NCBI RefSeq assembly: GCF_003334315.1
Contig: NZ_QOWR01000004.1
DNA from: Escherichia coli
GTDB lineage: Bacteria; Pseudomonadota; Gammaproteobacteria; Enterobacterales; Enterobacteriaceae
Length of the DNA stretch: 64,000 nucleotides
Reading direction: 5' to 3' (one strand)
The position numbers and the translations under genes were made by a program. Below the pieces are notes generated by a model. It was not told the DNA's origin and did no database searches. It saw only the letters and a list, made by a program, of their open reading frames with translations. Positions 1 to 64,000 of the stretch are shown piece by piece. How positions within the stretch are numbered: the stretch's first letter is position 1; every line of letters begins with the position of its first letter.

Positions 1-755
1 TTGTAATCCTGGCACCGATGCTTTCGCAGTTTGCCTATGACGATACTGACTGGGCGATGATGTCCAGCGCCCCGGATATGGAGTCCGGTCACTACTTTGG
101 TACTGACTCATCCGGTCGCGACCTGCTTGTGCGCGTTGCGATTGGCGGGCGTATCTCACTCATGGTCGGTGTTGCTGCGGCACTGGTGGCAGTGGTCGTG
201 GGGACACTTTATGGTTCGCTTTCCGGTTATCTGGGCGGTAAAGTGGATTCGGTAATGATGCGTCTGCTGGAAATCCTCAACTCCTTCCCATTCATGTTCT
301 TCGTCATTTTGCTTGTGACCTTTTTCGGTCAAAACATCCTGCTGATTTTCGTGGCGATTGGCATGGTTTCCTGGCTGGATATGGCTCGTATTGTGCGTGG
401 ACAAACCCTGAGTCTGAAGCGCAAAGAGTTTATTGAGGCGGCACAAGTTGGCGGTGTATCGACATCGGGCATTGTTATTCGCCACATTGTGCCGAATGTA
501 CTCGGTGTGGTGGTGGTCTACGCATCACTTCTGGTGCCCAGCATGATCCTCTTTGAATCTTTCCTTAGCTTCCTGGGGTTGGGTACGCAAGAGCCGTTAA
601 GCAGCTGGGGTGCATTGCTGAGTGATGGCGCGAACTCGATGGAAGTCTCTCCATGGTTATTGTTGTTCCCAGCGGGATTCCTCGTGGTGACGCTGTTTTG
701 TTTCAACTTTATCGGCGATGGCTTGCGTGATGCCCTCGACCCGAAAGATCGTTAA
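1..755 (+). CDS. oppC: Oligopeptide ABC transporter permease OppC, C-terminal part (5' end lies upstream of the window)
   Basis: Open frame from window edge to TAA at 753-755; hydrophobic multi-TM translation with ABC permease loop (SWLDMARIVRGQTLSLKRKEFIEAA); oppD follows 11 nt downstream; sequence recognised as E. coli OppC. Confidence 0.9.
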   Translation, partial: VILAPMLSQFAYDDTDWAMMSSAPDMESGHYFGTDSSGRDLLVRVAIGGRISLMVGVAAALVAVVVGTLYGSLSGYLGGKVDSVMMRLLEILNSFPFMFFVILLVTFFGQNILLIFVAIGMVSWLDMARIVRGQTLSLKRKEFIEAAQVGGVSTSGIVIRHIVPNVLGVVVVYASLLVPSMILFESFLSFLGLGTQEPLSSWGALLSDGANSMEVSPWLLLFPAGFLVVTLFCFNFIGDGLRDALDPKDR

Positions 756-766
756 GGAGTGCAGCC

Positions 767-1780
767 ATGAGCGTAATTGAAACTGCAACTGTGCCGCTCG
801 CACAACAACAGGCTGACGCACTGCTGAACGTGAAAGATTTGCGTGTCACCTTTAGTACCCCGGACGGCGACGTCACGGCGGTCAATGATTTGAATTTTTC
901 CCTACGTGCCGGAGAAACGCTGGGTATTGTAGGTGAGTCTGGTTCGGGTAAATCGCAAACTGCATTTGCGTTGATGGGCCTGTTGGCTGCCAACGGACGT
1001 ATTGGCGGATCGGCAACCTTCAATGGGCGTGAAATCCTCAATTTGCCAGAGCATGAACTCAATAAACTGCGCGCTGAACAAATCTCAATGATTTTTCAGG
1101 ACCCAATGACTTCGTTGAATCCCTATATGCGCGTCGGTGAGCAGTTGATGGAAGTGCTGATGCTGCATAAGAACATGAGCAAAGCTGAGGCGTTTGAAGA
1201 GTCGGTGCGGATGCTCGATGCGGTAAAAATGCCGGAAGCGCGTAAACGCATGAAAATGTACCCGCACGAATTTTCTGGCGGCATGCGTCAGCGAGTCATG
1301 ATTGCGATGGCCTTGTTATGTCGACCTAAGCTGCTGATTGCGGATGAACCAACAACTGCGCTGGACGTCACCGTACAGGCGCAGATCATGACGCTATTAA
1401 ATGAACTGAAGCGGGAATTTAATACCGCCATCATTATGATCACCCACGATCTTGGCGTGGTGGCGGGGATCTGCGACAAAGTGCTGGTAATGTACGCCGG
1501 GCGCACGATGGAATATGGCAACGCGCGCGATGTCTTTTATCAACCCGTTCATCCTTATTCTATCGGTTTGCTCAACGCGGTGCCGCGTCTCGATGCGGAA
1601 GGTGAAACAATGTTGACCATCCCGGGTAATCCGCCAAACCTGCTGCGATTACCGAAAGGTTGCCCGTTCCAGCCACGTTGTCCGCATGCGATGGAAATTT
1701 GTAGTAGCGCACCGCCGCTGGAAGAGTTTACGCCTGGCCGTCTGCGTGCTTGCTTTAAACCGGTGGAGGAACTGTTATGA
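767..1780 (+). CDS. oppD: Oligopeptide ABC transporter ATP-binding protein OppD
   Basis: 337-aa ORF; Walker [12 protein letters not shown] signature FSGGMRQR, Walker [13 protein letters not shown]; Cys-rich C-terminal tail; length and sequence match recalled OppD. Confidence 0.95.
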   Translation: MSVIETATVPLAQQQADALLNVKDLRVTFSTPDGDVTAVNDLNFSLRAGETLGIVGESGSGKSQTAFALMGLLAANGRIGGSATFNGREILNLPEHELNKLRAEQISMIFQDPMTSLNPYMRVGEQLMEVLMLHKNMSKAEAFEESVRMLDAVKMPEARKRMKMYPHEFSGGMRQRVMIAMALLCRPKLLIADEPTTALDVTVQAQIMTLLNELKREFNTAIIMITHDLGVVAGICDKVLVMYAGRTMEYGNARDVFYQPVHPYSIGLLNAVPRLDAEGETMLTIPGNPPNLLRLPKGCPFQPRCPHAMEICSSAPPLEEFTPGRLRACFKPVEELL

Positions 1781-2781
1781 ATGCTGTAACTGAAGGAAGA
1801 AAAGTCCTCCTTGAAATCGCCGATCTTAAAGTGCACTTTGAAATCAAAGATGGCAAACAGTGGTTCTGGCAACCGCCGAAAACGCTCAAAGCCGTCGATG
1901 GTGTCACTCTTCGCCTGTATGAAGGGGAAACATTAGGTGTGGTAGGGGAATCGGGATGCGGTAAGTCCACCTTTGCTCGCGCCATCATCGGTTTGGTCAA
2001 GGCGACCGACGGTCATGTTGCCTGGTTAGGTAAAGAGTTGCTGGGCATGAAACCCGATGAATGGCGTGCCGTTCGCAGTGATATTCAGATGATTTTCCAG
2101 GATCCGTTGGCATCGCTAAACCCGCGTATGACCATCGGCGAGATCATCGCTGAACCACTACGTACTTATCATCCGAAAATGTCACGCCAGGAAGTTCGCG
2201 AGCGCGTGAAGGCGATGATGCTGAAAGTCGGGTTATTGCCTAACCTGATTAACCGCTATCCGCATGAGTTCTCTGGTGGGCAGTGCCAGCGTATCGGGAT
2301 TGCGCGTGCTCTTATTCTTGAACCGAAGCTGATTATCTGTGATGAGCCGGTGTCGGCGCTGGACGTGTCAATTCAGGCACAGGTGGTCAACCTGCTCCAG
2401 CAATTGCAACGTGAGATGGGATTGTCATTAATTTTTATCGCTCATGACCTGGCCGTGGTAAAACACATTTCCGATCGTGTGTTGGTGATGTATCTCGGCC
2501 ATGCGGTAGAACTGGGGACCTATGATGAGGTCTACCACAATCCACTACATCCTTACACCAGGGCATTGATGTCGGCAGTCCCCATACCTGATCCGGATCT
2601 GGAGAAGAACAAAACCATCCAGTTACTGGAAGGGGAATTACCGTCGCCGATCAACCCGCCTTCCGGTTGTGTTTTCCGTACCCGTTGCCCGATTGCCGGT
2701 CCAGAGTGCGCCAAAACACGTCCTGTTCTGGAGGGGAGTTTCAGACACGCCGTTTCTTGCCTGAAAGTCGATCCGCTTTAA
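1777..2781 (+). CDS. oppF: Oligopeptide ABC transporter ATP-binding protein OppF
   Basis: 334-aa ORF; Walker A GESGCGKS, signature FSGGQCQRIGIARAL; start overlaps oppD stop (ATGA); Cys-rich C-terminal tail. Confidence 0.95.
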   Translation: MNAVTEGRKVLLEIADLKVHFEIKDGKQWFWQPPKTLKAVDGVTLRLYEGETLGVVGESGCGKSTFARAIIGLVKATDGHVAWLGKELLGMKPDEWRAVRSDIQMIFQDPLASLNPRMTIGEIIAEPLRTYHPKMSRQEVRERVKAMMLKVGLLPNLINRYPHEFSGGQCQRIGIARALILEPKLIICDEPVSALDVSIQAQVVNLLQQLQREMGLSLIFIAHDLAVVKHISDRVLVMYLGHAVELGTYDEVYHNPLHPYTRALMSAVPIPDPDLEKNKTIQLLEGELPSPINPPSGCVFRTRCPIAGPECAKTRPVLEGSFRHAVSCLKVDPL

Positions 2782-2787
2782 AAACAA

Positions 2788-2816
2788 TAAGGGCTGACAG
2801 TTGTCAGCCCTTTTTC
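2788..2816. terminator. Intrinsic terminator between convergent oppF and yciU
   Basis: Perfect 8-bp stem gggctgac/gtcagccc (2791-2798 / 2803-2810) with 4-nt loop, followed by ttttt on plus strand and preceded by an A-run (T-run for the minus strand). Confidence 0.8.
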
Positions 2817-2833
2817 ACGCTAAAAGCGATTAT

Positions 2834-4658
<1,825 letters not shown>

Positions 4659-4800
4659 AGATTAGAAATCCTTTTGAAAGCGCATTGTTATGAGTTTACG
4701 CATATGGATTCATCTGGCAAATAAAAACGCGGGAAAAGCACTGGTCAGCGTCGGGGGTGGGGGTATAATGACCATTCTGTTATTGCATAGAGTAGTTAAC

Positions 4801-4974
4801 ATGAAGCGGAGTAGAACGGAAGTGGGGCGCTGGCGCATGCAGCGTCAGGCTAGCCGACGTAAATCGCGTTGGCTTGAGGGGCAATCGCGCCGAAATATGC
4901 GTATCCACAGCATCAGGAAGTGCATTCTAAACAAACAGCGTAACTCGTTATTGTTTGCGATCTACAATATCTAA
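4801..4974 (+). CDS. yciY: Small highly basic protein YciY (57 aa)
   Basis: ATG at 4801 inside supplied ORF 4690..4974; product MKRSRTEVGRWRMQRQASRRKSRW... is Arg/Lys-rich; TATAAT-like box at 4764-4769 upstream; matches recalled YciY. Confidence 0.65.
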   Translation: MKRSRTEVGRWRMQRQASRRKSRWLEGQSRRNMRIHSIRKCILNKQRNSLLFAIYNI

Positions 4975-5028
4975 ATGTACTGGGCACCATTGCGGTGCCC
5001 AATAAGTTTACTCTTCCGTCTTTAAACT

Positions 5029-6282
5029 CTATTTTTGCGCCGATTCTTTACTGTCAGCTTTCGTTTCTAGTTCATCGTTATCGCTGAAAATACCATGACC
5101 TGAGTTCAACAACATTGAAACGAGCATATCATTATTAATCTCTTCACCATTTAAAACTCGCGCCAGAATTTCGCTGCCAAACAGTTGCGGTGAGAGAATG
5201 ATATCCGGATGTACCATCTTAATCTTATTCAGGTTTTTGCTATCACTGACGGCGAGAACTGTTTTGACATCACTGCTCATATCTTTTGCCGAGAGTACAA
5301 CAAACGCGTTATCTGCATCGTTATCACTCAGCGCCAGAATGGCCCGGCAACGATCGATTCCCGCTTTCTTTAATACAGAACTGTCATTACTGTCACCGGG
5401 GATAACATCAGCATTATCGCCTAAGCGTTGCTCAAGTTGCTTGATATCATCTTCAGGCAAGTTGCTGATAACCGTTACGTTTTGTCCGCGTTGATTCAGT
5501 TGCAGGATCGTATTGATGGCGAGAATCGAATGTCCGCAAACAATAAAATGATCTTTACGATGCATTGTATGATTGTTTCCTTTTACAAGTTTGTTGAATC
5601 CCCCGCGGATAAGCGGACCAAAAATTGAGGTCATAGATGTGGCAAAAACGGTAATGCCGGAAATAATGACCGAAATAGTGAACAATCGTGCTGATTCAGA
5701 AACAGGGACAATATCGCCATAGCCGACGGTTGACATGGTTTCTATCGAAAAATAGAACGCGGTCATCAAACTTTCTATTCGCGGATTAAAACCTTCGCTT
5801 AAATAAAGCGCACCGTAGGTTGAGTAAAACAGTAATGTCGTGAAACTAATAAATGCAAAAATTGTCCCGGCTGCGGCGCTACTGTGGGAGAAGTCTTTGC
5901 GCAGTATCAGCAAAAACACCAGCGTAAAAATGCAAAATCCAATACTAAATTTCAGCCAGGGATAAAAATGCAGGGTGTAAATTAGCGCTATCAACAACAA
6001 AATGATACTGATTGCCCATGCGAGCTTTGCCCGGAACAGTAAGCCAATGGAGTTCAGGACAAGAAAGACGCCGAGCATAAAGAGTGGGGCGTTTGCCAGC
6101 AAGGAGAGATCCAACTCTGAAAATGCTTTGATATGGAAAATATCAAGCAAATTGACCGACATACCATAGATTGTTTTAAAAATAAGCAATCCATTTAAAA
6201 AGACGGCCAGCGCGAGAATGTCGTGCCGAAGGGTCACCCATAAATTTGTTGCTGTTTGTTTGAATGTAGCCCAGTGACTCAC
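5029..6282 (-). CDS. kch: Voltage-gated-like potassium channel Kch (TM pore domain + RCK/TrkA-N domain)
   Basis: GTG start at 6282 gives 417 aa MSHWATFKQ...; K+ selectivity filter TVGYGD visible (ETMSTVGYGDIVP); C-terminal Rossmann-like RCK domain (FIVCGHSILA); longest ORF would start at 6300. Confidence 0.9.
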   Translation of the reverse strand: MSHWATFKQTATNLWVTLRHDILALAVFLNGLLIFKTIYGMSVNLLDIFHIKAFSELDLSLLANAPLFMLGVFLVLNSIGLLFRAKLAWAISIILLLIALIYTLHFYPWLKFSIGFCIFTLVFLLILRKDFSHSSAAAGTIFAFISFTTLLFYSTYGALYLSEGFNPRIESLMTAFYFSIETMSTVGYGDIVPVSESARLFTISVIISGITVFATSMTSIFGPLIRGGFNKLVKGNNHTMHRKDHFIVCGHSILAINTILQLNQRGQNVTVISNLPEDDIKQLEQRLGDNADVIPGDSNDSSVLKKAGIDRCRAILALSDNDADNAFVVLSAKDMSSDVKTVLAVSDSKNLNKIKMVHPDIILSPQLFGSEILARVLNGEEINNDMLVSMLLNSGHGIFSDNDELETKADSKESAQK

Positions 6283-6581
6283 TGATACCTCTGTAACCAC
6301 AATTTTGTTTAATTATCTTAGCGTGCACATTTTCTGAACATACATGCAGCGCGTGAATGTGTTAAACAATAGTAGATGACTTTATCCGCAGTAATCAAAG
6401 GATTTGAGCGAGCAACTGTACCTCAGGAAAGGTCATTTTTCCTGAATATGCTCACATCATATAAAGAAATACAGATAAAGTTATTATCTGCTTGTGGTGG
6501 TGAATGCACTGACCGGCTATAAGGAAAGGCCAAACAAGAACACGGTTGCAAAAACCGTGCCCTTAAATATTGAATCTCTAT

Positions 6582-6878
6582 TCAGAACACTTTCTTAAAT
6601 GGTTTCACTGAAACGTGTTCATAGACTCCTGCCGCTACGTACGGGTCAGCATCGGCCCAGGCCTGAGCTGCTTCCAGCGATTCAAATTCAGCAATAACGG
6701 TTGAGCCAGTAAATCCCGCAGCCCCTGGATCGTTACTGTCTACCGCTGGCATTGGACCAGCTGTCAACAAACGACCTTCATCATGCAGTAACTGTAAACG
6801 TGCTAAATGTGCCGGACGAACGGAAAGGCGTTTTTCGAGGCTATCAGCTTTGTCTTGAGCGTAAATAACATACAACAC
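6582..6878 (-). CDS. yciI: YciI-like protein (Dabb/stress-responsive fold)
   Basis: GTG start at 6878 gives the 98-aa product [25 protein letters not shown]... matching recalled YciI; supplied ORF is a 5' extension. Confidence 0.85.
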
Positions 6879-7034
6879 GGGCACAACTCCTTGTTCGGGA
6901 AAGTTGTAAAGTACGTTATTTGAAAGGGCGAAGATCTGCAACGGAAAGATGATGTCTTTGTTAAGGCCATGCATAAAGTAAGGGTAATTACGCCAAAAAT
7001 GACATTTTCACTGATCCTGATCGTCTTGCCTTAT

Positions 7035-7053
7035 TGAATATGATTGCTATTTG
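7035..7053 (+). promoter_or_regulatory. Putative Fur box in tonB promoter
   Basis: gaatatgattgctatttgc, partial match (about 13/19) to Fur consensus GATAATGATAATCATTATC about 50-65 bp upstream of the tonB ATG; tonB is known to be iron/Fur regulated. Confidence 0.35.
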
Positions 7054-7101
7054 CATTTAAAATCGAGACCTGGTTTTTCTACTGAAATGATTATGACTTC
7101 A

Positions 7102-7821
7102 ATGACCCTTGATTTACCTCGCCGCTTCCCCTGGCCGACGTTACTTTCGGTCTGCATTCATGGTGCTGTTGTGGCGGGTCTGCTCTATACCTCGGTACAT
7201 CAGGTTATTGAACTACCTGCGCCTGCGCAGCCGATTTCTGTCACGATGGTTACGCCTGCTGATCTCGAACCGCCACAAGCCGTTCAGCCGCCACCGGAGC
7301 CGGTGGTAGAGCCAGAACCGGAACCTGAGCCGATCCCCGAACCGCCAAAAGAAGCACCGGTGGTCATTGAAAAGCCGAAGCCGAAACCTAAGCCAAAACC
7401 GAAGCCGGTGAAAAAGGTACAGGAGCAGCCAAAACGCGATGTCAAACCCGTAGAGTCGCGTCCGGCATCACCGTTTGAAAATACGGCACCGGCACGCCCG
7501 ACATCAAGTACAGCAACGGCTGCAACCAGCAAGCCGGTTACCAGTGTGGCTTCAGGACCACGCGCATTAAGCCGTAATCAGCCGCAGTATCCGGCACGAG
7601 CACAGGCATTGCGCATTGAAGGGCAGGTTAAAGTTAAATTTGACGTCACGCCGGATGGTCGCGTGGATAACGTACAAATCCTCTCAGCCAAGCCTGCGAA
7701 CATGTTTGAGCGTGAGGTGAAAAATGCGATGCGCAGATGGCGTTATGAGCCGGGTAAGCCAGGCAGTGGGATTGTGGTGAATATCCTGTTTAAAATTAAC
7801 GGCACCACCGAAATTCAGTAA
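7102..7821 (+). CDS. tonB: TonB energy transducer
   Basis: ATG at 7102 gives 239 aa MTLDLPRRFPWPTLL...; N-terminal TM anchor, (EP)n and (KP)n proline-rich spacer, C-terminal TonB domain; matches recalled TonB. Confidence 0.95.
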   Translation: MTLDLPRRFPWPTLLSVCIHGAVVAGLLYTSVHQVIELPAPAQPISVTMVTPADLEPPQAVQPPPEPVVEPEPEPEPIPEPPKEAPVVIEKPKPKPKPKPKPVKKVQEQPKRDVKPVESRPASPFENTAPARPTSSTATAATSKPVTSVASGPRALSRNQPQYPARAQALRIEGQVKVKFDVTPDGRVDNVQILSAKPANMFEREVKNAMRRWRYEPGKPGSGIVVNILFKINGTTEIQ

Positions 7822-7827
7822 GCAGAA

Positions 7828-7859
7828 AGTCAAAAGCCTCCGATCGGAGGCTTTTGACT
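7828..7859. terminator. Bidirectional intrinsic terminator between tonB and yciA
   Basis: Inverted repeat agtcaaaagcctccga / tcggaggcttttgact forms a long hairpin flanked by A/T runs on both sides; lies between convergent genes. Confidence 0.85.
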
Positions 7860-7860
7860 A

Positions 7861-8259
7861 TTACTCAACAGGTAAGGCGCGAGGTTTTCCTTCAGGATCA
7901 ACCGCGACATACTTAAATAATGCTTCTGTCGCTTTATACCGTTGCCCGATTGGTTCAGACGCTACTTTTTTCACCCACACTTCAATATTAATGCTGACCG
8001 ATGTCGTCCCTTTCTGGACACAGCGTGCATAGCAGCACACCACATCGCCGACCGCAACCGGCCGTAAGAAAGTCATTCCTTCAACCCGCACAGTCACTAC
8101 GCGACCGTGGGCAATTTCTTTTGCCAGAATAGCGCCGCCAATATCCATTTGTGACATTAACCAACCACCAAAGATGTCACCATTGGCATTGGTATCGGCG
8201 GGCATGGCTAAAGTACGTAAAACAAGATCGCCCTGAGGGACGTTATGTGTTGTAGACAT
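7861..8259 (-). CDS. yciA: Acyl-CoA thioesterase YciA (hotdog fold)
   Basis: 132-aa ORF MSTTHNVPQGDLVLRTLAMPADTNANGDIFGGWLMSQMD...; matches recalled YciA. Confidence 0.9.
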   Translation of the reverse strand: MSTTHNVPQGDLVLRTLAMPADTNANGDIFGGWLMSQMDIGGAILAKEIAHGRVVTVRVEGMTFLRPVAVGDVVCCYARCVQKGTTSVSINIEVWVKKVASEPIGQRYKATEALFKYVAVDPEGKPRALPVE

Positions 8260-8363
8260 GGTAAAACCGACTTAAAAGGAAAATCACAGGCGCGATGCTA
8301 CTATGATTTTCCTGAGGAGAACAGAGGAGATACAGCGCCAGCCCCGAAGGACTGGCAGTCTGG

Positions 8364-8903
8364 TTAGGATTTATCTTCCTGCGGCATGTGGCGGTAGATA
8401 TAGATACCGCTTAACAATGTGAAGATTAAGGTAAGGGCGGTCAGGCCAAAGACTTTAAAGTTGACCCAAATATTTTGCGGCAGCCAGAATGCGATGTAGA
8501 TGTTTGCCAGACCGCAAAGGATAAAGAAAACAGCCCAGGCCAGATTCAGCTTCGACCATACCGGTTGCGGCAGCGTGAGTTCTTTACCCAGCATCCGCTG
8601 AATTAGCGGCTTTTTCATCACCCATTGGCTGACTAACAGGGCTCCCGCAAATAGAGCATAAATGACTGTAACCTTCCATTTAATAAACTCATCATTGTGG
8701 AAGAACAGCGTCAAGCCACCGAAGACGACCACCAGAACAAAAGTGATCAGGGCCATCTTCTCAACCTTACGAAAGCGAACCCAGCTATAGATAAGCACAA
8801 TCGCCGTGGCGACGATCAGCGCCGCAGTAGCTGCATAGATGTCATAAATCTTGTAAAACGCGAAAAAGACAACCAGCGGTAAAAAATCAAGAAACTGCTT
8901 CAT
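8364..8903 (-). CDS. yciB: Inner-membrane protein YciB (intracellular septation protein A family)
   Basis: 179-aa ORF, multi-TM hydrophobic profile, [23 protein letters not shown]...; matches recalled YciB. Confidence 0.9.
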
Positions 8904-8932
8904 TTTACGATTCCGTAATCAAATGCTTAAGG

Positions 8933-9676
8933 TTATTGGCGAATCAACATATACAGGCGGAACAGATAGATGAGCAATATGGCTGAAATCAGGTTGCTCA
9001 AGGTGTTCGCCAGTACGGCACCAATTTCCGGGGTTAATGCGGCAAAAGAAGAGGCAAAAAGCAGCAACAGTGTTTTTGCCAGCAACCAGCTCAGTACTGC
9101 GGGTGCCACCAGACGCATATTCGCCCAAGTCAGCCGCATACTGCTACGCATCGAGGCAAAAATGCCCATTTTGTCCTGTACCAGCATCACCGGTGCCAGG
9201 GCCAGCAAAATGGCCATGATAATTCCCGGAACGACCACCAGCATGATGCCAATCTGTACTAAAAGGGTAGTCAGAAAAATCAGAATAAATAACTTGGGCA
9301 ATATCGGCGCACTGGCACCAATAGCTCGCAGCGCACTGACTCTCTGACCCGCAGACACCAGCTGGATAATTAATATTACGCCTCCGGCGAGAATGGCGTT
9401 ACCGATCAATCCTGAAAAAGTGGAAGCCGCTGAAGCTTGCAGCAAAATTTGTTGCTGTTCCGGTGACATATTCTGAACCAGGTCGAACAACCCACTACTG
9501 CCGCTAACGGGTACGCCGTCATTGAGCTGCGCAAGCTGTGCATCACTGGGTGAGAAAACATGCCCTAACACCACTGTGATAAACGCACATAGCAACGATA
9601 CCAACAGAATGGTCATAAATTGATTACGGAAGAAATTTCCGGTGTCACGGTATACGGACTGCGCCGTGATAGACAT
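8933..9676 (-). CDS. yciC: Inner-membrane protein YciC (UPF0259)
   Basis: 247-aa hydrophobic [32 protein letters not shown]...; matches recalled YciC. Confidence 0.9.
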
Positions 9677-9870
9677 GCACTCTCCTTGAGTTTTATGCAG
9701 GTGTTAATTAGCGGGCAATTGTACCCTGGTTAAGCCTCGGGTGGCAGCATCAGGTCTTGTATGGAAAAGCATATCTTTGTAAAGCGGAGGTAATTGCTGG
9801 CCTTCAGGCATGGGCAAATCGCGGCAAGTGGCGACCGAGTTAATATTTGCGTAGCGAAAATATTTAAAAA

Positions 9871-9884
9871 TTGATTTAAATCAC
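9871..9884 (+). promoter_or_regulatory. FNR-type binding site upstream of ompW
   Basis: ttgatttaaatcac matches TTGAT-N4-ATCAA with one mismatch, about 150 bp upstream of the ompW ATG; ompW is a known anaerobically induced FNR target. Confidence 0.5.
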
Positions 9885-10032
9885 ATTAACCAGGATTCTC
9901 AATGCAACTTCTAAATTAATCCAGATCAATAAAGGGTGAATTATCATATGTAATGTGATCTATGTAGGATCATTTGTTACTCCAATGTAGGTATATTCGT
10001 CACGTTTTTATAACCATAACGACGGAGCGGAT

Positions 10033-10671
10033 ATGAAAAAGTTAACAGTGGCGGCTTTGGCAGTAACAACTCTTCTCTCTGGCAGTGCCTTTGCGCATGA
10101 AGCAGGCGAATTTTTTATGCGTGCAGGTTCTGCAACCGTACGTCCAACAGAAGGTGCTGGTGGTACGTTAGGAAGTCTGGGTGGATTCAGCGTGACCAAT
10201 AACACGCAACTGGGCCTTACGTTTACTTATATGGCGACCGACAACATTGGTGTGGAATTACTGGCAGCGACGCCGTTCCGCCATAAAATCGGCACCCGGG
10301 CGACCGGCGATATTGCAACCGTTCATCATCTGCCACCAACACTGATGGCGCAGTGGTATTTTGGTGATGCCAGCAGCAAATTCCGTCCTTACGTTGGGGC
10401 AGGTATTAACTACACCACCTTCTTTGATAATGGATTTAACGATCATGGCAAAGAGGCAGGGCTTTCCGATCTCAGTCTGAAAGATTCCTGGGGAGCTGCC
10501 GGGCAGGTGGGGGTTGATTATCTGATTAACCGTGACTGGTTGGTTAACATGTCAGTGTGGTACATGGATATCGATACCACCGCCAATTATAAGCTGGGCG
10601 GTGCACAGCAACACGATAGCGTACGCCTCGATCCGTGGGTGTTTATGTTCTCAGCAGGATATCGTTTTTAA
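10033..10671 (+). CDS. ompW: Outer membrane protein W (8-stranded beta-barrel)
   Basis: 212-aa ORF with signal peptide MKKLTVAALAVTTLLSGSAFA and C-terminal aromatic residue (…AGYRF); matches recalled OmpW. Confidence 0.95.
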   Translation: MKKLTVAALAVTTLLSGSAFAHEAGEFFMRAGSATVRPTEGAGGTLGSLGGFSVTNNTQLGLTFTYMATDNIGVELLAATPFRHKIGTRATGDIATVHHLPPTLMAQWYFGDASSKFRPYVGAGINYTTFFDNGFNDHGKEAGLSDLSLKDSWGAAGQVGVDYLINRDWLVNMSVWYMDIDTTANYKLGGAQQHDSVRLDPWVFMFSAGYRF

Positions 10672-10680
10672 TTCCGCACA

Positions 10681-10707
10681 AAAACGACCCCGTAATATAC
10701 GGGGTCA
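10681..10707 (-). terminator. Intrinsic terminator downstream of yciE (also closes ompW)
   Basis: Hairpin gaccccg-taatata-cggggtc (10686-10706); on the minus strand it is followed by GTTTTTG. Confidence 0.7.
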
Positions 10708-10730
10708 ATAAGGACATGGTATAAAGGGTA

Positions 10731-11237
10731 TTATTTCTTCGCTTCTACGCCATCAGTTTCAGAGCGAATTAAAAATTTCTCAGTTGTTTGCGGAATATTC
10801 TGAATCAGCCAGTCGGCCATTTGCTTTTCCTCATTTAAAATCGCTTCGATGGTTGGAATTGAAGCTGTATCACCGGCATTTTTTGCTGCTGCTAATAGTG
10901 AGGTGTAACAGGCGATTTCAAATTGCTCGAAGACATATCCGCTAATAGAGCCTTTGACTATTTCATCAGAAGGGAATATACCACCGATTGACTGCCCAAG
11001 CGCAGCCATTTTACTCATGGAATCTTTAATGACTGAACGTGAAATGTCATTACGATCAAGAATAGTTTCCAGTTGAACAATCTGGTTTTTGGTTTCACTA
11101 AGATGTTGTTCAATACGAGCGCGTAGTTCAGGATAATTATCTATACGGCTGGCCATGGATTCAAGCATAGATTCGGCTTGCTTTTCCATTGCGTGGGCGT
11201 CACGTAACCAGTCATGATAATGTTCAATACGATTCAT
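10731..11237 (-). CDS. yciE: Ferritin-like stress protein YciE
   Basis: 168-aa ORF MNRIEHYHDWLRDAHAMEKQAESMLESMASRIDNYPEL...; paralogue of YciF; matches recalled YciE. Confidence 0.9.
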   Translation of the reverse strand: MNRIEHYHDWLRDAHAMEKQAESMLESMASRIDNYPELRARIEQHLSETKNQIVQLETILDRNDISRSVIKDSMSKMAALGQSIGGIFPSDEIVKGSISGYVFEQFEIACYTSLLAAAKNAGDTASIPTIEAILNEEKQMADWLIQNIPQTTEKFLIRSETDGVEAKK

Positions 11238-11282
11238 GAAAATGTCCTCTTTATAAAATGACTAAAAGTTAAAATTCATATT

Positions 11283-11783
11283 TCAGGCTTTATTTTCGGC
11301 TTTCTTATTTACGTTATTAATGGCCAGATCAGTCAGTTTGATGTCGGTGGCCTTTTCTTCTTCCAGGGTTTCTTTCAGAAGCTTCGCTGCTTTACGGTAA
11401 CCTAATTGTTCAGCCAGCGTCGCTAATGTCCCGTAACTGGCAATCTCATAATGCTCGACTTTCTGTGCTGCGGCAATCAGTGCGGCATCACGCACTTCGT
11501 TTTTCTCGGTACTTTCGATGACCTCATTAGCTTCTTCAATAAGACCTTCCATTGCCACACATTTCATGCGCTTAATTTTCAGGTTCGATTCGGACTCCAC
11601 AACTTGATCAATACGTTCAATCTGTCCATGAGTTTCCTCGAGGTGCGCATGAAAAGCCTGACTTAATTTTTCATTTGATGTTGCTCTTGCGAGTTTTGCC
11701 AGTGCCCGGGTTAATTGTTTTTCTGCGCTGTAGGTATCTGAAAGCAGGTGAATAAATACATCTTCAATGGTCTTCATATTCAT
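11283..11783 (-). CDS. yciF: Ferritin-like stress protein YciF
   Basis: Internal ATG at 11783 gives 166 aa MNMKTIEDVFIHLLSDTYSAEKQL...; matches recalled YciF. Confidence 0.9.
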   Translation of the reverse strand: MNMKTIEDVFIHLLSDTYSAEKQLTRALAKLARATSNEKLSQAFHAHLEETHGQIERIDQVVESESNLKIKRMKCVAMEGLIEEANEVIESTEKNEVRDAALIAAAQKVEHYEIASYGTLATLAEQLGYRKAAKLLKETLEEEKATDIKLTDLAINNVNKKAENKA

Positions 11784-11868
11784 ATTTTTCTCCAGTGAAA
11801 TCACTGCGAGCCATACGGCCCGCAGATGCAATTATCTTTATCAGCTGATATTAATAATTAACGGTGAA

Positions 11869-12048
11869 TCAGGATTTGCCTGATTTATTACCACCGCTTT
11901 GTTGACCGCCTTTTTTACCCGCTTCAGATGCGCGTTGCGGATCATTTTTAAAATTACCGCCGCTATGCTGACCGCCTTTACGGCCTGCGTCGGATGCCTT
12001 CTCACGGTCTTCGGCGAAATTTCCTGAACCACCACGATGTTCGGCCAT
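11869..12048 (-). CDS. yciG: Small Gly-rich stress protein YciG (KGG-repeat family)
   Basis: ATG at 12048 gives 59 aa MAEHRGGSGNFAEDREKASDAGRKGGQHSGGNFKNDPQRASEAGKKGGQQSGGNKSGKS with internal repeated motif; matches recalled YciG. Confidence 0.8.
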   Translation of the reverse strand: MAEHRGGSGNFAEDREKASDAGRKGGQHSGGNFKNDPQRASEAGKKGGQQSGGNKSGKS

Positions 12049-12396
12049 GTTATTTCTCCCGTTGCGTTGCATTGTTTCATTAATATGAGTGTTGTGTGTC
12101 GACACTCATTAAAATTAGTCGCTAATGAGAATTAGTCAAATTAAGCGCAACGAGAAGATAGAGGGAAAATATATTTTGAGGAACATTCTGGATATATTAA
12201 CAATTACCTGAGGAATAAGTGACTTAGAGAAAATTATTGATTTTACTGGTGTTATGTTGCGGGATTAATTTGTTTGATTATATTACTGTTGGGCGGAAAA
12301 ATGACGTAAGTTGACGTTCGACCGGGGTAAGCGAAACGGTAAAAAGATAAATATTAAATGAATTTAGGATTTTTCCGGCTTCATTAAAGAAAGTTA

Positions 12397-12424
12397 AAAT
12401 GCCGCCAGCGGAACTGGCGGCTGT
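12397..12424 (-). terminator. trp operon terminator (trp t)
   Basis: Minus strand reads cagccgccagttccgctggcggcatttt: GC-rich hairpin plus T-run immediately after the trpA stop; matches the known trp t sequence. Confidence 0.85.
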
Positions 12425-12428
12425 GGGA

Positions 12429-13235
12429 TTAACTGCGCGTCGCCGCTTTCATCGGTTGTACAAAAACTTTCAGTGCCGCCAGCATTTTCTCTGGCTCATT
12501 AATATGTTGCTCGATGATTTTAACAATGGCCGAACCAGAAATCGCGCCCGCAGCTCCTGCATCAATCGCTGCTTTTACCTGATCCGGGGCGGAAATACCA
12601 AATCCCTGCAATGGAGGTGCAGCGTTGTACTCTTTCAGCTTCGCAACCAGATGATTGAGGGGTAACGCGGCGCGGTTTTCTGCGCCGGTCACGCCTGCTC
12701 GTGACAGCAAATAGGTGTAACCACGACCGTAAGAGGCTATCTGGCGCAGCAGGTCGTCATCGGCATTTGGCGGGCAGATGAAGATAGGTGCGACATTATG
12801 ACGCAACGCGGCCTGGCGGAAGGGCGCGGACTCTTCAACTGGCACATCGGCAACCAGCACCGAATCGACGCCGACTTTTTCGCACTGGGCATAAAACTCA
12901 TCAATGCCTTTGTTAAACACCAGATTGGCATACATCAACAGGCCAATGGGAATGGTCGGGTGTTTCTGGCGAATCAGTGCCAGCATTTCAAAACATTGTG
13001 CCGGAGTCACACCTGCCGCAAAGGCGCGCAGAGTGGCGTTTTGAATCGTCGGGCCATCCGCCAGTGGGTCGGAGAAGGGGATACCTAACTCCAGCGCGTC
13101 AGCACCGGCTTCAATTAGCGTATCGATAATTTTCAATGACTGCTCAATGCCCGGATCACCGAGCGTGACGAAAGGAACGAATGCGCCTTCTTTGCGCTCC
13201 TTCAACTGGGCAAACAGAGATTCGTAGCGTTCCAT
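12429..13235 (-). CDS. trpA: Tryptophan synthase alpha subunit
   Basis: 268-aa [37 protein letters not shown]...; start overlaps trpB stop; matches recalled TrpA. Confidence 0.97.
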
Positions 13236-14428
13236 CAGATTTCCCCTCGTGCTTTCAAAATATCGTGAACGGTGAAGATGTCTTTATCGCCGCGACCGGA
13301 AAGGTTAACCACCAGTAGCTGCTCTTTATCCGGGTTTTCGCGCATCATTTTCAACGCATGGGCCAGGGCGTGGGAGGATTCCAGCGCCGGGATGATTCCT
13401 TCGTGCAGGCACAGCGTTTTGAAGGCTTCAAGGGCTTCATCATCGGTAATAGACACGTAATCAGCGCGTCCAGTGCTGTTAAGATACGCGTGTTGTGGGC
13501 CGACAGACGGGAAATCCAGTCCGGCGGAGATGGAGTAAGATTCTTCAATCTGCCCGTCTTCGGTTTGCATCATCGGCGCTTTCATACCGAAATAGATACC
13601 CACGCGACCATGTTTTAGCGGTGCGCCGTGCTCGCCAGTTTCGATACCGTGACCACCTGGCTCCACACCAATCAGGCCGACGTTGGTTTCATTGATGAAA
13701 TCAGCAAACATGCCGATGGCATTCGAACCGCCGCCAACACAGGCGATAACGGCATCCGGCAGGCGACCTTCTCTTTCCAGAATCTGCGCTTTGGTTTCTT
13801 CGCCAATCATCCGCTGAAACTCACGCACAATGGTCGGATAAGGATGCGGGCCAGCTGCGGTGCCCAGCATATAGTGCGCGGTTTCGTAACTACCGGACCA
13901 GTCGCGCAGCGCCTCGTTACAGGCATCTTTCAGCGTCGCGGAACCGCTATGCACCGGGATCACTTCCGCACCCATTAAGCGCATACGAAAAACGTTAGGC
14001 GACTGGCGTTCAACGTCTTTGGCACCCATATAAATACGGCATTTCAGGCCGAGCAGGGCGCTGGCAAGGGCCGACGCCACGCCATGCTGACCGGCACCGG
14101 TTTCGGCGATGATTTCGGTTTTACCCATCCGCTTCGCCAGCAACGCCTGCCCCAGCACCTGGTTAGTTTTATGCGCGCCGCCGTGCAGCAAATCTTCACG
14201 CTTGAGATACAGCGTGGTGTTCGTCCCGGCTGTAATGTTCTGGCATTTGGTCAGCGCGGTTGGACGCCCGGCATAGTTTTTCAGCAGGTCGTTGAACTGA
14301 GCCTGAAATTCAGGATCTTTTTGCGCACTGACAAAAGCTTCTTCCAGCTGGCGCAGAGCAGGCATCAGGATTTGTGGCACGTACATGCCGCCAAACTCAC
14401 CAAAATAGGGGTTAAGTAATGTTGTCAT
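13235..14428 (-). CDS. trpB: Tryptophan synthase beta subunit (PLP-dependent)
   Basis: 397-aa [28 protein letters not shown]...; PLP lysine region HGGAHKTNQ; matches recalled TrpB. Confidence 0.97.
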
Positions 14429-14439
14429 TGTTCCTTTCC

Positions 14440-15801
14440 TTAATATGCGCGCAGCGTCTGGAAAACCGAGGCCAAAAGACGTGCGTCTTTGATGCCCGGT
14501 TGCGACTCTACAGCAGAATTAAAATCAAGTCCGGCGCAGCCGGTTTGTGCCGCTTCCACGCAGTTATCTGCGCCTAAGCCCCCCGCCAGCAGAACGTTGC
14601 CAAGCGATTGACCATTTAATAGTGACCAGTCAAAACGTTGCCCGCTTCCACCCTGGCCGTTGTCTAAAACATATTTATCAACGTGCTGAAACTCGCGGGC
14701 GGGCAGGGTTTCACCGACGCTTAATGCTTTCCAGATGGCAACATGTGCTGGCAGAGCTTCACGCAGCGTATCGATATACAGCTGTTCTTCATTACCATGC
14801 AGTTGCACTGCCGCCAGCGATAACACCTTAGCTTTGTCCACCACATCGGCAATATCGTGATTGCGGAACACGCCAACATACTGCAACGGTGCCGCAGCCA
14901 TCATTTCCTGCGCCTGTTCAACGTTGACGCAACGCGGTGATGTCGCAACAAAAATCAACCCACCGTAAATCGCGCCCGCGTCATAAGCTGCTTTAGCATC
15001 TTGCCCACGCGTCAGGCCACATACTTTATTCTCACCCAGCAACACCCGGCGCACGGCGGCGTGCAAATCGTCATGGGCCATCAACGCCGAACCAATCAGA
15101 AAACCGTTAGCGAAGTGGCTTAACTCGCGCACCTGAGCGTAAGTATTGATGCCGGATTCGCTGATTACCGTCACGTTGTGCCCCAGTTTCGGCGCAAGCT
15201 CGCGGGTACGGTTGAGATCAATCGACAAATCACGCAGATCGCGGTTGTTGATGCCAACGACCTTTGCTCCCAATGCAATGGCGCGCTCCTGTTCCTCTTC
15301 ATTACTGACTTCGGTCAGCACCCCCATCTCCAGACTGTGAGCGACGGCGGCAAGCTGGCGATATTGGTCGTCATCCAGTACTGAAAGCATTAATAAGCAG
15401 GCATCGGCCTGGTAATAGCGCGCCAGATAGATCTGGTAAGGGTCGATAATGAAGTCTTTACATAAAATCGGCTGCGGGGCGATTTGGCTGACGATGGGGA
15501 GGAAATCAAAGCTCCCCTGAAAATATTTCTCATCAGTCAGCACCGAAATTGCCGAAGCGTAATGTTTATAAATGGCGGCAATGCGTGCTGGATCGAAATC
15601 ATCACGGATCACGCCTTTTGACGGCGACGCTTTCTTGCACTCCAGAATAAACGCCGTGCGCGCACCCTGTAGCGCATCATAAAAATGTCGCGTGCTCGGC
15701 TGAACCTCATTCTGAAAACTGGCCAGCGGTTGCTGCTGTTTGCGGGCTTCTACCCAAATCGCCTTGTCTGCGACGATTTTCGCTAAAACGGTTTGCATCA
15801 T
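14440..15801 (-). CDS. trpC: Bifunctional indole-3-glycerol-phosphate synthase / phosphoribosylanthranilate isomerase
   Basis: 453-aa [29 protein letters not shown]...; ATG directly abuts the trpD stop (TAAATG); matches recalled TrpC. Confidence 0.97.
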
Positions 15802-17397
15802 TTACCCTCGTGCCGCCAGTGCGGTGACTCTGTCGTAAGCGGAACCACTGCGCAGTACCTCAAGAACGGTTTGCGCATTGGCTTGCAGATCTTCATGGCC
15901 ATGCAGGCGCATTAACATGGCGACGTTCGCAGCGACGGCTGCTTCATGGGCGGCGTCGCCTTTACCTTGTAACAAACGTGTTAAAATGTCACGGTTTTCT
16001 TCCGGTGTTCCGCCTGCCAGTTGCTCCTGGTGGTAGGGTGTCAGGCCAAAGTCTTCTGCGGTGAGCTGATAGCTTTTAATTTCGCCGTCATGCAGTTCGG
16101 CAACGATTGTCGGCGCGTGTAATGAAACTTCATCCATCCCGCCGCTGTGCACCACCGCCGCGCGTTGATACCCCAGCACGCGCAAGGTTTCGGCAATCGG
16201 CAGCACCAGTTCCGGACTATAAACACCAATTAACGCCAGCGGCGGATGCGCCGGGTTAATCAATGGCCCCAGCACATTGAACAGGGTGCGGGTTTTCAGT
16301 TGCTGGCGAACCGGCATCGCGTGGCGGAATCCGGTGTGATACTTCGGCGCAAAGAGGAAACATACACCTAACTCATCCAGCGCCTGGCGCGATTTATCGG
16401 CGTTCATATCAAGATTAATACCGAACGCCGCCAGCAGATCGGACGAACCAGATTTACTGGAGACGCTACGGTTGCCGTGTTTCGCCACTTTCAGCCCACA
16501 GGCCGCGGCGACAAACGCACTGGCGGTAGAAATATTGATACTGTTGCTGCCGTCACCGCCAGTACCGACGATATCAGCAAACAGATAATCCGGGCGCGGG
16601 AACGGCGCTGCGTTTTCCAGTAGCGCGGTTGCTGCTCCGGCGATCTCGTTCGGGTGCTCACCGCGAATTTTCATGCTCACCAGCGCCGCCGCCAGTTGTT
16701 CCGGCTTCAGCTCGCCACGCACCACCGCTGAAAACAGCTGGTGGCTTTCTTGTTGGCTAAGCGTCTGCGCCTGATACAGTTTTTCCAGAATCGGTTGCAG
16801 CGTGTTGGCTGGCTCTAGTTTCTGCTGCGCCCAGGCCAGCGTTTGTTCCAGCAGGCGAGCGCCCTGGGTGGTGAGAATGGATTCCGGATGGAACTGGAAT
16901 CCACAAACGCGATCCGCATCGTGACGTACTGCCATCACCATGCCATTAAAATGGGCGTTGATGGTTAAACCGGCCGGAATGTTACTGCCAACCAGCGAGT
17001 GATAACGCGCCACCGGCAGCGGGTTTGTTAATCCGGCAAACATCGCCTGACCGTCATGTTCAATGCTCGACGCTTTACCGTGAAGAATTTCGCCCGCCTG
17101 ACCGACATAGCCCCCGTAAGCTTCGACAATTGCCTGATGTCCGAGGCAAATGCCAATAATGGGCAGCTTGCCACGCAAGCGGGTGAGGAGTTCCGGCATA
17201 CAACCGGCTTCGCTCGGCACACCGGGGCCAGGAGAAAGCATCAGTACCGGATTGCTCATCGTCGCCAGGCGTTCAATTAAGGTCTGCGCCGGAATATGGT
17301 TGCGGTAAATCACCACGTTATGACCATTGCTGCGCAACTGATCTGCCAGGTTGTACGTAAAAGAGTCGATATTATCGAGCAGCAGAATGTCAGCCAT
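15802..17397 (-). CDS. trpD: Bifunctional anthranilate synthase glutamine amidotransferase / anthranilate phosphoribosyltransferase
   Basis: 531-aa [25 protein letters not shown]...; N-terminal GATase domain fused to phosphoribosyltransferase domain; overlaps trpE stop. Confidence 0.97.
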
Positions 17398-18959
17398 CAG
17401 AAAGTCTCCTGTGCATGATGCGCGGTGGCAATAGCGCGCAGTACAGCGCGGGCTTTATTACGGGTTTCGTCGGCTTCCGACTGCGGAACAGAATCAAGGA
17501 CTACGCCAGCACCGGCTTGCACGGTGGCGATACTGTTTTCCACCAGCGCCGAGCGGATCACAATGCAGGTGTCGAGATCGCCATGCGCGGTGAAATAACC
17601 TACCGCGCCGCCGTAGCTGCCGCGGCGACGACCTTCAGCCTCGGCAATTAACTGCATAGCGCGTACTTTCGGCGCACCGCTTAACGTTCCCATATTCATA
17701 CAGGCGCGGTAAGCGTGCAGGGCGTCGAGATCGTGGCGCAGCTCACCGACCACGCGGGAGACCAGGTGCATCACGTAAGAGTAACGGTCAACTTTGGTAA
17801 GATCGGCGACGTAGCGGCTGCCGGGGGTGCAAATGCGTGCCAGATCATTACGGGCGAGATCCACCAGCATCAGATGTTCAGAAAGCTCTTTATGATCGGT
17901 ACGCATTTCCAGTTCGATGCGGCTGTCGAGGTCTCTGTCCAGTGAACCATCGGCACGACGACCGCGTGGGCGTGTCCCGGCAATCGGGTAGATCTCAATC
18001 TGGCGGCTGGTGGCGTCATATTTGAGCGAACTTTCCGGCGACGCGCCAAACAGGGTGAAATCATTATCCTGCATAAAAAACATGTACGGGCTGGGATTAC
18101 TCTTTTTCAGCACGTAATAGGCCGCCAGCGGTGACGGGCAGGGCAGAGAGAAACGGCGAGATGGCACCACCTGGAAAATTTCTCCAGCGCGAATCGCTTT
18201 TTGCAACAAACGCACTACGCCACCGAACTCTTCATCGCTCTGGTTACATTCACAACGCATATGCGGCACGGAAACCACTGGCAGCGGCGGCGCGGCTTCG
18301 GTCAGTTGCTGACGTAGTTCGTTCAGGCGAGCAGTGAGACGTTGTTTTTCTTCTTCATTCGGAGCAAACAGGCTGGCCTGAATACGGGTGCTTTTTTTCT
18401 GATGGTCAATCACCATCAGCGTTTCAGCGAGATAAAAACAGAAATCAGGGCAGTTATTTTCCGCTGACAGTTGCGGTAAATCTTCAAATCCCGCCACAAG
18501 GTCATAAGAGAACAGGCCGCCGAAGAACATGGCTTCTCGTTCTTCCTTCGGTACATTCAACAGATTCTGCAATAAACGGAAAGCGTCAAAAACCGAAAGG
18601 GAGCATAAGCGGGCGTCTTCATCCAGCAGTGGACTGACAGGGGGGAAGCGCAGCACACGGCAGTTTGGTGATTGTTCACTTTCCACACCCGCAGGCAGGG
18701 CGTTATCCAGTAGTGCCAGCAGGGCTTCGCCGTTGCCGGAAAGTGCCTGGATTGTGACAGTGTCACCTAAAGCTGTAATGCGCAGCGCACTGTCTACCAG
18801 CAGCAGGCTTTTTAAATCATCTTTGCTGTCGATATCTGCGGATTCCAGCAGCAGCGTTGCCGGACGATCCCCACACAACTGGTGAAAAAGCGCGGTGGGA
18901 TTGTCGCGATAAGCGCCTTCGCAGGTTAGCAGTTCGAGAGTCGGTTTTTGTGTTTGCAT
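17397..18959 (-). CDS. trpE: Anthranilate synthase component I
   Basis: 520-aa [31 protein letters not shown]...; matches recalled TrpE. Confidence 0.97.
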
Positions 18960-18980
18960 TGTTATTCTCTAATTTTGTTC

Positions 18981-19008
18981 AAAAAAAAGCCCGCTCATTA
19001 GGCGGGCT
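18981..19008 (-). terminator. trp attenuator (3:4 terminator hairpin + U-run)
   Basis: Minus strand reads agcccgcctaatgagcgggcttttttttg between trpL and trpE; stem agcccgc/gcgggct followed by an 8-nt T-run. Confidence 0.9.
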
Positions 19009-19050
19009 GGGTATCTGATTGCTTTACGCATGGTGAATACACTGCCCGTT

Positions 19051-19095
19051 TCAGGAAGTGCGCCACCAACCTTTCAGTACGAAAATTGCTTTCAT
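19051..19095 (-). CDS. trpL: trp operon leader peptide ([14 protein letters not shown])
   Basis: Minus strand reads atgaaagcaattttcgtactgaaaggttggtggcgcacttcctga: 14 codons with tandem Trp codons tggtgg, 92 nt upstream of trpE. Confidence 0.95.
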
Positions 19096-19119
19096 TGTCG
19101 ATACCCTTTTTACGTGAAC

Positions 19120-19160
19120 TTGCGTACTAGTTAACTAGTTCGATGATTAATTGTCAACAG
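19120..19160 (-). promoter_or_regulatory. trp promoter with TrpR operator
   Basis: Perfect palindrome actagttaactagt at 19125-19138 (operator core) overlapping -10 TTAACT; -35 TTGACA present as tgtcaa at 19152-19157; matches the textbook trp promoter. Confidence 0.85.
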
Positions 19161-19232
19161 CTCATTTCAGAATATTTGCCAGAACCGTTATGATGTCGGC
19201 GCAAAAAACATTATCCAGAACGGGAGTGCGCC

Positions 19233-20114
19233 TTGAGCGACACGAATTACGCAGTGATTTACGACCTGCACAGCCATACCACAGCTTCCGATGGCTGCCT
19301 GACGCCAGAAGCATTGGTGCACCGTGCAGTCGAGATGCGCGTCGGCACCCTGGCGATCACCGACCATGACACCACAGCTGCAATCGCACCAGCAAGAGAG
19401 GAAATTTCACGTTCGGGACTGGCGCTGAATCTTATTCCCGGCGTGGAAATTTCCACGGTCTGGGAAAATCATGAAATTCATATTGTCGGGCTGAATATTG
19501 ATATTACTCATCCGCTAATGTGTGAGTTCCTCGCGCAGCAGACAGAACGGCGCAATCAGCGGGCGCAGCTCATTGCCGAAAGACTTGAAAAAGCGCAAAT
19601 ACCTGGGGCGCTGGAAGGCGCGCAACGACTGGCTCAGGGCGGCGCAGTGACGCGCGGTCATTTTGCGCGTTTCCTTGTGGAGTGCGGCAAAGCCAGTTCA
19701 ATGGCGGATGTCTTTAAAAAGTATCTGGCGCGCGGGAAAACCGGATACGTTCCGCCACAGTGGTGTACAATAGAACAAGCTATTGATGTCATTCATCATT
19801 CTGGCGGTAAGGCGGTGCTAGCTCATCCTGGGCGGTACAATCTTAGTGCTAAATGGCTGAAAAGATTGGTTGCGCATTTTGCCGAACACCACGGCGACGC
19901 GATGGAAGTCGCGCAGTGCCAGCAATCGCCCAATGAACGCACCCAGTTGGCGACCCTTGCGCGTCAGCATCATTTATGGGCATCACAAGGATCTGATTTT
20001 CATCAGCCATGCCCGTGGATCGAACTGGGTCGTAAACTCTGGCTGCCCGCAGGCGTTGAAGGCGTCTGGCAGCTATGGGAACAGCCGCAGAACACCACAG
20101 AGAGGGAATTATGA
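19233..20114 (+). CDS. yciV: PHP-domain phosphoesterase YciV (TrpH; RNase AM)
   Basis: 293-aa ORF; PHP His motif DLHSHTTASDG near N-terminus; divergent from the trp promoter; matches recalled YciV. Confidence 0.9.
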   Translation: MSDTNYAVIYDLHSHTTASDGCLTPEALVHRAVEMRVGTLAITDHDTTAAIAPAREEISRSGLALNLIPGVEISTVWENHEIHIVGLNIDITHPLMCEFLAQQTERRNQRAQLIAERLEKAQIPGALEGAQRLAQGGAVTRGHFARFLVECGKASSMADVFKKYLARGKTGYVPPQWCTIEQAIDVIHHSGGKAVLAHPGRYNLSAKWLKRLVAHFAEHHGDAMEVAQCQQSPNERTQLATLARQHHLWASQGSDFHQPCPWIELGRKLWLPAGVEGVWQLWEQPQNTTEREL

Positions 20115-20731
20115 GCCAGTTTTTTTATATTCATCCTGATAACCCACAGCAACGTCTGATCAACCAGGCGGTGGAGATCGTGCGTAAAGGCGGGGTGATT
20201 GTTTATCCAACTGATTCCGGCTATGCGCTCGGCTGTAAAATTGAAGATAAAAACGCCATGGAGCGTATTTGTCGTATTCGCCAGCTGCCGGACGGTCACA
20301 ACTTTACCCTGATGTGTCGCGATCTTTCTGAACTCTCGACCTATTCATTTGTCGATAACGTTGCGTTTCGTTTAATGAAAAACAACACGCCGGGCAACTA
20401 TACCTTCATCCTGAAGGGGACGAAGGAGGTGCCACGCCGTCTGTTGCAGGAAAAACGCAAAACCATCGGTATGCGTGTGCCTTCTAACCCGATTGCGCAA
20501 GCGTTGCTTGAAGCATTGGGCGAACCGATGCTTTCCACTTCGCTAATGCTGCCAGGCAGCGAATTTACCGAATCCGATCCGGAAGAAATTAAAGACCGTC
20601 TGGAAAAACAGGTAGATTTGATTATTCACGGCGGTTATCTCGGGCAGAAACCAACAACGGTTATTGATCTTACCGATGATACGCCGGTCGTGGTGCGTGA
20701 AGGCGTAGGTGATGTGAAGCCTTTCTTATAA
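20111..20731 (+). CDS. yciO: YrdC/Sua5-family RNA-binding protein YciO
   Basis: ATG at 20111 gives 206 aa MSQFFYIHPDNPQQRLINQAVEIVRKGGVIVYPTDSGYALG...; start overlaps yciV stop (ATGA). Confidence 0.9.
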   Translation: MSQFFYIHPDNPQQRLINQAVEIVRKGGVIVYPTDSGYALGCKIEDKNAMERICRIRQLPDGHNFTLMCRDLSELSTYSFVDNVAFRLMKNNTPGNYTFILKGTKEVPRRLLQEKRKTIGMRVPSNPIAQALLEALGEPMLSTSLMLPGSEFTESDPEEIKDRLEKQVDLIIHGGYLGQKPTTVIDLTDDTPVVVREGVGDVKPFL

Positions 20732-20758
20732 CAAATTGCGTTCCATGGATGGAAGACT

Positions 20759-22654
20759 ATGGCAGGGAAGTTTCGCTGCATTTTGCTGTTGATAGCAGGG
20801 CTGTTTGTATCATCTCTAAGTTATGCAGAAAACACGGAGATCCCTTCTTATGAAGAAGGGATCTCGCTCTTTGATGTTGAAGCCACTCTGCAACCAGATG
20901 GGGTGCTCGACATCAAAGAAAATATTCATTTTCAGGCGCGAAATCAGCAGATTAAGCACGGCTTTTATCGTGATTTACCACGACTCTGGATGCAGCCTGA
21001 TGGGGACGCTGCACTGCTGAACTATCATATTGTTGGCGTCACCCGTGATGGTATTCCTGAACCCTGGCATCTTGACTGGCATATCGGGTTAATGAGTATT
21101 GTCGTGGGCGATAAACAACGTTTCTTGCCTCAAGGCGACTATCATTATCAAATTCATTATCAGGTTAAAAATGCTTTCCTGCGTGAGGGGGATTCTGATC
21201 TGCTAATCTGGAACGTGACCGGTAACCACTGGCCGTTTGAAATTTATAAGACCCGTTTTTCTCTCCAGTTCTCTAATATTGCGGGTAATCCATTTAGCGA
21301 AATCGATCTCTTTACCGGAGAAGAGGGCGACACATATCGTAATGGCCGCATCCTTGAGGACGGAAGAATTGAATCCCGCGATCCGTTTTATCGTGAAGAT
21401 TTCACGGTCCTCTACCGCTGGCCTCACGCTTTACTTAGCAATGCCTCGGCTCCGCAAACGACGAATATTTTCAGCCATCTTCTTTTACCCTCCACGTCAT
21501 CGTTGTTAATTTGGTTTCCGTGTCTGTTCCTGGTTTGTGGATGGTTATATCTCTGGAAGCGCAGGCCGCAATTTACGCCGGTAGATGTGATTGAAACCGA
21601 TGTCATTCCGCCAGATTACACGCCCGGCATGTTACGTCTCGATGCGAAGCTAGTTTACGACGATAAAGGTTTTTGTGCCGATATCGTAAATCTGATTGTG
21701 AAAGGAAAAATTCATCTGGAAGATCAGTCTGACAAGAACCAGCAAATCCTGATTCGTGTTAATGAAGGCGCGACCAGAAATAATGCGGTATTACTGCCCG
21801 CAGAGCAGTTATTACTGGAAGCGTTATTTCGTAAAGGCGATAAGGTCGTTCTTACGGGGAGACGCAACAGAGTCTTACGCAGGGCATTTTTACGGATGCA
21901 GAAATTTTATCTGCCGCGTAAAAAGTCTTCGTTTTACCGGTCTGATACTTTTTTGCAATGGGGTGGACTGGCAATATTGGCGGTCATTCTTTACGGTAAC
22001 TTGAGTCCTGTAGGCTGGGCAGGAATGAGTCTGGTGGGCGATATGTTTATTATGATCTGCTGGATTATTCCTTTTTTATTTTGTTCCCTTGAGCTTTTGT
22101 TTGCCCGCGATGATGACAAGCCTTGCGTTAATCGTGTAATCATCACTTTGTTTTTACCACTGATTTGTTCAGGCGTGGCCTTCTATTCTCTCTACATCAA
22201 TGTCGGAGATGTATTCTTTTACTGGTATATGCCAGCGGGTTATTTTACCGCTGTTTTCCTGACCGGTTATCTCACTGGCATGGGGTATATTTTTCTGCCA
22301 AAGTTTACCCAAACTGGACAGCAACGTTATGCCCACGGTGAAGCTATCGTTAACTATCTTGCGCGTAAAGAGGCGGCAACACACAGTGGGCGGCGTCGGA
22401 AAGGGGAAACACGGAAACTGGATTATGCGTTGCTAGGTTGGGCGGTCTCGGCAAACCTTGGCAGAGAATGGGCAGCACGTATCACCCCATCACTCACAGC
22501 GGCTGTTCGCGCCCCGGAAATTGCCCGTAGCGGCGTTTTATTCTCATTACAGACGCACCTAAGTTGCGGGGCCTATACCAGTTTGTTGGGGCGAAGTTAT
22601 TCCGGTGGTGGTGCTGGCGGCGGCGCGGGTGGCGGAGGCGGTGGTGGCTGGTAA
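20759..22654 (+). CDS. yciQ: Membrane protein YciQ (DUF2207) with C-terminal Gly-rich tail
   Basis: 631-aa ORF with signal peptide MAGKFRCILLLIAGLFVSSLSYA, several TM segments and C-terminal SGGGAGGGAGGGGGGGW; matches recalled YciQ length. Confidence 0.85.
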   Translation: MAGKFRCILLLIAGLFVSSLSYAENTEIPSYEEGISLFDVEATLQPDGVLDIKENIHFQARNQQIKHGFYRDLPRLWMQPDGDAALLNYHIVGVTRDGIPEPWHLDWHIGLMSIVVGDKQRFLPQGDYHYQIHYQVKNAFLREGDSDLLIWNVTGNHWPFEIYKTRFSLQFSNIAGNPFSEIDLFTGEEGDTYRNGRILEDGRIESRDPFYREDFTVLYRWPHALLSNASAPQTTNIFSHLLLPSTSSLLIWFPCLFLVCGWLYLWKRRPQFTPVDVIETDVIPPDYTPGMLRLDAKLVYDDKGFCADIVNLIVKGKIHLEDQSDKNQQILIRVNEGATRNNAVLLPAEQLLLEALFRKGDKVVLTGRRNRVLRRAFLRMQKFYLPRKKSSFYRSDTFLQWGGLAILAVILYGNLSPVGWAGMSLVGDMFIMICWIIPFLFCSLELLFARDDDKPCVNRVIITLFLPLICSGVAFYSLYINVGDVFFYWYMPAGYFTAVFLTGYLTGMGYIFLPKFTQTGQQRYAHGEAIVNYLARKEAATHSGRRRKGETRKLDYALLGWAVSANLGREWAARITPSLTAAVRAPEIARSGVLFSLQTHLSCGAYTSLLGRSYSGGGAGGGAGGGGGGGW

Positions 22655-22783
22655 TTAAGCTGATGTTAATCGAAACAAGCTTTAACCATAAAGATAGTGT
22701 AGTATGTTGCGCCTCAAAGCCAGGCCAGTTAAAACGTCGAGTCGTTTACTTAAGGCCTGAGGAGTTCAAACAGACTTTACTAT

Positions 22784-22814
22784 CAGTGAGTCAGATGTAA
22801 GTTCTGACTCACTG
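22784..22814 (+). other. Perfect 12-bp-stem hairpin in rluB 5' leader
   Basis: cagtgagtcaga (22784-22795) and tctgactcactg (22803-22814) are exact reverse complements separated by a 7-nt loop; no T-run follows; lies about 50 bp upstream of the rluB ATG. Confidence 0.5.
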
Positions 22815-22866
22815 TTGCACAAAAGCATATCAGACGCCTGGGAAGGCGACACCAAAAGGAAGCTCT

Positions 22867-23742
22867 ATGAGCGAAAAGCTACAGAAAGTGCTGGCGCGTG
22901 CCGGCCACGGTTCTCGCCGTGAAATCGAATCTATTATTGAAGCCGGTCGTGTGAGTGTTGATGGCAAAATTGCTAAACTCGGCGATCGCGTTGAAGTTAC
23001 CCCTGGATTGAAAATCCGTATCGATGGTCACCTTATTTCGGTACGTGAGTCCGCTGAACAAATTTGTCGCGTTCTGGCTTATTACAAACCGGAAGGTGAG
23101 TTGTGTACCCGTAACGATCCGGAAGGGCGTCCGACGGTGTTTGACCGTCTGCCAAAGCTGCGTGGCGCACGCTGGATTGCCGTAGGTCGTCTGGACGTTA
23201 ACACCTGTGGTCTGCTGCTGTTCACCACTGACGGTGAACTGGCAAACCGTTTAATGCATCCAAGCCGTGAAGTTGAACGTGAATACGCCGTGCGTGTATT
23301 TGGTCAGGTTGACGACGCGAAACTGCGTGATTTGAGTCGTGGCGTGCAACTGGAAGATGGTCCGGCAGCTTTTAAAACCATCAAGTTCAGCGGCGGCGAA
23401 GGGATCAACCAGTGGTACAACGTTACTCTGACCGAAGGCCGTAACCGTGAAGTTCGTCGTCTGTGGGAAGCGGTTGGTGTGCAGGTCAGCCGCCTGATCC
23501 GTGTTCGTTACGGTGATATCCCACTGCCAAAAGGTCTGCCACGCGGTGGCTGGACGGAGCTGGACCTCGCCCAGACTAACTATCTGCGCGAACTGGTGGA
23601 GCTACCGCCAGAAACCAGCTCTAAAGTCGCTGTAGAAAAAGACCGTCGTCGCATGAAGGCGAATCAGATTCGTCGTGCGGTGAAACGTCACAGTCAGGTG
23701 AGCGGCGGTCGTCGTTCTGGCGGACGTAATAATAACGGTTAA
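22867..23742 (+). CDS. rluB: 23S rRNA pseudouridine(2605) synthase RluB
   Basis: 291-aa ORF; N-terminal S4 domain, RsuA-family catalytic region, Arg/Gly-rich C-terminal tail; matches recalled RluB. Confidence 0.92.
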
Positions 23743-23749
23743 TCAAAGT

Positions 23750-23777
23750 ATGCCGGACGTCATATCCGGCATTTTTA
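23750..23777 (+). terminator. Intrinsic terminator after rluB
   Basis: Hairpin tgccgga...tccggca (23751-23770) followed by ttttt. Confidence 0.75.
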
Positions 23778-23781
23778 CAGA

Positions 23782-24372
23782 TTAATAATCGATCCCTATC
23801 TGCGCTTTTACACCGGCATCAAACGCATGTTTGACGGGGCGTAATTCACTTACCGTATCTGCCAGTTCAAGAATATCCCGATGACAACCACGACCCGTGA
23901 TAATCACCGTCTGTTGATGTGGACGTTCATTTAACGCCTGCACCACTTCTTCCAGTGGCAAATAGTCATACGCCACCATATACGTCAGTTCATCAAGCAA
24001 AACCATATCCAGTGAGGAATCAGCAAGCATCCGCTTTGCATGTTGCCAGACTTCGCGGCAGGCGGCGGTATCAGACTCGCGGTTTTGTGTATCCCAGGTA
24101 AAGCCCGTTGCCATCACCTGAAACTCAACGCCATGTGGCTCCAGCAGATTGCGTTCGCCATTAGGCCAGGTGCCTTTAATAAACTGCACGACGCCTACTT
24201 TTTTTCCGTGACCAACTGCGCGTGTTGCCGTACCAAATGCCGCGGTGGTTTTGCCTTTTCCATTGCCGGTAAAGACGATGATAATACCGCGTTCATCCTG
24301 GGCCTGGGCCACACGAGCATCTACTTTTTCTTTCACTCGCTGCTGACGCTGTTGGTAGCGTTCATCACTCAT
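23782..24372 (-). CDS. btuR: Cob(I)yrinic acid a,c-diamide adenosyltransferase
   Basis: 196-aa ORF; P-loop-like GNGKGKTT; matches recalled BtuR/CobA. Confidence 0.92.
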   Translation of the reverse strand: MSDERYQQRQQRVKEKVDARVAQAQDERGIIIVFTGNGKGKTTAAFGTATRAVGHGKKVGVVQFIKGTWPNGERNLLEPHGVEFQVMATGFTWDTQNRESDTAACREVWQHAKRMLADSSLDMVLLDELTYMVAYDYLPLEEVVQALNERPHQQTVIITGRGCHRDILELADTVSELRPVKHAFDAGVKAQIGIDY

Positions 24373-25127
24373 TGGGAAATTCCTAGTTTACGGCCCGGTT
24401 GGGCGTCAAAGGTCATGCCGGTTTTACGGCGGCTGTCATCGCCCATCAGCCAGAGGTAGAGCGGCATGATATCAGCGGGTGTTTTAAGTTTCTGTGGATC
24501 TTCGGTCGGGAAGGCGCTGGCACGCATTGCGGTGCGCGTACCGCCTGGGTTAATGCAGTTGACGCGCAGGCGCTGCTGATATTCATCGGCCAGTACCTGC
24601 ATCATCCCTTCGGTGGCAAATTTCGACGCTGCATATGCGCCCCAGTTGGCTCGTCCCTGACGTCCAACGCTTGATGAAGTAAAGACCAGTGAACCGGCGT
24701 CCGATTTGAGTAATAAAGGAAGCAGTGCCTGGGTGAGCATAAAGGTGGCATTAACGTTGACCTGTATGACGTCCTGCCAGACCTGTGGATTTTGTTCGCT
24801 CATTGGACAAACATCGCCGAGCAATCCGGCATTATGCAAAACACCATCCAGACGCGGATAATTAACGGCAATGCGCTGTGCCAGTTGTTGGCAATCTTCG
24901 GACGTGCAGGTCAGCAAATCGAGAATAAACCACTGTGGCTGACGCCCAGTTTCTTCGTTTATGTGGCTGGCTACCTGACGTAATTTTTCTTCATTACGGC
25001 CCAACAGAATCACTGTCGCACCATAGCGTGCATACGTCATCGCGGCTTCACGACCAATACCATCACTGGCTCCCGTCACCAGGATAATGCGATCATTGAG
25101 TAAATCTTGTTTTGGCTGGTAATGCAT
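24369..25127 (-). CDS. yciK: Short-chain dehydrogenase/reductase YciK
   Basis: 252-aa ORF; SDR cofactor motif TGASDGIG and catalytic YxxxK (YAASK); stop overlaps btuR start. Confidence 0.9.
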   Translation of the reverse strand: MHYQPKQDLLNDRIILVTGASDGIGREAAMTYARYGATVILLGRNEEKLRQVASHINEETGRQPQWFILDLLTCTSEDCQQLAQRIAVNYPRLDGVLHNAGLLGDVCPMSEQNPQVWQDVIQVNVNATFMLTQALLPLLLKSDAGSLVFTSSSVGRQGRANWGAYAASKFATEGMMQVLADEYQQRLRVNCINPGGTRTAMRASAFPTEDPQKLKTPADIMPLYLWLMGDDSRRKTGMTFDAQPGRKLGISQ

Positions 25128-25346
25128 GGCTACTCCTCAACGACGTTGTCTGTCGCGCTGCCAGTGTACTTTATGACTTTGGGGCTTTATGCCTGAAACA
25201 GAAGGGCATTTCAATCAGCCTGGGGCGATAACACCGCAAAATGGATACTTTGTCATACTTTCGCTGCAATAACATCTCTGCGAGACGGCTTAACATGCCT
25301 GTTGTAAACTGTGAGCCAAAGCGTTGTTTAACCAAGGTGGGGACTC

Positions 25347-26396
25347 GTGGAATTGTTGTCTGAATATGGTTTGTTTTTGGCGAAAATCGTTACCGTTGTG
25401 CTAGCGATTGCGGCGATTGCCGCCATTATTGTCAATGTTGCTCAACGTAATAAACGCCAGCGTGGCGAGTTACGGGTCAACAATCTCAGCGAACAGTATA
25501 AGGAGATGAAAGAAGAACTGGCCGCGGCGCTGATGGACTCACATCAGCAAAAACAGTGGCACAAAGCGCAGAAGAAAAAGCATAAGCAAGAAGCGAAAGC
25601 AGCAAAAGCGAAAGCCAAACTGGGCGAGGTGGCAACTGACAGTAAACCCCGCGTCTGGGTGCTGGATTTTAAAGGCAGCATGGACGCCCATGAAGTGAAC
25701 TCGCTACGTGAAGAGATAACGGCTGTACTCGCAGCATTCAAACCGCAGGATCAGGTTGTGCTACGTCTGGAAAGCCCTGGTGGCATGGTGCATGGTTACG
25801 GGTTGGCGGCTTCGCAGCTGCAGCGTCTGCGTGATAAAAACATTCCTTTAACTGTTACGGTAGACAAAGTCGCTGCCAGCGGCGGTTACATGATGGCCTG
25901 TGTGGCGGACAAAATTGTTTCCGCACCGTTTGCTATTGTGGGTTCCATTGGCGTGGTGGCGCAAATGCCCAACTTTAACCGCTTCCTGAAAAGCAAAGAT
26001 ATTGATATCGAACTGCACACCGCCGGGCAGTATAAGCGCACGCTGACCTTGCTGGGTGAAAACACCGAAGAAGGGCGGGAGAAATTCCGCGAAGAGCTGA
26101 ACGAAACGCATCAGTTATTTAAAGATTTTGTGAAGCGTATGCGTCCGTCTCTGGATATTGAACAGGTGGCAACGGGTGAACACTGGTACGGACAACAGGC
26201 GGTAGAGAAAGGCCTGGTTGATGAAATCAACACCAGTGATGAAGTTATTCTTAGCCTGATGGAAGGCCGTGAAGTGGTTAATGTACGCTATATGCAGCGT
26301 AAACGACTCATTGACCGATTCACCGGCAGCGCGGCAGAGAGCGCCGATCGATTGTTGTTACGCTGGTGGCAGCGGGGTCAAAAGCCATTGATGTAA
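25347..26396 (+). CDS. sohB: S49-family periplasmic serine peptidase SohB
   Basis: 349-aa ORF with N-terminal TM anchor and ClpP/crotonase-like protease domain; matches recalled SohB. Confidence 0.92.
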   Translation: MELLSEYGLFLAKIVTVVLAIAAIAAIIVNVAQRNKRQRGELRVNNLSEQYKEMKEELAAALMDSHQQKQWHKAQKKKHKQEAKAAKAKAKLGEVATDSKPRVWVLDFKGSMDAHEVNSLREEITAVLAAFKPQDQVVLRLESPGGMVHGYGLAASQLQRLRDKNIPLTVTVDKVAASGGYMMACVADKIVSAPFAIVGSIGVVAQMPNFNRFLKSKDIDIELHTAGQYKRTLTLLGENTEEGREKFREELNETHQLFKDFVKRMRPSLDIEQVATGEHWYGQQAVEKGLVDEINTSDEVILSLMEGREVVNVRYMQRKRLIDRFTGSAAESADRLLLRWWQRGQKPLM

Positions 26397-26402
26397 AAGA
26401 CA

Positions 26403-26433
26403 AACGCGAGGGTAAGACCTCGCGTTTTGCTTT
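26403..26433. terminator. Terminator between convergent sohB and yciN
   Basis: Hairpin cgcgagg-gtaaga-cctcgcg followed by ttttgcttt; A/T-rich on the other side as well. Confidence 0.75.
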
Positions 26434-26683
26434 AATCAACCAGGTGATATTTTTCTGAAAGCACATGGGCCAGGTGTTTGAACATATTAAACACCGCGGT
26501 GCTTTTGGCTGTTGGCAATCCTTGTTCATCTAAAAAGTAGTCGCCGGTAAATACCAGCACGCCATTACGCTGCGTGACGCCGGTGGCTTCAATCCCTGCG
26601 AGCGTATCCTCATGCTCACGAATGATTTTGTTGGCCTCTTTCAACAGCGTTTCGCGGTCGATGGGTTGTGTCTCTTTGTTCAT
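26432..26683 (-). CDS. yciN: DUF2498 protein YciN
   Basis: 83-aa [39 protein letters not shown]...; matches recalled YciN. Confidence 0.88.
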
Positions 26684-27062
26684 TATTTACTCCTTAAACA
26701 AGGACATTAGTCTACGCCAGGCATGGCTTGCAGACAAATATACCACGCTGGTGGCAAGAGCGCCTTACTGGCAACTTTGGATTTTGCATGCTAATAAAGT
26801 TGCGTATCGGATTTTATCAGGTACAGTGTGACGCTTTCGTCAATCTGGCAATAGATTTGCTTGACATTCGACCAAAATTCCGTCGTGCTATAGCGCCTGT
26901 AGGCCAAGACCTGTTAACTCAGTCACCTGAATTTTCGTGAACAGAGTCACGACAAGGGGTTGATATCCGCAGAGAGCGAGTCCATATCGGTAACTCGTTG
27001 CCAGTGGAAGGTTTATCAACGTGCGACGCATTCCTGGAAGAATCAAATTAGGTAAGGTGAAT

Positions 27063-29660
27063 ATGGGTAAAGCTCTTGTCATCGTTGAGTCCCCGGCAAA
27101 AGCCAAAACGATCAACAAGTATCTGGGTAGTGACTACGTGGTGAAATCCAGCGTCGGTCACATCCGCGATTTGCCGACCAGTGGCTCAGCTGCCAAAAAG
27201 AGTGCCGACTCTACCTCCACCAAGACGGCTAAAAAGCCTAAAAAGGATGAACGTGGCGCTCTCGTCAACCGTATGGGGGTTGACCCGTGGCACAATTGGG
27301 AGGCGCACTATGAAGTGTTGCCTGGTAAAGAGAAGGTCGTCTCTGAACTGAAACAACTGGCTGAAAAAGCCGACCACATCTATCTCGCAACCGACCTTGA
27401 CCGCGAAGGGGAAGCCATTGCATGGCACCTGCGGGAAGTGATTGGTGGTGATGATGCGCGCTATAGCCGAGTGGTGTTTAACGAAATTACTAAAAACGCG
27501 ATCCGCCAGGCATTTAACAAACCGGGTGAGCTGAATATTGATCGTGTTAATGCCCAGCAGGCGCGTCGCTTTATGGACCGCGTGGTGGGGTATATGGTTT
27601 CGCCGCTGCTATGGAAAAAGATCGCTCGTGGTCTGTCTGCCGGTCGTGTGCAGTCGGTGGCGGTTCGCCTGGTGGTCGAGCGTGAGCGTGAAATTAAAGC
27701 GTTCGTGCCGGAAGAGTTCTGGGAAGTCGATGCCAGCACGACCACGCCATCTGGTGAAGCGTTGGCGTTGCAGGTGACTCATCAGAACGACAAACCGTTC
27801 CGTCCGGTCAACAAAGAACAAACTCAGGCTGCGGTAAGTCTGCTGGAAAAAGCGCGCTACAGCGTGCTGGAACGTGAAGACAAACCGACAACCAGTAAAC
27901 CTGGCGCTCCTTTTATTACCTCTACGCTGCAACAAGCTGCCAGCACCCGTCTTGGATTTGGCGTGAAAAAAACCATGATGATGGCGCAGCGTTTGTATGA
28001 AGCAGGCTATATCACTTACATGCGTACCGACTCCACTAACCTGAGTCAGGACGCGGTAAATATGGTTCGCGGTTATATCAGCGATAATTTTGGTAAGAAA
28101 TATCTGCCGGAAAGTCCGAATCAGTACGCCAGCAAAGAAAACTCACAGGAAGCGCACGAAGCGATTCGTCCTTCTGACGTCAATGTGATGGCGGAATCGC
28201 TGAAGGATATGGAAGCAGATGCGCAGAAACTGTACCAGTTAATCTGGCGTCAGTTCGTTGCCTGCCAGATGACCCCAGCGAAATATGACTCCACGACGCT
28301 GACCGTTGGTGCGGGCGATTTCCGCCTGAAAGCACGCGGTCGTATTTTGCGCTTTGATGGCTGGACGAAAGTGATGCCTGCACTGCGTAAAGGCGATGAA
28401 GATCGTATCTTACCGGCAGTCGATAAAGGCGATGCTCTGACGCTCGTTGAACTGACACCAGCCCAGCACTTTACCAAGCCGCCAGCCCGTTTCAGTGAAG
28501 CATCGCTGGTTAAAGAACTGGAAAAACGTGGTATCGGTCGTCCGTCTACCTATGCGTCGATCATTTCGACCATTCAGGATCGTGGCTATGTGCGAGTAGA
28601 AAATCGTCGTTTCTATGCGGAAAAAATGGGCGAAATCGTCACCGATCGCCTGGAAGAGAATTTCCGCGAGTTAATGAACTACGACTTCACCGCGCAGATG
28701 GAAAACAGCCTCGACCAGGTGGCAAATCACGAAGCAGAGTGGAAAGCTGTACTGGATCACTTCTTCTCGGATTTCACCCAGCAGTTAGATAAAGCTGAAA
28801 AAGATCCGGAAGAGGGTGGTATGCGCCCGAACCAGATGGTTCTGACCAGCATTGACTGCCCGACTTGTGGTCGCAAAATGGGGATTCGCACAGCGAGCAC
28901 CGGGGTATTCCTTGGCTGTTCTGGCTATGCGCTGCCGCCGAAAGAGCGTTGCAAAACCACCATTAACCTGGTGCCGGAAAACGAAGTGCTGAACGTGCTG
29001 GAAGGCGAAGACGCTGAAACCAACGCGCTGCGCGCAAAACGTCGTTGCCCGAAATGCGGCACGGCGATGGACAGCTATCTCATCGATCCGAAACGTAAGT
29101 TGCATGTCTGTGGTAATAACCCAACCTGCGACGGTTACGAGATCGAAGAGGGCGAATTCCGCATTAAAGGTTATGACGGCCCGATCGTTGAGTGTGAAAA
29201 ATGTGGCTCTGAAATGCACCTGAAAATGGGGCGTTTCGGTAAATACATGGCCTGCACCAACGAAGAGTGTAAAAACACACGTAAGATTTTACGTAACGGC
29301 GAAGTGGCACCACCGAAAGAAGATCCGGTGCCATTACCTGAGCTGCCGTGCGAAAAATCAGATGCTTATTTCGTGCTGCGTGACGGCGCTGCCGGTGTGT
29401 TCCTGGCTGCCAACACTTTCCCGAAATCGCGTGAAACGCGTGCGCCACTGGTGGAAGAGCTTTATCGCTTCCGCGACCGTCTGCCGGAAAAACTGCGTTA
29501 TCTGGCAGATGCGCCACAGCAGGATCCTGAAGGTAATAAGACCATGGTTCGCTTTAGCCGTAAAACCAAACAGCAATATGTCTCTTCGGAAAAAGACGGA
29601 AAGGCGACTGGCTGGTCAGCATTTTATGTTGATGGCAAATGGGTTGAAGGGAAAAAATAA
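27063..29660 (+). CDS. topA: DNA topoisomerase I
   Basis: ATG at 27063 gives 865 aa [22 protein letters not shown]...; Toprim and topo IA core; three C4 zinc-ribbon motifs in the C-terminal third (CPTCGRK..., CPKCGTA..., CEKCGSE...). Confidence 0.97.
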
Positions 29661-29690
29661 CCTTTAATTCTGTCAGGTTTTTATAAACAA

Positions 29691-29716
29691 AGGGTCGCGA
29701 AAGCGGCCCTTTTTTA
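29691..29716 (+). terminator. Intrinsic terminator after topA
   Basis: Imperfect hairpin gggtcgc-gaaa-gcggccc followed by tttttt. Confidence 0.7.
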
Positions 29717-29846
29717 TTGCATATTATTTTTTCTTCACACCTATACACTAAGGCTATAAATGATATAGTGGTTATAGTTAGCACCTTTTTTATTATTAAA
29801 TCGTATTAGTCACGCCGCCTGGTGTGACGAAAAAACGATGTTCTGA

Positions 29847-30845
<999 letters not shown>

Positions 30846-30861
30846 TTTCTTGCGTTATTTT

Positions 30862-30889
30862 CGGCACCTTTTATGTAGCGAAGGTGCCG
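30862..30889 (+). terminator. Putative terminator after cysB
   Basis: Inverted repeat cggcacctt / aaggtgccg with 10-nt loop; weak T-tract after. Confidence 0.5.
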
Positions 30890-31175
30890 GAATATATTCT
30901 CTTTTGTTACTTATTTGTATACCGTGCACAATATTTTTATCCCTCATATTTATAGGGTAAATTACCTGTAAAGTAGTGTCTAATTACCCGCCTCGCAAAT
31001 TCCAGTTTTCAAATATCTATTTCAGGTCAAAAGATTGAATTATTCACTGGAGACGATTCGTAAATTCGCTGGATTTTTGACTAAAGTTTCTTTAGGATTT
31101 GTCTCATCGTATGATTAATTACACCAATCGTTCAACGTCTTGCTGATAAGTGATGGCGATTATATGAGGTTAGCA

Positions 31176-31304
31176 ATGCCTTCTGGAAATCAGGAACCCC
31201 GCCGCGATCCTGAATTAAAACGTAAAGCCTGGCTGGCGGTTTTTCTTGGTTCTGCACTTTTCTGGGTGGTTGTCGCACTGCTGATTTGGAAAGTGTGGGG
31301 ATAA
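31176..31304 (+). CDS. ymiA: Small membrane protein YmiA (42 aa)
   Basis: ATG at 31176 to TAA at 31302-31304; product MPSGNQEPRRDPELKRKAWLAVFLGSALFWVVVALLIWKVWG has a single TM helix; below the 60-aa cutoff of the supplied track. Confidence 0.6.
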   Translation: MPSGNQEPRRDPELKRKAWLAVFLGSALFWVVVALLIWKVWG

Positions 31305-31306
31305 CT

Positions 31307-31474
31307 ATGGTCGGTCAGGAGCAACTGGAGTCGTCACCATTATGCCAGCATAGTGACAATGAAACAGAAACGAAACGGGAATGTTCCGTCGTTATTCCAG
31401 ACGACTGGCAACTAACATCGCAGCAGCAAGCCTTTATAGAACTGTTTGCTGAAGATGATCAGCCGAAACAATAA
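31307..31474 (+). CDS. yciX: Small protein YciX (55 aa)
   Basis: ATG at 31307, 2 nt after the ymiA stop; product MVGQEQLESSPLCQHSDNETETKRECSVVIPDDWQL...; supplied ORF 31286..31474 uses an upstream TTG. Confidence 0.6.
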   Translation: MVGQEQLESSPLCQHSDNETETKRECSVVIPDDWQLTSQQQAFIELFAEDDQPKQ

Positions 31475-31846
31475 TTATCATCATTCTTATTACCCATTTT
31501 TAATGAATTACAGGGCTTTTAATACACCGCAGCAATAACAGGTTGAGTTATCTCAACACAAAGTAATAACCGTTAAGGGTGTAGCCTATGATCAACACAA
31601 ATATGAAATATTGGTCCTGGATGGGCGCGTTTTCTCTGTCGATGCTCTTCTGGGCCGAACTCCTCTGGATCATTACTCACTGATCCCTGACCCCGTTGCG
31701 GCGGGGTTTTCATTTGCTTTGCCACAAGGTTTCTCCTCTTTTATCAATTTGGGTTGTTATCAAATCGTTACGCGATGTTTGTGTTATCTTTAATATTCAC
31801 CCTGAAGAGAATCAGGGCTTCGCAACCCTGTCATTAAGGAGGAGCT

Positions 31847-34522
31847 ATGTCGTCAACCCTACGAGAAGCCAGTAAGGACGCGTTGCAGGCCAAAGATAAA
31901 ACTTACCACTACTACAGCCTGCCGCTTGCTGCCAAATCACTGGGCGATATCACCCGTCTACCCAAGTCACTCAAAGTTTTGCTCGAAAACCTGCTGCGCT
32001 GGCAGGATGGTAACTCGGTTACCGAAGAGGATATCCACGCGCTGGCGGGATGGCTGAAAAATGCCCATGCTGACCGTGAAATTGCCTACCGCCCGGCAAG
32101 GGTGCTGATGCAGGACTTTACCGGCGTACCTGCCGTTGTTGATCTGGCGGCAATGCGCGAAGCGGTTAAACGCCTCGGCGGCGATACTGCAAAGGTTAAT
32201 CCGCTCTCACCGGTCGACCTGGTCATTGACCACTCGGTGACTGTCGATCGTTTTGGTGATGATGAGGCATTTGAAGAAAACGTACGCCTGGAAATGGAGC
32301 GCAACCACGAACGTTATGTGTTCCTGAAATGGGGAAAGCAGGCGTTCAGTCGGTTTAGCGTCGTGCCGCCAGGCACAGGCATTTGCCATCAGGTTAACCT
32401 CGAATATCTCGGCAAAGCAGTGTGGAGCGAATTGCAGGACGGTGAATGGATTGCTTATCCGGATACACTCGTTGGTACTGACTCGCACACCACCATGATC
32501 AACGGCCTTGGCGTGCTGGGGTGGGGCGTTGGTGGCATCGAAGCAGAAGCCGCAATGTTAGGCCAGCCGGTTTCCATGCTTATCCCGGACGTAGTGGGCT
32601 TCAAACTTACCGGAAAATTACGTGAAGGTATTACCGCCACAGACCTGGTTCTCACTGTTACCCAAATGCTGCGCAAACATGGCGTGGTGGGGAAATTCGT
32701 CGAATTTTATGGTGATGGTCTGGATTCACTACCGTTGGCGGATCGCGCCACCATTGCCAATATGTCGCCAGAATATGGTGCCACCTGTGGCTTCTTCCCA
32801 ATCGATGCTGTAACCCTCGATTACATGCGTTTAAGCGGGCGCAGCGAAGATCAGGTCGAGTTGGTCGAAAAATATGCCAAAGCGCAGGGCATGTGGCGTA
32901 ACCCGGGCGATGAACCGATTTTTACCAGTACGTTAGAACTGGATATGAATGACGTTGAAGCGAGCCTGGCAGGGCCAAAACGCCCACAGGATCGCGTTGC
33001 ACTGCCCGATGTACCAAAAGCATTTGCCGCCAGTAACGAACTGGAAGTGAATGCCACGCATAAAGATCGCCAGCCGGTCGATTATGTTATGAACGGACAT
33101 CAGTATCAGTTACCTGATGGCGCTGTGGTCATTGCTGCGATAACCTCGTGCACCAACACCTCTAACCCAAGTGTGCTGATGGCCGCAGGCTTGCTGGCGA
33201 AAAAAGCCGTAACTCTGGGCCTCAAGCGGCAACCATGGGTCAAAGCGTCGCTGGCACCGGGTTCGAAAGTCGTTTCTGATTATCTGGCAAAAGCGAAACT
33301 GACACCGTATCTCGACGAACTGGGGTTTAACCTTGTGGGATACGGTTGTACCACCTGTATTGGTAACTCTGGGCCGCTGCCCGATCCTATCGAAACGGCA
33401 ATCAAAAAAGGCGATTTAACCGTCGGTGCGGTGCTGTCCGGCAACCGTAACTTTGAAGGCCGTATCCATCCGCTGGTTAAAACTAACTGGCTGGCCTCGC
33501 CGCCGCTGGTGGTTGCCTATGCGCTGGCGGGAAATATGAATATCAACCTGGCTTCTGAGCCTATCGGCCATGATCGCAAAGGCGATCCGGTTTATCTGAA
33601 AGATATCTGGCCATCGGCACAAGAAATTGCCCGTGCGGTAGAACAAGTCTCCACAGAAATGTTCCGCAAAGAGTACGCAGAAGTTTTTGAAGGCACAGCA
33701 GAGTGGAAGGGAATTCACGTCACACGATCCGATACCTACGGTTGGCAGGAGGACTCAACCTATATTCGCTTATCGCCTTTCTTTGATGAAATGCAGGCAA
33801 CACCAGCACCAGTGGAAGATATTCACGGTGCGCGGATCCTCGCAATGCTGGGGGATTCAGTCACCACTGACCATATCTCTCCGGCGGGCAGTATTAAGCC
33901 CGACAGCCCAGCGGGTCGATATCTACAAGGTCGGGGTGTTGAGCGAAAAGACTTTAACTCCTACGGTTCGCGGCGTGGTAACCATGAAGTGATGATGCGC
34001 GGCACCTTCGCCAATATTCGCATCCGTAATGAAATGGTGCCTGGCGTTGAAGGGGGGATGACGCGGCATTTACCTTACAGCGACGTAGTCTCTATTTATG
34101 ATGCTGCGATGCGCTATAAGCAGGAGCAAACGCCGCTGGCGGTGATTGCCGGGAAAGAGTATGGATCAGGCTCCAGTCGTGACTGGGCGGCAAAAGGTCC
34201 GCGTCTGCTTGGTATTCGTGTGGTGATTGCCGAATCGTTTGAACGAATTCACCGTTCGAATTTAATTGGCATGGGCATCCTGCCGCTGGAATTTCCGCAA
34301 GGCGTAACGCGTAAAACGTTAGGGCTAACCGGGGAAGAGAAGATTGATATTGGCGATCTGCAAAACCTACAACCCGGCGCGACGGTTTCGGTGACGCTTA
34401 CGCGCGCGGATGGTAGCCAGGAAGTCGTACCCTGCCGTTGTCGTATCGACACCGCGACGGAGTTGACCTACTACCAGAACGACGGCATTTTGCATTATGT
34501 CATTCGTAATATGTTGAAGTAA
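31847..34522 (+). CDS. acnA: Aconitate hydratase A
   Basis: 891-aa [32 protein letters not shown]...; aconitase Fe-S ligand regions ([16 protein letters not shown]); matches recalled AcnA. Confidence 0.97.
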
Positions 34523-34529
34523 CAACTAT

Positions 34530-34562
34530 TTGCTTGCCGGTTATTTTGCTTCCGGCAAGCAA
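34530..34562. terminator. Bidirectional terminator between convergent acnA and ribA
   Basis: 11-bp inverted repeat ttgcttgccgg / ccggcaagcaa with T-rich loop, flanked by A/T-rich sequence. Confidence 0.75.
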
Positions 34563-34585
34563 ATGAATTACACAATGCAAGAGGG

Positions 34586-35176
34586 TTATTTGTTCAGCAA
34601 ATGGCCCATTTTCTCGGCTTTGGTATCGAGATAATGTTCGTTATTGGGGTTACGACCTACAATCAATGGTACGCGTTCAACAATATTAATCCCTGCTTCG
34701 GTCAGAATTTCGACTTTTTTCGGGTTATTGGTTAACAAGCGGACTTCATTGACGCCAAGGAGTTTGAACATATCAGCGCAAAGAGTGAAGTCGCGCTCAT
34801 CAGCGGCGAAGCCTAACTGGTGGTTAGCCTCTACGGTATCGTAACCTTGATCCTGCAGTGCGTAAGCGCGGATTTTATTCAGCAGACCAATGTTACGACC
34901 TTCCTGACGGTGATACAGCAAAATACCACGGCCTTCCTCGGCAATTTGCGTCAATGCCGCTTCGAGCTGGAAGCCACAATCGCAGCGCAAGCTGAACAGG
35001 GCGTCACCGGTCAGACATTCGGAATGGACGCGCGCAAGTACCGGGGTATGCCCGGAAATATCGCCATAGACTAGCGCGACATGATCGTGTCCGGTTGCCA
35101 GTTCTTCAAATCCCACCATCAGGAAATCGCCCCATGGGGTTGGCAGTTTGGCTTCTGCCACACGTTTAAGCTGCAT
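34586..35176 (-). CDS. ribA: GTP cyclohydrolase II
   Basis: Internal ATG at 35176 gives 196 aa [18 protein letters not shown]...; zinc-binding [14 protein letters not shown] motif present. Confidence 0.95.
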
Positions 35177-35345
35177 GAAATTCTCCAGATAATGCTGGTT
35201 CTGTATTGGCTTATTTTGCCATAACGAGAAGGGGTTCACCTAATCACGACGCGTCGATCGTTCACGGAATGGCACAAATCTGTCAATTTTTCCTGGAACT
35301 GGCGTTTTCAGTTATGATTGTGGGACTTATCAAAAAGGAGAGGCC

Positions 35346-36110
35346 ATGCGTTCGATTGCCAGACGTACCGCAGTGGGAGCTGCACTATTGCTTGTCATGC
35401 CAGTAGCCGTATGGATTTCTGGCTGGCGTTGGCAACCTGGAGAACAAAGTTGGCTACTAAAAGCGGCTTTTTGGGTTACTGAAACTGTCACCCAGCCCTG
35501 GGGCGTCATTACACATTTGATTTTATTCGGCTGGTTTCTCTGGTGTCTGCGTTTTCGCATTAAGGCTGCCTTTGTATTATTTGCCATTCTGGCGGCCGCA
35601 ATCCTTGTGGGACAAGGCGTTAAATCCTGGATCAAAGACAAAGTCCAGGAACCACGACCTTTTGTTATCTGGCTGGAAAAAACACATCATATTCCGGTTG
35701 ATGAGTTCTACACTTTAAAGCGAGCAGAACGCGGAAATCTAGTGAAAGAACAGTTGGCTGAAGAGAAAAATATCCCACAATATTTGCGTTCACACTGGCA
35801 GAAAGAGACGGGGTTTGCCTTTCCTTCCGGTCACACGATGTTTGCTGCCAGTTGGGCACTGCTGGCCGTTGGTTTGCTGTGGCCGCGTCGGCGAACGTTA
35901 ACCATTGCTATCTTGCTGGTCTGGGCAACGGGAGTCATGGGAAGCCGCCTGCTGCTCGGGATGCATTGGCCACGCGATCTGGTAGTAGCTACGTTGATTT
36001 CGTGGGCGCTGGTGGCGGTGGCAACGTGGCTTGCGCAACGAATTTGTGGGCCATTAACACCACCTGCGGAAGAAAATCGCGAAATAGCGCAACGAGAACA
36101 AGAAAGTTAA
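35346..36110 (+). CDS. pgpB: Phosphatidylglycerophosphatase B (PAP2 family)
   Basis: 254-aa ORF; PAP2 motif PSGHTM, multi-TM; matches recalled PgpB. Confidence 0.95.
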   Translation: MRSIARRTAVGAALLLVMPVAVWISGWRWQPGEQSWLLKAAFWVTETVTQPWGVITHLILFGWFLWCLRFRIKAAFVLFAILAAAILVGQGVKSWIKDKVQEPRPFVIWLEKTHHIPVDEFYTLKRAERGNLVKEQLAEEKNIPQYLRSHWQKETGFAFPSGHTMFAASWALLAVGLLWPRRRTLTIAILLVWATGVMGSRLLLGMHWPRDLVVATLISWALVAVATWLAQRICGPLTPPAEENREIAQREQES

Positions 36111-36258
36111 CGCTGGTTGATTTTCCGAATTTAGCCCTTAAATCATCAACAATGCGTGTGGATGCCATTTCGCAGACGGCGCGAAAATGGTACTTTAAAG
36201 GGCTATTGCGGTAAGTTGACCATAATTTATTCGCTCTAACCACATAACGGGAAGTAAT

Positions 36259-36567
36259 GTGAAATATTTACTCATTTTCTTACTGGTGTTAGCGATCTTC
36301 GTGATTTCGGTCACGTTGGGTGCGCAGAACGATCAACAGGTGACGTTTAATTATCTGTTAGCGCAAGGGGAGTACCGTATTTCCACATTGCTGGCGGTAT
36401 TGTTTGCTGCGGGGTTTGCTATCGGTTGGTTGATTTGTGGCCTGTTCTGGCTGCGAGTTCGTGTTTCCCTGGCGCGCGCTGAACGTAAAATAAAGCGACT
36501 GGAAAACCAGCTTTCACCCGCGACTGACGTGGCTGTAGTGCCGCACTCGTCAGCGGCGAAGGAATAA
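36259..36567 (+). CDS. lapA: Lipopolysaccharide assembly protein A (YciS)
   Basis: 102-aa ORF from GTG at 36259; two TM helices; directly upstream of lapB. Confidence 0.88.
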   Translation: MKYLLIFLLVLAIFVISVTLGAQNDQQVTFNYLLAQGEYRISTLLAVLFAAGFAIGWLICGLFWLRVRVSLARAERKIKRLENQLSPATDVAVVPHSSAAKE

Positions 36568-36573
36568 CTTTCT

Positions 36574-37743
36574 ATGCTGGAGTTGTTGTTTCTGCTTTTG
36601 CCTGTAGCCGCTGCCTATGGCTGGTATATGGGCCGCAGAAGTGCGCAACAAAACAAGCAAGATGAAGCCAACCGCTTGTCGCGTGATTACGTAGCGGGGG
36701 TTAACTTCCTGCTTAGTAATCAACAGGATAAAGCGGTAGACCTGTTTCTCGATATGCTTAAAGAGGATACAGGCACCGTTGAAGCCCACCTTACGCTCGG
36801 AAACCTGTTCCGTTCGCGTGGCGAAGTTGATCGCGCTATTCGCATCCATCAGACCCTAATGGAAAGCGCCTCGCTGACCTATGAACAGCGTCTGTTGGCG
36901 ATTCAACAACTGGGGCGTGATTACATGGCCGCCGGGTTATATGACCGCGCGGAAGACATGTTCAATCAGCTGACCGATGAAACTGACTTCCGCATTGGCG
37001 CGCTGCAACAGTTGCTACAAATCTACCAGGCTACCAGTGAGTGGCAGAAAGCAATTGATGTTGCCGAACGCCTGGTGAAGCTGGGTAAAGATAAACAGCG
37101 CGTCGAAATTGCCCATTTCTACTGTGAGTTAGCCCTGCAGCACATGGCCAGCGACGATCTCGATCGTGCCATGACCTTGCTAAAAAAAGGGGCGGCGGCA
37201 GATAAAAACAGCGCCCGCGTATCCATAATGATGGGACGCGTGTTTATGGCGAAAGGAGAATACGCCAAAGCCGTCGAAAGTCTGCAACGCGTGATATCCC
37301 AGGACAGAGAACTGGTCAGCGAAACGCTGGAAATGTTGCAAACCTGCTATCAGCAGTTGGGTAAAACTGCCGAATGGGCAGAATTCCTGCAGCGTGCGGT
37401 GGAAGAGAACACCGGTGCCGATGCTGAATTGATGCTTGCTGATATCATCGAAGCACGCGACGGTAGTGAGGCCGCACAGGTCTATATTACGCGCCAGCTT
37501 CAGCGTCATCCGACCATGCGTGTGTTCCATAAGTTAATGGATTACCACTTAAATGAAGCGGAAGAAGGGCGTGCCAAAGAGAGCCTGATGGTGCTGCGTG
37601 ACATGGTTGGCGAGAAGGTACGTAGTAAGCCTCGTTATCGTTGCCAGAAATGTGGTTTTACCGCATACACCCTCTACTGGCATTGTCCGTCTTGTCGGGC
37701 CTGGTCAACCATTAAACCGATTCGCGGTCTTGATGGCCTGTAA
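36574..37743 (+). CDS. lapB: Lipopolysaccharide assembly protein B (YciM), TPR protein with rubredoxin-like C-terminus
   Basis: 389-aa ORF; N-terminal TM, TPR repeats, C-terminal CQKCGF...CPSC metal-binding motif. Confidence 0.93.
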   Translation: MLELLFLLLPVAAAYGWYMGRRSAQQNKQDEANRLSRDYVAGVNFLLSNQQDKAVDLFLDMLKEDTGTVEAHLTLGNLFRSRGEVDRAIRIHQTLMESASLTYEQRLLAIQQLGRDYMAAGLYDRAEDMFNQLTDETDFRIGALQQLLQIYQATSEWQKAIDVAERLVKLGKDKQRVEIAHFYCELALQHMASDDLDRAMTLLKKGAAADKNSARVSIMMGRVFMAKGEYAKAVESLQRVISQDRELVSETLEMLQTCYQQLGKTAEWAEFLQRAVEENTGADAELMLADIIEARDGSEAAQVYITRQLQRHPTMRVFHKLMDYHLNEAEEGRAKESLMVLRDMVGEKVRSKPRYRCQKCGFTAYTLYWHCPSCRAWSTIKPIRGLDGL

Positions 37744-37936
37744 TTTTTAAAAAAAATCCGACTTTAGTTACAACATACTAATTATTAATGTTCCATTGTG
37801 CTCCGGCAACGACGGCGCAGAAAAAGCCTGCCAGGGGAGAAATCGCAACTGTTAATTTTTTATTTCCACGGGTAGAATGCTCGCCGTTTACCTGTTTCGC
37901 GCCACTTCCGGTGCCCATCATCAAGAAGGTCTGGTC

Positions 37937-38674
37937 ATGACGTTAACTGCTTCATCTTCTTCCCGCGCTGTTACGAATTCTCCTGTGGTTGTTGCCCTTG
38001 ATTATCATAATCGTGATGACGCGCTGGCCTTTGTCGACAAGATCGACCCACGCGATTGTCGTCTGAAGGTCGGCAAAGAGATGTTTACATTGTTTGGGCC
38101 ACAGTTTGTGCGCGAACTTCAACAGCGTGGTTTTGATATCTTTCTTGACCTGAAATTCCACGATATCCCCAACACTGCAGCGCACGCTGTCGCTGCTGCA
38201 GCTGACTTAGGCGTGTGGATGGTGAATGTTCATGCCTCTGGTGGGGCGCGTATGATGACCGCAGCGCGTGAGGCACTGGTTCCGTTTGGCAAAGATGCAC
38301 CGCTTTTGATTGCTGTGACAGTGTTGACCAGCATGGAAGCCAGCGACCTGGTCGATCTTGGCATGACACTGTCACCTGCAGATTATGCAGAACGTCTGGC
38401 GGCACTGACGCAAAAATGTGGCCTTGATGGTGTGGTGTGTTCTGCTCAGGAAGCTGTGCGCTTTAAACAGGTATTCGGTCAGGAGTTCAAACTGGTTACG
38501 CCGGGCATTCGTCCGCAGGGGAGTGAAGCTGGTGACCAGCGCCGCATTATGACGCCAGAACAGGCGTTGTCGGCTGGTGTTGATTATATGGTGATTGGTC
38601 GCCCGGTAACGCAATCGGTAGATCCAGCGCAGACGCTGAAAGCGATCAACGCCTCTTTACAGCGGAGTGCATGA
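37937..38674 (+). CDS. pyrF: Orotidine-5'-phosphate decarboxylase
   Basis: ATG at 37937 gives 245 aa [23 protein letters not shown]...; catalytic [10 protein letters not shown] region present. Confidence 0.95.
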
Positions 38675-39000
38675 TGAGTGATTCCAACAGCCGTCTGGTC
38701 TACTCAACGGAAACCGGACGTATTGATGAGCCCAAAGCGGCCCCTGTACGCCCTAAAGGCGACGGTGTGGTGCGTATTCAGCGTCAGACCAGTGGACGTA
38801 AAGGTAAGGGCGTTTGCCTGATTACCGGTGTCGATCTCGATGATGCCGAACTGACAAAACTTGCAGCGGAACTGAAGAAAAAATGCGGCTGCGGCGGAGC
38901 AGTTAAAGATGGAGTTATTGAAATCCAGGGCGATAAGCGTGATTTATTAAAATCACTACTTGAAGCGAAAGGGATGAAGGTAAAACTCGCAGGCGGTTAA
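38674..39000 (+). CDS. yciH: SUI1/eIF1-family translation initiation factor homologue YciH
   Basis: 108-aa product [21 protein letters not shown]...; ATG overlaps the pyrF stop; an in-frame ATG one codon upstream (38671) is an alternative start. Confidence 0.88.
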   Translation: MSDSNSRLVYSTETGRIDEPKAAPVRPKGDGVVRIQRQTSGRKGKGVCLITGVDLDDAELTKLAAELKKKCGCGGAVKDGVIEIQGDKRDLLKSLLEAKGMKVKLAGG

Positions 39001-39004
39001 CATA

Positions 39005-39033
39005 AAAAGCCACGGATATATCCGTGGCTTTCG
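39005..39033. terminator. Bidirectional terminator between convergent yciH and osmB
   Basis: Near-perfect inverted repeat aaagccacgga-tat-tccgtggcttt with A-run upstream and T-run downstream. Confidence 0.85.
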
Positions 39034-39125
39034 AATATTTTACTGTGCGTATTATTCAGTTATTTCGTACTGAACAGAATCAAGCGTATTATAATTGCGA
39101 GTCGATAATCGACATTTATTTACGA

Positions 39126-39344
39126 TTATTTACCGACCTGGTGACCAATAACACCACCGACAGCTGCACCACCTAATGTACCCAACGTACTGCCATCGGT
39201 CAGTACTGCACCGCCTAATGCCCCTGCACCCGCGCCGATTGCGGTGTTGCGGTCCCGTTTAGACCAGTTAGAACAGGCACTCAGAGACATTGCCAAAGTA
39301 ATTGCCAGAACAGCCGCGGTCATTTTTTTGCTCGTTACAAACAT
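39126..39344 (-). CDS. osmB: Osmotically inducible lipoprotein B
   Basis: 72-aa ORF; signal peptide with lipobox LSAC; Gly-zipper repeats (GAGAGALGGAV...GGAAVGGVIG). Confidence 0.93.
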   Translation of the reverse strand: MFVTSKKMTAAVLAITLAMSLSACSNWSKRDRNTAIGAGAGALGGAVLTDGSTLGTLGGAAVGGVIGHQVGK

Positions 39345-39612
39345 AATACTCTCTCCTGAATTTATGATTCACGGAAGTAAGCTCTCTATAACTATAATAG
39401 CTAAGAATAAGCCTGGTGAAATTATTCCGTGAAATCTGCTCGCGCGCAGGGTTATATCACGCAGGTGATAATGACTTCCTGTTATATCGCTGATAATAAT
39501 TTTATATCTTGAGAGTGTTAATAACAGGTAAATAGTCTTAATTATCAACCAGGAATCATCTTAGAGCGGATGATTTGCCAAACTGCAAATCATCCGTAGA
39601 GAAGGGAAATGG

Positions 39613-40362
39613 TTAAATGTCAACGACGTGAACGGTGAGTTTACTGTGCTCAAGATGCATCAGATCGCTGGCGCGTATTTTCGAATCGGTAATCACGCGA
39701 TTGAATCGCTCAACGGGACCGATGGAGTATGAATGTACAGCACCAAATTTCGAGCTGTCAGTCAGGACTATCGCTTCGCACTCTTTTTCCAGCACGGCAT
39801 TGACCACATCGGTACGCATCATATCGCGACCGGTAAATCCAGTTTCAGGTTGCCAGCCATCAATACCAATAAATGCTTTGCTGAAATGCACCTGTTGGAT
39901 GCACTGGCGTGTCAAAGGGCCAACCATACTTTCGCTTTTTTTCTGATACACGCCACCGAGCAAAATAACTTCACAAGGCGCGTCTTTCAGCAAATGCGCG
40001 ATGTAGCTGCTGACCGTGATGATAGTGACATTTTTCTTCTGCTCGCCCAGAGTCCGGGCGAGTAGGGCATTGCTGCTGCCATTTTCGATAAAGATGGTTT
40101 CGCCCGGTTGAACCAGCGACGCGGCAAACTCGGCGAGTTCACGCTTCAGCGTATAGTTGCTCATCATACGGGTTTCGACGTCATCACTATCAAGCGAAAC
40201 AGCAAAGCCATGTGCACGGCGGAGGTAACTCAGTTTTTCGAGTGTGTTGAGATCCTGGCGAATGGTAACTTCAGAAACTCCAGTGGCTTTTGCCAGATCG
40301 GTTACGCTAACCTGACCCTGGTCAATGACCATCTGTAGAATAGTTTGTTGTCGGGAATTCAT
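39613..40362 (-). CDS. yciT: DeoR-family transcriptional regulator YciT
   Basis: 249-aa ORF; N-terminal DeoR HTH ([21 protein letters not shown]) and sugar-phosphate-binding-like C-terminal domain. Confidence 0.9.
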
Positions 40363-40451
40363 CGCTGTAATTCTTATAACGTTATAATACTTAATAAAAA
40401 AATACTGACGCGCCGGGCATCCTCAAATAGGAAAACCTGAAGGCACGATTG

Positions 40452-40625
40452 TTAAATCTCCCACGGTGCCTTCGGGATGTCTGGCGTAGATTCAGCAACC
40501 TGGCGCAAGAGTTCTGCTTTAAGTATCTCGAGATTATGGATCGCAGAGTGGTAATCGCCTGCCACAAGGATATCTAACACAATATCAATACGTTCGGCAA
40601 CGCGCTGGGCATCAAATTCAGACAT
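40452..40625 (-). CDS. yciZ: Small protein YciZ (UPF0509, 57 aa)
   Basis: Internal ATG at 40625 gives [57 protein letters not shown]. Confidence 0.75.
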
Positions 40626-40771
40626 CAAGGACATCCTTATAGCAAAAGTGGAAAATGAATAATGCAAAAATTGCCGCTAAAAGAGAAGTGTTTAACAGCA
40701 ACGGCTAATTATCATCCAGGAATACGATATATAATGACGGGATATAGCGCTAAGTATATATATTCATCTAC

Positions 40772-42757
40772 TTATGCGCGCTTCAGATAGCGTTTATACC
40801 AGCGTTCGAAGGCGACGGCGGGCATCGGTTTGGCAAACAAAAATCCTTGCCGCTCATTGATCCCGTTCTTGGTTAAAAAAGCATCTTCCTTTGCACTCTC
40901 TACACCTTCGGCGATCACCTGAAGATTCAATGCCTGGGCCACAGCGACGATCGCCCGGACCAGTGACTGCGAGACAGGTTGTTTGTGAATATCTCGAACA
41001 AAAACCTGGTCAAGTTTGATGGCATCGATCGGAAAGCGCGCCAGTTGCGAAAGTGAAGAGTAGCCGGTACCAAAATCATCCAGATGTACTTGCGCACCTA
41101 GTTGGCTAAATTGTTGAATAACAGACAGTGCCAGTTCATCATTCTCAATCAGACAACTCTCTGTCAGTTCAACATCTATAGGGCAGTATTCAAAATTGAG
41201 TTCCTGGAGAACCTGTTTCAGGGCGGTGAAAATGGTTTGATCGGCGAGCTGACGTGCAGAAATATTTACCGCCACTCGCAGGTTAATGCCTTTATCCCGC
41301 CACTTCGCCACCTGGCGTACGACATCGAGAATCACCCAACGGCCTAAAGGCACAATTAGCCCTGACTCTTCGGCGTAGGAAATGAAATCCAACGGTGGAA
41401 TCAACCCACGTTCAGGTGACTGCCAACGTACTAGTGCTTCCAGACTGCGCACTTCGCCACGCCAGGTGATTTTCGGTTGATAGTGAATAACCAACTGATC
41501 GTTTTCCAGTGCTTTACGCAAGTTGGTATCCAGCCAGAGATATTCAAATACCCGCTGATTCATTTCTGGAGTAAAAACGCAAAATTGTCCTCGTCCGCCT
41601 TCCTTCGCTGTGTACATTGCTGTGTCGGCGTGACGAATAATAGCCGCGCTGTCCGAACCATGTTCGGGAGAGAGTGCAATACCTACTGAACAGCTGGTAT
41701 AAACTTCAATTAAACCAATACGAAAGGGGAGGCGTAAGCGGGTCAAAATTCGTGATGCCATTGCTTCCAGCGCGCTTTGTGAGGTATTGGATGCCAGTAC
41801 CAGAAACTCATCGCCACCTGGATGCGCCAACACCTGGTCATGTTCGAGACAGCTTAAAATAGCCAATGACACGTCGCGTAATAACTGGTCACCAAACAAA
41901 TGCCCATAGGCGTCGTTGACCTTTTTAAAATTATCCAAATCAAGATACACAACCCCAACTTTATTGTTATCTGCATGATTAATAGCGTGATCGATTAACT
42001 CCTGCATTGCGTTACGATTCGGCAGTCCGGTGATACTGTCGGTATTTGCCAGAATACGCAGTCGCTCCTGAGCGCGGCGCTCTTCGGTAATGTCGGTACC
42101 GGAACAGATTAAAAAAATCTCGTTTTTGCCACTGCCGCTGTGGACAAATTTATTGCGAAACAGAAACAGCCGCTGGCCTTTACGTGTTGGTATCCACAGT
42201 TCGACTTCATATGCATTGCCGCTTCGAAAAAATACACGGTTATTGCGCCTGGATGCCGCAGCTTCACGACGGCTCATAAACAGTTTAAACACGCTTTGCC
42301 CAATGACGTCGTGTTCTTTCAACCCTGTGTAATCTTCACATAAGCGATTGAAGCGTTGAATATTCCCCCGGCTGTCGAGAATGACTATTGCGGAATGTGC
42401 TTCAGAAACTACCTGCTCAGCAAAGGAAAGCCCGTGTGATAAATCACGAGCAACCGCCGGTGTGTCATGCCATGCAGACGCGTTGCCAGCCCATTCCCGT
42501 TTATTGATTTTTCGTCCTACCAGATGCACAGAAAGATCGCTTTCATCGACGGTCAGACTCATCATCAGGCTGGAGGTGATGACCGTCATTTCCCTGATTC
42601 GAGCAGCCTGTTCGGCAGATAACTGCAACATACGTTCAGGTTCTGTGGTTTCGGTGGTAGAAAAGCGCAAAACATCGCTGCTTTCCGTCAACCGCCAGTA
42701 TGAATTGTGCGATCCGAGAAAGTTGTACAACGTTGTGGACTCCCTAACGGTTTTCAT
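40772..42757 (-). CDS. pdeR: Cyclic-di-GMP phosphodiesterase PdeR (Gmr/YciR), PAS-GGDEF-EAL
   Basis: 661-aa ORF; GGDEF motif (HPGGDEFLVL) and EAL motif (SLEALVRW) both visible; PAS region N-terminal. Confidence 0.95.
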   Translation of the reverse strand: MKTVRESTTLYNFLGSHNSYWRLTESSDVLRFSTTETTEPERMLQLSAEQAARIREMTVITSSLMMSLTVDESDLSVHLVGRKINKREWAGNASAWHDTPAVARDLSHGLSFAEQVVSEAHSAIVILDSRGNIQRFNRLCEDYTGLKEHDVIGQSVFKLFMSRREAAASRRNNRVFFRSGNAYEVELWIPTRKGQRLFLFRNKFVHSGSGKNEIFLICSGTDITEERRAQERLRILANTDSITGLPNRNAMQELIDHAINHADNNKVGVVYLDLDNFKKVNDAYGHLFGDQLLRDVSLAILSCLEHDQVLAHPGGDEFLVLASNTSQSALEAMASRILTRLRLPFRIGLIEVYTSCSVGIALSPEHGSDSAAIIRHADTAMYTAKEGGRGQFCVFTPEMNQRVFEYLWLDTNLRKALENDQLVIHYQPKITWRGEVRSLEALVRWQSPERGLIPPLDFISYAEESGLIVPLGRWVILDVVRQVAKWRDKGINLRVAVNISARQLADQTIFTALKQVLQELNFEYCPIDVELTESCLIENDELALSVIQQFSQLGAQVHLDDFGTGYSSLSQLARFPIDAIKLDQVFVRDIHKQPVSQSLVRAIVAVAQALNLQVIAEGVESAKEDAFLTKNGINERQGFLFAKPMPAVAFERWYKRYLKRA

Positions 42758-42947
42758 GATGCATATCCTCCGGTTAACAGCGGAGTCCGCGGTTAAATAA
42801 AAGGAACAACATGACTTACATGAAATTAACGGCGGCTAAACGCATTGTTTTTTTTATATATTTATTTGTAATCCAGTTTTGGAAAAACGCCAGTTTTCAA
42901 ACGAAAGTCAGTTAAAAAACTGCCGGGATATGATGAAGGTAGAGCGG

Positions 42948-42982
42948 GGAAATAAACGGCCCATTCATAAGGAATGGGCCGT
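42948..42982 (-). terminator. Intrinsic terminator after rnb
   Basis: Hairpin cggcccattc-ataagg-aatgggccg; the minus strand continues with TTTATTTCCCC. Confidence 0.7.
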
Positions 42983-42991
42983 GAAAGGAGA

Positions 42992-44926
42992 TTACGCGAC
43001 CGGGCGCGCAATAATGCTGCGGGTTTCCATGCGGACTTCGGCAATGGTGACGTCAATAACGTCAGTTACTTTATAAACCGTTTCACCTTTAATTTGTACG
43101 GTGCCGTTTTCCTGGCTGCAAACCATTTCATCGCGCACAGCGTGTAAGAAAGGTGCAGGAATAAAGGCGATAGCGCCGTTATCAACCAAACGAACACGCA
43201 TGCCGCCACGGCTGATATCGACAATTTCCGCCGCGAAACGGGTGTCGGTCCCGGCTTTGTCTTTCAGGAAGCGTGCGTATAACCAGTCACCAACATCACG
43301 TTCTGCCATCCGATTGAGACGGCGACGCTCGGCCATTTGGACAGTGATCTCATCCTGTGGACGCGTCGCAGTTTCGCCTTTGATAACCGCTTTCAGCAGA
43401 CGGTGGTTGATCATGTCGCCATATTTACGGATCGGCGATGTCCAGGTGGCGTATGCTTCCAGACCGAGGCCAAAGTGAGGACCGGGTTCAGTGCTAATTT
43501 CAGCAAATGACTGGAAGCGACGAATGCGGCTGTCGAGGAAACCAGTTGGTTGCGCATCCAGTTCACGACGCAGTTTGCAGAAACCGTCCAGCGTGAGCAC
43601 TTCTTCGGCATCGACATGCAGACCGTGCGTTTTCAGCAACGCTGCCAGCGCGTCGGCATTCGCCGGATCAAAGCCCATATGCACGTTATAGATGCCAAAA
43701 CCGAGCTTATCGCGCAGTACGCGGGCCGCACAAATGTTAGCGGCAATCATCGCTTCTTCGACGATACGGTTGGCAATGCGACGAGGCTCGGCGACGATAT
43801 CCAGCACTTCACCTTTTTCACCGAGAATAAAGCGGTAATCCGGGCGATCTTTAAACACCAGTGCGTGGTTATGACGCCACTCGCCGCGGCGTTGGCAAAT
43901 TTGCGCTAGCAAACGGACTTGTTCGGCAATTGCTTCACTTTCAGGCTGCCAGTCACCGGTATTTTCCAGCCAGTCAGAAACCTGGTCATACACCAGCTTT
44001 GCTTTGGATTCGATGGTGGCGGCAAAGAATTCGATATTATCTTCAATGGTGCCATCAGCGGAGAGCGTCATGCGGCATGCCAGTACCGGGCGGACTTCAT
44101 TGGCGCGCAGTGAGCAGAGATCGTCAGAAAGCTCGCGAGGCAGCATAGGGATGTTGAAGCCAGGCAGATAGTTGGTGAATGCGCGAATTTTCGCGGCTTT
44201 GTCCAGCTTGCTGCCTTCAGCAATCCACGCGGTTGGATCGGCAATCGCCACAATCAGCTGAAGTTTGTCATCCGGCAACGCCTTAGCGAAAAGGGCGTCA
44301 TCCATATCTTCTGTGCTGGCACTGTCGATGGTGACAAAATCCAGCGCGGTCAGATCTTCACGAACCAGACCTTCATCGAGCATTTCGGTAGCGACGCCGT
44401 CTGGTGCTTCTTTTTCCAGATTATGGCGTGCAAGGGTAACCCACCACGGTACAAAGTGATCGTCACCAAAAGTGATGTATTGTGTCAGTTCTGCATAGAA
44501 AGAACGATCGCCTTTCAGCGGATGACGGCGCATTTCGGCAACCGCCCAGTCGCCTTCTTTAAACTCGTGGTTCAGGCCACGGGCTGCGCGGCAAGGAATG
44601 GCGTCTTTTAAGAGTGGATGATCAGGAACGATGGCCAGACGGTCATTTTTGCCCTGAACCTTACCCACGAAACGAGTCAGGAACGGTTCAACCAGTTCTT
44701 CTGGCTCTGCGGATTCACGTTCTTTTTCACTGTGGATCACCGCGATAATTCGGTCGCCATGCATGACTTTTTTCATCTGCGGCGGCGGAATGAAATAACT
44801 TTTTTGCGCGTCGACTTCCAGGAAGCCAAAGCCTTTTTCTGTGGCTTTTACCACCCCTTCAGCGCGTGGCGTCTGGGAATGCAGTTGCTGTTTAAGCTGC
44901 GCTAGCAGCGGGTTGTCCTGAAACAT
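42992..44926 (-). CDS. rnb: Exoribonuclease II
   Basis: 644-aa [42 protein letters not shown]...; cold-shock, RNB and S1 domains; matches recalled RNase II. Confidence 0.97.
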
Positions 44927-44993
44927 AATTGTCTATTTTGGTGGCCATTAGAGCGGCTGACAGTTTTACGCGAATCTGTCTGACGCGGCAAGG

Positions 44994-46121
44994 TTAATAT
45001 GTCTCACCCAACGCGATTTTTAAGCGATTTATCCAGCCACACAGCCCGCTCCATACCAGCAGATTAATAATCTGCGTTGATGATTTTTCGTGTTCGAGTA
45101 AAGGGCTGAACTGGGCGGCGCTAAAGCGATCGGGTGCTCGGGTCAGCCATTGTATCGCCTGAACGGTAGCGCGCTCAACAGAATGACGGTCAGCCCATTG
45201 GTTAATTTCATTTTCGCCCTTGCGCATAAGGGTGCTGATTTTTTTATATTCATTTGATGAATCCATACAGGTGGCAAAACAAGCAGGACTGCCATTTATA
45301 CGCGCGCATAACAACGCCGCAAGCTGATTATCCGGCTGTGTATTGCCCCGTGTGCTGTTTAACAACTTTTCGAGAAGGGAAAGTGAAATAGGGTGGAGAG
45401 AGAGTATTTCGGCCAGTTGGCAAAGTTCTGCAGTTGAACTTTTTGTGTGCTCTTCAGGTAGTTTTTCCACCTCATAGCTGCTTCGCCAGCGTAATGATTC
45501 ATCAGCAAACAGTGACGCGTCGGCGTAGTTTTGTATCTCCAGCCCGGGTAACCAGCGTACCGGATGCCCGAGATAAGCCTGAAATGTCGCAATTGTCCGC
45601 GCCTGAAAGCCAATAAAACCAATGATTTGGCTAATGATCACACAGTCCCAGGCAGTAAGACCGACGTCATTCAGATGCTGGCGCGATCGGTTGTCGATAA
45701 TAGAAGGCGAGCTAGCCAGTTGGCGGGCATATTGCGTGATTTGTGCCAACCGATGATTACTTTCCCTGGTGGAATCAGGCCCGGGGAGCGGCGTAAGTCG
45801 CGCCGAATAGTAGTTACATAACCGCTGGACGCCGCAAACCTGAGCAACCGTCAGGGCCGTCGACAAGCGTTCATAAGCGGTGAAGGTCTGTGAACGGGTC
45901 ACGGTAAGCTGGTCAGGGAACAAATCCACTGCAAGAACACGCGCAGGGTCCAGCCATGAAAGGAAGGGGGTCAGCGTTTCTTTTTCAAGGATCACGTCGA
46001 GTAGAAAGGGATCGCTGACCTTTGCGGCTTCCGGGACCAGAGGCAGAACGTCATACTCCGTAGTACTGGATTGCGTTTCATGATACCAGTGGCTTTTGCC
46101 GGTGATGTGGCGTTGTTCCAT
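44994..46121 (-). CDS. yciW: AhpD/CMD-like putative oxidoreductase YciW
   Basis: Internal ATG at 46121 gives 375 aa [19 protein letters not shown]...; matches recalled YciW. Confidence 0.85.
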
Positions 46122-46264
46122 GGGCGCTCCTTGGTTGTAAAGGAAATCGTTATCCTGACGCAAGGCGGGAAGGGGAGAAAGACGGATCGGCGATAACAAA
46201 TATCAGAAAGGTATAACAGAGATAACGGGCGGCAGAACGCCGCCCATCTTTACCAACAGAACGA

Positions 46265-47053
46265 TTATTTCAGTTCGAGTTCGTTCATTGCAGCAATGCT
46301 GAAACCGCCGTCAACGTGGACCACTTCACCGGAGATACCGGCAGAGAGATCGGAGCACAGGAATGCCGCAGAGTTACCCACATCTTCAATAGTAACGGTA
46401 CGGCGAATCGGGGTAACGGCTTCGCAATGAGCCAGCATTTTGCGGAAGTCTTTGATACCGGAGGCCGCCAGAGTACGGATCGGACCAGCAGAGATGGCGT
46501 TAACACGCACACCTTCCGGACCCATCGCGTTCGCCATATAGCGCACGTTCGCTTCCAGAGACGCTTTTGCCAGACCCATAACGTTGTAGTTCGGGATAGC
46601 GCGCTCAGCGCCAAGGTAGGAAAGGGTCAGCAGGGCAGAACCCGGATTCAGCATGGAGCGGCAAGCTTTTGCCATTGCAACGAAGCTGTAGGAGCTGATG
46701 TCGTGGGCAATTTTGAAGCCTTCACGGGTAACGGCGTTAACATAGTCACCATCCAGCTGATCGCCAGGTGCAAAACCAATAGAGTGTACGAAACCGTCAA
46801 ATTTCGGCCAAACTTTCCCCAGTTCAGCGAACATGGTGTCGATGCTGGCATCTTCTGCAACATCGCACTGCAGAACGATGTCAGAACCCAATTGAGCGGC
46901 AAATTCTTCTACGCGGCCTTTCAGTTTGTCGTTCTGGTAGGTGAATGCCAGTTCAGCTCCTTCGCGGTGCATCGCCTGAGCGATACCGTAGGCGATGGAT
47001 AGTTTGCTGGCAACACCGGTTACCAGAATGCGCTTACCGGAAAGAAAACCCAT
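46265..47053 (-). CDS. fabI: Enoyl-[acyl-carrier-protein] reductase (NADH)
   Basis: 262-aa [43 protein letters not shown]...; matches recalled FabI. Confidence 0.97.
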
Positions 47054-47217
47054 AGCTTTAATCCTTATTGTTGATGCTTGTTGTGCCTGAAAATCAGGCG
47101 ATTCGTCGTTTTAGTAAACAGTACGAACAGATAAACGGTTATTATAATCAACCTGGCTGTGAGTAGCTATAGTTGCCAGGTCCGACCGGAGCAGGCTGCG
47201 GCAGGGGGGGCGCTTTT

Positions 47218-47257
47218 CCCCTCACCCTAACCCTCTCCCCAGAGGGGCGAGGGGACC
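47218..47257. repeat. GC-rich imperfect palindromic repeat unit (family not assigned)
   Basis: cccctcaccctaaccctctccccagaggggcgaggggacc: nested ccctc / gaggg arms; a related unit (ccccctcgctctttcagggagagggtg) recurs at 47408-47434 overlapping the ycjD 3' end. Confidence 0.6.
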
Positions 47258-47299
47258 GTATTGTGCAAATATTGTTACCCCAGCAACAAACAGGCTCAT

Positions 47300-47434
47300 A
47301 CAGCCCCTAACCCTTTCATGGCGATGGCTGGGACGGTTCAGACCTTGCCGAATATTCTCCAGCACCGTCTCCATGTTTTCACCACAACAGCTATTCGGCT
47401 CGGTCTGCCCCCTCGCTCTTTCAGGGAGAGGGTG
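47300..47434. repeat. Degenerate tandem duplicate of the ycjD 3' end plus palindromic unit
   Basis: Segment 47328-47377 (cggttcag...gaatattctccagcaccgtctcc) is a near copy of 47436-47481 (cggttcag...gaatatgctccagcaccgtctcc), the last codons of ycjD; 22 of 24 identical in the core. Confidence 0.6.

Positions 47435-64000: not shown

Follow-up and report, generated by a model that had tools for sequence, protein, structure and literature searches.

The cysteine-rich C-terminal tails of the ATPases OppD, OppF and SapD correspond, as read from their sequences, to the [4Fe-4S]-binding domain of Opp/Dpp-type ATPases, an assignment which in the case of SapD is made by homology. All three proteins are encoded in the window, by which we mean the whole 64 kb stretch of Escherichia coli DNA that was analysed. 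Such a tail is already known for the Opp/Dpp family, and OppD and OppF are the very proteins whose structure has been solved. SapD is predicted to be a straightforward further member of the family, and its partner SapF carries no such domain, a genuine asymmetry that is maintained among sap operons and that nevertheless has precedent. It is highly probable that the three ATPases bear the family Fe-S domain in a structural role, where we infer both the occupancy of the SapD site and the roles within Opp and Sap.

Cysteine motif and C-terminal domain

Gene assignment was made with NCBIfam, all four ATPases of the two systems scoring above the curated cut-offs:

767..1780, plus strand: oppD CDS, 337 aa, D-type ATPase of the oligopeptide permease (NCBIfam OppD, 678 bits, cut-off 575)
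1777..2781, plus strand: oppF CDS, 334 aa, F-type ATPase of the oligopeptide permease (NCBIfam OppF, 714 bits, cut-off 540)
48650..49642, minus strand: sapD (trkE) CDS, 330 aa, D-type ATPase of the Sap transporter (NCBIfam SapD, 753 bits, cut-off 627)
47842..48648, minus strand: sapF CDS, 268 aa, F-type ATPase (NCBIfam SapF, 589 bits, cut-off 452)

The window belongs to the core chromosome of E. coli. Among 5,426 complete E. coli genomes, 5,424 contain the oppDF stretch (700-2800) at 95% identity or more, and the conservation of OppD and OppF is read from this region identity rather than from a separate sample of orthologues.

In OppD, OppF and SapD an ABC domain (Pfam ABC_tran), in which the Walker A, Q-loop and Walker B motifs were aligned, is followed by the Pfam domain PF08352 (oligo_HPY), and the four-cysteine sites lie in or just past the latter:

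1508..1777, plus strand: OppD C-terminal Fe-S domain, residues 248-337 (oligo_HPY at residues 248-312, E 1.3e-21)
1661-1663, 1679-1681, 1700-1702 and 1751-1753, plus strand: codons of OppD C299, C305, C312 and C329, aligned to the DppD ligands
2506..2778, plus strand: OppF C-terminal Fe-S domain, residues 244-334 (oligo_HPY at residues 244-311, E 1.6e-19)
2668-2670, 2686-2688, 2707-2709 and 2758-2760, plus strand: codons of OppF C298, C304, C311 and C328, aligned to the DppF ligands C293/299/306/323
48653..48931, minus strand: SapD C-terminal predicted Fe-S domain, residues 238-330 (oligo_HPY at residues 238-305, E 4.4e-17)
48769-48767, 48751-48749, 48730-48728 and 48682-48680, minus strand: codons of SapD C292, C298, C305 and C321, aligned to the DppD ligands

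Each of the three C-termini contains C-x5-C-x6-C and then a fourth cysteine, separated from the third by x16 in OppD and OppF and by x15 in SapD. The peptides and reading frames quoted in a preliminary description of this DNA are exact and the common spacing that it pointed out is there; the second spacer, given in that description as six or seven residues, is six in all three proteins.

The same description had mentioned reports that tails of Opp/Dpp ATPases bind a [4Fe-4S] cluster, and the literature bears this out. Cryo-EM of the E. coli transporter DppBCDF revealed that C284/290/297/315 of DppD and C293/299/306/323 of DppF each ligate a [4Fe-4S] cluster by way of the C-terminal domain (PMC12136057), while purified E. 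coli DppD displays a UV-visible spectrum typical of Fe-S proteins and contains about 4-5 Fe per monomer (bioRxiv 10.1101/2021.04.01.438105). An Fe-S-binding C-terminal domain in the Opp/Dpp family was first described with PDB 4FWI (Li et al., Acta Cryst D 2013, cited in PMC12136057). That entry, the DppD NBD of Caldanaerobacter (Thermoanaerobacter) tengcongensis, was found here by both sequence and fold searches, and represents the ATPase of a thermophile alone instead of a full transporter. When dppD and dppF of K-12 MG1655 were translated, cysteines were located exactly at the published ligand positions, and in our alignments these ligands share columns, one-to-one, with the cysteines of OppD, OppF and SapD. 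An alignment of the OppD, OppF, DppD, DppF, SapD and SapF tails, a comparison proposed in the preliminary description, contains four cysteine columns shared by all of them save SapF.

For OppD and OppF the search of structure databases led directly to PDB 8Z21, the solved E. coli OppBCDF. Residues 1-336 of OppD match its chain C (E 5.9e-224) and depart from it at a single position, G230 in the window and V in the entry, and OppF is its chain D, the tail of which has one substitution (A325 in the window, S in the entry). The next relatives were E. coli DppBCDF (8Z1V-8Z1Z), Mycobacterium tuberculosis OppABCD (8J5Q-8J5T) and the isolated DppD NBD mentioned above. Since the protein pair encoded in the window is essentially that of 8Z21, the Opp part of this finding rediscovers a solved structure. 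No paper describing or citing 8Z21 was found in the literature search, and we assume cluster binding by OppD and OppF from the sister Dpp structures. The conserved cysteines in the C-terminal extension of DppD/F and OppD/F are also drawn explicitly in bioRxiv 10.1101/2021.04.01.438105.

The case for a cluster in SapD

SapD shares 43-44% identity with DppD, and its last 80 residues alone match DppD in HMMER with all four cysteines aligned (E 5.6e-14). The preliminary description had made its proposal depend on conservation of the cysteines across orthologues, and such conservation was found. Among 120 Enterobacterales SapD clusters (72-100% identity) the motif is kept in 116; three of the other four have frameshifted or truncated C-termini, and in the fourth, a singleton (P0009), the last cysteine is replaced by Phe. 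Single-NBD orthologues at 48-55% identity retain all four cysteines. In an alignment of 30 sequences, comprising SapD orthologues together with the E. coli Dpp, Opp and Ddp paralogues, the invariant positions include C292, C298, C305 and C321 as well as P283, P289, G291 and R297.

A single-chain AlphaFold model of SapD, built from this alignment of 30 sequences, has a mean pLDDT of 88; for residues 281-320 the block means are 87-90. Prediction of the tail's structure had been suggested beforehand, and the resulting fold agrees with the solved cluster-binding domains: the model superimposes on DppD (8z1w_C) over 327 columns with a TM score of 0.90 and an rmsd of 2.2 Å, and on both OppD (8z21_C) and the first NBD plus Fe-S domain of M. 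tuberculosis OppD (8j5r_D) with a TM score of 0.91, whereas relatives devoid of the Fe-S domain align to it over just ~263 columns. Taken with the homology to DppD, these data suggest that SapD very probably binds a [4Fe-4S] cluster. Full-text literature searches retrieved no paper in which a cluster in SapD was reported or tested, and a review on Sap and AMP is silent on Fe-S.

The SapD/SapF asymmetry and its precedents

The statement in the preliminary description that SapF lacks the motif is correct. SapF consists of Pfam ABC_tran alone, with no oligo_HPY and not a single cysteine, and stops ~25 residues past its HELT motif (the counterpart of HPYT) with a conserved short tail, HFGEALTADAWR. 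The Cys motif is found in none of 120 SapF ortholog clusters, 69 of which have no cysteine at all. A length of 266-272 aa is shared by 107 of the 120; the remainder are mostly shorter fragments, apart from one product of 318 aa that arises by frameshift. The gene order sapA-B-C-D-F present in the window recurs around the distant SapD relatives for which there is enough contig (loci L007 and L009), and in the distant sap operons the D subunit has 332-338 aa and an oligo_HPY domain, while the F subunit has 250-264 aa, an ABC domain only and no cysteine. A truncated or frameshifted sapF gene, or an error of annotation, is ruled out by the 107 clusters at 266-272 aa, the conserved tail and the 250-264 aa F subunits of the distant operons. 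One 599-aa SapD-SapF fusion (P0241), which comes from one short-read contig and departs from the separate genes through a frameshift at the stop codon, was set aside as a probable assembly error.

Within E. coli K-12 the motif is present in OppD, OppF, DppD, DppF, DdpD, DdpF and SapD and absent from SapF, NikD, NikE and both halves of GsiA and YejF. Among the seven systems compared (Opp, Dpp, Ddp, Sap, Nik, Gsi and Yej), Sap is the sole mixed one, with the motif in one ATPase and not in the other. NikD/NikE, GsiA, YejF and the M. tuberculosis DppD (PDB 8WD9), for which the absence of an Fe-S domain is reported (PMC12136057), belong to the same ATPase family and are motif-free like SapF, but in these neither NBD has the motif.

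A precedent is M. tuberculosis OppABCD (OppD is Rv1281c; PDB 8J5Q-8J5T; Yang et al. 2024 NSMB, as described in PMC12136057), which like Sap has one Fe-S domain, placed after the first, D-type, NBD. Its OppD is a fusion of the order NBD1-FeS-NBD2 with no Fe-S domain after the F-type NBD2 (PMC12136057). The best sequence match of SapD in the PDB is precisely NBD1 plus the Fe-S domain of this protein, and SapF matches best the domain-free NBD2 of M. tuberculosis DppD and, next, NBD2 of M. tuberculosis OppD (E 4.2e-78). In the mycobacterial OppD both NBDs are in one chain, whereas those of Sap are separate polypeptides, so that SapF must dock without a covalent link to the Fe-S domain.

Furthermore, we surveyed the fused homologues among the best 150 representatives at 50% identity, of which 143 are two-NBD fusions. 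The Cys motif follows both NBDs in 119 of them, NBD1 only in 18, NBD2 only in three and neither in three. Transporters with two clusters, with one and with none all occur, the usual one-cluster form being that in which the D-type ATPase has the site and the F-type does not. The asymmetry that the preliminary description had singled out in the sap operon is therefore genuine and conserved, but less unusual than had been implied, as the M. tuberculosis OppD and the 18 of 143 fused homologues exemplify; it merits a brief mention and does not amount to a discovery.

The E. coli DppBCDF (PDB 8Z1V-8Z1Z) is of the same family as Sap and has the same split D and F ATPases, with C-x5-C-x6-C-x16/17-C as its motif. 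In Dpp, however, both ATPases have the domain and both domains are reported to be indispensable (PMC12136057), whereas in Sap the domain belongs to the D subunit only; the assembly rule for Sap is thus not identical to that of Dpp. Since SapF is a truncated F-type ATPase and SapD alone has the domain, a single cluster is to be expected in the Sap transporter, the same number as in M. tuberculosis OppABCD.

Probable role of the cluster and its possible implications

The most likely role of the cluster is a structural one, that of an oxidation-sensitive element which keeps the translocator in one piece. The ATPases of Opp/Dpp (PepT-type) importers consist of an NBD and, after it, a small C-terminal domain made up of oligo_HPY and ~20 further residues, whose four cysteines (C-x5-C-x6-C-x15-17-C) ligate one [4Fe-4S] cluster. 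According to the mechanism favoured here, the cluster would stiffen the small domain, which a stable translocator needs, and its oxidative loss would destabilise the complex. In the relatives studied by experiment, the assembly of two permeases and two ATPases fails to form or comes apart when the cluster-bound domain is missing. A role in assembly is established for Dpp (PMC12136057) and, as cited in the same paper, for the M. tuberculosis Opp. Replacement of the cysteines by serine in either DppD or DppF abolished pull-down of the complex, and CuCl2 or persulfate broke up pre-formed DppBCDF (PMC12136057). By analogy, we infer that the domain would play the same structural role in OppBCDF and SapBCDF.

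Other readings of the cysteine pattern were considered. That it is a compositional coincidence, lacking any common origin or function, has nothing in its favour beyond the short length of the motif and can be practically dismissed: when each of the three proteins was shuffled 200,000 times, the full four-cysteine pattern arose 10, 17 and 43 times, so at most 43 times for any one protein, and a six-frame scan of the window returned it solely at the three homologous sites of OppD, OppF and SapD, which all belong to the same Pfam domain. Shuffles and scan together rule out an origin by chance. A second reading concerns SapD, whose cysteines might bind another ligand such as Zn2+, or might be the relic of an ancestral Fe-S site, leaving SapD as cluster-free as SapF. 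In other respects the Sap ATPases are indeed divergent: the signature motifs of both subunits are non-canonical (LTEGE in SapD), as are the D-loop and H-loop motifs, and the paralogues SapF, NikD, NikE, GsiA and YejF have lost the site entirely. A relic would be expected to decay, yet the four cysteines together with P289, G291 and R297 are invariant down to 48% identity, and both the spacing and the predicted fold of the SapD tail match the cluster-binding domain of DppD. Moreover, the E. coli paralogues without the function are also without the cysteines, which argues that those retained in SapD are in use. We thus regard a cluster-free SapD as quite improbable.

A rather different proposal, which we find doubtful although appreciably less so than the preceding ones, is that the cluster acts mainly as a sensor and not as a scaffold. 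Oxidative stress or iron limitation, by removing or oxidising the cluster, would then shut down peptide import by Opp and the function of Sap, including the support that SapD gives to Trk, and transport would in this way follow redox or iron status. The dissociation of DppBCDF by oxidants in vitro agrees with this possibility, and the authors of that study left domain functions beyond stabilisation for later investigation (PMC12136057). In addition, iron depletion and defects in Fe-S biogenesis alter the reactivity of cysteines in DppF and OppD, that of an OppD cysteine rising when iron is depleted (bioRxiv 10.1101/2021.04.01.438105), and SapD is TrkE, which the Trk K+ uptake system of E. coli requires (Sap/AMP review). 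Against it, the literature searched contained no case of in vivo regulation by cluster state for any member of the family, and a sensor would extend the structural role and not replace it; sequence cannot separate sensor from scaffold. The scaffold thus remains the preferred reading.

For OppD and OppF the present analysis changes nothing, the family Fe-S domain having been known from structures since 2013 and the E. coli Dpp and Opp translocators that include it having been solved in 2025. If SapD carries a cluster as predicted, it would be one more E. coli Fe-S protein, and Sap would represent a natural split-subunit, one-cluster transporter, useful for exploring functions of the domain other than assembly. 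As SapD supports Trk K+ uptake, we may further speculate that a labile cluster could connect redox or iron status with ion homeostasis. That the Fe-S domain makes SapD-dependent functions hinge on cluster status, both the assembly of SapBCDF (putrescine export, peptide or heme handling) and the TrkE role in Trk potassium uptake, is on present evidence improbable; if true, it would reveal an unrecognised link between iron or oxidative stress on the one hand and K+ and polyamine homeostasis on the other.

The SapF tail and a probably artefactual SapD-SapF chain

SapF contains no cysteine, and at the place where the C-terminal four-Cys [4Fe-4S] domain would be it carries a short tail, which is strongly conserved in Enterobacterales.

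47845-47919, - strand: conserved short tail of SapF, HFGEALTADAWR (residues 244-268)

A clustered homologue sequence from a Logan contig (P0241, 599 aa) joins SapD and SapF in one chain, because at the sapD/sapF junction the stop codon is lost and the reading frame shifts. A natural fusion is the less favoured reading of this sequence, which is probably an assembly error, as it is known from one short-read assembly and shows a frameshift at the junction itself.

Opp proteins, RNA elements and the sap neighbourhood

Comparison of the OppD and OppF proteins of the window with the chains of PDB entry 8Z21 (E. coli OppBCDF) gave a single mismatched residue per chain.

1454-1456: OppD residue 230, G in the window and V in 8Z21
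2749-2751: OppF residue 325, A in the window and S in 8Z21

The OppD difference lies directly C-terminal to the H-loop (HDLGVV in the window, HDLVVV in 8Z21), and the two differences may represent either strain variants or construct differences. Two Rfam matches within the window exceed the gathering score.

31515-31717, + strand: STnc180, an enterobacterial sRNA (200.8 bits)
18981-19074, - strand: tryptophan operon leader (93.1 bits)

In distant sap operons a FabV-type enoyl-ACP reductase is encoded directly 3' of sapF (L009:6774-7964 and L010:2239-3429), and in the window a further ORF is found about 0.8 kb downstream of sapF.

46265-47053, - strand: 262-aa ORF, which we take to be fabI

The sapF-reductase neighbourhood is conserved between the window and the distant operons, even though the reductase family differs if our assignment of fabI holds.

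Divergent features of the two Sap ATPases

The helical subdomain of SapD contains a conserved segment without counterpart in the Dpp and Opp paralogues, which could provide a contact surface peculiar either to Sap or to the role of SapD as TrkE.

About 49240-49300, - strand: Trp/Arg-rich segment of SapD (residues about 115-135)

Non-canonical ABC motifs are present in both ATPases and are conserved throughout the 120 ortholog clusters compared for each protein.

48650-49642, - strand: sapD, non-canonical motifs at residues 161-165 and 186-190
47842-48648, - strand: sapF, non-canonical motifs

SapD has LT(E/D)GE as its signature where LSGGQ is canonical, and its D-loop reads N-A/S-M-E rather than S-A-L-D. 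The signature of SapF is LAPGQ, and its H-loop reads T-Q-H in place of the usual (S/T)-H-D. The Walker-B Glu is moreover missing in SapF of two distant loci (D-S in L009 and D-Q in L008). Judged from these motifs, a deviant signature would be expected in both composite ATP sites of SapD/SapF, which suggests that the ATPase behaviour of this pair is atypical.

Follow-up and report, generated by a model that had tools for sequence, protein, structure and literature searches.

The small gene yciY, divergently paired with cls, encodes a strongly conserved polycationic protein in Enterobacterales

yciY is a real gene for a small protein, transcribed from its own promoter and translated, and it belongs to the core of the Enterobacterales chromosome. 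In the window (the whole 64,000-nucleotide stretch of Escherichia coli DNA analysed here) the ORF occupies positions 4801-4974 on the plus strand, from an ATG at 4801-4803 to a TAA at 4972-4974, and its 57 codons are translated into the 57 residues MKRSRTEVGRWRMQRQASRRKSRWLEGQSRRNMRIHSIRKCILNKQRNSLLFAIYNI. The product is proposed to be an arginine-rich helix that binds a specific polyanionic partner, most likely structured RNA or the ribosome, a tentative model that we hold at somewhat less than even confidence. The features of the locus, in window coordinates, are as follows.

2834-3163, minus strand: yciU, annotated as an HI1450 family dsDNA-mimic protein of 109 aa
3198-4658, minus strand: cls (clsA), cardiolipin synthase, the invariant divergent neighbour of yciY
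4693-4720, minus strand: cls promoter, TTGCCA-16-TAAACT, 9/12 matches in the scan
4742-4769, plus strand: yciY sigma-70-type promoter, with -35 TGGTCA at 4742-4747, a 16-nt spacer and -10 TATAAT at 4764-4769
4789-4792, plus strand: weak Shine-Dalgarno AGAG, its GAG at -11 to -9 from the yciY ATG
4801-4974, plus strand: yciY CDS, 57 codons and TAA, same bounds in RefSeq; product polycationic, with a single helix predicted
4981-5001, no strand assigned: hairpin TGGGCACC-ATTGC-GGTGCCCA, lying 7 nt beyond the end of yciY and 27 nt short of the kch stop
5029-6300, minus strand: kch, potassium-channel gene, convergent and downstream of yciY

The position of the gene between cls and kch and its 57-aa ORF had been given in an earlier note on this DNA. 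Both were confirmed, the translation exactly as stated there, by the ORF, its neighbours and the RefSeq annotation, in which the same 174-nt CDS is entered as 'yciY: YciY family protein' between these two genes. Members of the family are ORFs of about 56-59 aa lying divergently upstream of cls; here the product is of 57 aa and cls is divergent. The protein scored 109.8 bits with NCBIfam NF033701 (yciY_fam), for which the cut-off is 30 (aligned over 1-55 of 56, E = 5e-32), and this was the sole match in the NCBIfam scan at E <= 1. PF26518 was found precomputed on all YciY homologues; the Pfam-A copy scanned was one without PF26518, and it gave no match to YciY at E <= 10, hence none to a family of ribosomal proteins. 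PHROGs and PADLOC searches with YciY gave no matches. E. coli yciY is the founding member of the family (NF033701/PF26518) and shows no difference from it. The product encoded in the window is identical to that of RefSeq yciY and of the MG1655 ORF 1306812-1306985 (PMC4909307). At least 80% of a 501-nt query was present in 5420 of 5426 complete E. coli genomes. The gene is thus already known, being annotated, included in NCBIfam and Pfam, and published as translated. The accessible literature on yciY contained nothing on function; elsewhere the locus has been used merely as an insertion site.

A 94-aa version of YciY starting from the ATG at 4690 (MSLRI...), which is the mechanical ORF and the form chosen by automatic callers in many genomes, was rejected as artefactual. 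Upstream of the yciY ATG the frame stays open for anywhere between 3 and 91 codons, depending on the species, the middle part of the extension is not conserved, and a conserved promoter lies inside it; the extension is therefore not real. The extension (window 4690-4800) is unconserved as protein, and its conserved start coincides with the promoter and 5' region of cls on the opposite strand.

Relatives of yciY were found in 319 stretches by a one-genome-per-species scan, from which 80 loci were fetched for comparison, and a word-indexed search with YciY retrieved 128 protein clusters. The ATG was kept in all 80 species, the gene had 57 codons at 72 loci and 59 codons at the other 8, and no frame disruptions were seen across the 80 loci. 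Variation was mostly in third positions, the entropy at codon positions 1, 2 and 3 being 0.37, 0.22 and 1.08. The median pairwise dN/dS was 0.083 over the whole gene; codons 1-40 had 0.048 and codons 41-57 had 0.18, and values of 0.24-2.7 were obtained in the other five frames over yciY. Residues 1-40 have a non-synonymous divergence (pN) of 0.060, a value within the span of 0.008-0.094 given by 40-codon windows of ClsA, a protein whose whole-gene dN/dS is 0.021. Purifying selection on the first 40 residues of YciY is thus comparable to that on parts of ClsA. The start site of yciY was found by tetracycline-inhibited ribosome profiling (TetRP), and a chromosomal Venus fusion to the gene (IVP3, MG1655 1306812-1306985) was fluorescent in both LB and minimal medium; yciY was used as a positive control in the ribosome-profiling study (PMC4909307). 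In the earlier note, the lack of a translation signal and of a conserved reading frame in related species had been named as findings that would speak against the gene. The frame turned out to be strongly kept (dN/dS 0.08, ATG in 80/80), and the start signal and the Venus fusion are published (PMC4909307).

Two arginine positions are encoded by rare codons across the family. Arg5 (AGA, 4813-4815) is specified by AGA or AGG in 72 of the 80 species and Arg39 (AGG, 4915-4917) in 73, and the remaining Arg positions have CGN codons. Together AGA and AGG make up 17% of the Arg codons in yciY vs 3% in cls. Nucleotide-level selection or common ancestry could account for the rare codons at these two positions.

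In E. coli C3728, a human faecal isolate, an IS1A element (L089 2702-3575, at about window position 4922) truncates yciY after about 40 codons, and the interrupted gene is marked as a pseudogene in RefSeq. As the element removes the C-terminal third, the intact gene or its C-terminus is dispensable in that strain.

The cls and yciY promoters are placed back-to-back in the 142-bp spacer, with their -35 hexamers 21 bp apart. The yciY promoter had 10/12 matches in the consensus scan and lies with its TATAAT 31 nt from the ATG, from which we infer a transcription start near 4776 and a leader of about 25 nt. A TATAAT-like box about 35 bp upstream had been noticed earlier; it is an exact TATAAT at 4764-4769, invariant in 80/80 loci, one from each of 80 species. 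The -35 region reads CTGGTC in 43/80 loci, and near variants are found in most others. The GAG of the weak Shine-Dalgarno is the sole element of its kind upstream of yciY, and its columns reach 96-100% conservation when the upstream regions of the 80 species are aligned; in this alignment both hexamers of the cls promoter fall inside highly conserved blocks. The discriminator following TATAAT (4770-4775) has a mean G+C content of 78% in the 80 species vs 37% for the rest of the leader; what the species share here is a base composition rather than a particular sequence, and the E. coli discriminator is only 3/6 G+C. G+C-rich discriminators are typical of stringently controlled promoters of the translation apparatus. 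The composition of this segment suggests that yciY may be under ppGpp/DksA-sensitive (stringent) control.

The hairpin past the yciY stop is stable, with fold energies of -17.7 kcal/mol on the plus and -20.6 kcal/mol on the minus strand (z = -4.2 for both). In the sampled Enterobacteriaceae loci the stem GGGCACC/GGTGCCC is found again behind yciY with a varying loop, and no compensatory changes were seen in the stem among these loci. It usually stands after an A-run, that is, a U-run for the convergent gene; the U-tracts are poor in E. coli, and a simple terminator scan did not call the hairpin. The structure is probably a shared bidirectional terminator of yciY and the convergent gene. The preceding A-run suggests that it mainly terminates the convergent gene, perhaps working both ways. 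The Rfam scan of window positions 4000-5600 (E <= 1) gave no match. A leader peptide or regulatory upstream ORF was considered for yciY and rejected, the next gene being convergent and the hairpin lying after the stop.

cls and yciY are divergent in 80/80 Enterobacteriaceae loci, where the gap between them hardly departs from about 142 bp, and in 8 related loci. The divergent pair is present in Rouxiella, Morganella, Pectobacteriaceae and Erwinia. yciU lies beyond cls in every locus examined, and yciU, cls and yciY occur together in five Enterobacterales families. The gene downstream of yciY differs, as listed below.

Escherichia only: kch (between yciY and yciI)
Most Enterobacteriaceae: yciI, about 50 bp past the stop
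Rouxiella: a ynfU-like gene
Pectobacteriaceae: a chemoreceptor
Morganella: a 244-aa ORF
Erwinia: an Rce1-like gene

Since the downstream gene varies and cls is constant, yciY is placed at the edge of a conserved opp-yciU-cls block, staying with cls where its other flank is rearranged. A profile search run exhaustively over 1.84 billion representative proteins gave 38 YciY matches. Small proteins of 18-95 aa account for 37 of these, every traceable one from Enterobacterales, and the remaining match is an 819-aa protein aligned in short stretches only; none of the matches inspected or traced lay outside the family, and no larger protein supplied domain context. Named members belong to Enterobacteriaceae, Yersiniaceae (Rouxiella), Pectobacteriaceae (Brenneria, Pectobacterium, Symbiopectobacterium), Morganellaceae (Morganella) and Erwiniaceae (Erwinia). 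By these searches the family appears to be confined to Enterobacterales. The phage search gave no YciY homologues, only non-significant Arthrobacter-phage matches (E 0.3-0.5). Of the 22 'plasmid' matches, 20 were typed non-mobilizable and some of the records are of 4.8-4.9 Mb, so that these matches look like chromosomal pieces. yciY is a single-copy core gene.

YciY contains 13 Arg, 4 Lys, 2 Glu and no Asp, with a net charge of about +15, a pI of 12.0, a GRAVY of -1.14 and a hydrophobic C-terminus, LLFAIYNI. Arg and Lys constitute 29.8% of the protein and 37.5% of residues 1-40, in agreement with the share of roughly one third put forward in the earlier note. This content exceeds that of all 87 mechanical ORFs of 50-70 aa in the window (maximum 26.4%) and is about 7 sd over the mean of the 43 long window ORFs (10.1%, sd 2.7). 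Random and out-of-frame ORFs of this DNA are themselves somewhat Arg-rich, and basicity alone is therefore weak evidence of function. AlphaFold2, run on a shallow alignment of 30 sequences, predicted one uninterrupted helix over residues 5-56 with a mean pLDDT of 90.9; disordered basic peptides are often rendered as helices by AF2. The predicted helix carries Arg on every face and has no hydrophobic face. Its maximum hydrophobic moment was 0.54 vs 0.52 +/- 0.12 for shuffled sequences, 43% of which reached the observed value. An amphipathic membrane-binding cationic helix was ruled out, the hydrophobic moment being no higher than in the shuffles. A bZIP-like or coiled-coil protein was likewise ruled out, as 0/7 heptad registers had hydrophobic a/d positions. 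No transmembrane segment was found in YciY.

In the alignment of YciY 14 columns are invariant and 19 nearly so, and Trp or uncharged polar residues occupy many of these. Ser4, Glu7, Val8, Trp11, Met13, Gln16, Gln28 and Ile35 are invariant along with arginines, and Trp24, Leu25, Glu26, Ser29, Asn32 and Ile38 are conserved in at least 90%. A Foldseek search of PDB with the single-helix model gave 0 matches, as is expected for a lone helix. The only PDB sequence match was to residues 31-62 of mitochondrial uS14 (uS14m), with E = 0.14 for the profile and 0.66 for the single sequence; reversed and shuffled YciY controls had no match in PDB at E <= 10. This non-significant resemblance may serve as a lead and does not amount to homology. 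The PDB copy searched, which includes E. coli ribosome structures, gave no significant match to YciY, and therefore YciY is no stoichiometric part of ribosomes prepared in the usual way. The searches yielded no significant relative with a known function or a solved structure.

The presence of Arg on all faces of a non-amphipathic helix suggests that YciY needs a surrounding polyanion, and the position-specific conservation points to one specific partner, not generic electrostatic sticking. In the proposed mechanism, the helix would not form a stable free-standing domain and would fold as it binds a single, specific polyanionic macromolecule enclosing it. The partner would most probably be a structured RNA, either rRNA in the ribosome or some other RNA, to which YciY would bind as arginine-rich-motif peptides and the helical extensions of small ribosomal proteins do. 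Specificity would come from Trp11 and Trp24 and from the polar residues Ser4, Gln16, Gln28, Ser29 and Asn32. The weak translation signals and rare Arg codons suggest that YciY is of low abundance and sub-stoichiometric, and it would act as such a factor rather than as a structural ribosomal protein. RNA is considered the best fit because the tests for membrane amphipathicity, a coiled coil and a transmembrane segment failed, the sole resemblance is to uS14m, and the discriminator is G+C-rich. The earlier suggestion that the peptide binds nucleic acid or associates with the ribosome is consistent with the predicted non-amphipathic helix, the position-specific conservation and the weak uS14m resemblance. 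Counting against the RNA model are the lack of a significant PDB ribosome match, the non-significance of the uS14m match, the failure of any ribosomal-protein family to match in the Pfam and NCBIfam scans, the low abundance to which the weak Shine-Dalgarno and the rare Arg codons point and the 3/6 G+C of the E. coli discriminator, as well as the shallow alignment behind the helix, the invariant linkage to cls and the dispensability indicated by the IS1 insertion in C3728.

The linkage to cls is the basis of the main rival to the RNA model, namely that YciY modulates ClsA or binds cardiolipin and phosphatidylglycerol, the anionic lipids that ClsA interconverts, with its expression coupled to cls. 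We regard this as unlikely. The two genes are divergent at all 80 loci across a gap of about 142 bp with a shared back-to-back promoter region, and the pairing extends to Rouxiella, Morganella, Pectobacteriaceae and Erwinia despite differing downstream genes; however, these taxa share synteny across all of opp-yciU-cls, inheritance alone may thus explain why the two genes are adjacent, and the overlapping promoters make separation of cls and yciY costly. Arg/Trp-rich peptides are classical binders of anionic membranes, and YciY has both the Arg/Trp content and a hydrophobic C-terminal LLFAIYNI, but its helix has neither a hydrophobic face (the moment is as in shuffles) nor a transmembrane segment, and the hydrophobic C-terminal part is the least conserved (dN/dS 0.18). 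Membrane-surface binders usually conserve composition and not individual polar residues, whereas the polar Ser, Gln and Asn positions of YciY are conserved individually. YmdB with ClsC is a precedent for a partner of a cardiolipin synthase encoded by a neighbouring gene, but no small-protein partner of ClsA was found in the literature search, and the literature on b4595, yciU and the cls promoter provided nothing useful. A further alternative is that YciY binds DNA or a DNA-like surface, as a small nucleoid-associated or regulatory protein, perhaps at the cls/yciY control region, or is the basic partner of the very acidic dsDNA mimic YciU, whose gene lies across cls. A net charge of about +15 on a long predicted helix, its complementarity to YciU (30 D+E vs 7 K+R, pI 4.05) and the constancy of the yciU-cls-yciY trio in five families speak for it; the lack of a recognisable DNA-binding fold and of a heptad or leucine-zipper register for dimerisation speaks against, and we consider it quite improbable. 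AF2 modelling of a YciU-(GGGGS)6-YciY fusion from 24 paired rows reached no confidence (pLDDT 42.8, pTM 0.26) and tells neither for nor against the pairing. DUF440/YciU is presumably far more widespread than YciY and hence not dependent on it. There is also a slim chance that yciU-cls-yciY is a charge-complementary unit in which YciY tunes ClsA or anionic-lipid domains or is sequestered by YciU. If true, the three genes would form an unrecognised unit linking anionic lipid synthesis to a nucleic-acid-like binding surface.

Overproduction of highly cationic peptides is often toxic, and YciY could be a dormant toxin or growth inhibitor like the small chromosomal toxins, held low by its weak translation signals and rare codons. 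The small size, the weak Shine-Dalgarno and the conserved AGA/AGG at Arg5 and Arg39 would fit such a role, but type I toxins are defined by a hydrophobic transmembrane segment, which YciY does not have (GRAVY -1.14), the Rfam scan of 4000-5600 showed neither an RNA nor an antisense partner, and there was no PADLOC or PHROG match. The gene is, moreover, a single-copy core gene absent from phages and true plasmids, and it is detectably expressed in ordinary media (PMC4909307). A toxic function is accordingly judged very unlikely; as a type I toxin small protein YciY was rejected, having no transmembrane stretch, Rfam RNA or PADLOC match. Scarcely credible is the view that the peptide is irrelevant and that only transcription or translation through the region counts, by interference with the cls promoter or by antisense transcription or termination on the convergent gene. 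The back-to-back promoters and the hairpin common to the convergent gene would allow this, but there is no same-strand downstream gene, the convergent gene differs among genera, and purifying selection acts at the amino-acid level specifically in the yciY frame, with length and start codon kept. The dN/dS values largely refute this view.

yciY stands among the E. coli genes without a function as a real, expressed and strongly constrained gene. To its existing description are added the predicted non-amphipathic polycationic single helix, the selection acting on it, its age and its range of five Enterobacterales families and the promoters back-to-back with cls. The candidate partners are narrowed to RNA or the ribosome, ClsA or anionic lipid, and YciU, and any one of these, if confirmed, would add something new, if modest, to enterobacterial physiology. 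As a finding it is ordinary: an annotated gene was correctly recognised, and the new material is descriptive.

Among known systems, the small proteins AcrZ, MgrB and PmrR and the ClsC-YmdB pair resemble YciY in that it is small and encoded beside a membrane lipid enzyme, with the adjacency conserved. Modulators of the AcrZ, MgrB and PmrR type are, however, single transmembrane helices, whereas YciY is strongly hydrophilic and without a transmembrane segment; yciY also differs from ClsC-YmdB and the small modulators in being divergently transcribed and not co-transcribed. With uS14m the likeness is the motif WRMLR..RRK...R..RI..[IL]RK, which aligns over about 32 residues with an rRNA-contacting helix, but YciY lacks the rest of uS14, and no significant profile or chain match places it in that family. 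Typical arginine-rich motifs, such as those of the comparison peptides lambda N and HIV Rev/Tat, comprise 10-20 residues. YciY has no detectable homology to these peptides and its conserved segment is longer, about 40 residues, but it shares with them an Arg-rich segment predicted to be helical. To the basic helical extensions of small ribosomal proteins YciY is likewise comparable, as a short Arg-dominated segment, predicted to be helical, with conserved Trp.

Follow-up and report, generated by a model that had tools for sequence, protein, structure and literature searches.

The yciC-ompW intergenic region and its FNR boxes

We studied a regulatory site in a 64,000-nucleotide stretch of Escherichia coli DNA, which we will henceforth refer to as the window. 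The site lies in a 356 bp intergenic region (9677-10032) flanked by the genes tonB, yciA, yciB and yciC to the left and ompW, yciE, yciF and trpA to the right. Among 5426 complete E. coli genomes, 5418 contain this region with at least 80% coverage. The gene to its right, ompW (10033-10671, + strand), encodes an outer membrane protein of 212 amino acids, as seen in the list of open reading frames and in the RefSeq annotation of an identical locus. Upstream of it, positions 9871-9884 of the + strand read TTGATTTAAATCAC, i.e., TTGAT-TTAA-ATCAC, and agree with the FNR consensus TTGAT-N4-ATCAA at 9 of 10 consensus positions, the sole mismatch being the last base. The centre of this box is 155.5 bp away from the ompW start codon (ATG at 10033), and 201 bp separate the box from the ATG of yciC. 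The surrounding DNA (9850-9935) has a GC content of 28%, compared to 51% for the window as a whole. The first-pass annotation, which had described an FNR-like half-site pair with one mismatch in an AT-rich region upstream of ompW, was accurate on both counts.

This 14-mer is the published FNR site of E. coli ompW at -126.5, which is already known and well characterised. Specifically, the two ompW FNR sites reported by Xiao 2016 (PMC4886647) are letter-identical to TTGATTTAAATCAC (centred at -126.5; henceforth the distal box) and to TTAATCCAGATCAA (centred at -81.5, window 9916-9929; henceforth the proximal box). Myers 2013 (PMC3688515) likewise lists TTGATTTAAATCAC at -126.5 under the FNR ChIP-seq peak yciC/ompW (Table 1 and Table S6), with PatSer scores of 15.03 for the distal and 14.3 for the proximal site, so that the comparison with published FNR ChIP data, which had been proposed as a check, returned the identical 14-mer. 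The FNR identity of the site also stands up in vitro, where an EMSA complex formed with the FNR-D154A variant is lost upon its mutation (see below). According to a 2026 footprinting paper, the ompW promoter is among the best-annotated promoters of E. coli K-12, and two of its footprint peaks coincide with experimentally confirmed FNR sites of RegulonDB.

The remaining published elements could be placed on the window in the same manner. The ompW transcript begins with a G that precedes the ATG by 29 bp, as mapped by 5' RLM-RACE and in agreement with an earlier genome-wide map (Xiao 2016, PMC4886647); when this start is put at window position 10004 (+ strand), the two FNR boxes centre exactly at -126.5 and -81.5. 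Further downstream on the + strand lie a CRP site (TGTGATCTATGTAGGA, 9954-9969, centre -42.5) and a NarL site responsible for nitrate repression (TACTCCAATGTAGGTA, 9978-9993, centre -18.5), both exact matches to the sites tested in Xiao 2016, followed by a probable -10 hexamer, TATATT (9992-9997, + strand, -12 to -7), which we assigned from its position and its invariance in 12 out of 12 sequences. An ArcA box from the supplementary tables of Park 2013 (TGGTTATAAAAACGTGACGAA, - strand, -8 to +13) has a reverse complement that matches the window at 9996-10016. The exact mapping of the published FNR, CRP, NarL and ArcA elements and of the start supports equating the 14-mer with the published site. 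The ompW promoter escaped a simple sigma-70 consensus scan, as is expected for activator-dependent promoters. A paper on divergently transcribed ncRNAs names ompW only as a target of MicA, and the yciC-ompW region is absent from its text.

We assessed how far the resemblance to FNR sites exceeds chance expectation. A plain consensus count over the whole window, allowing at most one mismatch, returned 2 matches against 2.83 expected and was therefore not above chance; both matches fall into the yciC-ompW intergenic region, with 45 bp between them. Given that such a count lacks power, we replaced it with clustering tests and with a symmetric FNR weight matrix, built from 61 ChIP-bound sites (Myers 2013, Table S6) with the two ompW sites left out. 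With this leave-out matrix the distal box scored 18.0 bits, the best score of the 64 kb window, while 0.037 positions scoring as high or higher are expected per dinucleotide-shuffled window; the weight-matrix scan that the first-pass annotation had put forward as a check thus ranks the site first. The distal score falls inside the range of the training sites (11.8-21.1 bits), and the proximal box had the second-best score of the window (14.8 bits). None of 300 shuffled windows contained two such matches at most 100 bp apart. When only the AT-rich intergenic region was dinucleotide-shuffled, 0.5% of the shuffles gave one match at least as good as the weaker site and none gave two. The distal FNR box is not an artefact of base composition.

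The third-best matrix score of the window (14.6 bits) belongs to TTGAGTTATCTCAA at 31543-31556. This sequence, near acnA, appears in Table S6 of Myers 2013 (PMC3688515) as a predicted site that has no ChIP-seq peak and lies under H-NS enrichment.

Roles of the two FNR boxes

The contribution of each box to ompW expression is known from published experiments. In EMSAs with FNR-D154A, an oxygen-insensitive variant of FNR, the native promoter gave two complexes, promoters with either box mutated gave one, and the promoter with both boxes mutated gave none (Xiao 2016, PMC4886647). In the same study, mutation of the -81.5 box lowered anaerobic ompW-lacZ expression about 3-fold, i.e., to the level of an fnr deletion. 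By contrast, expression rose about 2-fold when the -126.5 box was mutated and about 3-fold when it was deleted (a 14-bp deletion that also alters the helical phase of the upstream DNA), and in a -81.5 mutant background deleting the -126.5 box changed nothing further. After an oxygen downshift, ompW expression peaked at about 10 min and fell after about 30 min; with the -126.5 box deleted, it climbed higher and remained high through the 4 h followed. H-NS acts as an aerobic repressor of ompW (Xiao 2016, PMC4886647).

Studies disagree on the net sign of FNR control. Myers 2013 (PMC3688515) placed ompW among the genes on which FNR acts as a direct, partial repressor, here via the -126.5 site, whereas in Xiao 2016 the gene is activated; ompW rises overall under anaerobiosis despite its assignment to the repressed class. 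Considering the two boxes separately, we conclude that the 14-mer is very probably the distal of two FNR operators, of which the one at -81.5 activates ompW and the one at -126.5 damps it 2-3 fold. The down-modulating role of the distal box is supported by its sequence, its top matrix score and published ChIP-seq, EMSA and mutagenesis, and the activating role of the proximal box by its matrix score, published mutagenesis and conservation. The arrangement resembles that of a tandem-FNR damping promoter, with the second, activating box TTAATCCAGATCAA located 45 bp downstream of the first. The first-pass annotation did not include this proximal box (9916-9929), on which anaerobic activation depends.

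A different option is that the distal box is a hybrid FNR/CRP site at which cAMP-CRP could compete with FNR, tying the damping to the carbon source. TCACA, a perfect CRP half-site, is formed by its right half and the base that follows, and ATTGA-N6-TCACA fits 8 out of 10 CRP-core positions, compared to 7 out of 10, by our own count, for the validated site at -42.5; moreover, the CRP EMSA fragment used in Xiao 2016 (-120 to -3) excluded the distal box. Against this, CRP-core matches of this quality are no more frequent in the window than chance predicts (20 found, 27 expected), the left half carries the T typical of FNR sites and not the G typical of CRP sites, and the ompW literature covered here reports no CRP binding at the distal box. 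We thus regard a hybrid site as unlikely.

Conservation and origin of the distal box

To place the two boxes in an evolutionary context, we used the OmpW peptide PYVGAGINYTTFF as a degenerate DNA pattern to search species-representative genomes, which yielded 76 loci (three of them, L006, L017 and L057, were without usable ompW upstream sequence, and a fourth, L054, was too short). The pattern retrieved no Salmonella, Enterobacter or Yersinia. With one representative taken per genus, 32 out of 42 genera had an FNR-type box that scored 13 bits or more and lay no further than 250 bp from the ompW ATG, against 0.43 expected. Nine of the 42 genera carried tandem FNR-type boxes 30-60 bp apart upstream of ompW, whereas 0.17 would be expected from sequences shuffled around the retained main site. 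These frequencies show FNR-family control of ompW to be old and widespread.

The position of the boxes varied between lineages. Genera distant from E. coli have tandem pairs as well: in Photobacterium (L005, L035, L075) strong FNR-type boxes lie at distances of 156 and 112 bp from the ATG, and further pairs 30-60 bp apart occur at L011, L039, L062, L072, L051 and L033. In Erwiniaceae (Rosenbergiella, Winslowiella and Erwinia; L003, L007, L042, L046, L049, L053, L067) the strongest FNR-type box is found 136-150 bp before the ATG; this main box scores 18-19 bits, and only a weak box lies nearer to the gene.

Closer to E. coli, the two boxes have had different fates. The proximal -81.5 box is kept in E. 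albertii, Citrobacter, Kluyvera, Klebsiella and Buttiauxella (14.7 bits in five genera), and the alignment shows the ompW 5' untranslated region to be conserved in the same taxa; the TGTGATC half of the CRP site and the -10 hexamer are invariant in 12 out of 12 aligned enterobacterial sequences. At the distal position, by contrast, only the left half, AATTGAT, is widely retained across the aligned Enterobacteriaceae. Scores at this position decrease from 17.8 bits in E. coli and 12.1 in Citrobacter to at most 7.9 in Kluyvera, 1.4 in E. albertii (where the counterpart of the box is TTGACCTGAGTCGG) and -4.0 in Klebsiella, and the complete -126.5 palindrome was not found outside E. coli among the relatives and genera sampled. 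The two boxes are thus not conserved as a unit in related species: the proximal box is kept and the distal one is not. For Salmonella, Yersinia, Klebsiella and Enterobacter, too, Xiao 2016 (PMC4886647) mentioned conservation of the -81.5 and CRP sites alone. As the full distal site is absent from close relatives, it is inessential for FNR control of ompW in general.

The same alignment contains an inverted repeat, GTGATC-N7-GATCA (window 9955-9973), in 12 out of 12 enterobacterial promoters, in which TGTGATC is invariant, as is the right-arm TCA. The published CRP site, TGTGA-N6-TAGGA, accounts for the left arm of this repeat and not for its conserved right arm, the spacing of which misfits the usual CRP palindrome.

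Within E. coli, the distal 14-mer was unchanged in 7 divergent versions of the promoter, down to an overall identity of 96%. Variable columns numbered 0 out of 14 in the box and 50 out of 371 across the alignment; the chance of finding none in the box is about 0.13, which is not significant. The invariance of the distal box in E. coli is consistent with constraint.

The distal box lies next to the remains of a lost gene. What remains of this YkgJ-family cysteine-cluster gene, its last 29 codons, lies at 9704-9793 (- strand), as indicated by the RefSeq pseudogene annotation and by translation. Comparing the E. coli intergenic region to Citrobacter with blastn revealed a deletion scar at 9795-9841, where 47 bp replace about 405 bp of ancestral sequence. 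Homology with relatives restarts at 9842, i.e., 29 bp to the left of the distal box. In E. albertii, Citrobacter and Klebsiella an intact YkgJ-family gene (about 134-137 amino acids) is located between yciC and ompW and is divergent from ompW; the stretch lost in E. coli comprises most of the YkgJ-family coding sequence and about 91 bp of its upstream region. Of the lineages sampled, it is thus the one that lost the divergent YkgJ-family gene in which the full distal box is found.

A second difference between E. coli and its relatives concerns ArcA. Just downstream of the -81.5 box (window 9929-9945; about 4422-4438 in L015), Citrobacter, Kluyvera and Klebsiella retain CAATAAATGTTAAAT, which by our own count is similar to the consensus for ArcA, GTTAATTAAATGTTA; in E. 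coli the corresponding sequence, CAATAAAGGGTGAAT, is degenerate. The functional Salmonella ArcA site has been reported at -70 to -55, i.e., where CAATAAATGTTAAAT lies, and the reported E. coli ArcA box sits at -8 to +13 rather than beside the -81.5 box. One possible scenario, which we put forward tentatively and consider rather unlikely, is that the full distal palindrome arose recently in the E. coli lineage: part of an ancient bidirectional control region would have been refined and recruited as an FNR-dependent damper of ompW, perhaps in place of the ArcA box beside -81.5. The order of these events and the functional replacement of the ArcA box are conjecture.

The history of the region could also be read to mean that the distal box mainly serves the divergent side, as a leftover operator of the YkgJ-family gene or as an operator of yciC, and that its effect on ompW is incidental. 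The intact divergent gene in E. albertii, Citrobacter and Klebsiella would fit this, as would the retention of AATTGAT, at a distance of about 115-128 bp from the YkgJ-family ATG, in the majority of these genera, and the E. coli deletion stopping 29 bp short of the box. However, the full palindrome is present only where the YkgJ-family gene is dead, and genera with a living copy have a weak box or none, the opposite of what is expected of a dedicated operator, which makes a role on the divergent side unlikely. In addition, the ATG of yciC is 201 bp away, yciC is not among the FNR-regulated operons in the part of Myers 2013 covered here, and an effect of the box on ompW has been measured (Xiao 2016). 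In Citrobacter, a simple sigma-70 consensus scan upstream of the YkgJ-like gene returned nothing resembling a promoter, which carries no weight here as the scan also missed the activator-dependent ompW promoter. Taken together, we consider a primarily divergent function to be improbable.

Likewise improbable is that the distal box is the FNR activator behind the anaerobic induction of ompW. This was the role implied by the first-pass annotation, which saw the site as agreeing with that induction, and a near-consensus FNR box in the promoter of an anaerobically induced gene does invite it. Yet mutating or deleting the box raises expression 2-3 fold, activation is lost only when the -81.5 box is mutated (Xiao 2016), and the distal box is missing in relatives that retain the -81.5 site. 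Its position is also wrong for this role: in nearly all FNR-activated promoters the site is centred near -41.5 (Class II) or -61.5 (Class I), whereas the RACE-mapped start at 10004 puts the centre of the distal box at -126.5, so that the start proved incompatible with activation from this site, which is the very observation that the first-pass annotation had named as one that would refute it. That the box is a chance palindrome in AT-rich, H-NS-bound DNA, with mutant phenotypes arising from H-NS binding or DNA geometry, is hardly credible, since the low GC content, the aerobic repression by H-NS and the unremarkable plain consensus count that would suit it are outweighed by the intergenic shuffles, by the FNR ChIP-seq peak over the region (Myers 2013) and by the loss of one complex with purified FNR-D154A when the distal box alone is mutated (Xiao 2016).

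The ompW promoter thereby offers a caution for annotation: a near-consensus box upstream of an induced gene was taken as the cause of induction, and experiments show the opposite sign. The true activating site is the weaker-looking neighbour, and the role of each box is decided by its position relative to the transcription start, not by the quality of its match. What is new here is evolutionary only. The ompW FNR site itself was known already, and the lineage-specific origin of the distal box beside a deletion scar is a minor new observation, i.e., a damping site that among the relatives sampled is specific to E. coli, in contrast to an activating site and an FNR-type control of ompW that are old and widespread. 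The observation may be of interest for the rewiring of regulatory regions; it leaves the picture of ompW regulation unchanged.

Damping at ompW and at related promoters

The published data and the sequence features suggest how a distal FNR operator could damp ompW. Earlier work has shown that dimeric [4Fe-4S]-FNR occupies both ompW boxes as oxygen falls. FNR at -81.5 turns the promoter on, partly by counteracting H-NS, and FNR at -126.5 does not activate and instead cuts the activated output 2-3 fold, such that ompW reaches its maximum shortly after the anaerobic shift and then declines. The damping itself might operate by anti-activation at a distance, with the upstream FNR dimer upsetting the contacts between RNA polymerase and FNR at -81.5 (together with CRP at -42.5). 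By analogy with what has been reported for upstream FNR at yfiD, we consider this mechanism the most likely one; ArcA may assist the damping.

The order in which the boxes are filled can be viewed in two ways. Xiao 2016 (PMC4886647) proposed that -81.5 is occupied first and -126.5 only at higher levels of FNR. The reporter epistasis is equally explained by independent occupancy of the distal box, which would have nothing to damp in the absence of activation. The distal box is the better match by both measures (18.0 vs. 14.8 bits with our matrix, 15.03 vs. 14.3 with PatSer), which fits poorly with it being filled second. Yet the published ChIP-seq summits (1,311,935 and 1,311,943) correspond to window positions of about 9924 and 9932, on or beside the proximal box, at a ChIP-seq resolution too coarse to split sites 45 bp apart. 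An identical 14-mer within marB has no FNR ChIP peak (Myers 2013 Table S6, PMC3688515), meaning that sequence alone is no guarantee of occupancy in vivo.

We compared the locus with several characterised systems. With respect to the published ompW site at -126.5 (Myers 2013; Xiao 2016; RegulonDB), the window has the same 14 bp, the same distances to the ATG and transcription start and the same neighbouring sites, with no sequence difference.

Like ompW, yfiD (grcA) has tandem FNR boxes, at which downstream FNR activates and upstream FNR suppresses. The yfiD boxes centre near -40.5 and -93.5; at ompW, by contrast, the boxes are located at -81.5 and -126.5, and it is CRP, not FNR, that takes the -42.5 position. 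The spacing between the boxes is 53 bp at yfiD (Myers 2013, Table S6) and 45 bp at ompW. As cited in Lee and Busby 2012, Marshall 2001 found that upstream FNR at yfiD suppresses downstream FNR with no involvement of the alpha C-terminal domain, and the title of Marshall 2001 presents tandem FNR sites as an architecture for microaerobic activation.

A second comparison, drawn by both Myers 2013 (PMC3688515) and Xiao 2016 (PMC4886647), is with cydAB, which, like ompW, is induced under anaerobic or microaerobic conditions while being partially repressed by FNR, and is also co-regulated by ArcA and H-NS. The two differ in that ArcA activates cydAB and FNR is there purely a repressor, bound near the promoter (-53.5; Myers 2013, Table 1), whereas at ompW FNR is both activator and damper. 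Finally, guaB (with CRP at -117.5) and synthetic tandem-CRP promoters resemble ompW in that promoter activity is reduced when a dimer of the CRP/FNR family binds far upstream, beyond -100 (Husnain 2009; Lee and Busby 2012). In these cases the regulator is CRP, as opposed to FNR at ompW, and at the synthetic promoters repression is exerted through the alpha C-terminal domain of RNA polymerase (Lee and Busby 2012).

Follow-up and report, generated by a model that had tools for sequence, protein, structure and literature searches.

The KGG repeat of the Escherichia coli stress protein YciG: period, age and possible function

Proteins of the KGG family (PF10685) are very widespread, and their genes are among those most strongly induced by stress and in biofilms. 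YciG of Escherichia coli is the founding member of a group within this family that also includes YmdF and STM14_1829 (SEN1538), and these proteins share the same length, two KGG repeats and a link to RpoS. The C-terminal tail differs between copies, being GGNKSGKS in E. coli YciG and of the HGGGRKSD type in the catalase-linked and Salmonella-type copies. Further afield, GsiB of Bacillus subtilis is like YciG in being hydrophilic, induced by a stress sigma factor and composed almost entirely of tandem repeats that end in KGG. The GsiB unit has about 20 residues (…ATSxNHDKEFYQEIGxKGGE) and occurs in more copies than the YciG unit, and the gene is under σB control, not σS control. The group 1 LEA (Em) proteins of plants are disordered hydrophilins with a repeated 20-mer that contains GRKGG, and the GsiB repeats have been described as homologous to this 20-mer (Stacy & Aalen 1998). 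In contrast to these plant proteins, YciG is bacterial and much shorter, differs between the motifs and gives no match to the LEA_5 model. Pseudomonas aeruginosa PA2146 and Klebsiella YmdF1-3 are likewise small KGG proteins and are strongly induced in biofilms (PMC9262955). Finally, con-10 of Neurospora crassa, a fungal developmental gene, is likened to YciG by annotation names alone, some database entries calling enterobacterial homologues 'Conidiation-specific protein 10'.

The gene, its repeat, the disorder of its product, its family, operon, regulators and paralogues are already recorded in databases and papers, and YciG is therefore known territory, with an architecture typical of its family and an operon that has itself been described. 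Beneath this familiar picture, how old is the repeat, and what does a protein of such simple composition do in the cell? Here, these questions are approached from one E. coli locus through self-comparison of the protein, profile searches of the family, structure prediction and a survey of gene neighborhoods in related genomes.

The yciG locus between trpA and ompW

The stretch of DNA analysed, 64,000 nt in all and called the window below, includes the trp-ompW region of E. coli, and the yciG-yciF-yciE cluster lies in it between trpA and ompW (Table 1). The first gene of the cluster starts with ATG and encodes MAEHRGGSGNFAEDREKASDAGRKGGQHSGGNFKNDPQRASEAGKKGGQQSGGNKSGKS, a product of 59 aa. An earlier note, made from the sequence alone, had named this product YciG, and RefSeq bears this out: in thousands of E. 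coli genomes the identical 180 nt are labelled either 'yciG: general stress protein' or 'con-10 family general stress protein', and 4599 of the 5426 complete genomes of E. coli contain the gene at a coverage of at least 80%. Two Pfam PF10685 matches within the protein likewise confirm the KGG motif that the note had seen. The identification of the frame as yciG, which heads the yciG-yciF-yciE stress cluster and encodes a member of the KGG-repeat family (PF10685) in the company of YmdF, STM14_1829, PA2146, GsiB and con-10, is thus near certain.

Table 1. Features of the yciG region, with positions in the window
Feature	Position	Strand	Basis or remark
ompW	10033-10671	+	
Terminator-like hairpin and T-run 3' of yciE	10685-10707	-	Probable end of the yciGFE unit
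yciE, DUF892 ferritin-like paralogue	10731-11237	-	45 nt downstream of yciF
yciF, DUF892 ferritin-like	11283-11783	-	85 nt downstream of yciG
yciG coding sequence, 59 codons and stop	11869-12048	-	Open reading frame and translation; identical 180 nt are yciG in RefSeq E. coli
Tail GGNKSGKS, residues 52-59	11872-11895	-	Fits GxxxxGK[ST]; probably fortuitous
KGG unit 2, residues 32-53, NFKNDPQRASEAGKKGGQQSGG	11890-11955	-	PF10685 at residues 32-52, E = 3.5e-8; repeat D1
KGG unit 1, residues 10-31, NFAEDREKASDAGRKGGQHSGG	11956-12021	-	PF10685 at residues 10-30, E = 4.9e-9
Degenerate N-terminal unit start HRGGSG, residues 4-9	12022-12039	-	Direct reading of the sequence; resembles [KR]KGGQxSGG of the full units
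Shine-Dalgarno GGGAGA	12055-12060	-	From sequence; about 6-7 nt 5' of the yciG ATG
Inverted repeat TGAGTGT-N9-ACACTCA	12086-12108	-	Start of the predicted leader; contains the palindrome GTGTCGACAC (12096-12105)
Predicted yciG promoter	12112-12139	-	-35 TTGACT (12139-12134), 16-nt spacer, -10 TAATTT (12117-12112), C at -13 (σS-type)
Terminator-like hairpin 3' of trpA	12401-12421	-	Separates yciG from the trp operon
trpA	12429-13235	-	Followed by trpB and trpC

The three genes are co-oriented and closely spaced, as had been noticed, with intergenic gaps of 85 and 45 nt. The ferritin-like character of the two partners also holds, since both match crystallised proteins over their full length: YciF matches PDB 2gs4 (E = 1e-98) and Pfam DUF892 (E = 5e-52), and YciE matches PDB 3ogh (E = 4e-106). 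With 25% identity, YciF and YciE are distant paralogues of each other. Terminator-like sites on the minus strand occur only 3' of trpA and 3' of yciE, with none between them. The cluster therefore fits an operon layout of three co-oriented genes with short gaps, one predicted upstream promoter and one downstream terminator-like site. An NCBIfam scan of YciG, YciF and YciE returned no match. The only Rfam match for the window locus was an sroD-like one at the terminator of trp; with E = 0.23 and 21.9 bits, where the gathering score is 50, it fell below threshold and was set aside as a chance match.

In composition, the locus differs from its neighbor. The 380-nt spacer between trpA and yciG has 36-38% G+C and the yciGFE cluster 39-44%, against 52-59% in the trp genes, and this low G+C content suits the silencing by H-NS that has been reported. 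Beraud et al. are said to have found in 2010 that the yciGFE locus of E. coli K-12 is poorly expressed owing to H-NS. The RpoS dependence of the operon, which the earlier note had given, is stated in the literature, including by way of a citation of Beraud et al. 2010. Papers on yciGFE(katN) describe it as σS-dependent, silenced by H-NS and activated by McbR/YncC.

The internal repeat and its age

The earlier note had also described two copies of a unit of approximately 20 residues and suggested an internal duplication. Self-alignment of YciG leaves the two copies standing and corrects the length of the unit, the period being 22 residues. The best off-diagonal Smith-Waterman score of the protein against itself is 94, whereas 1000 composition-preserving shuffles gave 35.0 ± 6.9 with a maximum of 67, so that the self-alignment is significant (z = 8.6; 0/1000 shuffles reach 94). 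Offset 22 is the sole strong self-diagonal, with 16 identities in 37 positions and a BLOSUM62 sum of 79; all other offsets from 5 to 39 score at most 11. At the DNA level, the same period appears as a direct repeat (D1) of 45 nt at 11887-11931 and 11953-11997, with 78% identity and a spacing of 66 nt. Each of the two Pfam matches, at residues 10-30 (E = 4.9e-9) and 32-52 (E = 3.5e-8), spans model positions 1-22.

The unit takes the form G-N-F-x-x-D-x-x-x-A-S-E/D-A-G-K/R-K-G-G-x-x-S-G, and YciG is made up of almost nothing else, with two full units preceded by a degenerate N-terminal start. When the register is set to begin with KGG, the protein comprises about 2.7 units, HRGG--SGNFAEDREKASDAG / RKGGQHSGGNFKNDPQRASEAG / KKGGQQSGGNKSGKS, whose starts read HRGG--SGNF..., RKGGQHSGGNF... 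and KKGGQQSGGNKSGKS. The N-terminal HRGGSG is best regarded as a worn copy of KGGQxSGG because several relatives keep KGGQxSGGNF at this place in a diverse alignment of the family.

A protein with 24% Gly and a small residue alphabet might be expected to resemble itself by composition alone, and the repeat would then be a mere by-product of low complexity with no true duplication behind it; this is dismissed by the shuffles, which never reach the observed score (0/1000, z = 8.6), by the single sharp diagonal at offset 22, by the 66-nt period of the DNA, by the two profile HMM matches and by the 22-residue period in 131 of 186 inter-repeat spacings of relatives.

These relatives are numerous. 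An HMMER scan of 1.84 billion representatives, clustered at 50%, recovered 599 relatives at E <= 1e-3 and 176 at E <= 1e-10, and a word-indexed search returned 1991 clusters at 90% identity, with PF10685 in every one among those listed. Counted with a profile of the unit, the best 150 of the 599 relatives contain two units in 107 cases, three in 36, four in 2 and one in 5; it is in these same 150 that 131 of the 186 successive unit starts are 22 residues apart. For example, a relative with 81% identity (P0121) has three units, and is thus a close relative with an added unit. Two other proteins (P0196 and P0053) combine GsiB-type (HDKEFYQEIGxKGG) and YciG-type units in one chain. The former matches the KGG profile three times and gives a weak LEA_5 match (E = 0.003) over its GsiB-type part (unit HDKEFYQEIG-KGG), and these mixed units together with the weak match fit the published link between GsiB and LEA proteins. 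As a separate observation, the 68-aa database entries that end in …VINQANPDSPLIINIS stem from yciG variants in which a single-base frameshift leads into the overlapping frame.

Conservation is concentrated in the core of the unit, GNF…A-x-E-A-G-[KR]-K-G-G, which is present in YciG. About 17-20 of the 59 columns are at least 90% conserved across the distant relatives in the diverse alignment, namely G9, N10, F11, A18, A21, G22, K24, G25, G26 and S29, followed by G31, N32, F33, A40, E42, A43, G44, K46, G47 and G48. Within this alignment, the family is conserved least in the C-terminal tail.

The search for paralogues that carry the same repeat yielded two genes. The first, ymdF, is present in essentially every E. 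coli; the gene is flanked by wrbA and rutG, and its product of 57 aa (MANHRGGSGNFAEDRERASEAGKKGGQHSGGNFKNDPQRASEAGKKGGKSSHGKSDN) is about 85% identical to YciG. The second is a catalase-linked copy of 60 aa that heads a yciG-yciF-yciE-Mn-catalase cassette adjoining prophage tail-fibre genes. Of 5426 genomes, 382 have this copy, and many of the 382 are O157:H7. A distant-DNA search of E. coli genomes gave a median of three matching places per genome. The third place proved to be no further universal paralogue: it is an alignment of yciG nt 90-162 to ymdF nt 24-96, one unit out of register and with 78% identity. Such an out-of-register alignment is itself an independent sign of the repeat.

Comparison between these copies dates the duplication. 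Compared with unit 1 of YciG, unit 1 of YmdF shows 86% identity and that of the catalase-linked copy 95%, whereas unit 2 of YciG itself shows 64%, in protein and DNA alike; DNA identities of units across the paralogues follow the same pattern as the protein. Since units at the same position are closer between paralogues than the two units within YciG, the duplication is older than the paralogues. The internal duplication that had been suggested is thus real, but it is old rather than recent in E. coli, as units group by position and the tandem 22-mer is family-wide. It is ancient and defines the family, and the number of units later drifted between one and four across lineages.

Disorder and the proposed function of YciG

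YciG has 23.7% Gly, only three hydrophobic residues, 2 His and no Cys, with a GRAVY of -1.67, a pI of 9.9 and a net charge of +4. A PDB sequence search with YciG recovered no relative even at E = 10. AlphaFold2, supplied with an alignment of 40 sequences, modelled the protein with a mean pLDDT of 61.7 and a pTM of 0.31, and placed in it only two helices, both short (residues 15-24 and 37-47) and one per repeat, which cover the A-S-D/E-A-G-K/R-K segment. On this model, YciG is a protein without a stable tertiary fold. The Salmonella orthologues are reported as confirmed intrinsically disordered proteins (IDPs) by Oguri et al. (2018, J Bacteriol 201:e00415-18).

The composition of YciG (Gly 23.7%, GRAVY -1.67) lies within the range of hydrophilins. 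These proteins are said to have been delimited by Garay-Arroyo et al. in 2000 by a Gly content above 6% and high hydrophilicity. The Pfam LEA_5 model (PF00477) gave no match on YciG even at an independent E-value of 10, for which reason YciG is not filed as a group 1 LEA protein. We infer that YciG is putatively a protein that acts like a group 1 LEA protein, yet is classed outside LEA_5.

The best overall explanation is that YciG is a KGG-repeat member of anciently duplicated structure and a disordered hydrophilin of the LEA/GsiB kind, to which we give a probability of roughly 0.6. The putative mechanism on its own, by which YciG is intrinsically disordered and serves as a hydrophilin much as group 1 LEA proteins and B. 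subtilis GsiB do, is offered tentatively, at even odds or slightly less. YciG would be made from its σS-type promoter at entry into stationary phase or under acid or osmotic stress, and would stay unfolded. In each repeat, one A-x-E-A-G-K-K segment, short and helical only under certain conditions, would be set between flexible linkers rich in Gly, and the tandem units would thereby provide two or three equivalent low-affinity contact sites rich in Lys and Gly, which could shield or bind other macromolecules. YciG would act together with YmdF, with which it may be partly redundant, and oxidative damage would fall to the co-expressed YciF and YciE, joined by the Mn catalase KatN in those genomes that have it.

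Several published phenotypes bear on this mechanism. Acid-growth defects are reported to be modest and to appear only in double or triple IDP mutants, and their restriction to multiple mutants points to redundancy. A paralogue mutant is reported to be stress-sensitive, and PA2146 and ymdF cross-complement between species in biofilm assays (PMC9262955). Against a hydrophilin mechanism stand the strong conservation of columns and the failure of YciG to match LEA_5, the reports that single mutants often have no phenotype, the reports of specific effects on motility and fliC and of a two-hybrid interaction with YhjH, and the poor expression of the K-12 locus attributed above to Beraud et al. The columns conserved at 90% or more exceed what bulk physico-chemistry needs, which points to a specific ligand or partner; in other words, the core of the repeat is too conserved for a purely compositional role.

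Such a partner is what the first alternative supplies. YciG might be a regulatory IDP in which the repeat serves as a short linear motif and takes up its fold on contact with a defined partner, for which PdeH/YhjH or a flagellar regulator are candidates, and which tunes motility and biofilm formation at entry into stationary phase rather than serving as a bulk protectant. A bacterial two-hybrid screen, described in a preprint, recovered yciG three times with the c-di-GMP phosphodiesterase YhjH of Salmonella Paratyphi A, and earlier work cited in the same preprint ties yciG to fliC transcription and swimming. In addition, the family is reported to take part in flagellum-dependent motility, ymdF and PA2146 mutants, the same pair that cross-complement, lose biofilm architecture (PMC9262955), and the core of the repeat shows very strong conservation. 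However, the interaction with YhjH was obtained with the S. Paratyphi A allele and not with that of S. Typhimurium, although YciG is identical in the two, a difference for which the authors have no explanation. Furthermore, the motility phenotypes were not reproduced in S. Enteritidis, and the family extends to organisms and contexts unrelated to flagella, such as Methylobacterium, where the gene adjoins a Mn catalase. On balance, we consider this regulatory role unlikely, though with enough in its favor to be kept in view.

A second alternative looks to the operon partners, the di-iron DUF892 proteins YciF and YciE and, where present, KatN, and would make YciG their dedicated accessory, which in its disordered state would serve them as chaperone, scaffold or metal buffer. 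It was weighed against gene neighborhoods in species-representative genomes, a scan of which gave 80 loci, mostly from Enterobacterales. In 23 of them (yciG type), DUF892 and/or Mn-catalase genes follow the KGG gene directly on the same strand, and this order of KGG, one to three DUF892 and optional Mn catalase recurs in several genera and at different sites. Between one and three DUF892 genes are present in 22 of the 23, with a Mn-catalase gene as well in 9 of the 22; the exception, a Methylobacterium locus (L077), has a Mn catalase alone, directly after the KGG gene. In E. coli, the four-gene cassette of yciG, yciF, yciE and Mn catalase adjoins prophage tail genes. Against a partnership of this kind, 38 of the 80 loci have the KGG gene next to wrbA (ymdF type), where the closest paralogue stands alone, and 19 more have no wrbA, DUF892 or Mn-catalase neighbors. 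Moreover, YciF and YciE were crystallised without YciG, YciG offers no metal site rich in His, Cys or Asp (2 His, no Cys), and strain TUM17543 keeps yciF and yciE while lacking yciG. We judge an accessory role of this sort improbable.

The third alternative, that YciG binds nucleotides through a Walker A motif in its C-terminal tail, has entered the literature: the Pfam family text places a Walker A motif after the KGG, papers have taken up the claim, and in one study (PMC9262955, 2022) the motif is the ground on which YciG is set apart from YmdF, which is said to be without it. Residues 52-59 do fit the pattern. However, in a sequence so rich in Gly, Lys and Ser the pattern also arises in 4.2% of YciG shuffles; YmdF fits it too (GKSSHGKS, residues 48-55), contrary to that study; the catalase-linked copy does not have it; and the tail is where the family is least conserved. 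In the AlphaFold2 model, the motif sits at the end of a disordered chain, with no beta-strand or helix to form a P-loop, and no P-loop family was matched in Pfam. Nucleotide binding is accordingly very improbable, and the Walker A motif of YciG is probably a chance match and no usable defining feature of the family. The distinction between YciG and YmdF that was drawn from it fails, and with it the ground that had kept YciG out of that study.

Promoter, leader and distribution of the locus

The hydrophilin reading has YciG made under stress, and the predicted promoter of the window (Table 1) is of the σS type. Of the 16 loci in other genera with a promoter-like site upstream of a yciG-type gene, 15 show the same arrangement of TTGACx, 16 nt and C-TAnnnT. 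A simple σ70 promoter scan upstream of yciG found none, its thresholds being such that they miss the TTGACT-16-C-TAnnnT site.

At the predicted start of its leader the window has an inverted repeat, the equivalent of the hairpin described below for other genera, that, taken alone, is not significant (P about 0.09); the palindrome within it, GTGTCGACAC, is common to the window and a Salmonella arizonae locus (L023). Genera with a leader about 10 nt longer have a hairpin of 7-12 bp that lies 13-19 nt after the -10 element, among them Kosakonia, Enterobacter, Citrobacter, Lelliottia, Pseudocitrobacter and Phytobacter. The sequence of the stem varies by lineage (GAACATG/CATGTTC, GATACG/CGTATC, CGACACT/AGTGTCG and GATGCGAA/TTTGCATC).

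Measured against dinucleotide shuffles, the leader hairpin gives a Fisher-combined P of 5.6e-8 over 16 sequences, which are related to one another; with one value per stem type, P is roughly 2e-3 by hand calculation. The upstream regions of ymdF-type genes, used as a control, are mildly enriched as well (Fisher P = 0.02 when stems are scored and 0.005 when energy is), and for this reason the hairpin is kept as tentative. An alignment of 12 leaders with MAFFT gave no consensus structure in RNAalifold because the hairpin arms are not column-aligned, so that the evidence for the hairpin is the per-sequence shuffling only. Rfam returned no match on 12 related loci. A leader hairpin of yciG-type genes in related genera is thus tentatively proposed on sequence grounds.

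The yciG-type copy travels with DUF892 and Mn-catalase genes as a cassette, and the σS-type promoter is conserved. Adjacency to trpA is confined to the loci of E. coli and S. enterica subsp. arizonae, and the cassette therefore occupies different chromosomal sites. A bolder proposal, which we regard as a long shot, is that the yciG-type copy is no generic shield but a dedicated partner of DUF892 and Mn-catalase proteins in a mobile cassette against oxidative and desiccation stress that carries its own σS-type promoter and a leader hairpin in many genera. If this were true, the hairpin, whose pairing is kept while its sequence is not, would be an undescribed mRNA element that controls the expression or stability of the cassette.

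Within E. coli the locus varies between strains, and yciGFE-katN has the appearance of a mobile cassette. The yciE-yciG region is present in 4736 of 5426 complete genomes, about 13% being without it. Strain KSEC38 has 50 nt between ompW and trpA; strain TUM17543 has a deletion of yciG alone, with yciF and yciE kept; and some strains have an IS1 between trpA and yciG.

Predicted promoter and tentative leader hairpin of yciG-type genes

Upstream of yciG-type genes (KGG genes with DUF892 and/or Mn-catalase genes directly downstream), the predicted σS-type promoter has a common architecture, with a TTGACT -35 element, a 16-nt spacer, a TAnnnT -10 element and a C at -13 preceding the latter. A consensus scan for promoters missed the site upstream of yciG. 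At yciG-type loci, a tentative leader hairpin lies 13-19 nt past the -10 element and is preceded by a conserved TGAACGAC. Pairing in this hairpin is maintained while the stem sequence varies by lineage, and E. coli carries a weak version. Comparison with shuffled sequences was positive (Fisher P = 5.6e-8, for sequences that are not independent), and the same test was mildly positive on the control set too. RNAalifold found nothing on a MAFFT alignment of the leaders, and the hairpin was without a match in Rfam.

Coordinates of the features discussed (L-numbers are loci from other genomes)
Feature	Location	Strand	Remark
Predicted σS-type promoter of yciG	window 12112-12139	-	conserved across genera
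Leader hairpin, E. coli version	window 12086-12108	-	
Leader hairpin, other loci	L012, L013, L015, L016, L018-L022, L041, L045, L065 at about 5935-5975		
Walker A minimal pattern in YciG	window 11872-11895		GxxxxGK[ST]
Walker A minimal pattern in YmdF	L001:2642-2665		GKSSHGKS
Overlapping frame of 68-aa variants	window 11841-12080	-	other frame
trp-linked yciGFE cluster	window 10700-12430		
IS1 in trpA-yciG spacer	L091:1883-2580		window equivalent about 12380
ompW 5' part	window 9950-10553		
Sub-threshold sroD match	window 12396-12450	-	
Second yciG-yciF-yciE-katN cassette	L002:6001-8214		also in L003-L005

Walker A pattern and variant KGG proteins

YciG was excluded from the experiments of PMC9262955 on the ground of a Walker A motif. 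The E. coli paralogue YmdF also has the minimal pattern, which contradicts that study. The pattern turns up in about 4% of shuffles, and that of YciG shows no conservation in relatives.

Database entries 68 aa long (P0017, P0023 and others) represent yciG alleles that have lost one base near codons 50-52; they continue in the overlapping frame and terminate in …VINQANPDSPLIINIS; they could be true alleles or sequencing errors. In the related proteins P0196 and P0053 (metagenome, Modicisalibacter), GsiB-type repeats (HDKEFYQEIGxKGG) are followed by YciG-type repeats in one natural chain, and these hybrids tie the two repeat subtypes together. P0196 gives three KGG matches and a weak LEA_5 match (E = 0.003).

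Variability of the trp-linked locus and its flanks

The trp-linked yciGFE cluster is absent from roughly 13% of the complete genomes of E. coli. Strains KSEC38 and TUM17543 (L006 and L007) differ in what is missing: in KSEC38, ompW and trpA are adjacent, separated by 50 nt; in TUM17543 the deletion takes only yciG and its promoter region, and yciF and yciE are kept. In several strains of pig, human and crayfish origin, an IS1 element interrupts the AT-rich trpA-yciG spacer ~330 nt before the start of yciG.

On the ompW side, the match starts only at query base 604, within ompW, in a large number of genomes, O157:H7 and some APEC among them. The remainder of the gene is found elsewhere in the record of these genomes, and the local gene is annotated as 'OmpW family outer membrane protein'; this points to an insertion or rearrangement inside ompW. 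On the trp side, a sub-threshold Rfam match to sroD (21.9 bits, E = 0.23; gathering score 50) overlaps the trp operon terminator hairpin; the similarity of the terminator stem to sroD is most likely due to chance.

KGG genes beside wrbA and Mn catalase

A divergent wrbA, which encodes an NAD(P)H:quinone oxidoreductase, lies ~1 kb from the ymdF-type KGG gene at 38 loci (within L026-L090) of the 80 obtained in a single scan of species-representative genomes, across Enterobacterales. These loci have a common upstream motif, ATGCAATATGATGTC, which looks like a -10 region.

A second, complete cassette ends in a Mn-catalase gene (katN), and its neighbours are prophage tail-fibre genes and IS elements. 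Its KGG protein (P0057, 60 aa) is 88% identical to YciG. Of 5426 complete E. coli genomes, 382 carry such a katN-linked cassette, and many of these 382 are O157:H7.

Follow-up and report, generated by a model that had tools for sequence, protein, structure and literature searches.

A hairpin in the Escherichia coli rluB leader as a probable remnant of an integrase-island end

A perfect hairpin lies just upstream of rluB in the stretch of Escherichia coli DNA analysed here (64,000 nucleotides, hereafter the window). We consider it probable that this hairpin is a relic of the integrase-proximal (attR-side) arm of a tyrosine-integrase island that targets a 16-bp core in the rluB leader, kept today as an rluB-sense RNA stem-loop with a structural or stabilising, non-terminating role. 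The comparisons below show its homology to the ends of such islands, the att core that adjoins it, the repeated motif in its arms and the covariation of its stem. The pattern of pairing points to an RNA-level, rluB-sense constraint, and the structural or stabilising function that the hairpin would serve today is drawn from the same sequence comparisons. In our view the adjoining invariant element of 16-19 nt is a more interesting object than the hairpin itself.

The hairpin and its accessory segment

The window carries the E. coli gene order trp-rnm-yciO-yciQ-rluB-cobO, with the hairpin in the spacer between yciQ and rluB (Table 1). Direct reading and an inverted-repeat scan of the window both gave 12 of 12 paired positions around a 7-nt loop at 22784-22814, placed 129 nt past the yciQ stop codon (which ends at 22654) and 52 nt ahead of the rluB ATG, confirming the perfect stem and the rounded distances of about 130 and 50 bp given in the initial annotation. 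The flanking bases add no pairs to the 12-bp stem, as T faces T at the next position, and the sequence 3' of the hairpin is TTGCACAAAAGC, with the T-run absent. We estimate that chance would produce a perfect 12-bp inverted repeat (loop no longer than 40 nt) about 0.15 times per 64 kb, and an estimate of the same type for the 212-bp yciQ-rluB spacer gives about 5e-4. This low expectation indicates that the hairpin is non-random, in line with the earlier remark that such a stem would be unusual for chance.

RNA folding, which had been proposed as a check, gave -24.7 kcal/mol for the 75 nt containing the hairpin and about -19 to -20 kcal/mol for the stem by itself. A spacer of 246 nt was more stable than its own shuffles (z = -3.75), with the hairpin forming an independent domain. 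An Rfam covariance-model scan of 22000-23500 at E<=10 returned chance-level matches only, none of them relevant. Elsewhere in the window, the longest perfect inverted repeat has 19-bp arms (TCACCTCATTCTGACAAGA) around a 7-nt loop at 47771-47815. Further perfect inverted repeats lie at 7828-7859, 39006-39031, 34528-34564 and 39567-39596 (those lacking a spacer are 16+16 and 13+13; those with loops have arms of 13 bp and 12 bp), and some of these resemble bidirectional terminators.

Table 1. Features of the yciQ-rluB region, in window coordinates
Feature	Position	Strand	Details
Accessory segment	20732..22832	+	yciQ (20759-22654) and island-end relic; supplants the 66-bp native rluB promoter/leader of yciQ-less E. 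coli
Degenerate integrase 5'-end remnant	22668..22713	-	about 25-45 nt; short DNA alignment
Hairpin 5' arm	22784..22795	+	CAGTGAGTCAGA; homologue of the arm motif ATCAGTGAGTTAA in intact islands
Hairpin loop	22796..22802	+	7 nt, TGTAAGT
Hairpin 3' arm	22803..22814	+	TCTGACTCACTG
18-nt spacer	22815..22832	+	TTGCACAAAAGCATATCA; homologue in intact islands, TTTTTGAAAGTATACCA; final stretch of island-derived sequence ahead of the core
Invariant element	22833..22851	+	GACGCCTGGGAAGGCG(ACA), also written GACGCCUGGGAAGGCGACA; 5-bp stem CGCCU/AGGCG with a GNRA loop
rluB	22867..23742	+	Shine-Dalgarno sequence AAGGAAG at 22856-22862

Of 5426 complete E. coli genomes, 3977 contained the 76 bp around the hairpin, at a median of one place per genome across those 3977, which is not the distribution of a dispersed repeat such as REP/BIME or ERIC. 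Matches to the 31-mer of the hairpin were found in 3690 genomes, about 70% of them with the perfect stem and about 30% with a single C->T change at position 29 that turns a G-C pair into G.U, proportions that are approximate, being estimated from a spread sample of rows with counts confounded by end-trimming of the BLAST alignments.

The hairpin sits in a 2.1-kb accessory segment, made up of yciQ and 178 bp, that is missing from about 27% of E. coli genomes and from E. albertii and Citrobacter. In a yciQ-less strain rluB follows yciO after about 100 bp, with neither yciQ nor the hairpin. The long and short alleles are identical from GACGCCTG into rluB, whereas leftward of this point 66 bp in the short allele stand against 2.1 kb in the window, and 941 of the 4918 region-matching E. 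coli genomes align solely from window position 22833 on. The short yciO-rluB arrangement is also found in E. albertii, Citrobacter, Enterobacter and others, and because the hairpin is absent from it, the hairpin is not ancestral to the rluB leader. An ancestral enterobacterial leader element is thus not what the window holds: island-free genomes have a different leader hairpin, and the one in the window came with mobile DNA. Presence of yciQ is itself polymorphic, with about 73% of complete E. coli genomes carrying it together with the relic. A tblastn search for yciQ in 80 Enterobacterales loci found none outside E. coli; the Klebsiella huaxiensis group has homologues of 55-57% identity at the same position, and Serratia fonticola has a 38% identical homologue at a different location.

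Integrase islands at the rluB leader

The last ~165 bp of the accessory segment match the integrase-proximal end of tyrosine-integrase islands. Homologues of the hairpin were found upstream of rluB in Leclercia, Enterobacter, Kosakonia, Cedecea, Shimwellia, Pseudocitrobacter, Erwinia, Pluralibacter, Klebsiella and Yersinia, and the idea of an insertion specific to E. coli was rejected on finding homologues in other genera. In Kosakonia quasisacchari a divergent tyrosine-integrase gene begins just upstream of the hairpin, and an integrase gene shared with Kosakonia is present in four E. coli genomes, including strain A17. The A17 island occupies 9.1 kb between yciO and rluB, encodes an integrase, a RelA/SpoT-domain protein, a resolvase, a DUF4238 protein, a YagK/YfjJ protein, an HTH protein and a DUF6150 protein, and is bounded by perfect 16-bp direct repeats GACGCCTGTGAAGGCG (16/16) that are identical to the invariant leader element. 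At attL, which faces yciO, the native leader is intact up to the repeat and identical to the leader of yciQ-less E. coli. At attR, which faces rluB, the integrase start is followed in turn by two copies of TGTGTGACAGC, the hairpin, T5, 15 nt, the core and rluB. An island of 8.4 kb in Pectobacterium likewise has 16/16 core repeats and a right end that matches the A17 architecture. The empty site (attB) is seen in yciQ-less E. coli, E. albertii and Citrobacter, which have yciO, native leader, core and rluB in succession.

The direct repeat that bounds complete islands, GACGCCTG(T/G)GAAGGCG, makes up the first 16 bases of the invariant element and serves as the att core. The window has a single copy of it, and island-derived and chromosomal sequence join there (22833 on). 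Full-length integrases were found in A17, Kosakonia, Erwinia, Pectobacterium and Serratia, within a family that is widespread across Enterobacterales; in Serratia and Kosakonia the integrase gene adjoins rluB with different cargo. The yciO-rluB spacer is an integration hotspot common to at least two integrase lineages across Enterobacterales.

Several observations on individual loci are recorded here in their own right. Cargo is variable among the islands (loci L095, L096, L023, L094 and L097): those of A17 and Pectobacterium share DUF4238, resolvase and YagK/YfjJ genes, a RelA/SpoT-domain protein is encoded in the A17 and Serratia islands, and Hcp or Tlde1 type VI modules occur in Leclercia and Kosakonia. 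The RefSeq start of the A17 integrase (14338, in L095 12824-14443) is probably 35 codons short, since the upstream in-frame sequence MIRGRTYYTNFRLND... is conserved with Kosakonia. In a Klebsiella pneumoniae locus (L098, 9700-10000) a relic leader of this kind precedes a full prophage that occupies the same core but points the other way and whose integrase is 56% identical; two element lineages thus appear to have used one att site in succession. A third type of leader, in locus L053 and other Erwinia/Pantoea, has a strong GTTACA-N17-TGTATAAT promoter with repeated GTACAAC/GTTACAA upstream and AACTCATTGATTTTT downstream. In L053 a C-terminal integrase fragment adjoins yciO, and leaders of this type may represent another island family at the rluB site.

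At the DNA level the window spacer aligns to the A17 right end over an integrase 5' block of ~25 nt, the hairpin region and the core. For the integrase remnant the alignment is best at 22689-22713 (TAAAGATAGTGTAGTATGTTGCGCC), which corresponds to A17 TAAAGTTAGTGTAGTATGTGCGCCC, whose minus strand encodes MIRGRTYYT; a tblastn search of the window with the integrase gave no match, so that the remnant is called from a short DNA alignment. Integrases found beside the hairpin, core and rluB range from full length through 302, 263, 68 and 34 to 25 residues, and the window appears to stand at the end of this decay series. Judged by these alignments, the hairpin of the window and of K-12 is probably the remnant of a mobile-island end in the rluB leader, one-ended and with its T-run lost. 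A17 and Kosakonia share a conserved, open reading frame for MIRGRTYYT. A candidate conserved rluB promoter "P1" (GTGTAGTATGTGCGGCC, with a GC-rich discriminator, GTGTAGTATG..GCC) was rejected as the reverse complement of this integrase N-terminus, and a conserved block upstream of the hairpin in Kosakonia and metagenome-assembled genomes, considered as a regulatory RNA, proved to be partly integrase coding sequence.

The arms of the hairpin in intact islands are inverted copies of a 13-bp motif, ATCARTGAGTTAA, followed by T5; the 3' arm there reads TTAACTCGTTG and then T5, where the window tail reads TTGCACAAAAG. In A17 the motif occurs without mismatch at both island ends, with more copies in both orientations (7 matches at <=2 mismatches vs 1.4 expected), and the 11-mer TGTGTGACAGC is also found at both ends. 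The arms in the window are diverged copies of this repeated arm motif. Outward from the core, both A17 arms have an A/T tract and then (A/T)ATCAA-NNNN-TTA, and AATCAAGTCGTTA lies about as far from the core in an arm of the unrelated K. pneumoniae prophage. The IHF consensus is WATCAANNNNTTR, which the 13-bp motif resembles; the window arms show 2-3 mismatches to it and the arms of a divergent Escherichia lineage (L004) show more. On the simplest reading, the hairpin arms would originally have been a pair of inverted sites for accessory proteins in the att arm, and the "U-run" of the homologues would be the A-tract of a core-proximal, putative IHF-like site. The copy of the motif in the other arm forms no good hairpin. 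Among the functions listed in the initial annotation, a palindromic protein-binding site thus comes nearest to the origin, in that the arms descend from a 13-bp att-arm motif of an integrase island; as a present-day function it is weighed below.

We propose the following sequence of events. An island would integrate at the 16-bp core GACGCCTG(T/G)GAAGGCG in the rluB leader, with the crossover inside GACGCCTGKGAAGGCG, moving the native rluB promoter and first leader hairpin to its far end and making its own right end the new rluB upstream region. Read outward from the integrase start, an intact right end consists of two copies of TGTGTGACAGC, the inverted ATCARTGAGTTAA pair, T5, ~15 nt and the core. 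In the window and in K-12 the island would be dead, with the integrase reduced to a short remnant, the second att copy gone and yciQ on the left. The inverted pair would then have drifted from the motif, lost its T-run and become a perfect 12-bp palindrome. Its arms would originally have bound accessory recombination proteins. Today the palindrome would be part of an rluB-sense transcript, retained as an RNA stem-loop and standing in for the native hairpin 7-18 nt upstream of the invariant core hairpin. Since the window strain has neither an integrase nor a second att site, a role in recombination today is excluded.

Pairing constraint and the current role

A typical homologue reads ATCAGTGAGTTA - loop - TAACTCGTTG TTTTTGAAAGTATACCA, followed by the invariant GACGCCTG(T/G)GAAGGCGACA, with loops of 3-18 nt among the homologues. 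In a MAFFT alignment of 23 homologues from ~10 genera, both sides change in 9 of 14 pairs and 81% of cells are paired, against 32-50% in slid controls and none of 500 shuffles reaching the observed value. The core 10 pairs comprise 172 Watson-Crick cells, 29 plus-strand G.U cells and one A.C cell, the last equivalent to G.U on the minus strand; these counts, like those for covariation, are phylogenetically non-independent, and by eye amount to ~10 independent G.U events vs 1. Each of the 23 homologues folds more favourably as the plus strand than as the minus strand. More broadly, in a set of 82 distinct leaders the 55 nt that precede the core fold more stably than shuffled sequence, and the plus strand is more stable in 54 of these (Wilcoxon p ~1e-4, with kinship uncorrected).

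The divergent lineage L004 has arms CAGTGGGGCAGGT/ATCTGCCCCACTG, which differ from those of the window by two fully compensatory pair changes and one wobble, with nearly identical flanks. It shares the relic architecture of the window, and the compensatory changes arose after integrase loss. Conservation of the pairing, a check suggested in the initial annotation, was therefore found both as covariation across the 23 homologues and as the two compensatory pairs in L004. The Escherichia arms have drifted from the 13-mer, and the stem has grown to 12-13 perfect pairs. A covarying hairpin likewise precedes the core by 7-18 nt in island-free native leaders; examples of its arms are AATGGCGCT/GGCGCCATT (E. 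coli and Citrobacter), GCAGGGCG/CGCCCTG (Enterobacter) and CTGCTGA/TCAGCAG (Pectobacterium). The one-sided wobble excess, the compensation in L004, the drift of the arms with a longer stem, the other-arm copy that forms no hairpin and the covarying native hairpin together point to RNA-level constraint on the pairing in the rluB sense. This constraint lends indirect backing to a possible role in mRNA stabilisation or leader structure, one of the functions raised in the initial annotation. The hairpin might act by protecting the mRNA, by offering a factor a platform or by pausing. A leader peptide spanning the 5' arm was discarded because of a stop codon in one homologous locus (L037).

Several features would suit a leader attenuator or intrinsic terminator on rluB-sense transcripts, which would form early in the leader brought by the island, stop or pause RNA polymerase and set rluB expression: T5-6 follows the stem in most homologues (for example TTGTTTTTGAAAG), the native leaders of Enterobacter, Lelliottia and Pantoea sp. 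1.19 have a canonical GC-rich stem and TTTTT at the same place, and the structure is favoured on the plus strand. We nevertheless consider this rather unlikely. In the window just TTG comes after the stem (tail TTGCACAA), a terminator scan of 22300-23200 on both strands finds no site, and the Yersinia and Pluralibacter homologues also have no U-run. The T-run of intact islands is equally readable as the A-tract of a minus-strand IHF-like site, the core is likewise bordered by candidate IHF-like sites with A/T tracts in the other arm and in the unrelated prophage, and no alternative antiterminator pairing was seen. Among the 3' ends listed in one term-seq study, none lies between K-12 1310519 and 1327761, the latter being listed as the rluB terminator (Adams et al. 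2021, PMC7815308). The initial annotation had argued from the missing U-tract against a simple intrinsic terminator, which agrees with these data, and had named term-seq as a check, which yielded no 3' end listed at the hairpin (PMC7815308). The same study reports a Rho-dependent 3' end inside yciQ at K-12 1325258 (window ~21280), so upstream transcription may rarely reach rluB (PMC7815308). A perfect stem shortly past the yciQ stop could also suggest a processing site for RNase III or another enzyme, or a 3' stabiliser or terminator of the yciQ mRNA, but this is highly improbable: the hairpin is present in many genomes without yciQ and beside a divergent integrase gene. RNase III substrates usually need roughly two turns (~20 bp) of double-stranded RNA, and the 12-bp stem falls well below this, which speaks against the RNase III site initially put forward. 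The Rho-dependent end inside yciQ, with none listed at the hairpin, likewise argues against a 3' element of yciQ (PMC7815308).

The palindrome might instead still act at the DNA level, bound by a nucleoid protein such as IHF or by a regulator that modulates the rluB promoter, with the RNA hairpin incidental. Its arms do derive from a motif that is found in both att arms and both orientations and fits WATCAANNNNTTR, and it occupies the only DNA available for an rluB promoter. This appears improbable, however, as pairing is kept despite the mismatches of the window and L004 arms to the consensus, homologues differ in the distance between the arms (3 to 18 bp), and the wobbles strongly favour one strand, which a double-stranded site does not predict. 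It is also established that quasipalindromes are corrected by template switching in E. coli, and such self-repair of DNA palindromes could yield "compensatory" changes without selection. The hairpin would then be a functionless relic with its symmetry kept by template switching, consistent with the dead island in the window strain and with the substitutions between E. coli and L004, which cluster in the palindrome as a mutational hotspot would (~10 of 31 positions vs ~2 of 54 in the flanks). We judge this very improbable, as it leaves the plus-strand G.U excess across genera unexplained and explains neither the decay of the other-arm motif vs the pairing kept here nor the analogous hairpin in native island-free leaders.

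Within the reading we prefer, the current role as an RNA stem-loop would fall if transcription started inside the 5' arm. A consensus promoter scan found none on the plus strand in the spacer, and a looser scan returned weak candidates only; one of these, a weak -10 candidate TACTAT at 22778, would place the start inside the 5' arm. A second promoter between the hairpin and the core was discounted because the spacings do not fit. More likely, the native rluB promoter is TGTATA(C/A)T, which is seen in island-free leaders.

The core itself forms a hairpin 5 nt ahead of the rluB Shine-Dalgarno sequence. All 6 of its pairs are invariant in 81 of 81 Enterobacterales leaders save one cell; the covariance-model alignment of all 81 leaders is structure-fitted and leans towards structure. 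This hairpin has no Rfam match, and we found no description of it in the literature. CsrA binding at its loop was rejected, as most species have GUGA there, not GGA. The core hairpin resembles helix 93 of 23S rRNA, the RluB substrate (AACGUC-GUGA-GAC(A)GUU). It is conceivable, if unlikely, that the rluB leader is a bipartite regulatory RNA, in which a variable covarying hairpin and 7-18 nt precede an invariant GNRA hairpin (GACGCCUGNGAAGGCGACA) that would act as an RluB operator by mimicking helix 93, and that islands were selected to bring a substitute first hairpin. Were this so, islands would keep rluB control intact despite the displaced native promoter. A leader element of 16-19 nt that is invariant from Yersinia to Escherichia and without a described function is a testable candidate cis-regulator of a ribosome-modification enzyme.

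Implications and relation to known integration systems

In K-12, what looks like an ordinary intergenic region, up to the 16-bp core immediately upstream of rluB, would be a mobile-element scar, and the upstream regions that drive rluB would differ between E. coli strains and lack homology to one another. There are consequences for promoter annotation, for pan-genome calls of yciQ and for engineering at yciQ, which is mentioned in several strain-engineering papers. Literature searches found no paper naming rluB as an integration site, and nothing relevant on rluB with yciQ, transcription starts or attenuators.

The attP arms of phage lambda carry the IHF sites H1, H2 and H'. The A17 core is similarly flanked on both sides by repeated arm motifs (ATCARTGAGTTAA and TGTGTGACAGC) and by putative IHF-consensus sites with A/T tracts. 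Unlike in lambda, two copies of the rluB-island motif form a close inverted pair that is kept as an RNA-compatible hairpin, and we know of no equivalent in lambda. SXT/R391 elements insert in the 5' end of prfC, where SXT supplies a new N-terminus and a mapped promoter. Both they and the rluB island cut a housekeeping gene from its own promoter and supply new upstream sequence, but the rluB island, unlike SXT, replaces the untranslated leader only. With Rho-independent terminators and leader attenuators, the homologues in other genera share a stem-loop and T5-6 in a 5' leader, whereas the copy in the window has neither a U-tract nor a listed 3' end (PMC7815308).

A close parallel is the family of dusA-associated islands, for which Farrugia et al. 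2015 (PMC4482086) describe tyrosine integrases that use one conserved site at the 5' end of a gene for an RNA-modification enzyme. In dusA islands as in rluB islands, the integrase gene lies beside its target, the cargo varies widely, and the 5' region that is displaced gives way to the island end (PMC4482086). They differ in the target, which is the coding 5' end for dusA and an untranslated leader with a hairpin-forming 16-bp core for rluB. Integrase islands that replace the 5' upstream region of a housekeeping gene are thus a known kind, of which the rluB-targeting island is a not-yet-described member.

Follow-up and report, generated by a model that had tools for sequence, protein, structure and literature searches.

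The ymiA-yciX(-ymiC) operon of Escherichia coli: conserved small-protein genes and a conserved ymiA/yciX junction compatible with translational coupling

The stretch of DNA analysed in this study (64,000 nucleotides, in the following referred to as the window) contains the ymiA-yciX(-ymiC) operon of E. coli, a locus which is already known, annotated and partly characterised, so that the significance of its detection is modest. The genes ymiA, yciX and ymiC are genuine coding genes, and ymiA and yciX are under purifying selection. The best overall explanation, in which we place considerable confidence, is that yciX is expressed in a coupled manner within this known operon and that YmiA and YciX act as a pair. 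We infer the coupling, the physical partnership of both peptides and the target of the pair. The features of the locus are listed below.

30994..31142, plus strand: conserved upstream region of the operon, from alignments of 80 and 28 loci
31143..31175, plus strand: leader or alternative 5' extension of ymiA, 33 nt, consensus ATGATAAGTGATGTCGATTGTATGAGGTTAGCA
31164..31304, plus strand: ymiA in the form supported by experiments, 46 aa (MRLAMPSGNQ...WKVWG)
ATG at 31176, TAA at 31302-31304, plus strand: 42-codon frame of ymiA, product MPSGNQEPRRDPELKRKAWLAVFLGSALFWVVVALLIWKVWG, read directly in the sequence
31297..31309, plus strand: ymiA/yciX junction, composed of GGGG (within TGG GGA), A, TAA, 'ct' and ATG
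31307..31474, plus strand: yciX coding sequence, 55 aa (MVGQEQ...DDQPKQ), from the ORF listing and RefSeq
31515..31717, plus strand: 3' segment of the operon, matching Rfam STnc180, with ymiC and a terminator-like hairpin inside
31588-31683, plus strand: ymiC, encoding a small membrane protein of 31 aa
31689-31708, plus strand: intrinsic-terminator-like hairpin after ymiC, from the terminator scan

The pair is surrounded by the large open reading frames topA, cysB (end at 30845), acnA (start at 31847), ribA and pgpB, and the gene order in the window is topA-cysB-ymiA-yciX-ymiC-acnA; the position upstream of acnA, which the original prediction had given, is thus correct. The same applies to the names ymiA and yciX. 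RefSeq annotates ymiA (46 aa), yciX (55 aa) and ymiC (31 aa) between cysB and acnA in a K-12-like strain, and the three proteins encoded in the window are each 100% identical to the proteins of this strain, with 99.2% identity of the DNA across 1 kb. YmiA matched the NCBIfam model NF000536 with 96.8 bits (E = 4e-28, cut-off 30) over residues 5-46 of the 46-aa protein, which correspond to the 42-aa form, and YmiA homologues carry the Pfam domain PF22868 (YmiA-like). YmiC matched NF041484 with 66.3 bits (cut-off 42). For YciX, no family model exists in Pfam or NCBIfam, and the gene was called by the identity of its product to the named E. coli protein and by its position directly 3' of ymiA. A megablast search with positions 30846-31846 yielded matches in 5422 of 5426 complete E. 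coli genomes (query coverage of at least 80% in 5383), and the features annotated beneath the match were ymiA, yciX and ymiC.

The genes ymiA and yciX are co-transcribed. In previous work based on reporter fusions and RNA-seq, ymiA-yciX-ymiC was treated as one operon, whose induction by low Mg2+ depends on PhoQ (PMC11429745), and dRNA-seq data cited in another paper also give an operon. PhoQ-dependent reporter activity was obtained with the region upstream of ymiA, but not with the one directly in front of ymiC (PMC11429745). It was reported that ymiC lies on the 3'UTR of yciX and lacks a promoter of its own, and YmiC was confirmed by epitope tagging. The terminator scan revealed no terminator-like site between ymiA and yciX, which are both located on the plus strand. 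A single mRNA would extend from the cysB-ymiA intergenic region to the hairpin after ymiC. The Rfam family STnc180 (RF02079) matched positions 31515-31717 with 200.8 bits, covering ymiC and this hairpin. Because the matched RNA holds the validated ymiC reading frame and the terminator, STnc180 is at least partly mRNA or 3'UTR; it resembles a coding portion at the 3' end of the ymiA-yciX mRNA more than an sRNA that is entirely non-coding. With regard to further regulation, yciX is included in a list of the Cpx regulon of Salmonella, and its expression in E. coli drops strongly upon treatment with a LolCDE inhibitor. For ymiA, YjjQ has been listed as regulator.

The upstream region was searched for a PhoP box of the form (T/G)GTTTA-N5-(T/G)GTTTA at the -35 position or close to it. 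No canonical box with up to two mismatches was found upstream of ymiA; only matches with three mismatches occur there, at 31078-31094 and 31089-31105, and the window contains many matches of this quality (182 vs about 135 expected). Since a canonical PhoP box is missing upstream, the PhoQ dependence of the operon may be indirect. A PhoP-box-like direct repeat with two mismatches, TGTTTGTGTTATCTTTA, occurs at 31776-31792, 55-71 nt upstream of the start codon of acnA. On the minus strand opposite the 3' half of yciX (31369-31503), the consensus scan gave a promoter-like sequence (TTAAAA-18-GATAAT, 31503-31474) and terminator-like hairpins (31390-31369), both of which are pattern matches only.

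For the analysis of conservation, 80 loci were fetched on the basis of the YmiA alignment, one genome per species and all from Enterobacteriaceae, and all of them were syntenic (cysB-ymiA-yciX-ymiC-acnA). Among 81 syntenic loci of this family, the core of ymiA showed a pN/pS ratio of 0.20 (shifted frames 1.45 and 1.69), ymiC a ratio of 0.42 (shifted frames 0.91 and 1.47) and the whole yciX a ratio of 0.50 (shifted frames 1.09 and 1.17). The low ratios in the annotated frames in comparison to the shifted frames identify all three as genuine genes. Within yciX, the constraint is distributed unevenly: the C-terminal part, from the P-x-S-W motif onward, reached 0.28 (shifted frames 1.45 and 1.91), and the N-terminal part 0.69 (shifted frames 0.90-0.96). 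Codon-level conservation had been named in the original prediction as a check, and it was found for ymiA and for the C-terminal part of yciX (shifted frames at 1.4-1.9).

This unevenness is also visible in the protein. The N-terminal half of YciX is variable and probably disordered. The conserved motif [IV]P-x-S-W-x-L-[TS]-x-x-Q-x-x-F-I-x-x-F is located in the C-terminal half, and AlphaFold2 placed a short helix across it (residues 38-48, pLDDT about 70). YciX would accordingly be described as a cytoplasmic peptide of 55 aa, mostly disordered except for the conserved C-terminal helix motif (P-x-S-W-x-L-T-x-x-Q-x-x-F-I-x-x-F). The original prediction had called the peptide acidic; this is correct for the E. 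coli protein with its net charge of -9, but the property is specific for Escherichia, as the median of the family is +2. A word-index search detected YciX only in Escherichia and Shigella, and a young gene restricted to Escherichia was therefore considered. This was overturned by more sensitive searches. Since tblastn within the syntenic loci detected YciX in 79 of 81 (32-59% identity outside Escherichia), the restriction to Escherichia is a sensitivity artefact, and an exhaustive profile search in 1.84 billion representative proteins gave 73 matches, which are clusters of proteins of about 55-60 aa. All but two of these matches were small, and none belonged to a larger domain family; remote homology searches of YciX against Pfam and PDB gave no informative match. 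YciX thus represents a family of proteins of about 55 aa with one helix motif that occurs across Enterobacteriaceae, Erwiniaceae and Serratia.

These results also bear on the question whether yciX is a functional protein gene at all. Its DNA could serve as spacer or 3'UTR for ymiC/STnc180 or the promoter of acnA, and such a role would agree with the almost neutral N-terminal half, with the missing Pfam or NCBIfam family, with the result of the word-index search and with the fact that direct protein-level evidence for YciX was not found in the accessible literature. We regard this explanation as very improbable: the ratio in the C-terminal part lies far below that of its shifted frames, the reading frame is intact in 79 of the 81 loci, the same motif occurs in Erwiniaceae and Serratia, and the 73 clusters show that the apparent restriction to Escherichia arose from limited sensitivity. 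The reading of yciX as a protein gene is therefore retained. Public databases also contain YmiA-YciX 'fusion' proteins of 87-97 aa (P0003, P0004, P0013 and P0203), which have frameshifts or deletions in the part of ymiA coding for the transmembrane helix. These entries come mostly from metagenome assemblies and are probably sequencing errors or pseudogenes.

The reading frame of ymiA can be opened at several codons. Besides ATG 31176, it also opens at ATG 31164 (46 aa) or TTG 31140 (54 aa); every form, including the longest, is below an ORF cut-off of 60 aa, as the original prediction had remarked for the 42-codon form. That prediction had described a 42-codon gene, of which the frame and the stop codon are correct, but the start codon used in E. 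coli lies 12 nt further upstream. Ribosome profiling with tetracycline-inhibited ribosomes placed the start 12 nt upstream of the annotation of 2006 (MRLAMPSGN...), and the same study cites a detected peptide, LAMPSGNQEPR (PMC4909307), which spans ATG 31176. In a second study, profiling of stalled initiation led to the statement that translation of ymiA 'likely initiates with MRLAMP' (Weaver 2019 preprint, 10.1101/511675). Because of these two initiation-profiling studies and the peptide, 31164 is taken as the start in E. coli. The 42-codon start corresponds to the old GenBank annotation of 2006 (PMC4909307), and RefSeq now lists 46 aa. YmiA has 46 aa in E. coli, with a core of 42 aa kept everywhere.

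YmiA is expressed and located in the membrane. Targeted PRM-MS gave about 1000-3000 copies of the 46-aa protein per cell, and GFP-YmiA, like GFP-YmiC, was found at the membrane (PMC11429745). The N-terminus of the protein is short and basic, with KRK in front of a single C-terminal transmembrane helix; R16, K17, A18 and W19, from the basic K-R-K-A-W motif preceding the helix, do not vary among 24 homologues. AlphaFold2 predicted a helix at residues 16-45 with pLDDT values of 85-96, which, like the published GFP fusion, agrees with the single transmembrane segment of the original prediction; the ribosome profiling or tag data that it had suggested as a check exist in the form of published profiling, tagging and mass spectrometry data, and they support YmiA. 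YmiA would most probably be a tail-anchored peptide of the inner membrane with a cytoplasmic basic N-terminus and one C-terminal transmembrane helix. Among 108 YmiA homologues, none was from Klebsiella or Raoultella, although both genera are heavily sequenced, and YmiA may have been lost in that clade.

The start codon of YmiA varies between genera, and the 33-nt leader in front of ATG 31176 is under constraint at the nucleotide level. In-frame start candidates are located in the leader at -33 (CTG in E. coli) and -12 (ATG 31164), in addition to ATG 31176 at position 0. ATG(0) is present in 81 of 81 loci, ATG(-12) in 58 and ATG(-33) in 71, with CTG at this position in Escherichia. An invariant GAGG (31166-31169) is located six nt before ATG 31176 (anti-SD duplex -6.3 kcal/mol), and a genus-specific GGCGA lies upstream of the -12 start of Escherichia. 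Across about 80 species, the leader is nearly free of variation at each of the three codon positions, with a mean entropy of 0.29 compared with 1.21 for the corresponding interval in front of acnA in these genomes. By codon position, entropies of 0.30/0.33/0.25 were obtained for the leader (-33 to -1) vs 0.41/0.28/1.09 for the ymiA core, and pS was 0.146 vs 0.589.

Several explanations for this conservation were considered and rejected. The leader is not plain coding sequence only, as third-position wobble is missing and pS is 4-fold below that of the core. A structured RNA or riboswitch in the upstream region or leader was rejected as well: a search upstream of ymiA gave no Rfam match at E <= 1, and RNAalifold detected no conserved structure in the upstream region and the leader (-2.46 kcal/mol with 0 compensatory pairs and -6.49 kcal/mol with one). 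A conserved uORF of 11 codons (31111-31146, MINYTNRSTSC and stop), whose TGA overlaps the -33 start as ATGA in most genera, has an ATG start and a length of exactly 11 codons in only 33 of 80 loci, among them Enterobacter, Kosakonia, Salmonella and Trabulsiella. Among the 80 loci, it is missing from the other Escherichia species, Citrobacter amalonaticus, Cedecea, Buttiauxella and Atlantibacter. For an ORF of 27 codons (31035-31118), proposed as a leader peptide, the start codon is not conserved. As the YmiA proteins of Erwiniaceae and Serratia start at the position equivalent to -33, the leader is possibly coding sequence with an overlapping constraint. Since, in addition, the N-terminus (M/V)ISKDD of the Serratia proteins resembles MISDVD of Enterobacteriaceae, the long form of YmiA may be ancestral; in that case, Escherichia would have lost the ATG at -33 and shifted to -12.

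The conservation extends further upstream, where strongly conserved blocks are found within about 180 nt in front of the leader. They comprise GCAAAT, TTCAA..TATTT..GTCAAAAGATTGAAT, GTAAATTC.CTGGATTTT, CTAAAGTTTCTTTAGGATTTGTCTCA and GATTAAT, with GTCAAAAGATTGAAT located at 31027-31041, within the blocks of the cysB-ymiA intergenic region that are conserved across genera (30994-31119). A -10-like TATGAT is found at 31110-31115, and a perfect palindrome, CTAAAG-ttt-CTTTAG (31081-31095), occupies the -35 position relative to it. Both are assigned to a putative ymiA promoter. The sequence TAAAGTTT in the palindrome was also considered, by eye, as a -35 element of sigma-28, but a matching -10 element at the required spacing is missing.

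The linkage of ymiA and yciX is not confined to Enterobacteriaceae. In Erwiniaceae, the gene for a YmiA of 52 aa precedes a YciX-like ORF, with 2-3 nt between them, and a YmiC-like ORF comes next; this group, too, is located between cysB and acnA. In Serratia quinivorans (L089:2380-2674), a YmiA-like ORF, ending in ...IKRKAWLCVFIGCGVFWLAVAAVIYWLLI and a stop codon, is located 11 nt upstream of a YciX-like gene; both genes are annotated as hypothetical or not at all. This locus is unrelated to cysB-acnA, as it is flanked by genes for an ABC-F ATPase and an MFS protein and lacks ymiC. Because the Serratia pair sits at a different chromosomal site, the linkage of ymiA and yciX has survived a relocation. 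This persistence after a change of context is the strongest argument that both genes presumably function together. The linkage is older and tighter than the link to cysB-acnA, and the two genes should therefore be studied together. In some E. coli strains, for example Z1324SEC0014 (L087), IS1 is inserted between yciX and ymiC, and ymiC is thereby cut off from the operon. In E. coli MEI008 (L088), IS1 was found in place of ymiA-yciX, so that the pair is dispensable in rare isolates.

At the junction of both genes, the TAA codon of ymiA (31302-31304) is followed by 'ct' (31305-31306) and the ATG of yciX (31307), which confirms the gap of 2 nt before a 55-codon ORF given in the original prediction. 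In 79 of 81 loci, yciX starts with an ATG at a distance of -4 to +4 nt from the stop codon of ymiA; 53 loci have a gap of 2 nt, 15 a gap of 1 nt and four an ATGA-type overlap (-4). Both exceptions belong to Salmonella enterica: in subsp. diarizonae (L038), yciX is intact and begins with a GTG abutting the ymiA stop, and in subsp. arizonae (L042), it carries an internal deletion together with a premature stop codon. Because the spacing is kept while the bases of the spacer vary between loci (ct, aa, at, a or gcc), the tight arrangement is beyond chance. The last two codons of ymiA, TGG GGN, provide a GGGG, and in loci with an exchange of Gly42 to Ser they read TGGAGC, by which GGAG is preserved.

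Common transcript and strand, stop and start within a few nt, a Shine-Dalgarno-like run inside ymiA and the conservation of this arrangement were all found, as in coupled gene pairs. Translational coupling of ymiA and yciX is therefore plausible from the conserved geometry. Ribosomes that end translation of ymiA would halt 2 nt before the ATG of yciX and near the Shine-Dalgarno-like run. The gap of 2 nt and the G-rich run in the last two ymiA codons suggest termination-reinitiation or a locally enhanced initiation as the main mode of yciX translation, by which the two peptides would be made together in a fixed ratio. Local folding revealed no masking structure at the ribosome-binding region of yciX (unpaired probability of 0.42 vs 0.45 for internal controls). 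Coupling, if present, would thus act by proximity or reinitiation and not by unmasking. An experiment on the coupling of ymiA and yciX or on an interaction of YmiA and YciX was not found in the accessible literature.

Alternatively, both genes might only be co-transcribed, with yciX being translated from its own ribosome-binding site and the spacing reflecting compact packing of the operon. We consider this possible, although with clearly less than even chances. The gene has its own Shine-Dalgarno-like sequence, with which independent initiation would suffice: the conserved GGGG upstream of yciX forms an anti-SD duplex with a median of -5.4 kcal/mol vs -2.4 kcal/mol at control positions, the binding region is as accessible as the controls, and in Serratia the gap of 11 nt is accompanied by a good AGGAAA Shine-Dalgarno sequence. 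However, simple packing does not readily account for a spacing of at most 4 nt in 79 of 81 loci despite the varying spacer, nor for the four ATGA-type overlaps, and a stop-start geometry of this kind usually goes with reinitiation. At the level of sequence, the conserved pair and its junction support a coupled expression of a functional pair.

For the function of this coupled pair, it seems most likely that YmiA and YciX would act as a small membrane-anchored modulator and its cytoplasmic partner on a larger protein of the cell envelope. AlphaFold2 modelling on a synteny-paired alignment of YciX-(GGGGS)5-YmiA gave a pTM of 0.24 and no confident joint fold. A more far-reaching version, which we regard as rather doubtful, is that both peptides form an obligate two-peptide module, with YmiA as membrane anchor and YciX as cytoplasmic adaptor binding through its P-x-S-W-x-L-T-x-x-Q-x-x-F-I-x-x-F helix, in which the 33-nt leader with the three in-frame start codons (-33, -12 and 0) acts as a post-transcriptional switch of the YmiA isoform (53, 46 or 42 aa) and of the YciX level under envelope or Mg2+ stress. 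If this were true, experiments with the single gene ymiA would have missed the function. In the main functional study, YmiA alone was over-produced and YciX (55 aa) was left out due to the size limit of 50 aa (PMC11429745).

The results of that study lead to another possibility, a module similar to a toxin and its antidote, in which YmiA damages the membrane and YciX neutralises it. Over-production of YmiA without YciX caused a lag of 8-10 h and elongated cells, an effect that was lost in a start-codon mutant (PMC11429745), and the linkage of both genes even after relocation in Serratia would fit such a module. However, the same lag was caused by over-production of several other small membrane proteins, so that the toxicity is unspecific, and YmiA is already present at about 1000-3000 copies per cell during normal growth. 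Furthermore, deletion of ymiA had no phenotype (PMC11429745), the genes show a fixed core-genome synteny across genera and are not part of mobile DNA, and a comparison of YmiA, YciX and YmiC with PADLOC at E <= 1 matched no toxin, antitoxin or defence family. A toxin-antidote function is hence quite unlikely, and the modulator with its cytoplasmic partner remains the preferred explanation.

In comparison to known systems, the operon ymiA-yciX-ymiC of E. coli K-12 (b4522/b4523; WP_001300896.1, WP_001297116.1 and WP_001310756.1) has the same locus, gene order and proteins, and nothing material differs. The enterobacterial sRNA candidate STnc180 (RF02079) represents the 3' end of the same transcript, but it is located downstream of the ymiA-yciX pair. 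Like YmiA, the small proteins MgrB, MgtS, PmrR and YoaI are stress-induced, possess one transmembrane helix, are located in the membrane and affect growth or size when over-produced (PMC11429745). They have no described conserved and co-translated soluble partner like YciX, and they share no sequence relationship with YmiA. The partner of MgtS is MgtA. Partners are also known for MgrB (PhoQ) and YoaI (EnvZ) (PMC11429745), whereas YmiA has no known partner. Similar in gene arrangement are mgtS-mgtT and yriA-yriB, which are likewise pairs of small-protein genes with abutting stop and start codons on one mRNA that is PhoQ-dependent and responds to low Mg2+ (PMC11429745). Both pairs, however, consist of genes that overlap in different reading frames, in contrast to the 2-nt gap between ymiA and yciX.
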